Assembly (NCBI GenBank): GCA_963717075.1
Contig: CAVQVI010000023.1
Coordinates: forward strand, 16,778-80,777
DNA from: an uncultured Acidobacteriota bacterium
GTDB lineage: Bacteria > Acidobacteriota > Vicinamibacteria > Vicinamibacterales > CAVVIG01
Direction: 5' to 3'
DNA length: 64,000 nt
The stretch's first letter is position 1. The number at the start of each line of letters is the position of its first letter. The position numbers and the translations under genes were made by a program. The notes under the pieces were generated by a model that saw nothing but the letters and a program-made list of their open reading frames with translations, was not told the DNA's origin and did not search any database. Of this stretch, positions 1-64,000 are shown piece by piece.

Positions 1-346
1 TGAGGGCACCGCGAGCCTCATCGATGCGCAGGGCGATCTGAGAGCCGAAACAATCGACGTGTATCTCAAGCCCTCCGGCGACGAGATCGAGCGCGTGGAG
101 GCGCGCCGACAGGTGCAGGTGACGGTGGTAGAGAAGCGGAGAACGGCCACTGGTGACGAGCTCCATTACTTCAGTGCCGACGAGCGCTACGAAATAAAGG
201 GCAAGCCCGTCACCATTGTCGACGAGTGCGCCCGCAAGAACGAGGGCCTCACGTTGACCTTCTTCAGAGCCACCGATAGGATCATCCTCAACGGCAGCCC
301 GCAAAACGTTACACACACGAAAAGCGACGGGTCGAACTGCCGATAG
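1..346 (+). CDS. lptA: LptA/OstA-family periplasmic LPS-transport protein, C-terminal part (5' end outside window)
   Basis: The frame of ORF 59..346 stays open to the window edge. The sequence is beta-rich and OstA-like (ELHYFSADERYEIKGKPVTI, TLTFFRATDRIILNG). It sits directly upstream of lptB-rpoN, the conserved arrangement. Confidence 0.55.
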   Translation, partial: EGTASLIDAQGDLRAETIDVYLKPSGDEIERVEARRQVQVTVVEKRRTATGDELHYFSADERYEIKGKPVTIVDECARKNEGLTLTFFRATDRIILNGSPQNVTHTKSDGSNCR

Positions 347-379
347 CCCGCGGCGTCAGTCCGTCGGGCAATCCCCACC

Positions 380-1105
380 ATGGCGACACTCCGCACAATC
401 GAGCTCACGAAATCGTATGGAGGGCGAACAGTCGTTCGCGGCATCAATCTCGACGTGGCGTCCGGTGAGATCGTCGGCCTCCTCGGTGCCAACGGCGCGG
501 GGAAGACGACGATCTTCTACATGACGGTTGGTCTCACGGCGCCCGATTCGGGACGCGTGGAACTCGACGGCGTGGACGTTACTGAGGAACCGATGTACGT
601 GCGAGCCCGGAAGGGCATCGGCTACCTTCCGCAGGAGCCGTCCATCTTTCGAGGTCTCACCGTTGAGCAGAACATCCTGGCGATTCTCGAGACCTTGCCG
701 ATAGACGGGGCGACGCGGCGCGCCCGCCTTCGGGAACTGCTCGGCGAGTTGAACCTCACGCCTCTGGCCAAGTCTCCCGCCTACACGCTGTCGGGCGGGG
801 AACGCCGCCGCGCGGAAATCACGCGCGCGCTCGTGGTCTCGCCCAAGTTCGTGCTGCTCGACGAACCGTTTGCCGGCATCGACCCCATCGCCGTCAGCGA
901 TATCCAGAAGATCATCTTCCACCTTCGCGACCGCGGCATCGGGGTCCTCATTACCGACCACAACGTCCGCGAGACGCTCCGGATCACCGACCGGGCGTAT
1001 ATCGTCCACGGCGGCGTAATTTTCAGGAGCGGAACGCCTGATCTCCTCGCCGCCGACGACGAGGTCCGGCGGATTTATCTGGGGACTGAGTTCCGATTGG
1101 ATTAA
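380..1105 (+). CDS. lptB: LPS export ABC transporter ATP-binding protein LptB
   Basis: 241 aa with Walker [13 protein letters not shown] signature LSGGERRR and Walker [10 protein letters not shown]. Located between lptA and rpoN. Confidence 0.95.
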
Positions 1106-1184
1106 AATAGGCCTGGTAATTGCATCCGCCGACACGCCGCAGAGACAACCACCGGCGTGAGTCTGGCGTTCATAGGCAACTGTT

Positions 1185-1200
1185 GTGCGCAAGTGCGCAC
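1185..1200. promoter_or_regulatory. 16-bp palindrome GTGCGCA-AG-TGCGCAC in the lptB-rpoN spacer (hairpin or operator candidate)
   Basis: Perfect 7-bp inverted arms read directly from the sequence, about 30 nt upstream of the rpoN ATG. Confidence 0.25.
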
Positions 1201-1231
1201 TGTACAAGGACTTGGCTGACACGGCGTCTCG

Positions 1232-2662
1232 ATGGGCATCCAGCAGAAACTCCACACGAAGCTCGTCCAGAAACTGATTCTGACACCGTCCCTGCAGCAG
1301 GCGATCAAGCTGCTGCCGATGTCCACGCTGGAGTTGTCGGACCTGCTGAACCAGGAGATGGTCGAAAACCCGATGCTCGAGGAGGTGCCGACCGAGGAGC
1401 TTCAGCCCGCTGAGGCCCCCGCACAGGCGGAGAAGGCCGAGCCGGAGCAGCAGGCCAACAAGACCGACACATGGGACGAACAGGACTACGAGTACTTCTT
1501 CGGCGATTACCTGGACGACGGCTATCGGCCGCGCGCGCCACAGGAGGTCAAAGAGCTCCCGCCCATCGAGAACACGCTGTCCACGTCCACGTCGCTTTCC
1601 GATCACCTCATGTGGCAGCTGTCAATGCAGACCGACGATCCGCTCATGCGCGAAATCGGCTCCGCGATCATCGGCAACCTCGACGACGATGGCTATCTCG
1701 TGGCCTCGTTCGAGGAACTGGCCAGCATGGGTCCGTGGCCGCTGCCCGAGGTCGAGCGTGCGCTTCGCCTGGTTCAGAGCTTCGATCCTACCGGGGTCGC
1801 GGCGCGTGATCTGCAAGAATGTCTGCTCCTGCAGTTGCGTCATATCGGCCTTGAAGGGACGCCGACCGAAAAGATCATCACTGACCATCTGCAGCTTCTG
1901 AAGAATCACCAGGTGCCGGAGATCGCCCGCAAGCTCGGGCTCACGATCGACGACCTCAAGGAGCACATCGAGGTCATCAAGAACCTCGATCCCAAGCCGG
2001 GAAGCCGTTACAACCCCTCACAGTCGCAGTACGTCATCCCCGACGTGTACGTGGTCAAGGTGGAGGATCAGTACGTGGCCGTCCTGAACGAGGACGGGCT
2101 GCCGCAGATGCGCATCAGCCCGGTCTATCGCCGGCTGCTCGACAAAAGCGCGACCGACAACAACGACGAGACTCGCGCCTACGTCAAAGACAAGTTCCGG
2201 TCCGCACTCTGGCTCATCAAGTCGGTCGAGCAGCGTCAGAAGACGATCCACAAGGTCGCCAACAGCATCATCAATTTTCAACGAGATTTCCTGGATCACG
2301 GGATCGAGCACCTGCGGCCGCTGGTCCTGCGCGACGTGGCCAACGACATCGGCATGCACGAATCGACCGTGAGCCGCGTCGTCACGAACAAGTACATGCA
2401 CACGCCGCAAGGCGTGTTTGAAATGAAGTACTTCTTCCATAGCGGCATCAGCAGCTCGTACGGCGAGAGTGTGTCGTCGGTCACGATCAAGCAGCGAATT
2501 CGCAAGATCATCGAGAACGAAGATCCCCGCAAGCCGCTCAGCGACTCGAAGATCGTCAGCATCCTGCAGCGGGAGGGGCTCGTGCTCGCCCGACGCACCA
2601 TTGCCAAGTATCGCGAGGAACTCAAGATTCCGACGTCGAATCAGCGGAAGGTGCTCTATTGA
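1232..2662 (+). CDS. rpoN: RNA polymerase sigma-54 factor
   Basis: 476 aa. N-terminal region I (LKLILTPSLQQAIKLLPMSTLEL), an acidic linker, a C-terminal HTH and the RpoN box (ARRTIAKYREEL). Confidence 0.95.
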   Translation: MGIQQKLHTKLVQKLILTPSLQQAIKLLPMSTLELSDLLNQEMVENPMLEEVPTEELQPAEAPAQAEKAEPEQQANKTDTWDEQDYEYFFGDYLDDGYRPRAPQEVKELPPIENTLSTSTSLSDHLMWQLSMQTDDPLMREIGSAIIGNLDDDGYLVASFEELASMGPWPLPEVERALRLVQSFDPTGVAARDLQECLLLQLRHIGLEGTPTEKIITDHLQLLKNHQVPEIARKLGLTIDDLKEHIEVIKNLDPKPGSRYNPSQSQYVIPDVYVVKVEDQYVAVLNEDGLPQMRISPVYRRLLDKSATDNNDETRAYVKDKFRSALWLIKSVEQRQKTIHKVANSIINFQRDFLDHGIEHLRPLVLRDVANDIGMHESTVSRVVTNKYMHTPQGVFEMKYFFHSGISSSYGESVSSVTIKQRIRKIIENEDPRKPLSDSKIVSILQREGLVLARRTIAKYREELKIPTSNQRKVLY

Positions 2663-2731
2663 GCGTGCGGCCTGTGGCGCACAGTCTGAAGTCGATTGCC
2701 GAAAGCTGAGTGCTAAACCCTGAGCGGATTC

Positions 2732-3766
2732 GTGCCCCCAGTCCGTGGAATCGCCGTCGGTACGCTGCTGAACAGCCGGCCTGATGCCTTCGGGCTGGTG
2801 CTCGAGGTCCTGACCGGCGCCGCCGGCCTCGAACGCCGTATCACCAGCCCGCACGTCCAGAAGACCGGGCTCGCCCTTGCTGGATTTCACGAGTATCTCA
2901 AACCCGGACGCGTGCTGATCCTCGGTGAAAGCGAGGTCCGCTACCTGGAGGGCCTCGATCCGCTCGCGCGCTCCGATGCCCTCCGACTGGCGTTCACCAC
3001 GGATCTGCCCTGCGTGCTCGTGACGTGTGGGTTTCCGCCACCCCGGGAACTCGTGATCGAGGCCGGCCTCGCGGGGCTTCCGGTGCTCCAGACCAGCGTC
3101 CCGACTCCGACGGCGATCGCCAAGCTCAATTCGATCCTGGAGGACGGGCTGGCCGAACGGGCCGTCATCCACGGTGTGCTGATGGACGTGCTCGGGCTCG
3201 GCATTCTGATCACAGGTGAGAGCGGCATCGGCAAGAGCGAGTGCGCGCTCGATCTCATCGTCCGCGGTCATCGCCTCGTGGCCGACGACACGGTCGAAGT
3301 GCGGCGCCGCTCGGAAACGATCCTCATCGGTGCGTGCCCGGAGCTGACGCGCCATCACATGGAGCTGCGCGGGCTCGGGGTGATCAACGTGAAAGAGTTG
3401 TTCGGGATCGCCTCCACGCGGTCGTCGAAGCGCGTGGAGCTCGTCGTGCAACTCGAGCGTTGGGATCCCGGCCGCGAGTACGAGCGACTCGGCTTGGATG
3501 ATTCGTTCCATGACATTCTGGGTCTCCGCGTGCCGCTCATCAGCATGCCGGTTGCGCCGGGACGCAACATCGCCATCCTCATTGAGGTTGCGGCTCGCAA
3601 TCAGATCCTGCGCAGCCGCGGCCATCATGCAGCCCGTGCGCTCGCCGAGCGTCTCGAGGACACACTCCGCGCGGCGGGCGGTACGAAGGCCAGCCCCGGC
3701 GGGCCCATGAGCCTCGGGGCGCATGAGGACGACGAGGAGGAGATCGAGTCCGGAGGAGGGCGGTGA
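2732..3766 (+). CDS. hprK: HPr kinase/phosphorylase
   Basis: P-loop GESGIGKSECALDLI followed by GHRLVADD and INVKELFG. GTG start. 4-nt overlap with rapZ. Confidence 0.9.
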   Translation: MPPVRGIAVGTLLNSRPDAFGLVLEVLTGAAGLERRITSPHVQKTGLALAGFHEYLKPGRVLILGESEVRYLEGLDPLARSDALRLAFTTDLPCVLVTCGFPPPRELVIEAGLAGLPVLQTSVPTPTAIAKLNSILEDGLAERAVIHGVLMDVLGLGILITGESGIGKSECALDLIVRGHRLVADDTVEVRRRSETILIGACPELTRHHMELRGLGVINVKELFGIASTRSSKRVELVVQLERWDPGREYERLGLDDSFHDILGLRVPLISMPVAPGRNIAILIEVAARNQILRSRGHHAARALAERLEDTLRAAGGTKASPGGPMSLGAHEDDEEEIESGGGR

Positions 3767-4680
3767 CCCGCAACAAGACGGAAAAAGGGAGGCGAACGAC
3801 GGAAGAGGGGCGGAATCAGAAAGGGTTTCCGTTCATCGTGCTGACGGGGCTCTCCGGGGCGGGGAAGTCGCACGCGATTCGTGCACTCGAGGACCTGGGC
3901 TACTTCTGCGTGGACAATCTGCCCACCACCCTCATGCCGACCATGGCGAAGCTTTCGGTCGGGGGCGATATCGAGAAGGTTGCCATCGTGGTCGATGTTC
4001 GAGAGCGGAACTTTCTGTCGTCATTCGCCAGGGTCTTCAGGGGGCTTCGGCGGATGCGCAGCCTCAATCCGATGCTGATCTTCCTCGATGCCAGCAACAG
4101 CGCATTGTTGCGCCGGTTCAGCGAGACTCGGCGGCCGCATCCGATGGCGCCGGATCGATCACCGAGCGAGGGCATTCGCGCCGAACGGACTCACATGGCG
4201 GCAATCCGGGCCATGGCCGACGAGATCATCGATACGTCGGACATGACGGTCCACGAACTGCGGCAGTTCTTCATGGGCCTGTCGAGGGATCGGTCGCGAT
4301 CCGGGCTGGTCGTGACGATCCTGAGTTTCGGATTCAAGTACGGCCTGCCTGTCGACGCGGACCTGGTCTTTGACGTGCGGTGTTTACCCAATCCGCATTT
4401 CGTGCGGGCGCTGCGTCCTCGGACGGGGCGCGATCGGGCCGTGGCGGCGTTCATGGACCGCGAGCCGTCAACTCGCGAGTTCATCCGGCGGCTCGAGGAG
4501 TATGTCAAGTACGTGCTGCCGTTCTATGTGGCCGAAGGGAAGAGCTACCTCACGCTGGCCATCGGCTGTACCGGTGGGCGGCACCGGTCGGTCATGATCG
4601 CGGAGCGGCTTCGCCGTACACTTGCCGCCGCGGATGTCACGCGCGTCCGCGTCCGGCACCGGGACATCGCCCATGTCTAA
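3763..4680 (+). CDS. rapZ: RNase adapter / nucleotide-binding protein RapZ (YhbJ)
   Basis: Walker A LTGLSGAGKS, YFCVDNLP, and the C-terminal GCTGGRHRSV motif typical of RapZ. Confidence 0.9.
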   Translation: MTRNKTEKGRRTTEEGRNQKGFPFIVLTGLSGAGKSHAIRALEDLGYFCVDNLPTTLMPTMAKLSVGGDIEKVAIVVDVRERNFLSSFARVFRGLRRMRSLNPMLIFLDASNSALLRRFSETRRPHPMAPDRSPSEGIRAERTHMAAIRAMADEIIDTSDMTVHELRQFFMGLSRDRSRSGLVVTILSFGFKYGLPVDADLVFDVRCLPNPHFVRALRPRTGRDRAVAAFMDREPSTREFIRRLEEYVKYVLPFYVAEGKSYLTLAIGCTGGRHRSVMIAERLRRTLAAADVTRVRVRHRDIAHV

Positions 4681-4731
4681 CCGCCGGGCGGCAACCAGTG
4701 CGCGCCTGGATCGGAGGGGGAGAGCGCAGCC

Positions 4732-5139
<408 letters not shown>

Positions 5140-5164
5140 GTTCCGCACCTCATGAACCCTTGAA

Positions 5165-5443
5165 ATGACCGCCAGAAACGTGACTGTTGTGAATCAACTG
5201 GGTATACACGCGCGCGCGGCCGCAAAGTTCGTGCACCTTGCCACGCGGTTCGAATCGCGGGTCCGCGTGGGCCGCCACGGGAGGGAAATGGACGGCAAGA
5301 GCATCATGGGGATCTTGCTCCTGGCGGCGGCGCGAGGTTCGATCATCACGATCACCGCGGATGGTGCAGATGAACAGGCGGCGATCGAAGCGCTGGCCGC
5401 GTTGGTTGAGGCCGGCTTTGGCGAGGACGCATGCAGCGCCTAG
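5165..5443 (+). CDS. ptsH: Phosphocarrier protein HPr
   Basis: 92 aa. His15 context NQLGIHARAA and Ser46 context GKSIMGI are both present. Confidence 0.9.
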   Translation: MTARNVTVVNQLGIHARAAAKFVHLATRFESRVRVGRHGREMDGKSIMGILLLAAARGSIITITADGADEQAAIEALAALVEAGFGEDACSA

Positions 5444-7204
5444 CAGGTATTGGTGTATCTCCCGGCGTCCGTCTGCGGCAAGGCGGTCATCTTGATTCAG
5501 CGGGCTCAGGTGCTTCGCTATCATGTGGCTCCGGAGCGCTTGTCGCACGAGATCGATCGACTTGAGCGGAGCCGCCTGAAATCGCGGGAGCAATTGATCG
5601 GCATCCGTGCGCGTGTCGAATGCCGGCGAGGACGCGAGATTGCGTCGCTCTTCGACGCCCAGCTGCTGATGCTCGACGATCCGATGCTCCTGCCTCGAGC
5701 CTCCGACCTGATGCGCGCCGAGGCGATCAACGCGGAGTGGGCGATTCAGCAGGTCTTCGAGGAATTCTGCAGCGTGTTCGACGAGGTAGCCGATCCCTAC
5801 CTGCGGGAGCGAAAGGGGGATGTCGCCGACCTCGTGGGACGGCTCCGCATGAACCTTCGCCAGGGTGCGTCCGCGCCCCGCGACCTGCTGGGCGAATTGG
5901 CAGAGTCGTCGATTCTGATTGCCGACGAGCTCACGCCATCGCTGGCCGCCCAGGTGGACTGGACGAAGGTCCGCGGGTTCGCGACCGACGCGGGCAGCCG
6001 GACCTACCACACCGCGATTCTCGCCAGATCGCTCGACGTGCCCGCCGTGGTCGGGTTGCACGATGCCAGCCGCCTCGCGCGGCCTGGACAGCTGGTCGTC
6101 ATCGACGGCGCGGCGAATGAGATCATCCTGGATCCTGATGACGAGGTCATCGCACGCGTTGCCCGAAGCACCGAAGACCAGCGTCCGGCCAGAGGAACGG
6201 ACGCGGGACGGCAGCGGCCGGCCGCCACAGCCGATGGGGTCCAGATTTGCCTGGAAGCCAACATCGAGTTTCCGGATGATCTCGCGTCAGCTCGCTACGC
6301 TGGCGCCGAAGGAATCGGGCTCTATCGCTCCGAGTTCCTCCTGGCGTCAGGGTCGGACGCTGGTCTGTGCGAAGACCGGCAGTACGAGATCTACCGCGGC
6401 ATGCTCGAGGGGATGGCGCCCCGACCGGTCACTGTTCGAACGTTCGATGTGGACGAAGACCAGATGACGATGCGTTCGGCGGCGTCCGTGCTTGGAGGCG
6501 GCTGGGCCACTGGAGAAGAACGGACGGGCCGGCAGGGCCTTCGCGGACTCCGCCTCAGCCTGACGCGCCCGGAGCTCTTTCAGACTCAGCTGCGCGCGCT
6601 GCTGCGCGCAGCACGTCACGGCAGACTCAGAATCATGTTTCCGTTCGTGTCCGGCGTCGCTCAGGTGCGTGAGGCACGGCGGATGATTGCCGCGGCCTCC
6701 GCCGATCTCGAGCGCCGGGGTGAACAGGTGCCGTCTGTGCCGATTGGCGTCATGATTGAGATTCCCGCGGCCGCATACACGGCGGATCTGCTCGCGCGTG
6801 AGGTGGACTTCTTCACCATCGGGACGAACGATCTGATCCAGTACTGCCTTGCAGTGGATCGCGCGGATGAACGCGTTTCTCACTTGTACGAGCCGCTGCA
6901 TCCGGCTATGCTCAGGGTCATCGCGATGGTCCGTCGGGCCGCCGCACGACGGGGTATTCCTGTGTCGCTCTGTGGGGAGATGGCGTCCGACCCGGCGCTC
7001 TTGACGCTGCTTGTGGGACTCGGACTGCGAGAGTTCAGCATGACGCCCGGAGCGATCGGCGTCGCCAAGCAGGTGCTTTCGGAGGTGCGTACCGACAGCC
7101 TCCGCATGCTCGCGCGGCGGATCTTGAGACTGCCGACGGTCGAGGAGATGGAGCGGGAGCTGCTGGCCTCAGTCGGCCGGATCTCGGTCGGGCAGCACAA
7201 CTAG
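5431..7204 (+). CDS. ptsI: Phosphoenolpyruvate-protein phosphotransferase (Enzyme I), with an apparent 1-nt frameshift near 5465-5470
   Basis: ORF 5450..7204 carries the phospho-His region SRTYHTAILARS, IGTNDLIQY and CGEMA. The hallmark EI N-terminus MQRLAGIGVSPGV is encoded from ATG 5431 in a different frame, overlapping the ptsH stop. The gene as given is therefore frame-broken about 12 codons in. Confidence 0.85.
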
Positions 7205-7211
7205 CGTAGGG

Positions 7212-7586
7212 ATGGAGAGTTCTGTGGACACCGAGATGACGCGCGTGGAGAAGCCGTGGGGCTACGAATTGCACTGGGCGAAGACCGATCGTTACGTCGG
7301 GAAGATCATTCACGTGAACGCAGGCCACGCGCTGAGCCTTCAGTATCACAACATCAAGGACGAAACGATTCTGCTGTACTCAGGCAGGCTCCTCTTCGAG
7401 ATTCAAGAAGGCGACTCGCTCATGAAGCGTGAAATGAAGCCAGGCGAGCGGGTGCACATTACGCCGAAGACGATCCACCGCATGACCGCCATCGAAGACA
7501 GCGATATTTTCGAAGTCTCGACGCCGGAACTGCACGACGTGGTGAGGCTCGACGACAGATACGGGAGGGCGGATAGAAAGAGCTGA
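7212..7586 (+). CDS. Cupin-domain protein (mannose-6-phosphate isomerase type II C-terminal-like)
   Basis: 124 aa. Cupin motifs GHALSLQYHNIKDET and VHITPKTIHRM. Confidence 0.6.
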   Translation: MESSVDTEMTRVEKPWGYELHWAKTDRYVGKIIHVNAGHALSLQYHNIKDETILLYSGRLLFEIQEGDSLMKREMKPGERVHITPKTIHRMTAIEDSDIFEVSTPELHDVVRLDDRYGRADRKS

Positions 7587-7588
7587 GG

Positions 7589-7636
7589 GATTGCAGGACT
7601 TTCGGACAATCCTACAATCCTGCGATCCTGCAATTT
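7589..7636. terminator. Candidate bidirectional hairpin between the convergent cupin gene and ssb
   Basis: ATTGCAGGA (7592-7600) is complementary to TCCTGCAAT (about 7626-7634). A repeated aatcctNcNatcc motif lies in the loop, and a short T run follows. Confidence 0.3.
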
Positions 7637-7641
7637 CAAGA

Positions 7642-8085
7642 TCAGAACGGAATGTCGTCGTCGTTCAACGGCTCTGAGGGTTCCGGTGGGCTGGAGTGCC
7701 CACCGCCCATGGGTTCGCCGCCGCCACTCCGGTCCATTGACGCGCCGCGCCCACCTCCACCGCCCAGCAGGACGACCCGGTCGCCGCGAATTTCCGTGGT
7801 GTAGCGCTTATTCCCGTCCTTGTCGTCCCATTGGCGCGTCTGTAAACGTCCTTCGACGTAAATCTGCTTGCCCTTGGTGAGGTACTCCGTGAGGGATTCC
7901 GCAGATTTCCCCCAGAGCACCACACGGTGCCACTCGGTCTTTTCCTGCTTCTGACCGGCTTTGTCGTTCCAGACTTCCGTGGTGGCCATGTTAATCGTGG
8001 CAACAGCTGCACCGCCGGGTGTGTACCGCAATTCGGCATCCCGCCCGAGATTACCGACCAGAATCACCTTGTTCACGCTTCCCAT
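7642..8085 (-). CDS. ssb: Single-stranded DNA-binding protein
   Basis: 147 aa. OB-fold N-terminus ([19 protein letters not shown]), a Gly-rich linker and the acidic tail DDDIPF. Confidence 0.95.
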
Positions 8086-8112
8086 AGTGTCCGCATTCTA
8101 CATCGTCCGCAG

Positions 8113-9024
8113 TCAGGGTTTCCGAGCGAGCTGCGGCGATGCGAGCTGCGTGGCTGCGAGGCTGGCTTCCTGGCTGTTTGGAAATGTCTTCACGACATAC
8201 TCGAACGCCGTGCGCGCGTCATCGATGCGCGCCATGTTCTTGAAGGCCTGCCCCTTTCGATAGTACGCCTCGGCCAGTCTATTGCTGGTGGGATAGTTTC
8301 TGATGGCGACGTCGCATGCCTCGATGACTTTGGCATTGTTGCCCATCTGCAGATACGTGCTGCAGATGTACACCTGGGCATCGTCGGCCATCTCCGCGTT
8401 GGGGAAGCTCTTGATGTACGCCTCGAAGCCCTGAATCGCGAAATCATACTGGCCGGCCGTGTAGTCGCTGTACGCCTGGTCCCAGGCAGCTTTCGGTGAC
8501 ATGCCGATGCTGGTGGCCACCGGCTGAGCGGTCAGCGCGCCGTCGGGCGGGCCGAGGATAGGATCGACCGCGGATCGCCCCGCATTGATCTGAGTGACGA
8601 GCTGGCGCATCGCCGTGACTTCCTGCGTGAGCGATCCGATGCGCACGTTGTTCTCGTCTATCTTTTCGCGCAGGACGACCACATCGCGTGTCATCGCATC
8701 GATACTGACTTTCTGATTGGCGAAGCCCCGGGTCGTGCTGTTGTTCTGCTCCTCGAGCTTCGCATCGACGCGCGCGTTGACCGTCTTCGTGGCAGCATCG
8801 AGCGCGTCGCCCATGGCCTTGCTCATCGCGGCGATGAGGTTTTGCAGCTGCTGTAGCTGTTCCTGCAGCATGCGGATGTCGGCCATCATCTGACGCATTT
8901 CCTTGTCGGCCGCCAGCACGGTCCGCGTGCCGGGCCCGGGAATCATGACGAGCCCGGCTACGAGCGCGATGCTGAGCCACGCGGAGATCTTGATCGCGAA
9001 CACTCTGTGTTTCATGACAGTCAC
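8113..9024 (-). CDS. cpoB: Tol-Pal system protein CpoB/YbgF (coiled coil plus TPR)
   Basis: Signal anchor, a long coiled-coil segment and C-terminal TPR repeats (AEAYYRKGQAF). Last gene of the tol-pal cluster. Confidence 0.75.
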   Translation of the reverse strand: MTVMKHRVFAIKISAWLSIALVAGLVMIPGPGTRTVLAADKEMRQMMADIRMLQEQLQQLQNLIAAMSKAMGDALDAATKTVNARVDAKLEEQNNSTTRGFANQKVSIDAMTRDVVVLREKIDENNVRIGSLTQEVTAMRQLVTQINAGRSAVDPILGPPDGALTAQPVATSIGMSPKAAWDQAYSDYTAGQYDFAIQGFEAYIKSFPNAEMADDAQVYICSTYLQMGNNAKVIEACDVAIRNYPTSNRLAEAYYRKGQAFKNMARIDDARTAFEYVVKTFPNSQEASLAATQLASPQLARKP

Positions 9025-9632
9025 TTTGCCGTGATGACGAAGTGGGCGCGCCGGTTCTTTGCGTGCGATGCCTCTTCGTGTCCCGGATCGAACGGAAACT
9101 CCTTGCCGTAGGTGACCGTGCGCAGTCGATCCGCTGAGATACTCAGAGAAATCAAATAGGCACGAGCCGCAACCGCGCGCCGTTCGCCCAACGCCAGATT
9201 GTACTCGGCAGTTCCCCGTTCGTCGCAGTGCCCTTCAATGGTAACGGCCCAGGTTGGGTTGCGCTTCAGCAACGCGCCGTTCTCGTCGAGAGCCATCTGC
9301 CCATCAGGCGTGATTTCGCTGCTGTCGTACTCGAAGAAGACCGGTTTCAGCGGTGAGCTGCGATTCAAGTCGTCCAGCGAAGCCGACGAGATGGTCTCTT
9401 CCCGCAGGGGCTCAGGTGGCACTGGGAGCGGCTCGGCTGCCGGCTTGGGCGGGGCAGGTGGACGCGGAAAGGGTGTCGCCGGCGCCGCCGCAATCCGCGG
9501 GGGCGCTTGAGCACCACCCTCCGGCGGCAGCGGCCGCGCAACCGGTGCCTGCTTGCCCCCGCACGCGACAGCGGCCAATGTTCCCAGCATCGCGAGCAGG
9601 ACTGCGGCCCTCGAAACCGCGGATTCAATCAT
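9021..9632 (-). CDS. pal: Peptidoglycan-associated lipoprotein Pal (OmpA family)
   Basis: Lipobox LAAVAC after the internal Met (MIESAVSRAAVLLAML), a Pro-rich linker and an OmpA-like domain (TIEGHCDERGTAEYNLALGERRA). The track ORF starts upstream at 9689. Confidence 0.85.
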   Translation of the reverse strand: MIESAVSRAAVLLAMLGTLAAVACGGKQAPVARPLPPEGGAQAPPRIAAAPATPFPRPPAPPKPAAEPLPVPPEPLREETISSASLDDLNRSSPLKPVFFEYDSSEITPDGQMALDENGALLKRNPTWAVTIEGHCDERGTAEYNLALGERRAVAARAYLISLSISADRLRTVTYGKEFPFDPGHEEASHAKNRRAHFVITAK

Positions 9633-9708
9633 GTGCACTCCATCATCGGTCCGGCCGAGCCAGACGTGTTCTCTTTTCCCAATCCCCAATCCCCAGTCTT
9701 CCTAGTCC

Positions 9709-11112
9709 CTAGTTCCGGGGCACCTGCGACCAGTTCGCCATGCGATTGTTGCCGCCCTTGGTGACCTGTCGCACGTTCTTGCCATCCCGATCCATCGTGA
9801 AGATCTGCTCCTTGCCGGCACGTGTGGATGTGAAGGCAATGTGTCGGCCGTTCGGCGCAAAGGTCGGACTTTCGTTCGAACCCTCGCCAAAGGTCAGCTG
9901 GCGCACTGTGCCCGTTGTCACGTCGAGCACCTTGATGTCGTACCCCGGGCCCGTCTGCGCGGCGAAGGCGATCTCGTTGAACGGCGCAAGTGACCAGGTA
10001 GCACGATCGGCCTTGTTTTCGTGCGTGAGCTGCCGCTGGCCGAGACCGTCACCGTCCATTTCCCAGATCTGTTCGGTCCCCGTGCGGTCTGACGTAAACG
10101 CGATTCGGGCACCATTTGGTGACCACGTCGGTGTGATGTCATCCGCGCGGTTGTTCGTCAGGCGTCTGAGGTTGGAACCGTCGCGATTCATGACGTAAAT
10201 CTCGGCATTTCCGTCGCGCCACGACGTGAACGCAATTTGCGAGCCGTCCGGAGACCAGGCGGGCAACATGTTCTGACTCTTCAGATCGGTGAGCCAGCCG
10301 CCGGTGCCCTCGTAGATGTTCGCCACGAAAATATTGGCCTGGGCGTTGTTCTGCCACCGGGTGTACGCAATCGACCTGGCGTCGGGTGACCACACCGAGC
10401 TGATATTCAGCGAGCGTCCGGTTGTCACCTGCTTCACGCTCTCGCCGTCATAGTCCGAGATCATGATGTCCTTGACGCCGCGCGCTTCAATCGATCCGGT
10501 CATGCGTTCGCCGGATCGGTCCGAGTTGAAGGTCAACTTCGTCTGGGCTACGCCCTGAAGACCTCGCTGCTGGCGGTGGATATCGTCGGACGCCCGATGC
10601 GCGTATATGCGTGTGTTCGCCACGCCGCCGTTGTACGTCATGCCAAAGGCCGATTGACGCGTCCGCACGTTGAAGAGGCGCACCTCAACGTGCACGCCCG
10701 AGGCAGTTTTCTGCACGGTTCCCACAACAACGCCGTCGGCGTTCAATTCACGCCACCGATCGAAGGGCACCGTCGTCATCGACGTGGCGGCCGGCACCGT
10801 CGTCACAACATCGCGCGGGATCAGGGCGAATTCGCGTTCGTAGTTCAGATCGTCCCAGAGCACCCGGCCAATCGTCTTGGCGGCCTCGACCGTTTCGTTG
10901 TCGTTCGACAACGCGATGAACTCGGGCACGGCGAGCCGAGGCGCCGCGCCCGGCTGATCGCCCGTGATCGTGGTGCTCACCTCAGTCGGCTGCTGAGATG
11001 CAGGAGGCGGCACTGGCGTCTGCTGCCGCGCGCCGAGCGTTGCCGCTGCGAAGACACCGACTGCAAACGCCGCAGACCATCGGACTGGGGCCACACAGAG
11101 TATTCGCATCAT
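9709..11112 (-). CDS. tolB: Tol-Pal system beta-propeller protein TolB
   Basis: Signal peptide MMRILCVAP..., an N-terminal TolB domain, then repeated WSPDG..IAF.S.R.G blades. The start is placed at an ATGA overlap with the upstream gene; the track ORF extends to 11331. Confidence 0.9.
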   Translation of the reverse strand: MMRILCVAPVRWSAAFAVGVFAAATLGARQQTPVPPPASQQPTEVSTTITGDQPGAAPRLAVPEFIALSNDNETVEAAKTIGRVLWDDLNYEREFALIPRDVVTTVPAATSMTTVPFDRWRELNADGVVVGTVQKTASGVHVEVRLFNVRTRQSAFGMTYNGGVANTRIYAHRASDDIHRQQRGLQGVAQTKLTFNSDRSGERMTGSIEARGVKDIMISDYDGESVKQVTTGRSLNISSVWSPDARSIAYTRWQNNAQANIFVANIYEGTGGWLTDLKSQNMLPAWSPDGSQIAFTSWRDGNAEIYVMNRDGSNLRRLTNNRADDITPTWSPNGARIAFTSDRTGTEQIWEMDGDGLGQRQLTHENKADRATWSLAPFNEIAFAAQTGPGYDIKVLDVTTGTVRQLTFGEGSNESPTFAPNGRHIAFTSTRAGKEQIFTMDRDGKNVRQVTKGGNNRMANWSQVPRN

Positions 11113-11891
11113 CGTATGTACTGAAAAGTGAGATGAACGGTGAGTGTAGGATTGAGGAATTCCGCTGGCAAGGGTGGAAGCTGATGTGTTGTCAGGATGG
11201 CGCGTTGGGCGCGAATGTCGAGCGGTGCGGAGCCGCTTGATTTTTCGACGGTCGCCGGACCGAGCGTGCCGTCGCGCTGGATTGTAAAAACAATCGTCAC
11301 CTGACTGGGGGCTTCGGCTATCGGGTCCCATTGCTGTCGAATGCGCTGGCTCATCACATCGAGATAGCCCTGACAGCAGAAATCGCTCACGTCCAGCCGA
11401 ACACCCGTACCGACGCCCCCGCTGGTTGAAAGCCCGAATCCTTGACCGCGTACGTTCGTCTCGGCCACCGTACTGCCGGCGATCGCTTCCCGGCCCTTGG
11501 ATGGGGCTCGACTGCGGGCCACGTCCGGCGCCTGTTTCACGGCCGGTGTCGGGGCCGACTTGATCTGCGCCTTTCCCGGGAGCGGCACCGTCATCTCGGG
11601 CGTCTTCGCGGCCGGCGGCGTGACGGGCTCGCGCGTGGCCTCAGGCGTTTCAACCTGAACGGCGCGGCCGCCCATTGCGGTCATCCCTCCGCTCTGGGGA
11701 CCCGGGGCGCCGCTTCCAAGCGTGATGGTCATCACCGACCGTGGCCGGTCCTGCCGATGCGGCATCAGTCGGCCATGTCCGACGATGACAAGGGCGACCA
11801 TTGAGGCGTGAACGAGCACTGAGATGGCCGCCATACGCTGGAGCCCCGAAGGCTCCTCCATCCGACTGCGGAGAACATCCGTCACATTCAT
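11109..11891 (-). CDS. TolA/TonB-family energy-transducer protein
   Basis: N-terminal TM anchor ([16 protein letters not shown]), a Pro/Ala-rich spacer and a TonB_C-like C-terminus. Located between tolR and tolB. Confidence 0.7.
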
Positions 11892-12349
11892 TTCCGACCT
11901 GGCTCGGTCGCAAGCAGACCCACATTCACCACGCCGGCGTCCTTGAGGCGATCGATCACATTCATCAGGTCCTGATACTGGATGCCGCTGTCGCCCCGCA
12001 AGTACACCTGCTTATTCGTCCGTCCCTCCATCTTCTGCCGGATTCGCTCCTGAAAAACAGCCAATCGAACGGGCTCCTCGTTGAGGTAGAGAATCTGTTC
12101 CTGCCGGTAGGCGAGCGGAATCGTCACGGTGAGCATGGCGCCCTCGACGGCCGTGGCCCGGCGGGCGACAGGAAGCTTGACGTCGATGCCGCTCTGAAGC
12201 ATGGGCGCCGCGACCATGAAGATAATGAGCAGCACCAGCATGACGTCGACGAGCGGCACAACATTGATCTCCGCGAGCGTCGTGGACACACGCCGGCTAC
12301 GCCCGAGACGGAAGGAGCCGGCGGCGCCGGTGGCCTGGATTTTCGGCAC
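11888..12349 (-). CDS. tolR: Biopolymer transport protein TolR/ExbD
   Basis: [22 protein letters not shown] segment with the conserved Asp. The GTG start overlaps the tolQ stop by 1 nt. The track ORF (to 12580) is over-extended through tolQ. Confidence 0.85.
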
Positions 12350-13125
12350 TAGGTGAAGTTCCTCTCGGCGATATTCAGGAATTCCATTGAGAAGTCGTCC
12401 ATCTCCGACGCAAAATTCTTTACGCGATGCGAGAGATGGTTGTAGAAACCGACGGCGGGAATCGCCGCAAAAAGCCCTGCGGCTGTCGTGATGAGCGCTT
12501 CGGCGATGCCTGGCGCGACAACGGCGAGATTCGTCGATCCCATTTCTCCAATCGTGCCGAACGTGATCAAGATGCCCCACACCGTTCCCAGCAGACCAAT
12601 GAACGGGGTAACGCTTGCGGTCGTCGCGAGAACGGTGAGCCGATGCTCCAGCTTACTGACTTCGACGACCGATGCTCGCATCAGCGCGCGGTCGACGGCC
12701 GGGAGACTCTTGACAATTGGACGCGGCGGCGGATTTCTTGGATGGCCCTCCGCAGCGTCAGTTGTTGAGGATGTGTTCTGGCGAAGCTGGGCCGTCAGTT
12801 CGGCATAGCCAGCCTGAAACAGGCCGACGAGCGGACTGTCGCCGAGCGATCGACAGACAGCTTGCACTTCAGAGAACTTGCTACTGCGCCGGAAGACATC
12901 GAGGAAACGGGCGGTCTGACCCTCCGAGCGGCGGAATGTCCACCACTTGTAGAGGAAGATGCTCCAGGATGCGATGGAGAAGAGGAGAAGGACGACCAAA
13001 ACGCTCCTGGCCACCCATGTGGATTTGGCCAGGGCCTCGACAACCGAGAATGTCGCGATTTCGGGCGCGGCGCCGCCGTCCCCCTGAAGCAACAGGGCAA
13101 GAAACGAGCCTCCAAGCGTGTACAA
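12349..13125 (-). CDS. tolQ: MotA/TolQ/ExbB proton-channel protein TolQ
   Basis: 258 aa, three TM segments, with the [14 protein letters not shown] and [12 protein letters not shown] motifs. Confidence 0.85.
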
Positions 13126-13260
13126 ACGACCTCCGGGCTGACAACTTTGCGCCGCTGGGACAGCGCCACCGGGATTGGGGTCCCGACTGAGCGGGGCCCG
13201 GATCTAGGATGCGCAGAACTGTATCAGGTCGTGCAAACACCTGTCAACCCTATGTTATGA

Positions 13261-15051
13261 TTGAAGTTCTCGCCTTTTGAGATGCTCCGCTTCCTCAGCA
13301 TCAAACGTCTGGCTGTCATTGACGCAGTCGAGGTCGAATTCGACTCTGGCTTCAACGTACTTACCGGGGAAACCGGTGCCGGGAAATCGATCCTCATTGA
13401 GGCCGTTGGGCTCCTGCTCGGGGGGCGCGCCTCGGGCGACCTGGTGCGGACCGGCGAGGACCTCGCAACTATCGAGGCGATCTTCGAGAACGGTGGGGAA
13501 GAGATCCACGTGCGCCGCGAAATTTCGTCGCAGGGTCGGAGCCGGGCCTTCATCAATGGCGCACTCGTGACCGCCGCTGCGCTCAAGGAGTTGTCAGCAG
13601 GGTTGATCGAGATCCACGGGCAGCATGAGCATCACACGCTGCTCGATCCGCTCACGCATTTGAACGTGCTTGATACGTTCGGCGAGCTGGCTCCGCTCGT
13701 TGCCGCTGTTGAAGACGCATTCGGAGTCATGCACGGGGTGGCGGATGAACTCGCGCACGCGCGCCGCTCGGTGGGCGACCGTGATACCCGACTCGAGCTC
13801 GCGTCATTTCAACTGACTGAACTCGAGAAGGCGGCGATTAGGCCGGGTGAAGACGAGACCCTGGCCGCGACGCGGAAGGTACTGGCCAGCGCGGAACGCG
13901 TCGAGCGCCTGTGCGAAGAGAGCTATGCGTCGCTCTACGACAACGATGGGGCGGCCCTGGCTGTACTCGGTGGCGTCTGGCGGCGCGTCGCCGATCTCGC
14001 CGTCATGGATCCGCAGTTTCAGCCCTACCTCGACGCACGGAACGGGATCAAATCGCAACTCGAGGACCTGGCACTCTTCCTGAGGCGGTACGCCGACGGG
14101 ATCGAAGCCTCGCCAGAACGGCTGCAGGAAGTGGAAGAGCGACTGGCCCTGCTCGAGCGGCTGAAGCGCAAGTATGGGCCGTCACTGGCAGATGTCCTCG
14201 CGAGACGGGAGGAGCTGCGGCAGGAGCTTTCGGAGCTGGAACGTGGCGATGAGCGGCTCGCAGAGTTGGAGCGTCGACACACCACGGTCCGCGCTGATTA
14301 TGTAGCCGCAGCGGAGAGGCTCTCGGCGGCCCGGCGGGATGCGGCGAAGGACTTTCCGCCCAAACTCGAACGGTTGCTCGCCGAGCTGGCAATGGAGCGG
14401 ACGACCTTCGATGTGCGATTCGGGGAGCCGCTGCGGGAGGGCTCCTGGACTGCGCATGGCATCGACCAAGTCGAGTTCTACGTGTCGCCGAACCCAGGCG
14501 AAGAGCTTCGACCCCTGGCGCGCATCGTCTCCGGCGGTGAGCTGTCCCGCATCATGTTGGCCGTCAAGACTCTCACCGCGATTTCCAGATGCAGCGACCG
14601 CGGCGCGGGTGAGCGTCCGGCGCACGCCGCCGCGCCGGGTCTGATCTTCGACGAAGTCGATGCCGGGATCGGTGGACGGGTTGCGGATGTCGTAGGGCGT
14701 ACGCTGCGCGCGCTCGGTTCGGCGTTCCAGGTGCTCTGCATCACGCACCTCCCGCAAATCGCTGCCGCTGCGGATACCCATTTCGAGATCGAGAAGCACG
14801 TCGACGGTGGTCGGACCAGAACATCGGTTCGGCGGCTCGATGAATCCGCGCGCGTGGACGAATTAAGTCGTATGCTTGGCGGAGCAGCGGTGACGGAGGC
14901 GGTTCGGGCATCCGCCCGCGAAATGCTGACGCGGCCGACAGCAACGCGCCGCAGGTCAAAGCTTCAGGTCGGACCTGTGAACGAGTTGGGCGGACCCGCG
15001 GGACAGACGAAGGCGAAAGGCGAAAGGCGAAAGTCCCCAGGCGAAAGGTGA
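13261..15051 (+). CDS. recN: DNA repair protein RecN
   Basis: Walker A GETGAGKSI, a long coiled coil, signature SGGELSRIMLA and Walker B LIFDEVDAGIGG. The likely true start is MLRFLSIK at 13282. The last ~35 aa are low-complexity. Confidence 0.9.
   Translation: MKFSPFEMLRFLSIKRLAVIDAVEVEFDSGFNVLTGETGAGKSILIEAVGLLLGGRASGDLVRTGEDLATIEAIFENGGEEIHVRREISSQGRSRAFINGALVTAAALKELSAGLIEIHGQHEHHTLLDPLTHLNVLDTFGELAPLVAAVEDAFGVMHGVADELAHARRSVGDRDTRLELASFQLTELEKAAIRPGEDETLAATRKVLASAERVERLCEESYASLYDNDGAALAVLGGVWRRVADLAVMDPQFQPYLDARNGIKSQLEDLALFLRRYADGIEASPERLQEVEERLALLERLKRKYGPSLADVLARREELRQELSELERGDERLAELERRHTTVRADYVAAAERLSAARRDAAKDFPPKLERLLAELAMERTTFDVRFGEPLREGSWTAHGIDQVEFYVSPNPGEELRPLARIVSGGELSRIMLAVKTLTAISRCSDRGAGERPAHAAAPGLIFDEVDAGIGGRVADVVGRTLRALGSAFQVLCITHLPQIAAAADTHFEIEKHVDGGRTRTSVRRLDESARVDELSRMLGGAAVTEAVRASAREMLTRPTATRRRSKLQVGPVNELGGPAGQTKAKGERRKSPGER
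15012..15046. repeat. GGCGAAA heptamer microsatellite (3 tandem copies plus 1 after a 7-nt gap)
   Basis: Read directly from the sequence: ggcgaaa ggcgaaa ggcgaaa gtcccca ggcgaaa. It lies at the recN 3' end, just before the miaB SD/GTG. Confidence 0.8.
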
Positions 15052-15055
15052 GACC

Positions 15056-16411
15056 GTGGCGCGGACGTATCTGATCGAAACCTTCGGCTGCCAGATGAAC
15101 GTGCACGACTCAGAGCGCATGGCGGGCCTGTTGGAACAGGCCGGATTTGAGGCGACTGACGCCGCAGCCGATGCGGACGTCGTGGTCATCAACACTTGCA
15201 GCGTTCGTGAGCGCGCGGAAGAGAAACTGTACACGCGCCTCGGCGAGTTACGCGTGATGTCGGACGAGCACGGCCACAATCCCATTGTCGCCGTCACCGG
15301 CTGTGTCGCTCAGCAGGAGGGCGAGCATATCTTCAAACGCTCCCCAGGCGTCGCGGATATCGTCCTCGGCACTCAGGCCATTCGACGCTTGCCGATGTTG
15401 GTCGACCAGGTAACCGCCACCAGGTCTGAACGCTTTATCGACCTCGATCCGCGTGACGATGTGACGTTTCCGCTGGGCGTGACGCGCCGCAGCGATCCGG
15501 TGAAGGCATATGTCACGATCATCGAGGGTTGCAACGAGTTCTGCAGTTTCTGCGTCGTACCTCATACGCGGGGGCACGAACGGATGCGGCCGAAGGCCGA
15601 CATCCTCCAAGAGGTGCGACACGCAGCGCAGGAAGGACGCAGGGAAGTGCAGCTCCTCGGTCAGATCGTCAACCACTATGTGGCGCCGGACGACCCGTCG
15701 TGCGACTTCACGGGTCTCCTGGAGGCGATTCACGAGGTACCGGGCGTCGAGCGCATTCGCTTTGCCAGCCCGCACCCCCGGTACTGCTCCCTACGATTCC
15801 TCGACGCCATGGCGCATCTTCCCAAGATCTGCCGCCACCTCCACCTCCCGGTGCAGTCGGGTTCTACTCGCGTGCTGGGAGCGATGCGCCGACGCTATTC
15901 CCGGGAGAGCTACCTCGACCTGACCGAACGGATCAGGGCGTCACTCCCGGACGTGGCGCTCTCGACCGATATGATCGTCGGGTTTCCCGGAGAGACGGAC
16001 GCCGATTTCGAGGATACCCTTTCACTTACGCGGGCCGTGCGGTACCACAGCATGTTCTCGTTCAAATATTCGCCGCGACCGAACACATTGGCCGACCAGC
16101 GCCTGCGGGATGATGTGAGCGAGGAGCAGAAGACCGAGCGCATCGTGGCGCTGCAGGCGCTCCAGCGCGACATTCAACGCGACCTGAACGCGGCCTTGGT
16201 GGGCCGCGATGTCGGCGTGTTGATTGACGCGGCGAGCCGGCGTCGGGACACGGAGATCTCCGGACGGACGAGTCAGAACGTCGTGGTCAATTTTCCAGGG
16301 CCCGCGGACTGGATCGGCCGCACGGTGACCGTGCGGATCGAGCGTGCCGGCCCGCATAGCGTCTGGGGGACGGTCCGGGATGGGGTGAGCACCGGGTTTG
16401 GCCTGAGGTGA
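15056..16411 (+). CDS. miaB: tRNA-2-methylthio-N6-dimethylallyladenosine synthase MiaB
   Basis: N-terminal UPF0004 cysteines (TFGCQMN, NTCSVRE), radical-SAM CNEFCSFCVVPHTRG and a TRAM C-terminus. Confidence 0.9.
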   Translation: MARTYLIETFGCQMNVHDSERMAGLLEQAGFEATDAAADADVVVINTCSVRERAEEKLYTRLGELRVMSDEHGHNPIVAVTGCVAQQEGEHIFKRSPGVADIVLGTQAIRRLPMLVDQVTATRSERFIDLDPRDDVTFPLGVTRRSDPVKAYVTIIEGCNEFCSFCVVPHTRGHERMRPKADILQEVRHAAQEGRREVQLLGQIVNHYVAPDDPSCDFTGLLEAIHEVPGVERIRFASPHPRYCSLRFLDAMAHLPKICRHLHLPVQSGSTRVLGAMRRRYSRESYLDLTERIRASLPDVALSTDMIVGFPGETDADFEDTLSLTRAVRYHSMFSFKYSPRPNTLADQRLRDDVSEEQKTERIVALQALQRDIQRDLNAALVGRDVGVLIDAASRRRDTEISGRTSQNVVVNFPGPADWIGRTVTVRIERAGPHSVWGTVRDGVSTGFGLR

Positions 16412-16415
16412 TGGC

Positions 16416-16901
16416 ATGCAAATCGAAATGAGCATCAAGGGACTGATGGTCGACCCCTTCACGAACACGCCAATCGTGATCCTGCGCGACAAGGATGGCC
16501 AGCGCGTCCTTCCGATTTGGGTGGGGGTATTCGAGGCGAACGCAATTGCGCAGCAAATCGAGAATGTCCTTCCGCTGCGACCCATGACGCACGACCTCCT
16601 GTGCAACGTCATTCATGACCTCAAGGCTTCGGTGCAGAAGATTGTCGTGTGCGACCTTCAGGAGAACACCTTCTACGCATTGATCTACCTCTCGCTTGCC
16701 GGAGGCACCGTGGCCATCGACGCACGTCCAAGCGACGCGATCGCATTGGCGCTTCGCACCCGCGCGCCCATCTTCGTTGAGGATGCCGTCATCGACCATG
16801 CGAAGACGGTCGACTTCGTTGGGGAGAAGGGTGACGCCGAGCGCCTTCAGAGGTGGCTCGAGAGTCTCGATCCGGACGATCTCGGCAAATATAAGATGTA
16901 A
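16416..16901 (+). CDS. Bifunctional nuclease family protein (DUF151)
   Basis: 161 aa. PIVILRDKDGQRVLPIWVGVFEANAI and RPSDAIALALR are typical of BFN/DUF151. Confidence 0.7.
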   Translation: MQIEMSIKGLMVDPFTNTPIVILRDKDGQRVLPIWVGVFEANAIAQQIENVLPLRPMTHDLLCNVIHDLKASVQKIVVCDLQENTFYALIYLSLAGGTVAIDARPSDAIALALRTRAPIFVEDAVIDHAKTVDFVGEKGDAERLQRWLESLDPDDLGKYKM

Positions 16902-16995
16902 CGGACGGGGAAGGAAGCGAGAGGCGCGCGTAGAGGCCGCATTTCACACGTCGGCACGGCACGACATCTGCTAGAATCCTCTCGGCCCTGTCCCG

Positions 16996-17751
16996 ATGAT
17001 CGTCGCCATCGCCAACCAGAAGGGCGGCGTGGGTAAGACCACGACCGCCATCAACCTCGCCGCTGCGCTGGCGCTGCGTGGCAAACGCACGCTGCTCATC
17101 GACCTCGATCCGCAGGCCAACAGCACGATGTCATTCCTCGAAATGCCCGAGGTGACGCGTACGGTCTACGACGCGATTGCCGATCCGGCCGCCAGCCTGC
17201 GGGACGTGGTGCTCCAATCGCCGATCGAGAACCTGTGGGTGGCGCCGTCGCGCATCGCGCTCGCCAAGCTCGAAGCGCGGCTCGTGGGGGAGATGGACGC
17301 CCATTTTCGCTTGAAGGACAAGCTCGAGCCCCTGTTGGCGGATTTTCCGCAAGTTGTCATCGACTGCCCCCCGACGCTCGGTCTCTTGACGGTTAACGCC
17401 CTGGTTGCGGCGACGCATCTGCTCATTCCGATTCAGTCATCCTATTTCGCGCTCGAAGGCACCGACGATTTGCTCGAGACGATCGAAAAGGTGCGAGCGC
17501 GGCCCAATCCGGCTCTACGAATTCTGGGTGTGGTCATTACGATGCACGATAAGCGGACGGCGCTGGCCAGGGACATCCGGATGCAGATTCAGAAGGTATT
17601 CGGCGGGAAGGTGTTCAAGACCGTGATTACCAAGAGCGTACGCCTTGAGGAAAGCCCTGCCTACAAGGAGTCGATTTTCACGTTCGCTCCCGACTCGACG
17701 GGCGCGACGGAATACTACCGGCTGTGCGAGGAGGTCATCGACCGTGCCTAG
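16996..17751 (+). CDS. parA: Chromosome partitioning ATPase ParA/Soj
   Basis: Deviant Walker A NQKGGVGKTTT, DCPP and the full ParA length (251 aa). Confidence 0.9.
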   Translation: MIVAIANQKGGVGKTTTAINLAAALALRGKRTLLIDLDPQANSTMSFLEMPEVTRTVYDAIADPAASLRDVVLQSPIENLWVAPSRIALAKLEARLVGEMDAHFRLKDKLEPLLADFPQVVIDCPPTLGLLTVNALVAATHLLIPIQSSYFALEGTDDLLETIEKVRARPNPALRILGVVITMHDKRTALARDIRMQIQKVFGGKVFKTVITKSVRLEESPAYKESIFTFAPDSTGATEYYRLCEEVIDRA

Positions 17752-18568
17752 ACGTGGATTGCCGGATTTCGTTTCCATGCGTCACGACGAGCATTATGTG
17801 GAAGCACTGGCCGCATCGGCCGGGACGCCGGTCGGCCGCATGGTGCCGATTGAGCTGATGGACCCGAATCCAAACCAACCCCGCCAGGTCATGGGGGACC
17901 TGGCCGAGCTCATCGCCTCGATCAGCGAGAAGGGCGTGATCGAGCCCCTCGTCGTTCGCCAGCGCGGCGACCGTTTCCAGATCATCGCCGGCGAGCGCCG
18001 GTATCAGGCCTCGGTCCGGGCGGGTCTGCGTGAACTGCCGGTCGTGATCCGCGAAGTGGACGACACCGAGGTCATCGAGTTGGCCTTGATCGAGAACCTG
18101 CAGCGGAAGGACCTGACGCCGTTCGAGGAAGCCGAGGCGCTGCATGGGCTCGCGGAGCGGTGCGGGTACACGCACGAGGATCTTGCACGCCACCTCGGGA
18201 AGTCTCGCACCTCCATTACGGAATCGCTGGCCCTCAACGGCATGCCTGACGCGGTGAGAAGTCTCTGTCGGCTGGCCGACATTTCTGCTAAGTCTTTGCT
18301 TTTACAGGTTGTTAGGCAGGAGACTCCAGAGAAAATGACCGCTCTGGTCGAGAAGATGGCGAGCCAGGGAGGTGGAACGACACGCAAGCAGCTTCGAGAG
18401 GCCACGACGAAGCCAAAGACGGGTCGCCCGAAGCACTACACATTTGCTTACCGACCGCCAACCAAGCTGTTCAATCTCAAGTTGAGCTTTACGAAGAGTC
18501 GTGTCCACCGCGACGAGATCATCAGCGCCCTCGAAGCTATTATCGACGACCTTCGCAAGCAGAAATAG
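17744..18568 (+). CDS. parB: Chromosome partitioning protein ParB/Spo0J
   Basis: ParB box GVIEPLVV..FQIIAGERRYQA and an HTH (HEDLARHLGKSRTSITESL). The GTG start overlaps the parA stop; the track ORF starts too early at 17645. Confidence 0.9.
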   Translation: MPRRGLPDFVSMRHDEHYVEALAASAGTPVGRMVPIELMDPNPNQPRQVMGDLAELIASISEKGVIEPLVVRQRGDRFQIIAGERRYQASVRAGLRELPVVIREVDDTEVIELALIENLQRKDLTPFEEAEALHGLAERCGYTHEDLARHLGKSRTSITESLALNGMPDAVRSLCRLADISAKSLLLQVVRQETPEKMTALVEKMASQGGGTTRKQLREATTKPKTGRPKHYTFAYRPPTKLFNLKLSFTKSRVHRDEIISALEAIIDDLRKQK

Positions 18569-18953
18569 AAATAGGGTTGCCGGTCTCGCCATCGTCGGTT
18601 CGGCCGCCGGCGGGTGGGACCCGACACGTTACTGAATCGCGCATCGCAGGCCGGATGCCGGCCCTCGTTCGGACGCAGCGAATCTTTCGGTTCAACACGC
18701 GTGTCACCGCCAGCGCGAGATGACGCGCCACGAAAGGGTGCGGACCCCGCGGGCGCCGTACGAGCCGTTCGATGGCGCTCGAGCCGGCCCGTCCCGAAGG
18801 TAGTCCGCGGTCGAACGGGAAGCGCCCTTCGATCAGAGTCCCATACACGGAATCACCGGCCCTCAACGGCATGCCTGACGCGGTCTGTCAGCTGGCCGAC
18901 ATTTCCGCTCCGAAGTAGTCCACGGTCAAAGGGAAGCCTCCCTCGGTCAGAGT

Positions 18954-19317
18954 CCCACAAACGGAATCGCCGGGTCAACGGCATGCCTGACGCGGCGAGA
19001 AGCCTCTGTCGGCTGGCCGACATTTCTGCTAAGTCTGTGCTTTTACAGGTTGTTAGGCAAGAGAGGCCTGAGAAAATGACCGCTCTCGTAGAGAAGATGG
19101 CGAGCCAGGGAGGCGGAACGACACGCAAGCATCTTCCAGAGGCCACGACGAAGCCAACGACGGGTTGCCCGAAGGCTCTAGAAATATTTGCCTACCGACC
19201 GCCAGCCAAGCTGTTCAATCGAAAGCTGAGCTTTACGGAGAGTCGCGTCCACGGCAACGAGATCATCGGCGCCCTGGAAGCCACGTCGACGACCTCGGCA
19301 AGCAGAAATAGAAATAG
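18954..19317 (+). pseudogene. Non-functional copy of the parB 3' end (copy A2)
   Basis: Aligns by eye to parB 18214-18574 (NGMPDAARSLCRLADISAKSVLLQVVRQE...). It has no 5' part and carries a 1-nt deletion near the end (gccacgtcgac versus gctattatcgac). Confidence 0.85.
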
Positions 19318-19821
19318 GGTTGCCGGTCTCGCCACCGTCGGTTCGGCCGGCGGCGGGTGGACGCGGTACGTCACTGAATCGCGCATCGCAGGCCGGACAC
19401 CGGCCGCCCTTGGCTCGCACGCAGCGAATCTTTCGGTCAACACCGCGTCACTGCAGCGCGAGATGACGCGCCCACGAAAGCGTGCGGACCGGCAGGCTCC
19501 GCACGAGCGTCCGATGGCCCTCGAGGCGGCGTCCGGAATATCCGGAACAGAAGGTTGCCGGTCTCGCCACCGTCGGTTCGGCCGCCGGCGGGCGGGATCC
19601 GACACGTTACTGAATCGCGCGTCGCAGGCCGGATGCCATCCGCCCCGGTTCGGACGCAGGGAATCTTCGGTTCAACACGCGTGTTACTGCAGCGCGGTGA
19701 TGACGCGCCCAGCGAAAGGGTGCGGACCCCGCGGGCGCGCACGAGCCGTTCGATGGCTCTCGAGCCGGCCCGTCCCGAAGTAGTCCGCGGTCGAAAGGGA
19801 AGCGCCCCTTCGGTCAGAGTC

Positions 19822-20178
19822 CCATACACGGAATCACCGGCCCTCAACGGCATGCCTGACGCGGCGAGAAGTCTCTGTCGGCTGGCCGACATTTCTGCTA
19901 AGTCTCTGTTTTATGGGTTGTTAGGCAAGAGACTCCTGAGAAAATGACCGCCCTCGTCGACAAGATGGCGGGCCAGGGAGGTGGAACGACACGCAAGCAG
20001 CTTCGAGAGGCCACGACGAAGCCAACGACCGGTCGCCCGAAGCACTAGAAACATTTGCCTATCGACCGCCAGCCAAGCTGTTCAATAGAAAGCTGAGCCT
20101 TGCGGAGACTCGTGTCCGTGGCGACGAGATCATCGGCGCCCTGGAAGCCACGTCGACGACCTCGGCAAGTAGAAATAG
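19822..20178 (+). pseudogene. Non-functional copy of the parB 3' end (copy A3)
   Basis: Same segment as A2. TAC became TAG at 20046-20048 and there are extra indels. It shares derived changes with A2. Confidence 0.85.
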
Positions 20179-20457
20179 GGTTGCCGGTCTCGGGTGGGAC
20201 CCGACACGTTACTGAATCGCGCATCGCAGGCCGGATGCGGCCCTGGTTCGGACGCAGCGAATTTTTCGGTTCAACACGCGTGTCACCGCCAGCGCGAGAT
20301 GACGCGCCACGAAAAGGGTGCGGACCCCGCGGGCGCCGCAGGAGCGTCCGATGGCCCTCGAGGCGGCGTCCGGAATACTTTGCGGTCGAAAGGGAGCCCC
20401 CTTCGGCCAGGGTCCCATAATGAATGTTATGTTAACTAATGTTTGGGAGAGGACCCT

Positions 20458-22662
20458 CTATGCTGTCCAGTGCAGCGCTTCGAACCGCCCGTCTGGCACC
20501 CGCAGTTCAATCGGCCGGTGCGGCGGGTGACGCTCGACTTCCTTGTTCGTGATTGCGTTGTAGAGCGCCACGAAGAACGAGACCGCCTGCACACCCGCCA
20601 GGTCTTTCAACGGAAACGCGACTTCGAGCACGCGACCGAGGCCGATCGTCGCCGCTCCTGGGCCGCGTTCCCGCCAGCGTGGTACCTCGTCGCGATAGTC
20701 CCAGAAGATGCCTGTGACCCGGTTGTGGTCGCCGCGCACGGAAAAGCGCACGCCTTCAGGAGCCAGGAATTTGAACGACGCCTCATACCCACCGGCGAGC
20801 AGGTCCTTCATGGGCCGGTTCGCGTCCAGTCGAACGTACAGGTGTTCGGCGTCGAACCCGAAGCGTACCATTGTGAGGAGCGCGGGCGGCCGGTCGACGT
20901 GGTGCATCGCGCCGGCGATCTCACGGGGCTCGATCACGCCGGCGCCGAGCCACTCGAAGTAACTCGTCTCTTCCCCGTCCAGCGTCGGCGAGAGTCGCGC
21001 CGTCGGCTCGCTGTAGGATGCCGGGGCGGCGCCGACCGAGATGTTCGTGACGAAGAGTTCGTCGGGCACTGGCTTCTCGAGCAGCCGGTAGGCGTTCCTC
21101 AGGTGGCGGCGGAAAAGATCGTCGAACTCCAGATCGTGGTCCGATGAGTGATCGTCGCCATACCACCAGAACCAATCGCTGCCCTCCGCGATGAGGACTT
21201 CCTCCCGCGCGCGCGCGAGGGCCGTCGGCTCGACGCTGTTGGCGGTCCCGATGGCGTCGCGCGCGTCGGCCAGCTGACTCCAGGCGCGGTGGTCGTCGGG
21301 GTGTCCAATCCAGATGTAGAAGTTCGCATCGATCCAAGACCCCGGGAAGATGTTCCGAAGCTCGGGTCCACCGCCCTTACAGGCCTCTCCCATCGTCACC
21401 GTTCGCAGCTCGGGGTGGTTGGAGAGACGGCCGTAAAGCGCCCGGAGAAATGGGCGCCCTTGGCCTTCAAAGTGCTCCCAGGCATTCTCGCCGTCGAGGA
21501 TGATGGGAATCATTGCCTCTCCTCCGCCGGTTCGCGCCGCAAAGTGGCGCCCGGCCTCGGCCAGACGCCTGACGAAGTCGTCGGCGGCCCGCTCCGCGGG
21601 CCATCCTGCATAGGTGAACCCGATCAGGTCCGACAGCGCATGGTCCCGAAATACGCACGCGACACGAGCGCCGCCCGTCGAGATGACATACGGCGTGTAC
21701 AGCCGGTCGGGCTGATTCAGATCCCCGACGTCATCTCGGGCAAACGTCGTGTCAAGCGTCCTGGCAAGCACCTGTTCGTCAGTGGCCATCCACTTGAAGC
21801 CCGCCTGAGCAACAAGGGGCACCATGGCATCCGACACGGATCCTTCGGACGGCCACAGCCCGCTGGGCCTCGCCCCGAACAGCCGCTCATGGCAGTCGGA
21901 GGCCCGGATCAGCTGCTCGAGGGCATCCTCGGGATGCACGAACCGCTGCCGCGGCATTCGCGACTCGGGATGCGTGCGCTTGTACACGTCGCTGTCGCAG
22001 AGCAACGGGAGAATCGGATGGTAGAACGGCGACGTGGAGATCTCGATCTGCTGACGGTTCGCGGCCTCCTTGTATGCGGGAATCACCGCATTGAGGAGCT
22101 CGAGTTCAACCGTGCGCAGGACGCCCTTGTCGGCTTCGGTGAAGTTCCGCTGCTTCGTGATGAGATCTCGCACGCGAGCGTCTCCTTCAAGGTAGAACGG
22201 ATCGATCCAGGCGAGCTTCTGCCAGACCTGCAGGTCGCGCAGGTCATCGACCGTGAAGCAACCGGCAGCGCGCTCCCTATCGGCGGCGGTCGTGATCGGC
22301 CCGCGCCGTGCAAACAGTTCGGCATAGCGCGGATGGATCTCGATCATGCGCTGCCGGTGAGCATGGAAGAAGTGCTGCGCCATGAACGCGGCGTCGGCTC
22401 GGCTCAACTCGCTCGCCGGCCTGAGGGTCAGGTCCAGGTAGCGGTCGTGCGCCTGGTTCCCGGCGAACGCCTCGAGCTGGACGAGGAGCGAGGGCACGAG
22501 GTTGAACGTCATGCGGACCCCCGGGAACTCGCGCAGCAGCGCCACCATGCCGTAGTAGTCCTTCAGCGCGTGCAGTCGGACCCAGGGCAGGATGTGTTCA
22601 CGGGTGACGAGATCTTCGTAATACGGCTGGTGCATGTGCCAGAGAAGCGCCACGCGAGTCAT
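20458..22662 (-). CDS. Glycoside hydrolase family 57 protein (alpha-glucan processing enzyme)
   Basis: 734 aa. N-terminus LLWHMHQPYYED..HALKDYYGM is typical of GH57, followed by a long C-terminal region. Confidence 0.8.
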   Translation of the reverse strand: MTRVALLWHMHQPYYEDLVTREHILPWVRLHALKDYYGMVALLREFPGVRMTFNLVPSLLVQLEAFAGNQAHDRYLDLTLRPASELSRADAAFMAQHFFHAHRQRMIEIHPRYAELFARRGPITTAADRERAAGCFTVDDLRDLQVWQKLAWIDPFYLEGDARVRDLITKQRNFTEADKGVLRTVELELLNAVIPAYKEAANRQQIEISTSPFYHPILPLLCDSDVYKRTHPESRMPRQRFVHPEDALEQLIRASDCHERLFGARPSGLWPSEGSVSDAMVPLVAQAGFKWMATDEQVLARTLDTTFARDDVGDLNQPDRLYTPYVISTGGARVACVFRDHALSDLIGFTYAGWPAERAADDFVRRLAEAGRHFAARTGGGEAMIPIILDGENAWEHFEGQGRPFLRALYGRLSNHPELRTVTMGEACKGGGPELRNIFPGSWIDANFYIWIGHPDDHRAWSQLADARDAIGTANSVEPTALARAREEVLIAEGSDWFWWYGDDHSSDHDLEFDDLFRRHLRNAYRLLEKPVPDELFVTNISVGAAPASYSEPTARLSPTLDGEETSYFEWLGAGVIEPREIAGAMHHVDRPPALLTMVRFGFDAEHLYVRLDANRPMKDLLAGGYEASFKFLAPEGVRFSVRGDHNRVTGIFWDYRDEVPRWRERGPGAATIGLGRVLEVAFPLKDLAGVQAVSFFVALYNAITNKEVERHPPHRPIELRVPDGRFEALHWTA

Positions 22663-22847
22663 AGGGTGTTAGTCTAATTGGGATTGGCGAAACTCTCAGC
22701 TGTCAGCTCCAGCCGGGGATCAGTCCTGGAAAAATTGTGGCGTCCTGCGCAGCCATGGCAGCCGGAACCAAGGCCGAAGCGGAGAACTGAAGAGCGGGAA
22801 AAGCGAACCGGGACGAAACGCTGAGAGCCGACAAGCCATAGATCTCC

Positions 22848-24863
22848 ATGTTCAAGACTATCGACCGCTACATCCTGCGCGAGATCATCCTGCCCTTCGC
22901 CCTCGGGTTGCTGGTGCTCACCTTCGTGCTGGAGATCCCAGTCATCCTTCGACAGGGCGAGGCTCTCGTGGCCAAAGGCGTCGAGTGGTCGACCATCGCG
23001 CGCGTCCTGCTCACGCTCCTGCCGAGTCAGCTGAGTTTGACGATTCCGATGTCGGTGCTCCTCGGCATTCTGATCGGATTCGGTCGCCTGTCATCCGATC
23101 GGGAGTTCGTCGCCCTGCAGGCCTGCGGCGTGAGCCTCGGACGACTCCTCCGGCCGCTCGTTTTCATTTCCGTGCTGGCGACCCTCTTCGCAGCCTACGA
23201 AACGATCGTCGCACTCCCCGCTGCCAATCAGACATTTCGGGAAATCACCTACAGCGTCGTGGCCTCCCGCGTCGAGCGGAGCGTCAGGCCGGGGGTGTTC
23301 TTCGAAGACTTCCCGAATCGGGTGATCTACGTCCGCAATCTGCCGACAGCCGGTGGATGGGAGGACGTCTTTCTGGCAGACACCACGCAGCCCGGCCGCA
23401 CGATTGTGTATTTCGCTCGGCAGGGGCACATCCGCCTCGACCGCGAGCACCGCCTCGTTCAGCTCGAGCTCCTCGACGGTACGTCCCACACGACCTATAC
23501 GGACAAACCGGAGAAGTACGACGAGCAGGTATTCGAAACCTTCGTCATCTCGCTGGACCCCCGCACGGTCTTTCCACCGCCGCCAGCCAAGGGCGCGCCG
23601 GAAATGACCTTCGCCGAGCTGCGCGAACGGATCGCGGAAGCAGCCGCGCACGGCGACCCAGGCTACCAGTACCGCATGATGTCGCACCAGAAGCTGGCAC
23701 TGCCCGTCACGTGTCCGATCCTCGCGCTCATCGGCCTCGGCCTCGGTGCGAGCAACCGGAAAGACGGCAAGCTCGCCAGCTTCGTCCTCGGGTTCGGCGT
23801 GATCTTTGTGTATTACATCTTCCTCTATGTGTTTCGCGCCCTGGCGATGGGAGGCCGGTTCAGCCCTGAATGGGCGCCGTGGGTCCCGAACATCATCATG
23901 GCGGCGACCGGCCTCCTGCTGCTGGCGTGGCGCTCGCGCTCGGCGGATCAGCCGATTCGACTGAGCGTCCCGGCGTTCTGGCGCCGAGACGTGCTGAAGG
24001 AGACGCCAGCGGAGGGCGCGGCTCCAACGGGAGCGCAACCCGGGCGTGTCCTCGTTGTCATCCGACTCCCCCACCTGAACATTCCGACCCCGAGGCTGCT
24101 CGACGTCTACCTTGCGCGCCAATACTGGCGGATTGTATTCCTCAGTCTGGTGTCTCTCCTCGGGATCTTCTATATCTCGACGTTCATCGATCTGGCCGAC
24201 GAACTGTTTCGCAAGGAGACGACGCTCGGAACCGTGCTGCGGTATTTCTACTTTCAGACGCCGCAGTTCGTGTTCTACGTGATCCCGATGTCTGTATTGG
24301 TGGCCACGCTCGTGACGGTGGCGCTGATGACAAAGAACAGCGAGCTCATCGTCATGCGTGCCTGCGGCATCAGCCTCTATCGAACCGCCGGTCCCCTCGT
24401 CCTCTTTGCCGCCCTGGTCGCTGGCGCGCTGTTCCTGATGCAAGAGCGCCTGCTCCCGGTCGCAAATCGCGAGGCGGATCGACTGAACCGCCTGGTGCGC
24501 GGGTACGGGCCGCAGACATCTCCCTTCAATCAGCGATGGACCATCAGCCGCAACGGATCGCTCTACCACTACGACCTCTTCGATTCCAACGAGAATCGTT
24601 TCCAGCACCTGTGGACGTACCAGGTGGCCCAGAAGAACTGGCGGCTGAGCGCCATGACGTACGCCAGCGAGGCCACCCTCGCGGGCCCATCGCCGGAGCA
24701 CACCCCAGAGTTCTCACGCTGGACCGCGCGAAACGGCTGGACCCGCGCAGTTTCTCCAGGCAAAAGGGCCGAAAAGCCGTGCAATCGGCGTCACCTACAA
24801 GACCTACCCCGAGCGCACGCTGACGCTCGAGTCGCCGGAGTACTTCGGCAGCCGCTGGGTTGA
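22848..24863 (+). CDS. lptF: LptF/LptG-family permeases in one continuous frame (LptF-like about 22848-23950; LptG-like from about 24060). The frame is lost near 24745
   Basis: Two YjgP/YjgQ N-termini: MFKTIDRYILREIILPF and PRLLDVYLARQYWRIVF. No stop codon separates them. The last ~40 aa of the track ORF (AVSPGKRAEKPCNRR...) are out-of-frame junk. Confidence 0.75.
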   Translation: MFKTIDRYILREIILPFALGLLVLTFVLEIPVILRQGEALVAKGVEWSTIARVLLTLLPSQLSLTIPMSVLLGILIGFGRLSSDREFVALQACGVSLGRLLRPLVFISVLATLFAAYETIVALPAANQTFREITYSVVASRVERSVRPGVFFEDFPNRVIYVRNLPTAGGWEDVFLADTTQPGRTIVYFARQGHIRLDREHRLVQLELLDGTSHTTYTDKPEKYDEQVFETFVISLDPRTVFPPPPAKGAPEMTFAELRERIAEAAAHGDPGYQYRMMSHQKLALPVTCPILALIGLGLGASNRKDGKLASFVLGFGVIFVYYIFLYVFRALAMGGRFSPEWAPWVPNIIMAATGLLLLAWRSRSADQPIRLSVPAFWRRDVLKETPAEGAAPTGAQPGRVLVVIRLPHLNIPTPRLLDVYLARQYWRIVFLSLVSLLGIFYISTFIDLADELFRKETTLGTVLRYFYFQTPQFVFYVIPMSVLVATLVTVALMTKNSELIVMRACGISLYRTAGPLVLFAALVAGALFLMQERLLPVANREADRLNRLVRGYGPQTSPFNQRWTISRNGSLYHYDLFDSNENRFQHLWTYQVAQKNWRLSAMTYASEATLAGPSPEHTPEFSRWTARNGWTRAVSPGKRAEKPCNRRHLQDLPRAHADARVAGVLRQPLG

Positions 24864-24873
24864 CACAGAACAG

Positions 24874-25230
24874 ATGACCTACGATCAGATGCTCACCTTC
24901 AATCAGCTCCGCGACTATATTGCCCAGTTGCGCGCGAGCGGCGCGAACGTGATCCCGTACACCGTGGCACTGCAGCGCAAGATTGCCTTTCCGCTTGTGA
25001 CCGTCATCATGACGCTGCTGGCCGTGCCGTTTGCCGCTGGTGGCGGCCGCCGCGGCGCGCTGTACGGGATTGGAGTGGGCATTTTGCTCGCGCTCGGATA
25101 TTTCGTGACGATGAGCGTGTTCGGGGCGCTGGGGTCCGGGGGGTTTCTGACGCCGACACTTGCCGCTTGGGCGCCCAATCTGCTCTTCTCCGCCGCGGCG
25201 CTCTACATGATTCTTACGGTGCGCACATAG
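24874..25230 (+). CDS. lptG: C-terminal transmembrane part of LptG, separated from the upstream ORF by an apparent frameshift
   Basis: This frame is open upstream back to about 24745 and reads QFLQAKGPKSRAIGVTYKTYPERTLTLESPEYF...TEQMTYDQM, then three TM segments. That continues the LptG domain of the previous ORF. Confidence 0.75.
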   Translation: MTYDQMLTFNQLRDYIAQLRASGANVIPYTVALQRKIAFPLVTVIMTLLAVPFAAGGGRRGALYGIGVGILLALGYFVTMSVFGALGSGGFLTPTLAAWAPNLLFSAAALYMILTVRT

Positions 25231-25251
25231 AACCTGTGAACCTGCTTGGCG

Positions 25252-26940
25252 CTAGCGTTGCACGCTGACGTCCGAGAGCCAGAACTCGCCTGACGCGCCG
25301 AGCCCGGCGCTCGCGGTGTCCACGACGAACATGACATATGGCATGTCGGCCAGCGGCGGCCTCTCGTGCCTGCTCTCGCCCACGGGCACGAAGTCGTCGA
25401 AGAAGAGCGTCAGTGTCCGCGGTGTCGTGTCGGCATAGACAGACCGTTGCCAGCGCTCTTCAGCGACGCCGGCCTTTTCGGTGCGCAGCTGGACTGAAAT
25501 TCGCATGGGCCGATCGGCGCGCACGGAAAACGCGGTGCGGTCGTAGGACACGAGCGATCGGGGAAATGACACGAGCAGCGCCACCCGGCCGTCCTGTGAT
25601 TGGTCGCCCGCCAGCCGGTAGCGGACGTGCAGCTCCCCCCTGCCCTCCGCGCTCGAAACGACGTGCATCTCGGCCGTCGACGAAGCGGCGTGCTCCAGAC
25701 GCCACGCGGATGCGCTTCGTCCGGTGAAGAGAGACGCGGTTTCAACAGCCGGCGGATGTGCCGACGCTGACGCCGCGCCGGCATTCACGGACCCACGAAC
25801 GTAGATCGGGTTGCTGGCAATCCACAGCGGCCGATCGCGGCGATCCGATGCGTGAATCTCGACCCGATACACCGCCGGTCCTTCCGGTGCGGTCACGGTG
25901 AATGAGGGGTCGTGGCGGTCCGTTTCGAGGATCTGATTGTCTCGCCAGACGGTCGTCGTGAACGTCGGCGGCGCATTGCTCCGCACGCGAAGTGTGACCG
26001 GGCCCGACGCGGGCAGATTGTCGCCCTGTCCCACGCTTCCAACGGAGCTGACCGCAGAGAACGTGAAGAACGGTGGGCCCGCAAACCCGTCCACCGCCGT
26101 GTAGACATGCCCCGCACGGAGTCCACCGAGAATGGCTGCAGCGTCCGCGACCGCATTCCCCGAGAGCAGGCTCTCGGGTGTGACCCGCACCGAGAGCATT
26201 CGAAACGCCGATTCGTAGCTCGGAATGGGAACCGCCCCTATCTGCCCGTGGGCGTCGGTGCCGGCCACCGCCACGACGCGGCGTGTGCGTGTCAGCGTCT
26301 CCCATCGCGCCAGCACCCGTGACGAATCACTCAGGAGCCCGGCGATGGCCTCCGCGGGCCTGAACGGATAGCCGCCCAGCGCCTCGAGCAGTCGCAGCTG
26401 CGATCGTAGGCTGCCACTGGCGTGAACGCGCCAGCTCGTATCCGCATTGACGACTTCAATGCCGTCGAACGGTGTGGACCAGCCTTGCCACTGCAGTTCC
26501 TGCTTCGGCGAATCGGGATGCGCAGCAACGCCGAACCCGCCCAGGCGTGCCACGTCCTCAACCACATCCCGTGGCTCCCCGCCGAGCGGATAAGGCGCCG
26601 CCGGCAACCCGATGGCGATGTAATGACCTCCAGCGGTGCTGATCTCCACGCCGTCGAGAGTGAGGACGTCACCGTAGTACGAGGGCGGATCTGGCGTGCG
26701 GGTGGCATCCCCGTGATCCGTCAGGACAATGAACTTCAGTCCGGCCCGACCCGCGGCAGCTGCCGCATCCTGTGGCGAGCCGTAGCCGTCGGATCGGTTC
26801 GTGTGAATGTGAAGAACGCCAGCAACGGTGCCATCGTCCTCGGCATGGGGAAGCGCCATGCGGACGGGCGGGAGCGTAGACGCGATCCACAGGACACCGG
26901 CGGCCACCAGGGCCGCCGCTGCCAGGAGAACCCGCTTCAC
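25252..26940 (-). CDS. PHP-domain (CehA/McbA-like) metallohydrolase with a signal anchor
   Basis: N-terminal anchor, then LHIHTNRSDGYGS...FIVLTDHGD PHP motifs, with a large beta-rich C-terminal region. Confidence 0.65.
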   Translation of the reverse strand: MKRVLLAAAALVAAGVLWIASTLPPVRMALPHAEDDGTVAGVLHIHTNRSDGYGSPQDAAAAAGRAGLKFIVLTDHGDATRTPDPPSYYGDVLTLDGVEISTAGGHYIAIGLPAAPYPLGGEPRDVVEDVARLGGFGVAAHPDSPKQELQWQGWSTPFDGIEVVNADTSWRVHASGSLRSQLRLLEALGGYPFRPAEAIAGLLSDSSRVLARWETLTRTRRVVAVAGTDAHGQIGAVPIPSYESAFRMLSVRVTPESLLSGNAVADAAAILGGLRAGHVYTAVDGFAGPPFFTFSAVSSVGSVGQGDNLPASGPVTLRVRSNAPPTFTTTVWRDNQILETDRHDPSFTVTAPEGPAVYRVEIHASDRRDRPLWIASNPIYVRGSVNAGAASASAHPPAVETASLFTGRSASAWRLEHAASSTAEMHVVSSAEGRGELHVRYRLAGDQSQDGRVALLVSFPRSLVSYDRTAFSVRADRPMRISVQLRTEKAGVAEERWQRSVYADTTPRTLTLFFDDFVPVGESRHERPPLADMPYVMFVVDTASAGLGASGEFWLSDVSVQR

Positions 26941-26950
26941 GTCGAGACTC

Positions 26951-28102
26951 TTAGAGCCTCGCCTGCGACTGTAGCGCTGCTGCCCTGTCGGTCCGCTCCC
27001 ACGTGAACTCCGGCTCGCAACGTCCGAAATGCCCGAACGCCGCGGTCTGTTTGTAGATCGGCCGCCGGAGGTTCAGGTCGTCGATGATGCCGCGCGGCGT
27101 GAGCTTGAAGTGACCGCGTACCAGCTCGGTGATCCGCTCCTCGGGAATGCGCCCAGTGCCCTCGGTGTGTACCATCACCGACACCGGGTCCGCGACACCG
27201 ATGGCGTAGGCGAGCTGCACCAGCGCGCGATCGGCAATGCCAGCCGCCACCACATTCTTGGCGATGTAGCGGGCCATGTAGCAGGCCGATCGGTCCACCT
27301 TGGTGGGGTCTTTTCCCGAGAACGCGCCGCCGCCGTGCGGCGCGGCGCCTCCGTAGGTGTCGACGATGATCTTTCGGCCCGTCACGCCGGCGTCTCCGTG
27401 AGGACCTCCGACAACGAACCGACCGGTCGGATTGACGTACACCTTGGTTTGCGCATCCATGAGCTGCGCCGGAATGACGCAATTGATGATCTTCTCGATG
27501 ATGTCGGCGCGCATCCGCTCGTTCGTGGCATCCGGGCTGTGCTGGCTCGAAACGACGACGGTGTCGACGCGCACGGGCGTGTTGCCGTCGTACTCCACGG
27601 TGACCTGCGATTTGCCGTCGGGACGCAGGTACCCGAGCACGCCGTTGCGGCGTGCAGCTGATAGCCCCCTGACGAGCTTGTGCGCGAGCATGATCGGCAG
27701 CGGCATCAGTTCGTCGGTTTCCCGGCAGGCGTACCCGAACATCAGCCCCTGGTCGCCGGCCCCCCCGGTGTCCACGCCCATCGCGATATCGGGCGACTGG
27801 CTGTGAATCGACGAAATCACGGCGCACGTCTCCGCGTCGAACCCGAACTTGCCGCGCGTATAGCCCACGTCGGTGATCGTGTCGCGGACGACCTTCTGGT
27901 AATCGATCACCGCGCGGGTGGTGATTTCTCCTGCGATAAAGGCAATTCCTGTCGTGACCAGCGTTTCACAGGCAACGCGGCTCTGAGGATCCTGGCCAAT
28001 GAGGGCGTCGAGGATCGAATCAGAAATCTGGTCGGCGATCTTGTCGGGATGTCCTTCGGTGACAGACTCGGATGTGAAGAGATGCCGTCCACTACGGCTC
28101 AT
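26951..28102 (-). CDS. metK: S-adenosylmethionine synthase
   Basis: 383 aa. [26 protein letters not shown] and [16 protein letters not shown]. Confidence 0.95.
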
Positions 28103-28189
28103 GCAGCGCTCCTAGTCAGGTCCGGCCGGGGCCGGACTCTGCAAAGATGTCCGAGAAAACGGACGAGTCAAACGGTTAAGTCTAGCAGA

Positions 28190-29170
28190 TCAAGAGCGGG
28201 GGTGAAAACGATCATAGACGGCACGCAGCCGTGCTTCGAGCACGTGCGTATAGATTTGCGTCGTCGACAGATCGGCGTGCCCGAGCATCGTCTGGATCGC
28301 GCGGAGATCGGCACCTCGCTCGAGCAGGTGCGTGGCGAAGGAGTGACGGAGGACATGTGGGCTGACCGATACGCCGAGGCCGACCTGCCGGCTGTAGCCC
28401 TTGAGGATCTTCCAGAAGCCGACACGGCTGAGCGGCCGACCGCGCGCGTTCAGAAACAGCCGCGGCGTGGGCCCTGTTCCGGTGCCCTTCTTCAGGAGCA
28501 CGGGTCTTCCATCACGCTGGTAGCGGCGCATCCAGTCGGCAGCCTGCTCGCCGACGGGGATCAGTCGCTCCTTGTTTCCCTTTCCGATGCAGGTGACGTA
28601 GTGCGCATCGAGATGCAGGTCGGCGGCGCGGAGTCCAACGAGTTCTGAGACGCGCATGCCGGTCGCGTAGAGCAGCTCGATCATCGCGCGGTCGCGCAGC
28701 CCGCGCAGGGCGTTGGTGTCGGGTGCCGCGATGAGGGTATCGACCTGTTCGAGTGACAGAAACTTCGGGAGCGCGGCCCAGGCCCTGGGCGGATGCAGAT
28801 CGTCTGCGGGGTTGTGAGCGATCTGTCGATCGACGACGAGATACTTATAGTAGCCGCGCACCGCGGCAACAGCCCGTCCCACCGACCGTGGAGACAGCCC
28901 ACTCGTCATCTGCTGCCGGACGAACGCCTCGAGCGCCCTGCGATCGAGCGCCTCCGGTCGAGCTTTCCGCGACGCCGCGAACGCGGCCAGCGCCTGCAGG
29001 TCGCGCGCGTAACTCTCGAGCGTGTGCGTGGCCAGACGGCGTTCGATGCGGAGGTGGTCGAGGTACGAATCGAGGGTGGTCATTGATTGTTGGATGTTGG
29101 TCATTGCCGTTGGCCCTTGGCCGTCGACTATGCTAGCATCCGCGGTTTGTTCTCCTGAGGTCTGTTCCAA
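28190..29170 (-). CDS. xerD: Tyrosine recombinase XerD/XerC
   Basis: N-terminal SAM-like domain (LDSYLDHLRIERRLATHTLESYARDL) and catalytic residues (ATGMRVSEL, HVLRHSFATHLL, LGHADLSTTQIYTHV). The true start is probably an internal Met near 29083-29104. Confidence 0.85.
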   Translation of the reverse strand: MEQTSGEQTADASIVDGQGPTAMTNIQQSMTTLDSYLDHLRIERRLATHTLESYARDLQALAAFAASRKARPEALDRRALEAFVRQQMTSGLSPRSVGRAVAAVRGYYKYLVVDRQIAHNPADDLHPPRAWAALPKFLSLEQVDTLIAAPDTNALRGLRDRAMIELLYATGMRVSELVGLRAADLHLDAHYVTCIGKGNKERLIPVGEQAADWMRRYQRDGRPVLLKKGTGTGPTPRLFLNARGRPLSRVGFWKILKGYSRQVGLGVSVSPHVLRHSFATHLLERGADLRAIQTMLGHADLSTTQIYTHVLEARLRAVYDRFHPRS

Positions 29171-29172
29171 GC

Positions 29173-30136
29173 ATGCCCCTGCGTTCCAAATGGCAGTCCC
29201 TTCCCACTGAAGCGATCAATCCGTCGACGCTGGCGATCGACAAACTCTCCCCCGCTGACATCGTGGAGGGCATGCTGAACGAGGACCGCAAGATGCTCAT
29301 GGCGGTCCAGCGCGAGAAGGAGCGGATTGCCGTCGGCATTGACATCATCACCCAGGCGCTCCGTAAGGGTGGACGCATCATCTTCGTCGGCGCGGGCACC
29401 AGCGGACGGCTCGGCGTCGTCGAGGCCGCGGAGATGCCGCCGACCTTCGGCACGAGCCCCGACCATGGTCCAGGCCATCATCGCCGGCGGCAAGAACTCG
29501 CTCGTGCGGGCCAAGGAAGGCGTCGAAGACAACTACGAAGAAGGCGCACGCTCCATCAACCGTCTGCGCCCGACGAAGAAAGACGTCGTGATCGGCGTGT
29601 CGGCCAGTGGCATGACGCCGTTCGTGCGCGGGGCGCTGACGCGCGCCAGGCGGGCGGCATCGAAGATCATCTTCGTGACCTGCGACCCGCGCACGGAACT
29701 GCAGACGTTCGTGGACGTGACCATCGCACCCGCGGTCGGTCCGGAGGTGATTGCGGGATCCACGCGCCTCAAGGCGGGCACAGCTACGAAGATCGTGCTC
29801 AACATGCTGACGACGGCGGCCATGATCCGTATTGGGAAGACGTACGGCAACCTGATGGTCGATGTGCAGATGGGATCGGAGAAACTTCGTGATCGCGCCC
29901 GCCGAATCATCACCATGATCACGGGGCTCGAGTACGACGCCGCCGACAAGTTGCTCCGCAGCGCGCACTGGAACGTGAAGGCCGCGATCGTGATGCAGAA
30001 GTCGGGCCTCAACTACGCGCGCGCAGTCGCGCGCCTCAGAAAGGCTCACGACTTCATCACCGACGCCATCGGCGAGGAGGCAGAACCACGATTGAGAGAA
30101 CTGCTGGGCGGAGGCGGAATCTCAGAAAAGACGTGA
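29173..30136 (+). CDS. murQ: N-acetylmuramic acid 6-phosphate etherase, interrupted by a 1-nt frameshift near 29457-29464
   Basis: The N-terminal part (ORF 29173..) reads ...GGRIIFVGAGTSGRLGVVEAAEMPPTFGTSP. The continuation MVQAIIAGG...VIGVSASGMTPFV...STRLKAGTATK is in the ORF 29327..30136 frame. The break is at a CCCC run. Confidence 0.8.
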
Positions 30137-30146
30137 AGTTGGCCCT

Positions 30147-31295
30147 ATGCGCGCTGTTCCTGTCGTGATGGCCGACCATGCCCGCGTCGATCTGGCTCGG
30201 ACCCTTCTGCAACACGCGATCGCGGGTCGAATCTTTCCATCCGCAGTCGCGGAAACTGGCGACAGCACCGGTGTTCTCTGGCGCGAGCCGTTTGGCCGAG
30301 TCACGTTCGACGAGGACTCACCGGCTGCGGACATCTCGACCATCTACGACTTGGCCTCGCTCACCAAGCCGATCGCCACGACACCCGTTGTGCTGCAGCT
30401 CGTCTCGGCGCAACGAATGGAACTCGATGAGCCGGTATCAGCGTGCTTTGCCGAGTGGCGAGGCCCAGATCGCGAGTGTGCGACGGTGCGTGATCTCCTG
30501 GAGCACGCAGCCGGACTTCCGGGGCGGCTCGTCGATCAACCCCCGCAGGGACGCCGCGAGTTCGAGCACGAAATTTGCCGCATGCCGCTCGAGTACGCCC
30601 CGCGGACGACATCAATCTACAGCGATCTGGGATTCATCCTGCTGGGGTTTACTGTTGAGGACCGAGGAGGTGCACCGCTTGCGACTCAGTTTGAGGCGAT
30701 TCGGATGCGGCTCAACGCGGCCACGGGAGAAACGGCCGTCGGCAGTCACGATCACGGCCGCGACAGGGGCGATGCTCGAGGCGTGCTCAGCTTCACGGTG
30801 TCGGAGGTTGTGCGATCACGGGTTGCTCCGACGCTCCCTCTTGCCGACGACACTCGGCGTGGCTCGGTGTTGACCGGAGCCGTGCACGACAACTATGCGG
30901 CCGCCCTCGGCGGTGTCGCCGGGCACTCGGGGCTGTTCGGTAACGTTGCCGGCGTGGGCGCCTTCGGGCGGGCCATCCTGCGCGGTGCGCGCGAGGACAC
31001 GTCGCTTTTCCCGCCCTTCACCTATCCATGGGTGATGGCGATGGCGCGGAAGAGCACCGTGCCTGGCAGCTCACGCGGCCTTGGGTGGGACACGATGCTG
31101 CCGACTTCATCGTGCGGAGCAGGCATGTCGTTCGCCGCGTTCGGACACGTTGGCTACACCGGCACATCGCTCTGGATTGATCCGATCCTCGATCGCTATT
31201 TTGTCCTGCTCACCAACCGCGCGTGCGGCGGTGGAACACTCGACCAGATGCGCGAGGTGCGCCGCGCCTTCCACGACGCACTCGTTCGGTTGTAA
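30147..31295 (+). CDS. Serine hydrolase, beta-lactamase/transpeptidase-like family
   Basis: S-x-x-K motif in IYDLASLTKPIATT, YSDLGFILLG, and HVGYTGTSLWIDP near the C-terminus. Confidence 0.75.
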   Translation: MRAVPVVMADHARVDLARTLLQHAIAGRIFPSAVAETGDSTGVLWREPFGRVTFDEDSPAADISTIYDLASLTKPIATTPVVLQLVSAQRMELDEPVSACFAEWRGPDRECATVRDLLEHAAGLPGRLVDQPPQGRREFEHEICRMPLEYAPRTTSIYSDLGFILLGFTVEDRGGAPLATQFEAIRMRLNAATGETAVGSHDHGRDRGDARGVLSFTVSEVVRSRVAPTLPLADDTRRGSVLTGAVHDNYAAALGGVAGHSGLFGNVAGVGAFGRAILRGAREDTSLFPPFTYPWVMAMARKSTVPGSSRGLGWDTMLPTSSCGAGMSFAAFGHVGYTGTSLWIDPILDRYFVLLTNRACGGGTLDQMREVRRAFHDALVRL

Positions 31296-31434
31296 TGCTG
31301 CTCGAGGTTCGACCTTCACGGTCGAGGGTCATGGCACCGCGGAGTTGCAGTTCCGACCGTCGGTCGGGCGTCATGCCGTGCCGCTGGAGGCGTCGGCCAG
31401 ACTTTCGGGTCTGGCGTGACGTCCTACCCGCATG

Positions 31435-32280
31435 CTAGCGTCCGACTGGAGTCCCACGTCCGCCGAAGCCGTCAGGTCCCATTCCAGGGCCAGGCGGGCC
31501 GGCAGGCCCTCCCCGACCAGCCGGATCGATGGGTCCGCCTCGACCGCGGCCGTCGGCGGGGCCTCCGCGGCCCCCATCCGGACCGCCCCTGCCCCGCCCG
31601 ATGGCGCCACCCAGGCCTCCACGCTGCGGCGGGCCACCGGTGGGTCCACCTTGCGGCCCAGATGGTGGCGTGGGTGGTGGAATGAACCGAAACTCCCACT
31701 CGTTGTAGTGCCCGCGCCCGTTGTAAAGGCGGAGTGACGCATTGGCGCTCTTGCTCACCACGCCAATCACACCCCCGGGAACATTGGTCCCAAATGGTCC
31801 TCCCTGAGCGACGTACGGTGACGAAGGGGAGGTGCCACCTTGTCCCGCCGAGGCGCCGCGTTGTCCCGCCGAGGACGCCGATGTCGTCGTGGACGCGGTC
31901 TGCCGCCCAATGGATTGACTGGCGCTCTGAGCCGCTTGTATCTGCGTCTGGGCACCTGCGGCGACCGCGCCAGGAATCAACAGGAAATCCTCACCGGTGA
32001 TGGGGTCTTTGTATTTGCGGCGAAGAAGATGCTGATCGAGGAGCACGTCGACATTCGGAGGCAGGACACCGGGCCCGGTCTTTCGCTGAAACAGACCGAT
32101 GGCGCGAGTGTACTGCTGGCCGCGGAAGACCAGCTCAGTCTCCTTCTCGCGCTGCGTCATCTGCTTCCAGACCGGCATGAGGGCGGTCATGAGGACGGCC
32201 GTGACGCTCAGGGCCACAAGAAGCGCCGCCATCGCATAACCCTGCTCAGGATTGCCCGCAGCTTGACCGCGTAACTCCAT
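31435..32280 (-). CDS. Atypical pseudopilin-like protein (no Glu5) with a Gly/Arg/Pro-rich tail
   Basis: Hydrophobic pilin-like N-terminus PEQG-YAMAALLVALSVTAVLM followed by ELVFRGQQYTRAIGLF. The C-terminal ~90 aa are RGG/PGG repeats. Start chosen at MELRGQ (32280); the track ORF extends to 32451 across the divergent gene start. Confidence 0.5.
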   Translation of the reverse strand: MELRGQAAGNPEQGYAMAALLVALSVTAVLMTALMPVWKQMTQREKETELVFRGQQYTRAIGLFQRKTGPGVLPPNVDVLLDQHLLRRKYKDPITGEDFLLIPGAVAAGAQTQIQAAQSASQSIGRQTASTTTSASSAGQRGASAGQGGTSPSSPYVAQGGPFGTNVPGGVIGVVSKSANASLRLYNGRGHYNEWEFRFIPPPTPPSGPQGGPTGGPPQRGGLGGAIGRGRGGPDGGRGGPADGRGRGGPIDPAGRGGPAGPPGPGMGPDGFGGRGTPVGR

Positions 32281-32305
32281 GGGACTTAAGATGTTAGAAG
32301 TATTC

Positions 32306-33574
32306 ATGGTATCACGCCTGGGCCGCCTGGTCGTTCTGAGTCTGGCTCTCCTGTTTTCCTTGGCCGCGCTGTCGTGCGAATCGGTGCCGCTGCTCGCGCC
32401 CACCGGGTCGACCATCGTGATTACCGCAGCGAATACGGCCATGCCGACCAACAGCAGCCTCCCGATCGTGGCTCACGTCGTAGAGTCCAGCGGAACGCCG
32501 CCGCACAGCGGCACGCGCGTCACCTTTACGACGTCTCTCGGCACGATTGAGCCGGCGTCCGCCGACACCGATGTTACCGGGCAGGTGGTGGTGACGTTCC
32601 AGTCCGGATCGTCAAGCGGCACGGCAACCATCACCGCATTCTCGGGCGGGGCGACAGTCGCCAAGGATGGCGCGGTCAAGATTGCCGTCGGCGCGGCGGC
32701 CGTCGGCCGGGTGACGCTCACTGCCAATCCAAATATCATCCAGGCCAACGGAGGGGTTGCGACCATCACGGCGAATGTCGCCGACATCAATGGCAACATC
32801 CTCAGCTCTGTTCCCGTGAATTTTGCGACATCAGCGGGCGCGTTGGGGAGTGCGGTCGTCAATACCAACTCGTCTGGCGTGGCGACGACGACGTTGACCA
32901 CGTCGGTGGCCGCAACGGTCACGGCCACGGTGGGTGTGTCTTCCTCAGGCACGGGCACGGGCACTGGCGCGGGCGGATCGACATCCGGGCAGGTGCAAGC
33001 GACCGTGACGGTGACCGTCAATCCGGTGCCGAACGTTTCCGTGAGCGCGCCAGGCGGCACCCTGACGGCGGGGTCTCCCATCACGTTCACGATTTCCGCC
33101 CAGCCGGCCGCGGGGAGCTCGACCCAGATTCGTAACGTCGGCATCGATTTCGGGGATGGGGCGAGTATCGATCTCGGCGCCGTGTCCGGCACGAATCTCA
33201 ATGTTCAACACTCGTATGCCTCGGGCGGCAACTACACCGTGCGCGTGACCGCGACGGACTTTCTGAATGCCACCACGTCGGCAGCCACCGCGATCGTCGT
33301 GTTGCCACAGGCTCCGATGAGTGTGGTCATCTCGTCGTCCAGGACGGTGAACGGCACGGACGCAAACTTCACCTTCACCGCGACTGTGACCCCGGCCACG
33401 ACCATCGTATCGAACTACACGTGGAATTTTGGAGACGGCAGTCCGTCCGTGGTCACGACCTCTTCACAGACCACGCATATATACACAGTGGGATCGGGCT
33501 CGAAGAATGTGTCCGTGACTGCCACCGCTACGACCGGCCAGACGGCGAGCAGCTCGGTCTTCGTCACGCCGTGA
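32306..33574 (+). CDS. Lipoprotein with Ig-like (Big) repeats and two PKD domains
   Basis: Signal plus lipobox MVSRLGRLVVLSLALLFSLAALSC. Repeated GTATITA/VTATV Ig-like segments. PKD signatures IDFGDGAS...YTVRVTATD and WNFGDGSP...VSVTATA. Confidence 0.7.
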   Translation: MVSRLGRLVVLSLALLFSLAALSCESVPLLAPTGSTIVITAANTAMPTNSSLPIVAHVVESSGTPPHSGTRVTFTTSLGTIEPASADTDVTGQVVVTFQSGSSSGTATITAFSGGATVAKDGAVKIAVGAAAVGRVTLTANPNIIQANGGVATITANVADINGNILSSVPVNFATSAGALGSAVVNTNSSGVATTTLTTSVAATVTATVGVSSSGTGTGTGAGGSTSGQVQATVTVTVNPVPNVSVSAPGGTLTAGSPITFTISAQPAAGSSTQIRNVGIDFGDGASIDLGAVSGTNLNVQHSYASGGNYTVRVTATDFLNATTSAATAIVVLPQAPMSVVISSSRTVNGTDANFTFTATVTPATTIVSNYTWNFGDGSPSVVTTSSQTTHIYTVGSGSKNVSVTATATTGQTASSSVFVTP

Positions 33575-33636
33575 TGTAGTAGACCCGAGCTGACACTCGG
33601 GCGGACGATCTCCCCCTAGAGGTCTTCAGCGAGCTG

Positions 33637-34044
33637 CTACCACTCAGAATACCGAGTGCCGTCGGAGGCTGTTTGATCCGAGCCGCTCTTGATGTCGTAG
33701 ATGCCGGGCGCTGCCGTGGGAGTGCGGGGATTGGGCTCGGCGGGCGAGGTCTGCCACGTGGTTTCAGAATTCGTGAATGGATCCTTGGGAATGGTCCGGA
33801 GATAGCCCTCGCTCACGAGCGAATCGAGCGCCGGCGGGTACTCATTTTTGTCCGCGAAATACTGATCGACCGCGTCACGCATCCGGAACAAGTCTTCTTT
33901 GAGCACCGCTTCCTTGGAAAAGATGATGCTGCGCCGGTACTGCACGAGCCCCATGGATGCCAGGACGACGATGATGGTCATGACGACCATCAGTTCGATG
34001 AGGGTGAAGCCGCGCTGGTTCCGTGAATTTGATAATCTGGTCAT
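33637..34044 (-). CDS. gspG: GspG/PulG-type major pseudopilin
   Basis: Prepilin motif RG-FTLIELMVV with Glu5, then EAVLKEDLFRMRDAVDQYFADKNEYP and IPKDPF, typical of GspG. Start at MTRLSNS; the track ORF is over-extended to 34158. Confidence 0.8.
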   Translation of the reverse strand: MTRLSNSRNQRGFTLIELMVVMTIIVVLASMGLVQYRRSIIFSKEAVLKEDLFRMRDAVDQYFADKNEYPPALDSLVSEGYLRTIPKDPFTNSETTWQTSPAEPNPRTPTAAPGIYDIKSGSDQTASDGTRYSEW

Positions 34045-34152
34045 CTCGTCATCTGGTAATTGGGCAACACGTCCGGCGCCGCGACGGGCGCTGCGCGCCG
34101 CTCGGTGCCGAACTCCCTCAATGACCACATGACCAGATGACCAGATGACCAA
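34037..34152. repeat. Inverted arrays of 8-nt repeats flanking a GC-rich spacer, overlapping the pseudopilin start codon
   Basis: Arm 1 is ctggtcat ctcgtcat ctggtaat (34037-34060). Arm 2 is atgaccac atgaccag atgaccag atgaccaa (34121-34152). Positions 34038-34057 and 34132-34151 are complementary at 19 of 20 positions. Confidence 0.85.
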
Positions 34153-34166
34153 ATTCACCGTTCCCC

Positions 34167-34730
34167 TTACCAGTCCCTGTACTTCGTGCCGTCCAGCGCC
34201 GTTCCGTCGTACGTCGTGTAGACGTCAAACACGCTCTGTCCGCCCCAGCTGCGTGAATCCGGGTTGTCCTGGTAGGAGCGGAGGCCCCAGTCTGTGCTGT
34301 GCGTCATCGGATCGATTGGCACGCGGCGCAGGAACTTCAGTTTTCGCCCAGTTGCGTCGTTGTTGGCCGCCACGCCGTCCACGAGCGTCTGCAGTTTCGG
34401 CGGGTAGTTCTCCGCCCCGGCCTTGAGATCCAGCGGAGAAATCTGCTGGAGGTCCGCGGCATCCTTGAATTTGTCGATCGCGGTTCTGATGTCGCGCAGC
34501 GCCCGCCGCAGCTCCGTTTCGCGCTGCCGCGTCGCCGTCACCTTGGCCAGAGGCATCACCGCCGACGCCAGGATCAGAATGATGGTCGACACCACGAGCA
34601 ATTCGACGAAGGTGTACCCGGCGTGCCCTCGGGAATGCGCAGCGACCACCGCGGAGCGCGCAGAGCTCACGGGGCGAACTGTTCTCTGCGGTCTCTGCGG
34701 TGATCGTTGTTCAGACATGAAGATGGACAC
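34167..34730 (-). CDS. Pseudopilin (type II secretion / type IV pilin-like) protein
   Basis: Prepilin motif HAG-YTFVELLVV (Glu5 present), then RETELRRALRDIRTAIDKFKD. ATG at 34718 or GTG at 34730, the latter overlapping the secretin stop. Confidence 0.7.
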   Translation of the reverse strand: MSIFMSEQRSPQRPQRTVRPVSSARSAVVAAHSRGHAGYTFVELLVVSTIILILASAVMPLAKVTATRQRETELRRALRDIRTAIDKFKDAADLQQISPLDLKAGAENYPPKLQTLVDGVAANNDATGRKLKFLRRVPIDPMTHSTDWGLRSYQDNPDSRSWGGQSVFDVYTTYDGTALDGTKYRDW

Positions 34731-37228
34731 TACGGCTGAATCGTGAGCGTGATGGGTCGCAGCTGAAGTCCCATCGGCGTGCCGCCGGGCCCGGTCGCGA
34801 CACCGCTGATCGTCAACGGCGCGGTGCCGCCGCCAATCGCGTCGAAAAGAATCGAACCGAGCAACCCCGCGCCGGATGCGCCCGTGCTGTCATTGGGACG
34901 CGTGATGACGATGTCCACGCGCCCGGTGCCTGGCTGCTGGCTGAAGGTGGCGTTCGCGCCCCCCGATCGCATGAAGCTCCCCTCCTGGACGGACCGCACG
35001 CGAAGGCGCGCTGGGTCAAACGCGACGGTGATCGAAATCGTCGACAGCCGCGACGCGTTGCTGACCGTAATTGGCACGTTGTACGGCCCACCGCCCACTC
35101 GGAATGGCGTGGCCGGGGGCGTGAGCACGATGAGCGCCGACCCCATTCCAGCGGTCGTGATCGGCGGATCCGATACGGCTGGTGGAGCCTGCGGCAACTG
35201 GCCGGCCTGCGGCGGGGGCGCCGCCGCAGGATCGGCTGGGGCGGGCGCAGGAACCGGAACAGCGGGAGCCGGAGGAGCGGGCGACGGGCGGGACCGGGGT
35301 TGGAACAGGCGTCGCGACAGTGCCAGGCACCGGAGAACTCCCGACCGGTGGCCCAATGGTGACGCCACCGCCAACGCCCGGAGCTGGCGCTGGCGCCGCG
35401 GTCGCGCCGGAGGCGCATCCGGCACGCTGATGAGCGGCGGCGGTCCACCGAGCGACCAGTTCACGCCCGATCCAAGGAAGATTGGCCGTAGATCCTCCGC
35501 GGAAATCTCCTTGCTGCGCACGACGTGCGGCGTCAGTAGCATGACGATATCGGTCTGCTTGATGCTGTTGTCGTTCGACGAGAACACCTGCTTCAGAAAT
35601 GGAACATGAATGGCACCGGGGAATCCGGTCAGGCTCTTCCGCTCCTCCTCTTTCAGCAGGCCGGCCAGCAGGTTCGACTCCCCGTCGCGCAGGCGCAGCC
35701 GCGAGGTGACCGAACGCGTCCCGATCGTTGGAGAGCTGACGCCGTTCACCACGAGGCTGGGGCCGAGCGAGCTGTTGTCGATGACGAGGTCGAGGATGAT
35801 ATCGCCCTCCACCGTCACTCGTGGTGTCAGGTCGAGATTCACACCAACGTCCGTATAGGTAAAGGTCGTCAACGGATTCGTGCTGGCGCCCCCCGTGGCA
35901 ATCGGTGTGAACGTGGTGGAGGGCAGCGGCACCTTGTCACCCAGGCGGAGGAGTAGCTTCGTGCCTTCCGTGCCTCTCAGCTGTGGCTTCGCGATGAGCT
36001 TCGTCTGTGTATCGGTTTCGAGAAACTTCACGACGGCCGCCGGCACCGCGAGGTAGAAATCAGCCGCGCTCACGCCCTTCGAAAGCGTGTTCAGATTGAA
36101 GAGGGCCGGCGACACAACGGTCGACGGAGGTTGCGACTGGCCAGTAATCGGGTCGGTCCCGCCGGCGGTCCTCTGCAGCCCTGGCTTCTCTTCCGGCGAG
36201 AGCACGGTCCCAATGGCGTAGTCCGAAAGCTTCAGCCCGTACTGTTTGGCGCGGTCGCGATTGACTTCGAGGATCTCCACATCGATGACGACCTCAGCCG
36301 GTGGCTTGTCGTTCAGCTTGATGATCCTGTCGATGATCTGCATCATCGAAACCGTCGCCTTCGCCACGATGGTGTTGGTCGACGGACTGGCAGAGATCAG
36401 CGGCTGCACGCCGATGCCCGTCGGGCGGACGAGCTGGCTGAGAAGCGCCGCAAGCTCTGTCGGGTTCGCATGCGAGACGGGAAACGTCTGAATCACCTGG
36501 TCGTCGAGCAACTGGTGCTTGGCGGCAGTGTCGGCAAACACGAGAATCATGCGAGGGGTCAGGACCTTGTACGACAGCTGATTCGCGGTCATGATCTGAT
36601 TGAGCGCCTGATCGATCGTCAGCCCTTCCAGTTGAACCGAGGTCTGGCGAAGCACGCCCTGGTTGCCCGTGACCTCGAGATCGCGGTCGAAGGTGATGTT
36701 GATGCCGACCGAATTGGCGAGCGCGTTGAGAATGTCGCGCACGGCGGTGTTCGTCGCGCTGAACGTGATGGGCTCCCGCGAGGCGGGATTGAGCAGCGGA
36801 ACCGGAGATGTGGCTCGTGCGCGCTCCTGCATTTCCTGGAAGGGCCGGGGACGCGTGGCTTCGATGCGATCCCTGATGGTCCGATCGAGCGCGGCGACCT
36901 TGGCCTCGGCCAGACGGTTGCTCGGGTCGTATTCCGCTCCGAGGCGATACTCGCCGCGAGCCGCTTCGAGCTGATCCTGCGCTTCAAATTCCTTGGCGCG
37001 CTCCAGATGCGCCCGAGACGCCGCCAGCATGGCGCGCTGCAGCGCGATCTGATAATTGGCGTTGTCGGCGTCGGACTGGGTGGCGCGCCGGTAGTGCGCG
37101 ACCGCCTGATCGAGATCGCCCGCCTTCATCGCGTCGTCGCCCTGGCGCATCGCCTTGCTGGCCGTACATCCGGATGCGAGCAGCGCCGCCGCCAGCCATA
37201 TCCCTGGTGCTCTGAAGCGTGTCGTCAC
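34730..37228 (-). CDS. Secretin (PilQ/GspD family) lipoprotein with N-terminal TPR and a C-terminal cohesin-like domain
   Basis: AGGAG-N4-GTG start, then signal plus lipobox WLAAALLASGC and TPR-like helices. Secretin core: TRSVTSRLRLRDGESNLLAGLL...FPGAIHVPFLKQVFS...IVMLLTPHVV. A Pro/Ala linker precedes a cohesin-like beta-sandwich (VPITVSNASRLSTISITVAFDPARLRVRSVQEGSF...). Confidence 0.85.
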   Translation of the reverse strand: MTTRFRAPGIWLAAALLASGCTASKAMRQGDDAMKAGDLDQAVAHYRRATQSDADNANYQIALQRAMLAASRAHLERAKEFEAQDQLEAARGEYRLGAEYDPSNRLAEAKVAALDRTIRDRIEATRPRPFQEMQERARATSPVPLLNPASREPITFSATNTAVRDILNALANSVGINITFDRDLEVTGNQGVLRQTSVQLEGLTIDQALNQIMTANQLSYKVLTPRMILVFADTAAKHQLLDDQVIQTFPVSHANPTELAALLSQLVRPTGIGVQPLISASPSTNTIVAKATVSMMQIIDRIIKLNDKPPAEVVIDVEILEVNRDRAKQYGLKLSDYAIGTVLSPEEKPGLQRTAGGTDPITGQSQPPSTVVSPALFNLNTLSKGVSAADFYLAVPAAVVKFLETDTQTKLIAKPQLRGTEGTKLLLRLGDKVPLPSTTFTPIATGGASTNPLTTFTYTDVGVNLDLTPRVTVEGDIILDLVIDNSSLGPSLVVNGVSSPTIGTRSVTSRLRLRDGESNLLAGLLKEEERKSLTGFPGAIHVPFLKQVFSSNDNSIKQTDIVMLLTPHVVRSKEISAEDLRPIFLGSGVNWSLGGPPPLISVPDAPPARPRRQRQLRALAVASPLGHRSGVLRCLALSRRLFQPRSRPSPAPPAPAVPVPAPAPADPAAAPPPQAGQLPQAPPAVSDPPITTAGMGSALIVLTPPATPFRVGGGPYNVPITVSNASRLSTISITVAFDPARLRVRSVQEGSFMRSGGANATFSQQPGTGRVDIVITRPNDSTGASGAGLLGSILFDAIGGGTAPLTISGVATGPGGTPMGLQLRPITLTIQP

Positions 37229-37322
37229 AGTGCTCCTACAATTCGCGATGTCCGATTCCCGATGTGCCAATCGCCAGAGCGGGATGCTCCGTGTTCACAC
37301 TCTGCACTTTCCCATTCCAGGA

Positions 37323-37865
37323 TCACGACCCGCTCATCCGGATCGCCTTTCGTCCGCGGCCGTCGAGATACGAGATGTCGATCGATTCCACGCCAATCCG
37401 CCAGATCTTGTAACGCCCCTCGATCGTGTCGCCTTCCTTGCCGTAGATGGAATGCCCTAGGCTGTCAATCAGTACCGCAATCTTCACCGGCCCCTGTGTC
37501 AGGATGCCCGCGAATTTCAGCGGGATGTCCGGCAGCGGCGGCGGTCCAGACGGCACGGAAGGTGTGGCTGGAGCTGGCCTCGGGACAGCTGGCGCCGGGG
37601 GGGGCGCCGGCGCCGGCTTCGGCTTGAACCGGAACAGGTTTCGATTCACACCCTCCGGCTTCGGCCGGGCGGCGTTCAACGCCTCGAGGTGGACGTCAGG
37701 CGCTGTCATCGGCGGCGCCGATGCGCCGGACGTCGAACTCCTCACCTTAGACGCCGGGCGCGCGGCGGCGGTCGTCGGTCGCGGCCAGTAGACATACAGC
37801 GCCGCGCTGAGCAGCACAGTCACGAGTGCGGACAGCGCGATCTGCTGGCGGCGCTTAGGCTCCAT
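37323..37865 (-). CDS. PilP/GspC-like pilot/alignment protein
   Basis: TM anchor, a Pro-rich spacer, RNLFRF, then a small beta domain (LKFAGIL...IAVLID...GDTIEGRYKIWRIG). Confidence 0.55.
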   Translation of the reverse strand: MEPKRRQQIALSALVTVLLSAALYVYWPRPTTAAARPASKVRSSTSGASAPPMTAPDVHLEALNAARPKPEGVNRNLFRFKPKPAPAPPPAPAVPRPAPATPSVPSGPPPLPDIPLKFAGILTQGPVKIAVLIDSLGHSIYGKEGDTIEGRYKIWRIGVESIDISYLDGRGRKAIRMSGS

Positions 37866-38439
37866 GGTCCCGCAGGCGAAAATAGGTGGACATGGTCACA
37901 GTGAACGTCAGCGGCTCGTTGGGGTTTCCCTCAGTCAGCAGCACGTTGTCCACGATCAGAAATTCCGGCGCGCTCTCGAGCGCGTAGATGAACTCTCGAA
38001 AGTCCTCATAACTGCCCTGCAGCACCATGGTCATCACCAGGTGCCCGAGCTTCTGGTTCTTCTGCGACCCGGCCATTTCGATCTCAGACGTGCGTCGCGA
38101 AAACATCACGCCGCTCTTGCGTGCCAGTGCGGGCAGGCTCGCGTACGTCATACGGATGGCCGCCTCGTGGCTCGCGGGAAGGACCTTCTCGTAGAAGTCA
38201 TTCAACTCGTTGTCTGCGCTCGCCTTCCCGGTGACCAGGCCGCGCGCGGCGGCCTGGTCGCGCTCGGCCGTGCGCAACGCGGCGGCGGCGACTGCGGCCC
38301 GGTCCGTCGCGCCCGCCGCCTTGACACCACGGGGCCGAACCACCAGTACGTAGGCCACCAGGTTCAAAAACAGCGCGGCCGCGAGGGGCAGTACGAGGTG
38401 GCGCTTCTCGGTCAGGATGCGCGTCACGAGCGGCGTCAT
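37855..38439 (-). CDS. pilO: PilO/GspM-like inner-membrane alignment protein
   Basis: 194 aa with an N-terminal TM segment, a coiled coil and a ferredoxin-like C-terminus. ATGA overlap with the upstream PilN-like gene. Confidence 0.6.
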   Translation of the reverse strand: MTPLVTRILTEKRHLVLPLAAALFLNLVAYVLVVRPRGVKAAGATDRAAVAAAALRTAERDQAAARGLVTGKASADNELNDFYEKVLPASHEAAIRMTYASLPALARKSGVMFSRRTSEIEMAGSQKNQKLGHLVMTMVLQGSYEDFREFIYALESAPEFLIVDNVLLTEGNPNEPLTFTVTMSTYFRLRDHGA

Positions 38440-39062
38440 CGCCCGACATCCTTTGCTATCGTTTTGACCGTTGCCGCCGTCTCGACGGCCGGAGGCCGCT
38501 GAACGATCGATGGATGGTAGACCGCCTGCAGGATGACCTCCAGCTGACCGTTCTCGGGATTGACCAGTTCCTGAGCAGCCAGGACTTCGGAGAAGGCTTT
38601 TGTGGCCTCCAGATTCTCGATGAACTGGTTGACGTTCTCCACATCGCGGGCGAGGATGCTGATGGTCAGCAGGATGCCGCGCGAATGGTCGAGGGTGTGC
38701 CGGAGCGAGGTGATTCGCACGTCCGCCGGCAGCGTGGCCTCGAAGCGATTGAACACTTCGGTCCAGGAGAATGTTCGTCGGTCGATGAGCTCGTTGGCTG
38801 CCCGTGCCTCGATTGAAGCGGCTTCTATCTGCGCGGTGTCCACGCTTGCGCGGAGGCGCGTCGCGTCGGCGCGGAGATCCCTCGCGCGCTGCTCGTCGCG
38901 TGCAGCCTGGGTCGCCTGCTCGGTGTCGCTTCTGGAGTGATGAATCAGACGCTGGACGTTGAAGATCGTGGCCGCCACCACGAGTGCACCGATCACGCCC
39001 AGCCAGAACCGGACGGCCGCTTCGTTGTAGAACGGCCGCGTCGAGAGATTGGTCCGGATCAT
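38436..39062 (-). CDS. pilN: PilN-like (fimbrial assembly) protein
   Basis: MIRTNLSTRPFYNE N-terminus, a TM segment, a coiled coil and a C-terminal alpha/beta domain. Its ATG overlaps the stop of the corrected PilM frame (ATGA). Confidence 0.7.
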   Translation of the reverse strand: MIRTNLSTRPFYNEAAVRFWLGVIGALVVAATIFNVQRLIHHSRSDTEQATQAARDEQRARDLRADATRLRASVDTAQIEAASIEARAANELIDRRTFSWTEVFNRFEATLPADVRITSLRHTLDHSRGILLTISILARDVENVNQFIENLEATKAFSEVLAAQELVNPENGQLEVILQAVYHPSIVQRPPAVETAATVKTIAKDVGR

Positions 39063-40010
39063 GCGGCTGCGCCTCTCTCGCGCAGCAACAGGCCGACGAG
39101 CGGCGTCAGGGTATCGACGAGTGCCGCCGACGCGCCAATCCGGTCGGTCAGCGCCGCCGTCTCCCGGACGTCGACCGCTTCGACCGCCGTGCCGAGCCGC
39201 TCCTCGAGACTCCGGCGAACGTGCTCGGCGTTTGCCGGCTGGTCGAGGTTGGCGAACGCACCACCGAGGACGACCCGGGTGAAGCCGGCGCCCTCGAGCC
39301 GGTCTTCGTAGGTACATCGCCGTCTGATGCACGAGATCGGCGAGGCTGCCCTCCCCATCGGCTCCCCGGCTTCGGAAAAATATCAGATCGGCGCTTCGCA
39401 TGATCGCAATCGACGTGTAGTCGGTTGCCACATTGATCAGCAGCCAGTCGGCCCTCGGGGGCGCTGACCCGGCCAGCAGCGCATTGATCAGGTTGAAGGT
39501 GGCAATATCGACGAGGCCAGCGTGCGCGCCGGCACCCTCGCACACGGCCTCGTACTCCTCGATCGCGGCACGCCGCGCGACCGACACAATGAACTCGTGG
39601 CCGTCGGGGGTATGAACGCTAGGGACGTAGCTGACCAGTCCCTCGTCAATCGGAAACGGTGCGGCCTTGCGCACCTGCCACCGGATCAGCTGATCGAGAT
39701 CCTGCGTGCGGGCCGGCACCTGGGCGAAACGGACGAGCGAGATCTTGGCCACCGGATCCGGGAGAATGAGACCGATGCGGCGCGGCCGGCCCATCTGCTC
39801 GAGCACGCGGCCGAGCGCGGATGCCACGGCGGTTCTGTCAGGCATGTTCGGGCCGACGAGCGCCGGCACGAGCGCCCCCGGCGGCAGCGCTTCGGTCGCG
39901 TGCATCGCCACCACTGGACGCCCGCCGCGGATCTCGATGGCCGCGGCCGACACCCGATGCGACGCCAGTTCGACGGCTACCGCGGGCGCGAGGGCCCCGA
40001 ACCTCTTCAT
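39059..40010 (-). CDS. pilM: PilM-like actin-fold ATPase (GspL cytoplasmic-domain equivalent), with a 1-nt frameshift near 39311-39313
   Basis: The N-terminal 232 aa are in the 38436..40010 frame (…SLADLVHQTAMY). The continuation YEDRLEGAGFTRVVLGGAFANL... is in the ORF 39059..39358 frame. The track 524-aa ORF is an artefactual PilM-junk-PilN fusion. Confidence 0.75.
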
Positions 40011-41659
40011 TCGACGAACGTCACCTTGTTGATTTCACGGAGCGTCGTGACGCCTTCGAGCACGCGCTCCACCGCCGACTCGCGCAGAAAGCGCATTCCC
40101 TCGTCGCGGGCGACCTTCTTGATTTCCGATGTCGGCCGCTTCTCGAGGATCAGTTCGCGGATGTGATCCGTCAGATCGAGGAGCTCGCAGATCGCGAGCC
40201 GTCCCTTGAAGCCGGTGCCATTGCACTCGATGCAGCCCACGCCTTCGTAGAACGTATGGCCAGCAACGCGTGCCGGATCGAGCGCCGATTCTTCGAGGAG
40301 CGCACGCGACGGCTTCACCGGACGTTTGCAGTGCGCACAGATGACACGGACCAGCCGCTGCGCGAGGACGCAGTTGAGCGCCGAGACGAACTGGTACGCC
40401 TCGACCCCCATGTTGAGGAAACGCCCCAGCACATCGAGCACGTTGTTGGCGTGCACGGTCGTGAACACCAGGTGGCCTGTGAGCGCCGAGTTGATGGCGA
40501 TCTGAGCGGTCTCGTTGTCGCGGATCTCGCCGACCATGATCTTGTCGGGGTCGTGCCGGAGAATGGAACGCAGACCGCGGGCAAACGTGAGGCCCTTCTT
40601 CTCGTTGATTGGGATCTGCGTGATGCCCTTGAGCTGATACTCCACGGGGTCTTCAATCGTGATGATCTTGTCTTCGACCGACTTGATCTCGGACAGCGCC
40701 GCGTACAGCGTCGTCGTCTTGCCGCTACCCGTCGGGCCGGTGACGAGCACCATGCCGTACGGCTCGGCGATGTACTTGCGGAAGCGCTTCAATTCCGCCT
40801 GCGGAAACCCGAGGATGTCGAGGGTCAGTTCCGTGAACTGCTCGCTGAGCGACTCCTTGTCGAGAATACGGATGACGGCGTCCTCGCCGTGCACACTCGG
40901 CATGATTGAGACGCGGAAATCGATGGTCTTGCCGGGCATGCGAAGCTTGAAGCGCCCGTCCTGCGGCACGCGTTTCTCGGCGATGTCGAGCTCCGCCATC
41001 ACTTTGATGCGCGAGATGATCGAACTGTGGAACTGCTTCGCGATGGGCCGCATCGCCGGCTGCAGAACGCCGTCGATCCGGTACTTCACGTGCACCGCAT
41101 CGTCCTGGGTTTCGATGTGGATGTCGCTCGCACGACGCTGAATAGCCGTGAAGATTGTCGAGTCCACGAGCCGGATGACCGGGCTGATGTCGCTCGTCAG
41201 CCGCTCGACGGTGAGACGATCCTCCGCGTTGTCGTCTTCCTTCAGGAGCTGAAGCTGAAAGCCCTCGGTGGCGTCTTCAAGCACCCGCTGCGAGCTCTCG
41301 CTCTTCTTGAGGATCGACTCGATCGCCGAGCGCGGGCCGACCATCACGTTGATCGGCGTCGCCAGCAGAACGCCGAGCTCGTCGATCATCGGCAGGTCGG
41401 TCGGGTCGGAGACGACAATGGCCAACGTCTTGCCGTCGGGTCCTTCCCGACGGTACGGCACAAAGCCGTAGCGGAGCATGAGTTCGGCGGGGATGGACCG
41501 GAACAGCTCTTGGTCGATCCGGAACGTCTCCATGTCGATGAAGTCCAGCCGATAACGCTCGGCCAGCCGGCGCGCCTGTTCGACCTCGAAACGGTGATCC
41601 TCGACGCCGACCTCGGTGTCGGTGTGAAGCGACGCGGATCGCGGCGTGTCAGCGTTCAA
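40007..41659 (-). CDS. Type II secretion / type IV pilus assembly ATPase (GspE/PilB family)
   Basis: N-terminal T2SSE_N-type domain, Walker A VTGPTGSGKTTT, Asp/His boxes and the tetracysteine motif CAHC...CIEC. Confidence 0.9.
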   Translation of the reverse strand: MNADTPRSASLHTDTEVGVEDHRFEVEQARRLAERYRLDFIDMETFRIDQELFRSIPAELMLRYGFVPYRREGPDGKTLAIVVSDPTDLPMIDELGVLLATPINVMVGPRSAIESILKKSESSQRVLEDATEGFQLQLLKEDDNAEDRLTVERLTSDISPVIRLVDSTIFTAIQRRASDIHIETQDDAVHVKYRIDGVLQPAMRPIAKQFHSSIISRIKVMAELDIAEKRVPQDGRFKLRMPGKTIDFRVSIMPSVHGEDAVIRILDKESLSEQFTELTLDILGFPQAELKRFRKYIAEPYGMVLVTGPTGSGKTTTLYAALSEIKSVEDKIITIEDPVEYQLKGITQIPINEKKGLTFARGLRSILRHDPDKIMVGEIRDNETAQIAINSALTGHLVFTTVHANNVLDVLGRFLNMGVEAYQFVSALNCVLAQRLVRVICAHCKRPVKPSRALLEESALDPARVAGHTFYEGVGCIECNGTGFKGRLAICELLDLTDHIRELILEKRPTSEIKKVARDEGMRFLRESAVERVLEGVTTLREINKVTFVE

Positions 41660-41685
41660 CGCAGCCCCTCCTGTCCGGTGCTGTC

Positions 41686-41754
41686 GTAGGCCCGACCTTC
41701 AGGTCGGGCGCTACGGGTCCGGGCGTGTTCGCCCGAGCTCAAGCTCGGGCCTAC
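41686..41754. repeat. REP-like palindromic element pair (opposite orientations) between the ATPase and platform genes
   Basis: GTAGGCCCGACCTTCAGGTCGGGCGCTAC, then GCCCGAGCTCAAGCTCGGGCCTAC. The same family occurs at 5 other loci downstream. Confidence 0.85.
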
Positions 41755-41762
41755 GACGTCGT

Positions 41763-42989
41763 TCACTGTCCCCCCGACGAGCTCAGCACGGAGCTGAGCT
41801 GGAAAATCGGCAGGTACAACGCGATCAGCAGGATGGCGATCACCAGGCCCATGATCACGAGCAACACCGGCTCGACGAGGGTCACGAACCGCTCCATGTT
41901 CGTGTTGATCTCCTCGTCGTAGAAGTCGGCCACGGTGTTCAGCATTTCCTGCAGGGCTCCTGTCGACTCGCCCACTTCCGCCATTTTCACGGCGACGTCC
42001 GGAAACGTGTGCCGGGCCTGAAGAGCTGCCGAGAAGGACTCGCCTTCCTTCACACGCGTGGCCACAATCGCAAGTTGCTTCGCGAGGAACTGATTCGACA
42101 TCGATCTGGTGGCGATGTCGAGTGCGTGCACGAGCGGCAGCCCGCCGCCGAGGAGCGTGGCGAGCGTGCGCGCCATCTGTGAGGTGGAGAACTTCCGCGC
42201 CACGTCGCCGAGCATCGGGACGGTGAGAATGGCGCGATCGAAACGCGCCTGCTGTCCCGATTGGCGCATCCACGTGATGCCGCCGGCCAGCAGCAACGCG
42301 ATCCCAGCGACAAGAAACAGGAACTGCCCGCGCACAAGGTCGGAGAAGCCGACAATGACCCTGGTCATGATCGGCAGATCGGTGGCGCCAAAGCTCGAGT
42401 AGAAATCGGAGAACGCCGGGACGACTCTCAGGACGATGATGACGACGAGCACCAGCGCCAGCACCGTGAGAATCGCCGGATACACGAGCGCGGAGATCGT
42501 CTTGCGCTTCATGGTCTCGATGATCTTGGAGTACTCGACGAACCGGCGCAGGACGCTGTCGAGGCTGCCACTGCGCTCTCCAGCGAGGAGCGAGGCGGTG
42601 TACACCGTCGGCAGCACCGACTCGTGCGCGCCAAAGGCCTCGGAGAGCGCCGCGCCCGACCGCACCTTCCCGTGCACGTCCTCGAGAATGCTCCGGAACG
42701 CCGCAGACTCGACACGTTGCTTGAGCAGTTCGAGCGACTGGACCAGCGGCATGCCGGCCTTCAGCAGTGTCGCGAGTTCCTGATTGAAAATGAGAAATTC
42801 CCGTGACGGAACTGTCGCGCGGTGCGGCAGCCGCACGGAAAGCCCGGCCACCGACCCCTTCTCGTGCAACGCGAGGACAAACAGCCCCTTCTCTTCGAAG
42901 TCGTGTCTGAGCCGAGCCTCGCTGTCGGCAACATACACCCCTTCGCTGATTTCGCCGGAGGGCGACGCGATGCGGCATCGAAATTCCAC
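41763..42989 (-). CDS. Type II secretion system F / PilC platform protein
   Basis: 408 aa with a duplicated T2SSF domain and 3 TM segments. GTG start. Confidence 0.9.
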   Translation of the reverse strand: MEFRCRIASPSGEISEGVYVADSEARLRHDFEEKGLFVLALHEKGSVAGLSVRLPHRATVPSREFLIFNQELATLLKAGMPLVQSLELLKQRVESAAFRSILEDVHGKVRSGAALSEAFGAHESVLPTVYTASLLAGERSGSLDSVLRRFVEYSKIIETMKRKTISALVYPAILTVLALVLVVIIVLRVVPAFSDFYSSFGATDLPIMTRVIVGFSDLVRGQFLFLVAGIALLLAGGITWMRQSGQQARFDRAILTVPMLGDVARKFSTSQMARTLATLLGGGLPLVHALDIATRSMSNQFLAKQLAIVATRVKEGESFSAALQARHTFPDVAVKMAEVGESTGALQEMLNTVADFYDEEINTNMERFVTLVEPVLLVIMGLVIAILLIALYLPIFQLSSVLSSSGGQ

Positions 42990-43070
42990 GGCTCAGGCAC
43001 CTGCCCTGAGCCGTTCCGCTCGCGGTGGTCGGCTGCAAGGGATTGTCAGCGTGGACATTAGTGGCACGTG

Positions 43071-43079
43071 ATTATACCA
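43071..43079 (-). promoter_or_regulatory. Candidate extended -10 element TGGTATAAT for the secretion/pilus operon
   Basis: On the minus strand, 43079..43071 reads TGGTATAAT, about 80 nt upstream of the platform-gene GTG. There is no good -35. Confidence 0.35.
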
Positions 43080-43156
43080 ATAGCCGGGATTTAACTCTGC
43101 TCTAGAAATCGGTCTGTAGGCCTCTGAAGGTTAGACGTCGGGGGGCAGGAAAAGCT

Positions 43157-43834
43157 CTAGCCGATGAGCCTGAGAATGCGAGAGACGTAGGCGCGAGTCT
43201 CCTGGAATGGTGGGATGCCTCCGAAGCGCTGCACGGCGGCCTCGCCGGCGTTGTACGCGGCGAGCGCCAGCGGTACGTTCTGGGTGAAGCGCTCCAGCAG
43301 CGACCTGAGGTGTTTGATGCCCGCTTCAATGTTGGCGACCGGATCGTAGGGGTTGGCCACGGCGTAACGGCGTGCAGTTTCGGGCATGAGCTGCATCAGG
43401 CCCTTTGCCCCTTTGGACGACCGTGCGCGCTCCTGGTAGTTCGACTCGACCTCGATCACGGCGTGGACAAGCTTTGCGTCGACACCCTGCTCGGCTGCGA
43501 CCCTCGCGATGATGTCGTGGTAGCGAACCTCGGGCCTGGCTGTTACCAAGACGCGGGACTCGACCGGCGTCGACGGAACGGGCATTGGAAGTGCGAGATC
43601 GGGCGACTCGACGTAAGGGACCTCGTCCGCGTCGATCCGGGTGATCACGGAAGATGCCGTGACGATCTCGCCGCCGCCACGCAACCGCAGTACCACCTGA
43701 TCACCCCGCAGCTCGTGTCCGCTCACGGACATCGTACGGCCTGTCGAGAAGACGACGATCTCTGCTCGCGCCGACGGGGGAACCGCCAGCATGGACATCA
43801 TCCATCCAGCGGCCAGAACTTTCATTCGATCCAT
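43157..43834 (-). CDS. Lytic transglycosylase (SLT domain) with signal peptide
   Basis: VIEVESNYQERARSSKGAKGLMQLMPETA...AAYNAGEAAV. Start taken at MDRMKVLAAGW, just after the upstream gene stop. Confidence 0.8.
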   Translation of the reverse strand: MDRMKVLAAGWMMSMLAVPPSARAEIVVFSTGRTMSVSGHELRGDQVVLRLRGGGEIVTASSVITRIDADEVPYVESPDLALPMPVPSTPVESRVLVTARPEVRYHDIIARVAAEQGVDAKLVHAVIEVESNYQERARSSKGAKGLMQLMPETARRYAVANPYDPVANIEAGIKHLRSLLERFTQNVPLALAAYNAGEAAVQRFGGIPPFQETRAYVSRILRLIG

Positions 43835-43838
43835 CGGC

Positions 43839-44744
43839 CTACCTGCCATCCACGTACGCGTGAAACACCCGAACGCCGAGCACGCGGCTGTCGCGCGAGG
43901 TGGCCGGGGTCGTCTGGGCGGGCACGAACGTCTTGTCGACCACGATGTGCAATTCTGACATCTCATCGGACCCCATTAGGGAGGCCGGCAGCTTGATTTT
44001 TCGCAGCAGCCGCGTGGCGGGCGCCAGAGCGAACGTGTCCACGGTCGTACCCTCTAGCATGACCTGTACCTGCTGGGACTCAAACGGGCTTCCCGGATTG
44101 TCGAGGTCGAGGTAGAAGGTCACGTCCTTCTTCAGGTTCTTGAACGCCAGCGTCGCCTCCTTCTTGGTCCACTGCCACTCGACCAGGCTGTCATGTTGAG
44201 ACGATTCGGCCATGTTCCAGCCCTCTTTGAAGACCGTGTACAGGTTCTCGGTCTGTGGCTGCAACTCGAGGCGGGCGACGCGATAGGCGTGTTGGCCGAC
44301 ATGTTCGCCGTTGAGCGACAGTCGTCTGTCTTCGCCCGTGGTTGTATGGAGTCCCATCTCGATCGTCGCATCACCAATATAGGGAAACACGGGAACAAAA
44401 ATCGTTCTCGTGTACTCAACCGTCTGGCCCGGCTTCCACTGAGACGTCGGAACGGGAGGATTGTGGTCGTCGCCCCAGATCCGCTCGCCGTCGGAATCCT
44501 TGACGTGCACAAACACCCGGTAGTCTTGGTCGAAGCGTGCATCGTTGGCGACCACGAATTTGTAGGTGATTTCAAGCGCGGCACCAGCGGCCACTTTATT
44601 GTGATCGAGGGTGACGTTCGGCGTGGCAACGGGTGGGGTTTCTGCCTTTTTGCGTCCGCAGCCGACGGCCAAGCTTGCCATGACGAGCAGCGCGAGGCAC
44701 CGCCCAGCCCCGCTTCCGAACAGTCGAGTCATGCGCGCAATCAT
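43839..44744 (-). CDS. Conserved hypothetical lipoprotein
   Basis: Signal plus lipobox [10 protein letters not shown] after an internal Met, and a beta-rich body without motifs I recognise. The track ORF (to 44909) overlaps the divergent BMC gene region. Confidence 0.45.
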
Positions 44745-44796
44745 AGACCATCCCGCGCATCCATATGCTACAGTTCTCGCCGCCGGAGGAACGGGC

Positions 44797-45081
44797 ATGT
44801 CACAGGACGCATTGGGTTTGATCGAAACGAAGGGACTGATCGGATCGATCGAAGCCGCGGATGCCATGGTAAAGGCGGCGAACGTGTCCCTCATCGGCAA
44901 GGAATACATCGGGGCTGGCTACGTGACGGTGATGGTCCGTGGCGACGTCGGCGCCGTCAAGGCAGCGACCGACGCCGGCGCCGCTGCCGCGCGGCGCGTG
45001 GGCGAACTCGTGTCCGTGCACGTCATCCCCCGCCCGCACAGCGAGGTTGAGCGCATTCTCCCCAAGGGCGCCACGACGTAA
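44797..45081 (+). CDS. Bacterial microcompartment shell protein, BMC-H (PduA/EutM/CcmK type)
   Basis: 94 aa. [26 protein letters not shown]...[17 protein letters not shown]...VHVIPRPH is a canonical single BMC domain. Confidence 0.85.
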
Positions 45082-45165
45082 CAGCGCAGAAACCGCAGGG
45101 CGTGCCAGCTCCATTTGGTTTCCCTGCGCGATCTGCGAGTTCCGCGGTAGACGCGCTTCAGAACC

Positions 45166-46959
45166 ATGGCCGAGAGCACCCAGAACCACACCGATCGCGA
45201 CCTGACCTCGATCGCCCAGGCGCGCGCCCTTGCGCGGCGCGCCAAACACGCGTGGCTGACGCTCGCCGAGTTGAGCCAGGAGCAGATCGACGCGATCGTC
45301 GACGCGATGGCGGTGGCCGCCACCGCGGCAGGCTGAGGCCTTTGCGCGCCTCGCCGTCGAAGAAACGGGCTACGGCATCGTCGCCGACAAGATTCAGAAG
45401 AACCTCTTCTCGTCCCAGAAGGTCTACAACTTCATCAGGCCGATGAAGACCGTCGGCGTCGTGGCCCGTGATGACGATCGCCGTGTCATCGAGATCGCGG
45501 AGCCCTTCGGCGTGGTGGCCGCGGTTGTCCCCTCCACCAACCCGACATCAACGGCCATCTACAAGATCCTCATCTCGATCAAGGCGCGATGTTCGATCGT
45601 GCTGAGCCCTCACCCCTCTGCGGTCAAGTGCATCACGCGTGTCGCGGAGGTGATGGAGGAAGCGGCCCGCCGTGCCGGCGCGCCCGACGGTGCGATCAGC
45701 TGGATGACGACCGTCACGCATCGAGGGCACGCAGGAGTTGATGAAGCACCGCGATGTGGCGGTGATCCTCGCGACCGGCGGCATGGGGCTCGTGCGCGCG
45801 GCGTACAGCGCGGGCAAACCCGCGTATGGCGTCGGCCCCGGCAATGCGCCCTGCTACATCGAGCGGACCGCGGACGTGCGCAAGGCCGTTGCGGGATGTC
45901 GTGACGGGCAAGACGTTCGACAACGGCGTGCTCTGCTCGTCGCCCAACTCGGTGTCGTCGACGAGCCGATCGCGGACGTCGTGAAACGGAGTTTCTGGCG
46001 CAGCGGCGGCTATTTTCTGTCGAAGAGCTGAGATGGACGCGGTGGCGCGTGTACTCGTCACGCCTCAGCGGCTCCCCAACCCGGCGCTCGTCGGCAAGTC
46101 GGCCGTTATCGTCGCCGAGAAGTGCGGCGTTCAGGTGCCGGCGGACACGCGCGTGCTGATTGCGCCCCTCGAGGGTGTCGGCCGCGACTTCCCCCTGTCG
46201 ATCGAAAAGCTCTGCCCCGTGCTGTCGCTCTACGTCGTCCGTGACTGGCGCGAAGGCTGCGAGCGCTGCAAGGAGATCCTGCGCTACGGCGGCATGGGCC
46301 ACACGATGTCCATCCACTCGCAGAACGACGCAGTCATTCTCGAGTTCGGCCTGAAGAAGCCGGCCTTCCGCATCATCGTGAACTCGCCGACCACGCACGG
46401 GTCGATTGGGCTGACGACGGGCCTCGATCCGGCGATGACGCTCGGGTGCGGCGGCTACGGCGGAAACATCACCTCGGACAACATCTCGCCGCGGCATCTG
46501 CTGAACATCAAGCGCCTCGCCTACGAGATCACACCTGCTGCCGTAAGCCCCATCGTGAGCTCAGGCGCGACTGGCTCGAAGCCGTGCTCCAAAGCCTCGG
46601 CGGCTCCCCGCGACATCAGCGCGGCCGTGCTGACCGAACGGATCGATCAGTTTCTGGGGTCACGGGGGTACGTAGGCCCGAGCTTCAGCTCGAGCGCGAC
46701 AGGCTCCGGCGCGCCCGCCCGACCTAAAGGTCGGGCCTACGAAGAAATGTCCGATCAGGTCGTAGGCCCGACCTTCAGGTCGGGCGCCACAGGTTCGGGC
46801 GCTACAGCGTCTGAGGCGCCGCCGTTGACGTTCGTGTGCGAGGAAGACGTCCGTCTTGCTATCAAGGCGGGCCGTCAGCTCGTCGTCTCGGAGAAGGCGA
46901 TCATCACACCATCGGCCAGGGACTTGGGCGAGCAGCATGGGGTGCTGACCTTCCGCTAG
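45166..46959 (+). CDS. Acylating aldehyde dehydrogenase (AdhE N-terminal / EutE-PduP-like) with a C-terminal extension, broken by about 5 apparent frameshifts
   Basis: Pieces in three frames join into one protein: MAESTQNH...[10 protein letters not shown] / [19 protein letters not shown]...[12 protein letters not shown] / [16 protein letters not shown]...[10 protein letters not shown] / [16 protein letters not shown] / VVDEP...GGYFLS / MDAVARVL...[30 protein letters not shown]. Frame switches lie near 45334, 45719, 45893, 45950 and 46025. Confidence 0.75.
46672..46786. repeat. Three REP-like elements lying inside the aldehyde dehydrogenase C-terminal extension ORF
   Basis: GTAGGCCCGAGCTTCAGCTCGAGCG (46672-46696), CGCCCGACCTAAAGGTCGGGCCTAC (46716-46740) and GTAGGCCCGACCTTCAGGTCGGGCG (46762-46786). 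They are translated as [16 protein letters not shown] and VGPTFRSGA. Confidence 0.85.
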
Positions 46960-47016
46960 TCGGATTTTCACGCTTATCTGAAGACCCAACTAGACTTACA
47001 TCAACTAGACTTACTG

Positions 47017-47045
47017 TTGACCCGTCCATGAGGTGATGGTAGGAT
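47017..47045 (+). promoter_or_regulatory. Candidate sigma-70 promoter: -35 TTGACC, 17-bp spacer, -10 TAGGAT
   Basis: Read directly from a locally AT-richer patch, 190 nt upstream of the mltD-like ATG. Confidence 0.45.
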
Positions 47046-47051
47046 GCCTAT

Positions 47052-47236
47052 GCCAGAGTCCGAAGGCGCTACCTTCGACCCGGCGGGGGCCTCTGAGCCC
47101 TCCGCGCGACACACGGTTCGGACGATAAACGTCAGTGTACCGAGCCACGTGATAACCCGGAGCCCCCGTCAGGGGGGCGACTTACGATGCGGCGCTCCTG
47201 TGAGATTGCAGGGGTTGGCCGATCGCGGAGCGCCCG
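47052..47236 (+). promoter_or_regulatory. Long structured 5' leader of the LysM lytic transglycosylase gene (possible riboswitch-type element)
   Basis: Hairpin CCCCC-GUCA-GGGGG (47163-47176). An 8-bp helix GGCGCUCC (47191-47198) / GGAGCGCC (47227-47234) sequesters the GGAG Shine-Dalgarno, which sits 3 nt before the ATG region. Confidence 0.4.
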
Positions 47237-48997
47237 ATGCGTCGACTATTAGTCGTCTCCACTCTGAGCGCCGCCTGTAGCCTCGTCGCGGCCTGCGGTT
47301 CCGGCCTCAACAAGGGTGCCGCGACGGTTTCGCCGATCGCTCCCGCGGCCGTGCAGGTTGCCGCCCCCGTGGAGCCAGCGGTCACCCCTCCGCCTGCGCT
47401 GGTGGTCGATCCGGTTGTCACGCTCATCGCCACTTCAGACGAGCATTTCAAGGCCGGCCAGCTGGAACTGCATCAGGGACACGTCGAAGGTGCCCGTCAG
47501 GAATTCGACAAGGCGGTCACCGTTCTGCTGGAGTCGCCGTTTGGCGGACGCACCGAACCGCGGCTTCGCGAGTATTTCGATCGCCTCATCGATCGCATCA
47601 GCACCTACGAAGTGAAGGCGCTCGCCGAAGGCGACGGCTTCACGGAGAAGAAATCGGAACCGGCGTCGATCGACGAATTGCTCGCGCTCTCTGCGACGCT
47701 GATTCAGCCGCCGCCGACGCCCGAACTGCACGAGGCAATCGAAGCCCAGCTGCGGACCGCCGAGCACGACATTCCAATTCCGCTCAACGCCCGGGTGCTC
47801 GCCTTCATCGAGCTATTCCAGGGACGTCTTCACAACTTCCTGCAGGACGGGATGCAGCGGGGCAGCAAGTATCTGCCGATGATTCAGAAGGTCTTCCGCG
47901 CCGAGGGTCTGCCGCTCGACCTCGCGTACGTCCCGCTCGTCGAGAGCGCGTTCAAGCCCAACGCACTGTCGCGTGCGAAGGCAAAGGGCGTCTGGCAGTT
48001 CATGCGTGGCACCGGGCTCGAGAACGGGCTGCGGCAGGACTGGTACGTCGACGAGCGATCGGATCCGGAGAAAGCGACGCTCGCCGCGGCGAAGTATCTC
48101 GGCACGCTTGCTGAGATGTTCGATGGCGACTGGCACCTGGCGCTGGCCTCCTACAATGGCGGCCCCGCGTGTGTTCAGCGCGCCGCCAGGCACGCCCGAT
48201 CGGATGATTTCTGGGTGATCGCTTCCAAGAGGAACCTGCTTCCGCGCGAGACCCGCGACTACGTGCCGATGATTCTTGCGGCCGTGGTGATCGCGAAGAA
48301 TCCCGAGCAGTACGGGTTCAGTTTCGAGCCCGAGCCGCCACTCGCCTACGAAACCGTCGTGTTGCCAAAGCCCGTCGACTTGCGCCGTGTGGCGGAGTGG
48401 GCGGACACGACCATCGACGAGCTCCAGTCGATGAATCCGGAGCTGCGCCGCTGGACGACGCCAGTCAAGGACACGGGCTATGAGCTGAAGGTGCCCGTGG
48501 GGGTGGCGCACGTCGTGAACGCGCGGCTCGACGAGTCGACCAGCGGCAACGACGCCGTGCTGGCCTCGCTCAAATGGTACACGGTGAAGAACGGCGAGAG
48601 TCTCGCGACGATCGCAAAGAAATTGCGTGTGAGCCGGACTGATCTTGCCGAAGCGAATTTTCTGAAGGTCGCCTCGAAAGTGACCGTTGGCCAGCAGCTC
48701 GTGGTTCCTCAGCAGCCGACCGTCTTGATGGCGGCGCAAACGGATCGCCCAATTCCCCCAACGGACTCTCGCGCCATTGAGGCAGCTTTCGCCGTTCCCG
48801 CGGTCGCGACGAACGAGACGTACCGCGCCGACGCCGAGCGCGCCAAGATCATCTATGAGGTCAAGCAGGGGGACACGCTCTCGTCTATCGCGCGCGTCTT
48901 CAGCACCAGCGTTGCCTCCATCAGGAACTGGAACCGGCTCCAGGGGAACACGATTCGGGCTGGCGCACGTCTCACCATCTACTCCTCGGCGCGCTAA
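47237..48997 (+). CDS. mltD: Membrane-bound lytic murein transglycosylase D-like lipoprotein with two LysM domains
   Basis: Lipobox LVAAC, SLT core (ESAFKPNALSRAKAKGVWQFM...ASYNGGP), and two LysM repeats (YTVKNGESLATIAKK..., YEVKQGDTLSSIARV...). Confidence 0.85.
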   Translation: MRRLLVVSTLSAACSLVAACGSGLNKGAATVSPIAPAAVQVAAPVEPAVTPPPALVVDPVVTLIATSDEHFKAGQLELHQGHVEGARQEFDKAVTVLLESPFGGRTEPRLREYFDRLIDRISTYEVKALAEGDGFTEKKSEPASIDELLALSATLIQPPPTPELHEAIEAQLRTAEHDIPIPLNARVLAFIELFQGRLHNFLQDGMQRGSKYLPMIQKVFRAEGLPLDLAYVPLVESAFKPNALSRAKAKGVWQFMRGTGLENGLRQDWYVDERSDPEKATLAAAKYLGTLAEMFDGDWHLALASYNGGPACVQRAARHARSDDFWVIASKRNLLPRETRDYVPMILAAVVIAKNPEQYGFSFEPEPPLAYETVVLPKPVDLRRVAEWADTTIDELQSMNPELRRWTTPVKDTGYELKVPVGVAHVVNARLDESTSGNDAVLASLKWYTVKNGESLATIAKKLRVSRTDLAEANFLKVASKVTVGQQLVVPQQPTVLMAAQTDRPIPPTDSRAIEAAFAVPAVATNETYRADAERAKIIYEVKQGDTLSSIARVFSTSVASIRNWNRLQGNTIRAGARLTIYSSAR

Positions 48998-49273
48998 CCT
49001 GTCCCTGCGCTAACCTGTCCATCGGCGGCTCGACCGACGTCCACGCAAGTCGCGAGATGGCACCCGACGTCTATCGCCCGGTAGTCAGCGCGGGTTCACG
49101 CCGGCCCGCCCGTTACAGGTCAGGCGTCTCTTCCGTCCTCACACAAGACACGTCTGCCGCGCAGATCCGGACCCTGCGAACACCCCGAGTGTGCATTTCC
49201 TGCGATCGCGCGTTCCGACCAGTTCGTAACTCGTTGAGTGGCTTGAGGGGCGACGTGGGCATCCGATTGCACC

Positions 49274-50800
49274 TTGCCCGGCATGCTCGCGAGCTTGCGA
49301 ACCGCAGCGTTATTTGGGGTTGAGGTCTCCCCCGTGCACGTTGAAGTCGATGTCTCGTTCGGTCTGCCCATGTTCACCATGGGGGGGCTGCCGGATGCGA
49401 GCGTGCGCGAGAGCCGCGACCGCGTGAAGAGCGCTATTCGCAATTCCGGCTTCGAGTTTCCGCCTCACCGTGTCACGGTCAACTTGGCGCCGGCCGACGT
49501 GCGCAAAGCCGGGTCCTCATTTGATCTTCCGATTGCGCTCGGCGTTCTTGCCGCGCAGGGGGTCGTCGAGCGGCGTGCGATCGACGACCTCGTCGTGGTC
49601 GGCGAGCTGTCGCTCGACGGCTCGATTCAGCTGGCGCGCGGCATTCTTCCCATTGCGGCTGCCGCGCGCCGCGAAGGCTTGCGAGGTATTCTGCTCCCGC
49701 GGGGAAACGCCTGCGAGGCGGCAGTCGTCGCGGACTTGGACGTCCTCGCGGTGTCGACGCTGGCCGAGGCCGTCAGGGCGCTCAACGATCCCCGCACGGC
49801 CCCGAGCCCGCCACCCATGCTCCCGTCGCAGCCAGCCAGGACCGATGGTACGCCCGACTTCTCCGATGTGCGCGGGCAGCTGCTCGCACGCCGGGCCCTT
49901 GAGGTCGCATCAGCTGGCGCTCACAACCTGTTGCTCGTCGGTCCACCTGGCGGCGGGAAGACAATGATGGCGAGGCGGCTGGGAGGCATTCTCCCACCAC
50001 TCACCTTCGAGGAGGCGATCGAAGTGACCGCGGTGCATTCGGTCGCCGGACTGCTGCCGCTTGGCGCAGGCCTCGTCTCGGAGCGTCCGTTCCGCGCGCC
50101 CCACCACACCATCTCCAATGTGGCACTCATCGGCGGCGGTGCGCAGCCGCGTCCTGGGGAGGTGAGCCTCGCACACCACGGGGTACTGTTTCTGGATGAA
50201 ATGCTCGAGTTCAGTCGATCGGTACTCGAAGTGCTGCGTCAGCCGCTCGAAGAAGGCACGGTGACGATTGCCCGTGCCGTACGAACCGCGATCTTCCCGG
50301 CCCGGTTTGTTCTCGTGGGTGCCATGAACCCGTGCCCGTGCGGCTTCGCTGGCGACCCGCGTCGCGAATGCCGCTGCACACCACAGCAGATCGCGCGTTA
50401 TCGGAGCCGGCTGTCGGGCCCGTTGCGCGACCGGCTGGACCTCACGGTGGAGGTTCCCGCCGTGGCGCCGGATGCACTTGGCCGATCGACGTCCGGCGAC
50501 GAATCATCGTCGTCGGTCCGGGCGCGCGTGGTCGCGGCGCGCGAGCGGCAGCGAGAGCGCTACAGCGGCGCGACTGTGCGAACGAACGCTGAGCTGACGC
50601 CGTCGCTCCTCGCTCGCTATTGCCAGCTCGATCGGTCGGGCGCTACTCTGCTGGCCGCTGCAGTCGCCAGGCTGGCCCTCAGCGCGCGGGCGTACGATCG
50701 CGTGCTGAAGGTAGCGCGCACGATCGCGGATTTGTCGGGTTCAGACACCATCGACGCCGATCATCTCGCCGAGGCCCTGCAGTTCCGTATGCCCGTGTAA
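49274..50800 (+). CDS. comM: Mg-chelatase-like ATPase YifB/ComM
   Basis: Lon-like N-terminal domain (VHVEVDVSFGLPMFTMGGLPDASVRESRDRV), Walker A GPPGGGKTM and the C-terminal ChlI domain. The start is likely MLASL at 49283. Confidence 0.9.
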   Translation: MPGMLASLRTAALFGVEVSPVHVEVDVSFGLPMFTMGGLPDASVRESRDRVKSAIRNSGFEFPPHRVTVNLAPADVRKAGSSFDLPIALGVLAAQGVVERRAIDDLVVVGELSLDGSIQLARGILPIAAAARREGLRGILLPRGNACEAAVVADLDVLAVSTLAEAVRALNDPRTAPSPPPMLPSQPARTDGTPDFSDVRGQLLARRALEVASAGAHNLLLVGPPGGGKTMMARRLGGILPPLTFEEAIEVTAVHSVAGLLPLGAGLVSERPFRAPHHTISNVALIGGGAQPRPGEVSLAHHGVLFLDEMLEFSRSVLEVLRQPLEEGTVTIARAVRTAIFPARFVLVGAMNPCPCGFAGDPRRECRCTPQQIARYRSRLSGPLRDRLDLTVEVPAVAPDALGRSTSGDESSSSVRARVVAARERQRERYSGATVRTNAELTPSLLARYCQLDRSGATLLAAAVARLALSARAYDRVLKVARTIADLSGSDTIDADHLAEALQFRMPV

Positions 50801-51128
50801 GTCGGAGACCTTTTGGCCGTAGGCCTCGTTTCGCCCGTGTGGTGCCAGCCGTGCGCGGTCTTTGGTTGGGTGGACTCCACGGACACTGCGCGCAACGCCG
50901 CGCCAAAGTGGCGAAGTTGGTGGCAGTCCGCGTGGGCATGCCTCAGGACGGCGGGTGATTCATGTCGGGCTGTTTTCGCCAGCTGTTCGCTTGTCGCCAC
51001 TTTCTCGTTGGACGAGGGTTTTCCCTGTGATACAGTTTTGCCTCTTTGGTGCTGCCCGGATCGCACCTCGTCTCGCTAATCTCCGATCGTTAGAGAACTT
51101 GGAGCGGAGGCGAAAGACCGTTTTCAGT

Positions 51129-52049
51129 ATGGGTATGCGTTCTCGTCGGTACACAGTGCTCATCGCGGATCGTTCGACCGGCGTTCTCCGCCGCGTCACG
51201 ATTAGTCTGCGTGCGGTGCTGACCGGTGCGGCGGTTGTTGTCCTGTTGCCTGTGTTGATTGGTCTTGGCGCACGATGGCAGGCATTGGGAGAGATCAGCC
51301 AGCTGCGCACAGAGAATTACGCACTTGGAGTGGAGAACGGCAATTTCCGCGCCACGACCGGCGAACTCACGACACAAATTCAGTCGCTCGAGAGCGTCAT
51401 CGACGATCTTGGCGCGCGAGCATCGGTCGATCCACAGCAGGCTCGCGCCATGCAGCGCCTCCCGGCCCTGGTCAAGGCAAGGGCTGCCGGGGGCAGCGCG
51501 CAACCGAACGCCGTGGTCTCGAGCATCTTCTCATCGCTGACCAACCCGGAAGATACCTTCGGCGTGCTCCGCGATCTGCTCCGCGGCCTCGAGAGCCGTT
51601 TGAGCTACGTCCGACGCGACGTCGAGCGCCAGGAACGCTTGGCAGCGGCCACGCCCTCCATCTGGCCGGCCCATGGCTGGCTGACGGGCACTTTTGGCGG
51701 CCGGTCGGATCCGTTCACAGGCGAGCCAGGGTTCCACCAAGGTCTCGACATTTCAACGGGCAAGGGCCAGCCGGTCTACGCGACAGCCGACGGCATCGTG
51801 GAGTCGGCGTCCTACACTGGCGATTACGGCAACCTCGTTGTGCTGAAGCACGACTTCGGTCTGGCGACGCGCTACGGGCACCTGAGTTCCTTCAAGGTCA
51901 GCGTCGGCTCGTCGGTGAAGCGCGGCGACACCATCGGATACGTCGGGTCGAGCGGTCGCTCGACCGGCACACATCTCCACTACGAAATTCTCGCGAACGG
52001 TCAGCTGCTCAACCCTCTGCAACTGCTCACACAACCTGCGAAGCGCTGA
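51129..52049 (+). CDS. M23 family metallopeptidase (murein endopeptidase) with membrane anchor and coiled coil
   Basis: HQGLDI...YGNLVVLKH...GSSGRSTGTHLHYEI motifs. Start at MGMRSRRYTVLIA; the track ORF begins 267 nt upstream in unlikely sequence. Confidence 0.8.
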   Translation: MGMRSRRYTVLIADRSTGVLRRVTISLRAVLTGAAVVVLLPVLIGLGARWQALGEISQLRTENYALGVENGNFRATTGELTTQIQSLESVIDDLGARASVDPQQARAMQRLPALVKARAAGGSAQPNAVVSSIFSSLTNPEDTFGVLRDLLRGLESRLSYVRRDVERQERLAAATPSIWPAHGWLTGTFGGRSDPFTGEPGFHQGLDISTGKGQPVYATADGIVESASYTGDYGNLVVLKHDFGLATRYGHLSSFKVSVGSSVKRGDTIGYVGSSGRSTGTHLHYEILANGQLLNPLQLLTQPAKR

Positions 52050-52228
52050 CGCCAGACTTGAAGGTGGGGCCTGCGTCCGACTGAACGCCCGACCGCTGAA
52101 GCTCGGGCCTACGACACTGGCTGACGCTCGGGCCTACGACACTGGCTGACGCTGGGACGACTCGTAGGCCCGACCTTCAGGTCGAGCGCCACTGGGACGA
52201 CTCGTAGGCCCGACCTTCAGGTCGGGCG
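52050..52228. repeat. Cluster of REP-like elements (2 reverse-type, 2 forward-type) with two short tandem duplications
   Basis: CGCCAGACTTGAAGGTGGGGCCTGC, CGCCCGACCGCTGAAGCTCGGGCCTAC, and twice (CTGGGACGACTC)GTAGGCCCGACCTTCAGGTCG(A/G)GCGCCAC. Lies between the M23 stop and secA. Confidence 0.85.
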
Positions 52229-52293
52229 CCACAGAGCGCCGCAGTGACATCTGCTACAATCACGGGATACCCACGGGGCCGCCCACGCCGTAG

Positions 52294-55259
<2,966 letters not shown>

Positions 55260-55267
55260 GAGCACGC

Positions 55268-56813
<1,546 letters not shown>

Positions 56814-56837
56814 TCGGACACCGGCGTGAGGCATTTG

Positions 56838-56912
56838 GCGCCCGACCTAAAGGTCGGGCCTACGATCATGCCTGAGACAGCTGCGTCGTAGGCCCGACCT
56901 TCAGGTCGGGCG
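56838..56912. repeat. REP-like element pair (reverse then forward) between guaB and tsaE
   Basis: GCGCCCGACCTAAAGGTCGGGCCTAC (56838-56863) and GTAGGCCCGACCTTCAGGTCGGGCG (56888-56912). The tsaE stop (56913-56915) abuts the second copy. Confidence 0.85.
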
Positions 56913-57333
56913 TCACCCGTCGATAATCCGAATGGTCCGCGTCGAGTCGTCGCCGTGGGCGATCTCGACGCTGATCGCGTCCGCAAACGGCCGCGGAAGA
57001 CGATCCGGCCATTCGATGGCCGTTACCCCTCCCGCAAGCGTCAGTTCATCCAGGCCGAGGTCGTCGACTTCGAACGGCCGCAGGCGGTACAGGTCGACAT
57101 GATACAGCGCGAGGCGTCCGCCCCGATATTCCTGTATGACCGTGAACGTCGGACTGCTGACCTCGCCCGGATCAATGCCAAGGCCTTCGGCGAGACCTCG
57201 AACGAAGGCGGTCTTACCGGCTCCGAGGTCGCCCGAGAGCAGTACGACCGCCCCGCCCTCGAGGGTCGTCGCCAGCTGCTCGCCCGGCTGACGCGGTCTC
57301 GGATTCCGAATGGGTCGTGAGGATCCGTGACAT
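56913..57333 (-). CDS. tsaE: tRNA t6A biosynthesis ATPase TsaE (YjeE), with an apparent frameshift about 12 codons in
   Basis: Absent from the ORF track. The minus strand reads MSRILTTHSESET, then in another frame RQPGEQLATTLEGGAVVLLSGDLGAGKTAFVRGLAEGLGI...YHVDLYRL...IEWPDRLP...IRIIDG stop. Confidence 0.7.
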
Positions 57334-57426
57334 CTTAGGACCCCTGCTCACGACGATCACCGCAGGTGCGTAGATCTCAAACGTGAGACTTTGCGCGATG
57401 TGCGGCCTCCGCGGTGATTGTCGTTT

Positions 57427-59007
57427 TCAGAATGATCCGCCCCGGTCTTCAGCCTTCCGACGCCCGGTGAGGTCCATGATCGCGTCGCCGAGATGCGCCG
57501 CGAGATCGCCTGCTGTCATCGCCACTTCGCCCTCGTCGTCCTCAGCAAGGTCGCCGGCCAGGCCATGCAGGTACACGGCGAGCTTGCAGGCGGCCTCGGC
57601 ATCGAGCAATTGAGCGAGCCAGGCGGCGATCATCCCTGTCAGGACATCTCCGGTGCCGCCCGTTGCCATGCCAGGGTTTCCCGTGGGATTGATGAACACC
57701 TTCTCGTCGGGCGTCGCAATCAGCGTCCGATGCCCCTTCAGCACGACGTACACGTGGTGCGCGACCGCGAAATTCCTTGCGATCTCCAGGCGGCTGGACT
57801 GCACCTCGTCGGTCGACATGCCGACGAGGCGTGCCATTTCACCCGGATGCGGGGTGATGACGACGTCCCGCCCCTCACGTCCAGTGAGCCGGTCCGGATC
57901 GTCCGCGAACGCGTTCAATCCGTCTGCATCGATCACGACTGGCATCGTCGCGCGATCGAGGAGCGCCTGGATGAATGCCCGCGTGGAGCGGCCCTGGCCG
58001 AGTCCCGGGCCAATGGCGACGACGTCGCGCGCAAGATCAAGCACTCGATCGACGGCCCTGGGATCGAGCCCGTCATGGCCTTCCTCAATCGCCTCCGTCA
58101 TGTACTCGGCGCCCAGCGACGCCACCACGGCTTGACAGCCGGCGCCGTCGCCACCGTCACGAGCCCGGCGCCCGACCGCAGCGCGCCGACGGCCGCCAGG
58201 TGCGCCGCGCCCGTCTTCCCCCGCGACCCGGCAACGATGAGCACGCGCCCGTAGTCGCCCTTGTGTGTATCGGCGGCACGCGGCGTGATGAGCTCGCGCA
58301 TCGAGCCCCGCGTGAGCAGGTCGACGCGCGGGCCGTCGATCGCGTCGAAAATCTCGGACGGAATGCCGATGTCGGCAATGACGATGTCGCCGGCGCGCGT
58401 TTCGGCCGGCGGCAGCACCAGGCAGAGCTTCGGCGCCCCAAGCGTCACGGTCATGTCCGCCTCGATCGATGGACCGATCAGCTCGTGCGAGTCGGCCGAC
58501 AGACCCGACGGCAGATCGATGGCGACGACCGGGATGCCGGATCCGTTGACGTCGGCGACGACCGTTTCCATCAGACCGGACAACGGTGCGTTCAGGCCGG
58601 TGCCGAAGATCGCGTCCACGATCAGCGTGCAGTCGCGAATTTCCGTAGAAGTGCAGCTCCCACGCCTGGCTGTCGGCAATCTCGACGACCGCGAGGCCAA
58701 GCCGACCCAGGATCTCGAGGTTCGTTCGCGCGTCGCCGCGAATCTCGGCGACACGTCCGATCAGGAACACCGAGACGTCCACGCCGCGCTGCACCAGCGT
58801 GCGCGCCACGACGAAGCCGTCGCCGCCGTTGTTGCCGCGGCCGCAGAGCACAGCGACCTGTCGCTCGAGGAGATCGCTGTGGACCGCCTCGATCGCCGCG
58901 ACGACCTGACGGCCGGCGTTCTCCATCAGGACGAGCGACGGAATGCCGATCTCTTCGATCGTCCGGCGATCGGCTTCCCGCATCTGAGCCGAGTTCAGGA
59001 CGCGCAT
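57427..59007 (-). CDS. nnr: Bifunctional NAD(P)H-hydrate repair enzyme Nnr (epimerase plus ADP-dependent dehydratase), with two apparent frameshifts
   Basis: Epimerase part: MENAGRQV...CGRGNNGGDGFVVAR. The middle (IVDAIFGTGL...KGDYGRVLIVAGSRGKTGAAHLA) is in the ORF 58098..58754 frame. Dehydratase end: ITPHPGEMARL...GNPGMATGGTGDVLTG. Switches lie near 58650 and 58130. Confidence 0.8.
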   Translation of the reverse strand: MRVLNSAQMREADRRTIEEIGIPSLVLMENAGRQVVAAIEAVHSDLLERQVAVLCGRGNNGGDGFVVARTLVQRGVDVSVFLIGRVAEIRGDARTNLEILGRLGLAVVEIADSQAWELHFYGNSRLHADRGRDLRHRPERTVVRSDGNGRRRRQRIRHPGRRHRSAVGSVGRLARADRSIDRGGHDRDAWGAEALPGAAAGRNARRRHRHCRHRHSVRDFRRDRRPARRPAHAGLDARAHHAACRRYTQGRLRARAHRCRVAGEDGRGAPGGRRRAAVGRRARDGGDGAGCQAVVASLGAEYMTEAIEEGHDGLDPRAVDRVLDLARDVVAIGPGLGQGRSTRAFIQALLDRATMPVVIDADGLNAFADDPDRLTGREGRDVVITPHPGEMARLVGMSTDEVQSSRLEIARNFAVAHHVYVVLKGHRTLIATPDEKVFINPTGNPGMATGGTGDVLTGMIAAWLAQLLDAEAACKLAVYLHGLAGDLAEDDEGEVAMTAGDLAAHLGDAIMDLTGRRKAEDRGGSF

Positions 59008-59129
59008 CGGGCCAATGTCACCAGCCTCACTATCACCAGGACACGAAGGATACTACGTTAACGGAAGGTCTCTGCGTTCATGGTGCCCTTTGTGATGGAT
59101 CGGCGGCAGAGTGTGATGGTACTCTCGAC

Positions 59130-60045
59130 ATGATGGCTGCAACCGTCAACGTCAACGGGCGCGTCTTCGACGAGGCGAACGCGCGTCATTTCGGTCTTCG
59201 ACCACGGGTTTCTGTACGGCGAAGGCGTCTACGAGACGCTGCGCACCTACAACGGGCAGCCGTTTCTCTTCGATCGCCACATGCGGCGCCTGCGCCAATC
59301 GGCCGAGATGCTGACGCTCGATCGTTCCGCTTTCACGATGCCGAGATCGCGGCGCGCTTTCGCGACACGATGAGGGCCGCCGGACTCGGAACGGGCGACG
59401 GGTTGCACGAGGCGTACATCCGCGTGCTCGTGACGCGCGGCGTCGGCGAACTCTCCTACGATCCCGCAGCCTGCGCCGAGCCGTCGGTCGTCGTCATCGT
59501 CAAGCCGCAGGTGGACCCGCCTGCCGAGGTGTTCGAGCACGGCGTCCGGGTGGCGCTCGTCCCGATCGTCCGGAATCATCCGGGCTCGGTCAACCCGCTC
59601 ATCAAGTCGAACAACCTGCTGAACAACGCGCTCGCGATGCAGGAGGCGTTCCGGCGCGGCGCGTTCGAAGGGGTGATGCGCAACTATCGCGGCGAGCTGG
59701 CGGAGTGCACGACCGCCAATCTCTTCGTCGTGAAGGAACGGCGTGGCGCTGACGCCGCCGCATCGATGCGGGCCTGCTGCCGGGCATCACGCGCGAGTTC
59801 CTGTTCGAGATCGGCCCGGCGATCGGCATTCCCGTCCGCGAGCAGGTGCTGCGAGACGACGATCTGTTCGGCGCCGACGAAGCGTTTCTGACGAGCACGA
59901 CGCGCGAGGTCGTGCCGATCGTGCAGGTCGACGACAGGACGATCGGGACCGGCAAGCCAGGGCCGGTGACCAACGCGCTCCTGGCCGGCTTCCGCCAGCG
60001 CGCGCACGCCAGCGCGACCCGCAGTCGCCGGCCGCCTGCACGTAG
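59130..60045 (+). CDS. Class IV (branched-chain / D-amino-acid) aminotransferase, broken by at least 4 apparent frameshifts. The 3' end is uncertain
   Basis: Fragments in three frames: [18 protein letters not shown] / [41 protein letters not shown] / AEIAARF...[16 protein letters not shown]...[12 protein letters not shown]...ANLFVV / [14 protein letters not shown] / [25 protein letters not shown]. Possible stops lie in or after the REP at 60042. Confidence 0.65.
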
Positions 60046-60081
60046 GCCCGACCTTCAGGTCGGGCGTCGAGGACTCGACCC

Positions 60082-60111
<30 letters not shown>
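60042..60111. repeat. REP-like element pair (forward then reverse) between the convergent aminotransferase and gcvP
   Basis: GTAGGCCCGACCTTCAGGTCGGGCG (60042-60066) and GCGCCCGACCTGAAGGTCGGGCCTAC (60086-60111). Confidence 0.85.
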
Positions 60112-63007
<2,896 letters not shown>

Positions 63008-63037
63008 GGTGCTCTTACGGGGTTGCTCCGGACCCGA

Positions 63038-63436
63038 AGGCCCCTCGCTACGTCATTGAGGTCTTGATGAGGTCCGCGTACTGCGCTCGCGTCAAGGAGT
63101 GCGCCCGTCTCGCTCGGATTGGACAGCTTCAGTGCGATCATCCAGTTGCCGTGCGGGTCGGTGTTGACGACCTCTGGTTTCTCCTTCAGCGCGGTATTGA
63201 CCTCAACGACCTCACCCGACACCGGCGCGAAGAGATCCGACACCGCCTTCACGGATTCGATGCTGCCGAAGGACTGGCCGGCCTTCAGGATCGCGCCTAC
63301 TTCCGGCAACTCCAGATACACGACATCGCCGAGCTGCTGCTGCGCATACGTCCGTGATGCCGACCCGGCCGCGATCGCCGGCCAGTTCGATCCATTCGTG
63401 ATCTTTCGTGTACTTGAATGCCTCTGGATAGGCCAT
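63038..63436 (-). CDS. gcvH: Glycine cleavage system H protein, with two apparent frameshifts
   Basis: MAYPEAFKYTKDHEWIELAGDRGRVGITD / (YAQQQLGDV)VYLELPEVGAILKAGQSFGSIESVKAVSDLFAPVSGEVVEVN (lipoyl-Lys context ESVKA) / QYADLIKTSMT stop. Switches lie near 63345 and 63085. Confidence 0.8.
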
Positions 63437-63453
63437 CTATGCTCTCTCCTGAA

Positions 63454-63478
63454 CGCCCGAGCCGAAGCGCGGGCCTAC
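63454..63478. repeat. Degenerate REP-like element between gcvT and gcvH
   Basis: CGCCCGAGCCGAAGCGCGGGCCTAC: the same ends as the family consensus with a mutated stem. Confidence 0.6.
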
Positions 63479-63545
63479 GTCCCCTCGGCCGACCGAACGG
63501 CCGGGCCCTGCGAACCGATGTCAGCCGTGCCGAACCACGCCCGGC

Positions 63546-64000
63546 CTACGATCCCCGTGGCCGCTTGTAGAACGGCATCGGAACAACACCTGCCCGCGTT
63601 CGCCGCCCTCGGATATCGACGGTCGAACTCGGCGCCGGGCACCGCATGCGCCACGGGCAGGTACGCCATGCCGATCGCTTTCTTCAATGTCGGCGTCTGC
63701 GTGCCGCTCGTCACGTATCCGACCTTCGCATCGCCGACGTAGGCGTCGTGGCCCTGGCGCGCAATGCCCCGCTCGAGCATCTCGAATCCGACGAGCTTTC
63801 GCGCCACACCGTCCGCCTTCTGCAGGCGAAGGACGTCCGATCCGACGAACTCGCCCTTGTGCCAGCCGACGATCCAGCCCAGGTCCGCTTCCAGGACCGT
63901 CGTCGTCTCGTCGATGTCGTTCCCGTGCAGGCGCATGCCGGCCTCGAGGCGCAACGTGTCTCGCGCGCCAAGCCCACAGGGAATCAGGCCTGCTGGCTCG
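63546..64000 (-). CDS. gcvT: Glycine cleavage system aminomethyltransferase GcvT, C-terminal part (5' end outside window), with one apparent frameshift near 63625
   Basis: ARDTLRLEAGMRLHGNDIDE...KLVGFEMLERGIARQGH...GYVTSGTQTPTLKKAIGMAYLP, then after a 1-nt shift VDIRGRRTRAGVVPMPFYKRPRGS stop. Confidence 0.8.

Follow-up and report, generated by a model that had tools for sequence, protein, structure and literature searches.

The spacer downstream of parB in the window (the whole 64,000-nucleotide stretch of Vicinamibacterales DNA analysed here) appears to hold five old, decaying head-to-tail copies of a stretch that runs from the interior of parB to the chromosomal dif site. The origin favored here, with a probability of roughly 0.55, is a 625-bp tandem amplification bounded by a dif-like sequence at parB codon 159 and by the XerC cleavage point of dif, founded by a dif-associated illegitimate exchange, enlarged by unequal crossing-over and now surviving as a decaying remnant.

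Organization of the parB-dif-GH57 interval

The array is flanked by the following features.

16996-17751, plus strand: parA, 251 aa (Pfam AAA_31/CbiA/ParA)
17744-18568, plus strand: parB, intact functional copy, 274 aa (ParB_N, 9.8e-29; HTH_ParB, 8.4e-14)
20410-20437, plus strand: putative chromosomal dif, 28 bp (11-6-11; XerC arm GGGTCCCATAA, centre TGAATG, XerD arm TTATGTTAACT)
20458-22662, minus strand: GH57 glycoside hydrolase, convergent with parB (Pfam Glyco_hydro_57, 1.2e-54)
28190-29170, minus strand: xerD, 326-aa tyrosine recombinase (NCBIfam TIGR02225 recomb_XerD; Pfam Phage_integrase and Phage_int_SAM_1)

The GTG start of parB overlaps the parA stop. Residues 1-270 or more of ParB are matched in nearly all of 80 relatives, parB-GH57 synteny is kept in most of them, and the 3' end of the intact gene (A1) is native and clade-wide. 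Between 18218 and 20420 the window consists of head-to-tail copies of the last 355 nt of parB (A) and of the 270-nt spacer that follows it (B). Self-BLAST, a repeat search and alignments give pairwise A/B identities of 82-89% over 230-640 nt, with E values down to 0, far above chance; self-BLAST detected no A/B-like sequence elsewhere in the 64 kb. The initial annotation had described a degenerate tandem array of the parB 3' end and a downstream module, which is recovered here to within a few nucleotides. Its by-eye estimate of one difference in ten positions is roughly right, the measured divergence of 11-18% among copies, which also carry private indels, being a little higher. The units are arranged as follows.

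18218-18845, plus strand: Unit 1, A1 (18218-18574, the parB end) and B1 (18575-18845, native parB-dif spacer sequence)
18838-18845, plus strand: XerC-arm copy GTCCCATA closing B1
18846-18959, plus strand: Unit 2, a' (head of A, 18846-18909) and b' (tail of B, 18910-18959, ending in GTCCCACA)
18960-19540, plus strand: Unit 3, A2 (18960-19316, pseudogene) and B2 (19317-19540)
19541-19826, plus strand: Unit 4, possible 12-nt vestige of an A tail (19541-19552) and B3 (19553-19826, ending in GTCCCATA)
19827-20409, plus strand: Unit 5, A3 (19827-20178, pseudogene) and B4 (20179-20420, or to 20409 without the dif overlap), leading directly into dif

Unit 2 has an internal deletion that removed ~510 nt of a full unit between a' and b'. 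A2 carries frameshifts and an in-frame TAG, B2 has lost ~45 nt of its tail, and B4 has a 24-nt deletion and continues into dif with no break. The vestige in Unit 4 (tccggaacagaa) is possible at low confidence, from a by-eye match to A tails (cggcaagcagaa). As read from the sequence, the layout fits five [A+B] units, two of them with large internal deletions. The resulting spacer measures 1890 nt, compared with the 70-700 nt usual in relatives.

The repeat units contain no credible ORFs. A 389-aa ORF (18614-19783) lies in a frame different from that of the A copies, spans repeat junctions and is regarded as a chance frame in GC-rich sequence. The array showed no sigma-70-like promoter, and terminator-like matches there coincide only with the palindrome described below. 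An Rfam scan of 17500-21000 at permissive E-values returned only a chance-level nhaA-I match (E 0.92), and B was rejected as a structured RNA because B1 folds no better than shuffled sequences (z -0.37).

The AT-rich patch reported at the end of the array by the initial annotation is probably the chromosomal dif site. That annotation had also noted microhomology at the unit junctions; both sets of bases are present, but they are parts of one 28-bp dif site that went unrecognised. The clade consensus is GTCTGATAA-TGTATG-TTATGTTAAC, and the Escherichia coli dif is GGTGCGCATAATGTATATTATGTTAAAT, with arms and centre GGTGCGCATAA-TGTATA-TTATGTTAAAT (PMC3025954). The XerD arm agrees with E. coli at 9 of the 10 bases shown for the clade consensus and at 10/11 in the window, and the centre at 5/6 and 4/6, respectively. 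The XerD arm is the better conserved arm here, as it is in dif sites generally (PMC3025954). The site has one match in the 64-kb window and occurs just downstream of parB, once per locus, in 78/80 related Vicinamibacterales loci, with an additional degenerate second copy in one relative (L033); it was also found in about 45 metagenome loci. The arm/centre architecture, the single conserved copy in the window and loci and an encoded Xer recombinase (a XerD equivalog scoring 358.3 bits against TIGR02225, cut-off 329.6, and ~8 kb from dif) are the features expected of a dif site. No xerC was found among the ORFs scanned in the window.

Placement of this dif at the replication terminus, where skew and the polar words that orient FtsK would be expected to converge, would rest on sequence features of the 64 kb rather than of a whole genome. 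Within those 64 kb, GGGNAGGG occurs right of dif 0 times on the plus strand and 6 times on the minus strand; GGGGGAG counts (plus/minus) are 2/0 left of dif and 0/6 right, at least three of the six lying in plus-strand genes; and GC skew changes from +0.020 left of dif to -0.006 right of it. Only these window-level counts are used as support for polarity. The k-mer polarity pooled across loci (140/3 versus 8/91) is confounded by homologous genes of conserved orientation and was set aside.

Origin and junctions of the repeat units

The A copies are 89-91% identical to one another and 75-80% identical to the nearest orthologue, that of L001; for A2 and A3 the values are 89% to A1 and 75% to L001, and both derive from the parB of their own lineage. 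L001 (91% ParB identity) is the closest relative, no closer one having been found in metagenome contigs; it has a 185-nt spacer and no extra copy. Alignment bears out a 1-nt deletion common to A2 and A3 (gccacgtcgac versus gctattatcgac in A1), already seen in the initial annotation together with the state cgaaagctgag in both copies versus ctcaagttgag in A1. The A2/A3 state, CTG, is the clade consensus, and the latter change therefore occurred on the A1 side. The TAG at 20046-20048 of A3 is also present, but it is not the simple TAC to TAG substitution first supposed, since it arises within a 2-nt insertion plus a substitution (CACTAGAAAC versus CACTACAC). At the same place A2 has a related but non-identical indel (GGCTCTAGAAAT, 3 nt longer than A1) that also gives an in-frame TAG. 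Private substitutions are spread evenly over the three codon positions (A2, 5/4/7; A3, 6/3/6), which, with the frameshifts and stop, shows that the extra parB ends are pseudogenes in neutral decay. Head-to-tail units, paralogues nearer to each other than to orthologues and loss of coding constraint are the pattern of tandem duplication followed by decay.

The left boundary of the repeat unit lies within a dif-like sequence.

18209-18229, plus strand: dif-like sequence inside parB (ACCTCCATTACGGAATCGCTG), left boundary of the repeat unit by alignment

Homology of A2 and A3 to parB begins at ACGGAATC (codon 159). Read directly and without gaps, ACCTCCATTACGGAATCGCTG matches the XerC arm and central region of dif (TCCCATAATGAAT) at 9/13 positions; what had been called microhomology is this match of parB codons 157-161 to the XerC-arm/central part of dif. 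The same codons are present natively in parB of the relative L006. B1, b' and B3 each end in a XerC arm (GTCCCATA or GTCCCACA), and the bases that come next, (C/A)ACGGAATC, are those of parB from codon 159. Because a XerC-arm copy is joined to codon 159, the 625-bp unit would extend from the dif-like parB sequence as far as the XerC cleavage point, to a precision of 1 nt. In the most parsimonious ancestral junction, GTCCCATAA joined to ACGGAATC, the crossover lies no more than 1 nt from the arm/central border, a precision that comes from a junction reconstructed on three diverged copies, two of them not independent. The crossover is out of register with the shared bases: CCAT and GAAT stand 5 nt apart in the junctions, compared with 4 nt in parB and 3 nt in dif. 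A junction at the arm/central border and out of register argues that dif, rather than parB as such, is the anchor. The inner junctions keep the XerC arm only and have no XerD arm. As a XerC arm the parB site is poor (5/11 in the best register), and it has no recognisable XerD arm.

These junctions suggest that the array was founded by an illegitimate exchange between dif on one sister chromosome and TCCATTACGGAAT in parB on the other, the two sites being in direct orientation. The exchange may have been a XerC-catalysed strand exchange resolved by replication, as for dif-integrating elements, whose integration is a XerC-only exchange (PMC5357621), or it may have come about when XerCD-bound dif was nicked or broken and then repaired. 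Xer catalysis is proposed as a route from the sequence pattern. Either event would leave parB and dif intact and create a hybrid junction of the XerC arm and parB from codon 159. RecA-type unequal crossing-over between units, as the layout suggests, would then have given at least five [A+B] units. The extra parB ends are now pseudogenes, and two units have lost ~400-500 nt by internal deletion. The units would stay in place because Xer could not excise them across junctions that lack a XerD arm and because homologous deletion would be inefficient at 11-18% divergence. Against this origin, a selection filter could enrich for ends near dif, since no duplication that disrupted parB, GH57 or dif, or that produced a second functional dif, would survive.

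The initial annotation had offered repeated microhomology-mediated duplication as one explanation. Of its proposals this comes closest, in that tandem duplication within the lineage is retained, but the anchor appears to be dif and not parB as such. In its ordinary form it would need no dif or Xer role: slippage or template switching between TCC-AT-A..GAAT in parB and similar downstream bases, followed by unequal crossing-over, with the end at dif due to coincidence or to selection against duplications that disturb dif or GH57. We consider this unlikely, though to be taken seriously. The 9/13 bases common to both endpoints, the neutral decay of the copies, a convergent spacer that tolerates insertions and endpoints unrelated to dif in three relatives (L050, L022 and L041) are all in keeping with it. 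Against it are the out-of-register junction, the concentration of repeats in one spacer of roughly ten per locus, and boundaries at dif or within 7 nt of it in three other genomes.

A duplication hot spot across the Vicinamibacterales

A comparison of the parB-GH57 interval among related genomes, suggested by the initial annotation, revealed duplications in many relatives, the closest (L001) having no extra copy. Among related loci totalling 972 kb, direct repeats 100 nt or longer that lie within or touch the parB-dif-GH57 interval occur in L002, L022, L024, L030, L033, L050 and L071, as well as in the window; for L030 only one of the two copies is inside the interval, and a single pair, in L073, lies wholly outside it. 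Additional duplications of the interval were found in L041, L098, L104, L114, L115 and L159. The interval is thus shown to be a duplication hot spot across the order, and independent duplications at one spot in so many relatives point to recombination rather than to a new mobile element.

The duplicated parB pieces start at codon ~159 in the window, ~120 in L050, ~205 in L071 and ~30 in L041, and at yet other points in L098, L104, L114 and L159. Boundaries abut dif in L071 (within 7 nt or less) and L030 (5 nt), while in L033 the duplicated unit includes dif and the XerC arm of the second copy is crippled. These boundaries differ in place, falling at the inner edge of the XerC arm, at the outer edge of the XerD arm or around the whole site. 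Duplications in L050 (570 nt away), L022 and L041 do not touch dif. By a rough estimate, three dif-abutting ends among ~13 events have P ~0.02.

Tandem arrays of IMEX (integrative mobile elements exploiting Xer) at dif (TLC/CTX/RS1 in Vibrio cholerae and the gonococcal genetic island) likewise consist of head-to-tail units against the chromosomal dif, with an intact dif at one end and inner hybrid junctions that carry one recombinase arm; XerC-only exchange followed by replication would yield exactly such a junction (PMC5357621). In contrast to these, the units here are the host's own adjacent DNA, with no genes or attP circle, and the partner site is a weak dif-like sequence in a host gene; an IMEX would instead bring foreign DNA that encodes genes of its own and carries a dif-like attP. 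Integrative elements that target the 3' ends of tRNA or protein genes also leave a duplicated gene end downstream of an intact gene, but here no element lies between the copies, there is neither integrase nor cargo, and the gene boundary varies among genomes instead of forming a constant att boundary.

Serial integration of small mobile elements, IMEX-like or with an integrase acting at the parB 3' end and each bringing a replacement parB end, had been another proposal of the initial annotation. Although the array abuts dif, the attachment site of Xer-exploiting elements (PMC5357621), and its junctions retain the XerC arm as hybrid att sites do, this origin is close to refuted. Each unit is host parB end plus host spacer with no foreign cargo; no integrase, replication or phage gene is present; A1 is clade-native, A2 and A3 resemble the host parB more closely than that of any other genome, and the left boundaries within parB vary among genomes. 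B is unmatched in plasmids, phages, metagenome contigs and 80 related loci. The related possibility that B is a dispersed MITE/IS or mobile fragment fails likewise, with no copy in the rest of the window, the 80 related loci, PLSDB plasmids or INPHARED phages and no exact 25-mer in metagenome contigs. A diversity-generating retroelement or silent cassettes were also rejected: no reverse transcriptase lies nearby, and the differences include frameshifts and are neither adenine-specific nor confined to a variable region.

An assembly artefact that multiplied a single parB end and spacer can hardly be credited. The relatives retrieved are all metagenome-assembled genomes, as the window may be too, and many short metagenome contigs stop just past parB, but these copies are 11-18% divergent, with private indels, internal deletions and distinct junctions, whereas collapse or mis-assembly would leave repeats almost identical. 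Comparable arrays also occur in other assemblies, in long contigs (160 kb to 1 Mb) of L002, L033 and L050.

The favored dif-associated amplification also has a counterpart in tandem amplification by illegitimate recombination and RecA-dependent unequal crossing-over, with which it shares a novel first junction, homologous later ones, an intact gene at the first copy and pseudogene decay of the others. A recent report describes modulation of gene amplification in Staphylococcus aureus by XerC, loss of which impairs it (PMC12795462). The array differs in that one end is fixed at a site-specific recombination site, in that it is old (11-18% divergence) rather than transient and in that the interval has been hit repeatedly across an order. 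In E. coli the dif region is fragile: breaks recur there, and both they and the repair intermediates are centred on dif (PMC8213236). Similar breaks here would supply the ends for repeated local duplication, although the E. coli phenomenon extends over tens of kb and consists of breaks and Holliday junctions rather than of tandem duplications that became fixed with an end inside dif. Literature searches turned up no account of tandemly duplicated host DNA with an end in dif, nor of parAB-dif linkage or parS in Acidobacteria. The statement in the initial annotation that no equivalent is known at parB is accurate in a narrow sense, but the relevant comparison is with rearrangements at dif.

A conserved palindrome within parB

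The A sequence contains a 16-bp palindrome, identified by synonymous-site invariance.

18266-18281, plus strand: palindrome TGTCGGCTGGCCGACA, parB codons 175-180
19007-19022, plus strand: copy in A2
19876-19891, plus strand: copy in A3
18886-18901, plus strand: copy in a', with one mismatch

These four copies in the window (one with a mismatch) compare with 0.07 expected by chance. Synonymous sites in codons 175-180 are 94-100% invariant over 80 genomes and a 15-nt core is exact in 157/160 relatives; the conserved codons include TGT and ATT, both rare, the genome being 63% GC. In 154/161 sequences (160 loci and the window) the palindrome occurs once, within parB, and further copies beyond the gene's 3' end were seen only in the window, L041, L050, L066 and L114.

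The palindrome may be a protein-binding site, most plausibly the loading site of a divergent ParB, and the array may have been retained for its function, in line with the ParB-associated cis-acting array that the initial annotation had put forward. Each duplicated parB end would then add sites beside the operon, and such maintenance is compatible with a dif-associated origin. We regard this as tentative and rather improbable. The synonymous invariance and exact core of the palindrome point towards a ParB site, as does the lack of a canonical parS, none being found with up to 3 mismatches in the 64-kb window or exactly in the 80 loci. The recognition-helix region of ParB, which we take to lack the usual GHAR motif, points the same way. 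The palindrome is also better kept in pseudo-copies than the sequence around it, with 4 mismatches in 96 positions compared with ~15 expected from local divergence (Poisson P ~1e-3; mismatches per copy: A2, A3, L041 and L114, 0; a', 1; L024, 3). Both a' and a 35-nt relic in L066 are centred on it, and the longest run invariant among A1, A2 and A3 (33 nt) spans it. Against maintenance, the run-length test gives only P = 0.05, the L024 copy has lost its left half-site, and duplications in L071, L022, L104, L098 and L159 do not include the palindrome. L001, with its 185-nt spacer, has no extra copy, the array is not conserved among relatives, and gene conversion between copies could also preserve a short tract.

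In the F plasmid, sopB is followed immediately by sopC, an array of 43-bp repeats in tandem that each contain a 16-bp inverted repeat. The array resembles sopC in having several 16-bp palindromes immediately downstream of a ParB-family gene, but its units are 625 nt long and mostly pseudogene, its primary palindrome is internal to parB, relatives do not conserve the array and the palindrome is a candidate site. A bolder and more doubtful extension is that in the Vicinamibacterales a divergent ParA/ParB pair is hard-wired to dif, that TGTCGGCTGGCCGACA within parB is its loading site and that Xer/dif duplication of the parB end repeatedly builds sopC-like arrays between parB and dif, whose additional sites are kept by selection. 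If so, the window would capture a chromosomal centromere array in the making, at the terminus rather than at the origin.

For annotation, dif is the appropriate name for the AT-rich patch, and no gene should be called at the 389-aa ORF that crosses the array. If dif/Xer does seed duplications of host DNA, the dimer-resolution site would be a recurrent source of local structural variation and not only a phage landing pad, and the interval offers a natural set of at least 13 independent events on which this can be tested. Two features extend across the order: a ParAB operon that adjoins dif instead of the origin, and a palindrome within parB that is invariant at the nucleotide level. Either could alter the view of chromosome segregation in a major, little-studied soil lineage.

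The repeat array and the dif site at its end

The 3' end of parB and the spacer behind it form a dif-anchored tandem array of host DNA, bounded by the following genes and sites.

16996-17751, plus strand: parA, directly upstream of parB
17744-18568, plus strand: parB, GTG start, 274 aa, with ParB_N and HTH_ParB domains
20410-20437, plus strand: dif (predicted), GGGTCCCATAA-TGAATG-TTATGTTAACT
20458-22662, minus strand: GH57 gene, convergent with parB
28190-29170, minus strand: xerD, XerD equivalog TIGR02225 (358 bits, above cut-off), 8 kb from dif

Self-BLAST of 18150-20460 against the whole 64-kb window aligned 18218-18845 with 19828-20419 (85.1% over 631 nt), 18218-18798 with 18961-19538 (86.9%), 18910-19540 with 19775-20377 (84.8%), and 18575-18909 with 19553-19899 (89.2%), and found no copy outside the array region. 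These matches and the alignments bear out the repeats of the parB 3' end described in the initial annotation, and the differences it listed as shared by A2 and A3, the second and third copies of that end (the first, A1, lies inside intact parB). The TAG at 20046-20048 is present in A3, but is a 2-nt insertion plus a substitution rather than a simple change from TAC; A2 has a related, non-identical indel at the same position. The copies diverge by 11-18% and carry private indels, so a single locus duplicated by the assembler is impossible and an assembly artefact is excluded. A 389-aa ORF (18614-19783, plus strand) crosses A2 and the spacer copies B1 and B3 in a frame other than that of parB; GC-rich repeats most likely gave rise to it by chance, and it is unfit for annotation as a gene.

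Spacers were compared all against all to find a common element. One is present in 62 of 63, in either orientation, with the consensus AGTTAACATAA-CATACA-TTATCAGAC, or GTCTGATAA-TGTATG-TTATGTTAACT on the opposite strand; E. coli dif is GGTGCGCATAA-TGTATA-TTATGTTAAAT (PMC3025954). The XerD arm is better conserved and the XerC arm more variable, as in the dif sites of all phyla (PMC3025954). The AT-rich patch noted at the array end exists, and is the element just described, which had gone unrecognized as dif. We take this 28-bp site, which occurs once in the window, to be a functional dif by prediction. There is one dif per locus in 78 of 80 related genome loci, always just after parB, and it was also found in metagenome loci of sufficient length. 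Between its conserved parB and GH57 flanks, dif points one way in some relatives and the other way in others: the arm facing parB is that of XerC in the window, 12 genome loci, and 6 metagenome loci, and that of XerD in the rest. No xerC was found among the window ORFs scanned; xerD adjoins an S-adenosylmethionine synthetase gene.

The GC skew of the window changes sign at dif. GGGGGAG, GGGNAGGG, and GGGAGGG are strand-polarized across the window, switching strand at dif; GGGGGAG counts (plus/minus) are 2/0 to its left and 0/6 to its right, at least 3 of the 6 inside plus-strand genes, and GGGNAGGG occurs 0 times on the plus and 6 times on the minus strand to the right. These words are candidates for the clade's FtsK-orienting sequence, and dif would lie at the terminus, as judged from 64 kb alone. 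Examples are:

4716, 17286, plus strand: polar G-rich words
24066, 25633, 29247, 33610, 49327, 60766, minus strand: polar G-rich words

Chromosomal parAB normally lies near the origin. In every related Vicinamibacterales locus long enough (window; L001-L160, the genome and metagenome loci), the ParA/ParB operon is directly upstream of dif, at 35-1250 nt. The usual origin-linked neighbors rsmG, mnmG, and dnaA are absent around parAB at this locus; the upstream neighbors are recN, a MiaB-type radical SAM gene, and a bifunctional nuclease.

Native state and duplications in relatives

The ParB protein was scanned against species-representative genomes, giving 80 loci (nearly all labeled Vicinamibacterales or Acidobacteriota) with 74-91% identity. 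Approximately residues 1-270 or more are matched in nearly all of them, so A1 is the native parB end and no imported replacement. The convergent order of parB and GH57 is retained in most, with a spacer of usually 70-700 nt versus 1890 nt in the window. A2 and A3 are 89% identical to A1 and 91% to each other; against the orthologous segment in L001, which is the nearest genome, the values are 75% for A2/A3 and 80% for A1. The gap between 89-91% and 75-80% places the origin of the array within this lineage, the extra A copies being old and derived from its own parB after the split from L001. Private substitutions fall evenly over the codon positions (5/4/7 in A2, 6/3/6 in A3) and the pseudo-copies contain frameshifts and a stop codon; the extra parB ends are thus in neutral decay. 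B1 resembles B3, B2 resembles B4, and A2 resembles A3, which points to expansion via further unequal exchanges and not in one step. The age and the stepwise growth agree with what was initially proposed.

B1 begins directly after the parB stop and B4 continues into the array end, so module B is this lineage's own version of the fast-evolving parB-dif spacer. It has no detectable homolog in the 80 related loci, no match in plasmids or phages, no exact 25-mer in metagenome contigs, and no known RNA family in an Rfam scan, and it folds no better than shuffled sequence; with no copy in the rest of the window either, it is not a dispersed element. Many of the short metagenome contigs with this parB among L081-L160 break within approximately 40-200 nt past its stop codon, which could stem from a heterogeneous population or from repeats between parB and dif.

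Self-BLAST of the 80 loci and the window (972 kb) picked out nine sequences with direct repeats of 100 nt or longer. In eight (L002, L022, L024, L030, L033, L050, L071, and the window) these are in or touch the interval comprising the parB 3' half, the spacer, and the GH57 3' end, which makes up ~7% of the scanned sequence and is one of ~10 spacers per locus; in L030 the second copy alone lies there, the first being upstream of parA. The repeat of L073 is wholly outside. L041 has a second, heavily decayed parB, and further duplications occur in metagenome loci L098, L104, L114, L115, and L159. The parB-dif-GH57 interval is therefore a lineage-wide duplication hot spot. The duplicated parB pieces begin at codons ~30, 73, 100, 120, 159, 172, 205, and 232, so parB cannot contain a site-specific attachment point.

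A duplication boundary lies inside dif in the window, at most 7 nt from the XerD arm in L071, and 5 nt from dif in L030. The L033 unit includes dif and extends into the GH57 3' end, the XerC arm of the second dif copy being 2 nt shorter; boundaries in L050, L022, and L041 do not abut dif. By a rough estimate, this many dif-abutting ends would arise by chance with P ~0.02, which is suggestive, not conclusive.

Other arrangements were seen at single loci. In L030, a 109-nt element made up of GGGTAAT(C/T) short repeats in inverted arrangement is found twice (5116-5224 and 6841-6946), once ahead of parA and once in the parB-dif spacer, where it stops 5 nt short of dif; the pair flanks the operon and could be iteron-like or MITE-like. 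L002 has 2.9 kb between dif and GH57 (7232-9866) with two tandem paralogous PKD-like lipoprotein genes (85% identical over 745 nt), so here DNA was both inserted and duplicated beyond dif. In L115 (4872-5075), approximately five tandem 38-40-nt repeats (ccgtagcgcgaggctttcgccgagcg...) fill the spacer and end 30 nt before dif.

Proposed founding, growth, and persistence of the array

The full B copies end in GTCCCATA (B1, 18838-18845; B3, 19819-19826) and b', the B-tail of a truncated fragment (a'-b', 18846-18959), in GTCCCACA (18952-18959). Both endings are the XerC arm of dif, and the sequence after them, (C/A)ACGGAATC, is that of parB starting at codon 159; the end of B4 is the true dif. From these ends, the repeat unit is a 625-nt interval running from parB codon 159 to the border of the XerC arm and central region, and the array can be read as five of these units, strictly tandem.

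Unit 1: A1-B1
Unit 2: a'-b', with an internal deletion of ~510 nt
Unit 3: A2-B2 without the tail of B
Unit 4: B3, preceded by a possible 12-nt vestige of A
Unit 5: A3-B4, continuing into dif

The parB sequence at codons 157-161 (TCCATTACGGAAT) matches dif (TCCCATAATGAAT) at 9 of 13 positions and is native in relative L006, so conversion from the junctions did not produce it. A single substitution separates each of the three junctions from GTCCCATAA followed directly by ACGGAATC. As reconstructed from the diverged copies, the crossover would lie within 1 nt of the XerC cut point; Xer recombinases cut where the arms meet the central region (PMC5357621).

A dif-associated origin is the reading we favor, at a probability of roughly 0.55. 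The founding exchange would have linked dif with the dif-like sequence in the parB of a sister chromosome, either through XerC strand exchange completed by replication or when a nick or break was repaired at dif bound by XerCD. Elements integrating at dif use XerC strand exchange completed by replication (PMC5357621), breaks recur in the E. coli dif region, a fragile site (PMC8213236), and S. aureus gene amplification is impaired on XerC loss (PMC12795462). Plain microhomology slippage, with no role for dif, is an unlikely source. The microhomology initially noted at the junctions stands in the match of parB to dif, but the crossover is not in register with the shared bases: the spacing from CCAT to GAAT is 5 nt at the junctions, against 4 nt in parB and 3 nt in dif. 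On the same reconstruction, an out-of-register crossover would be predicted by a cut at the arm border and not by slippage.

After a dif-associated founding, growth would have proceeded by homologous unequal crossing-over between units. The array may persist because its junctions lack the XerD arm and its units have diverged past efficient homologous deletion, recombination declining with sequence divergence.

The parB palindrome and the place of the array among duplications

In a codon-level alignment of 80 parB genes, synonymous sites of codons 175-180 (TGT CGG CTG GCC GAC ATT; window 18266-18283, TGTCGGCTGGCCGACATT) are 94-100% invariant while their neighbors vary freely. These codons form the palindrome TGTCGGC-TG-GCCGACA, include the rare codons TGT and ATT despite the GC-rich genome, and contain a 15-nt core (TGTCGGCTGGCCGAC) found unchanged in 157 of 160 relatives. 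A2 and A3 keep the palindrome intact, a' has it with one mismatch, and the decayed copies in L041 and L114 match it exactly; in L066 it remains as a 35-nt relic, and L024 has lost its left half. Pseudo-copies have 4 mismatches in 96 positions versus ~15 expected from local divergence (Poisson P ~1e-3), a count omitting L066, which was ascertained through the motif itself; a run-length test on the window alone gave P = 0.05. Conservation at synonymous sites and retention in pseudo-copies show that the motif is a real nucleic-acid element, a palindromic cis-element within parB and possibly a non-canonical ParB site. No canonical parS with up to 3 mismatches was found in the 64-kb window.

Extra copies of the palindrome may be under some constraint. 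That the array is maintained for these additional sites is compatible with a dif-associated origin and draws on the shortage of mismatches, but seems rather improbable, given that most relatives have a single copy, inside parB, and many duplications leave it out. A second patch of synonymous-site conservation at codons 185-198 (18296-18337) covers TTG (185), CAG (188), GTT (190), AGG (191), and AAA ATG (197-198), and accounts for a local GC dip to ~54%; it may mark an internal start and its upstream signal, or belong to a larger DNA or RNA element. Serial integration of elements carrying a replacement parB end is not supported, as A1 is native, B has no match in plasmids or phages, the units hold no foreign cargo, and the codons at which duplicated parB pieces begin vary between genomes.

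Xer-exploiting elements are the closest functional likeness, their units also being stacked against dif; however, the array has no foreign cargo and hence is not a member of that group. Tandem segmental duplications with pseudogene decay are the general class to which it belongs. Unusually for that class, a site-specific recombination site fixes one of its ends, and events in the parB-dif-GH57 interval recur across an order. The significance of the locus comes mainly from the anchoring at dif, the duplication hot spot, the order-wide linkage of parAB to dif, and the invariant palindrome within parB.
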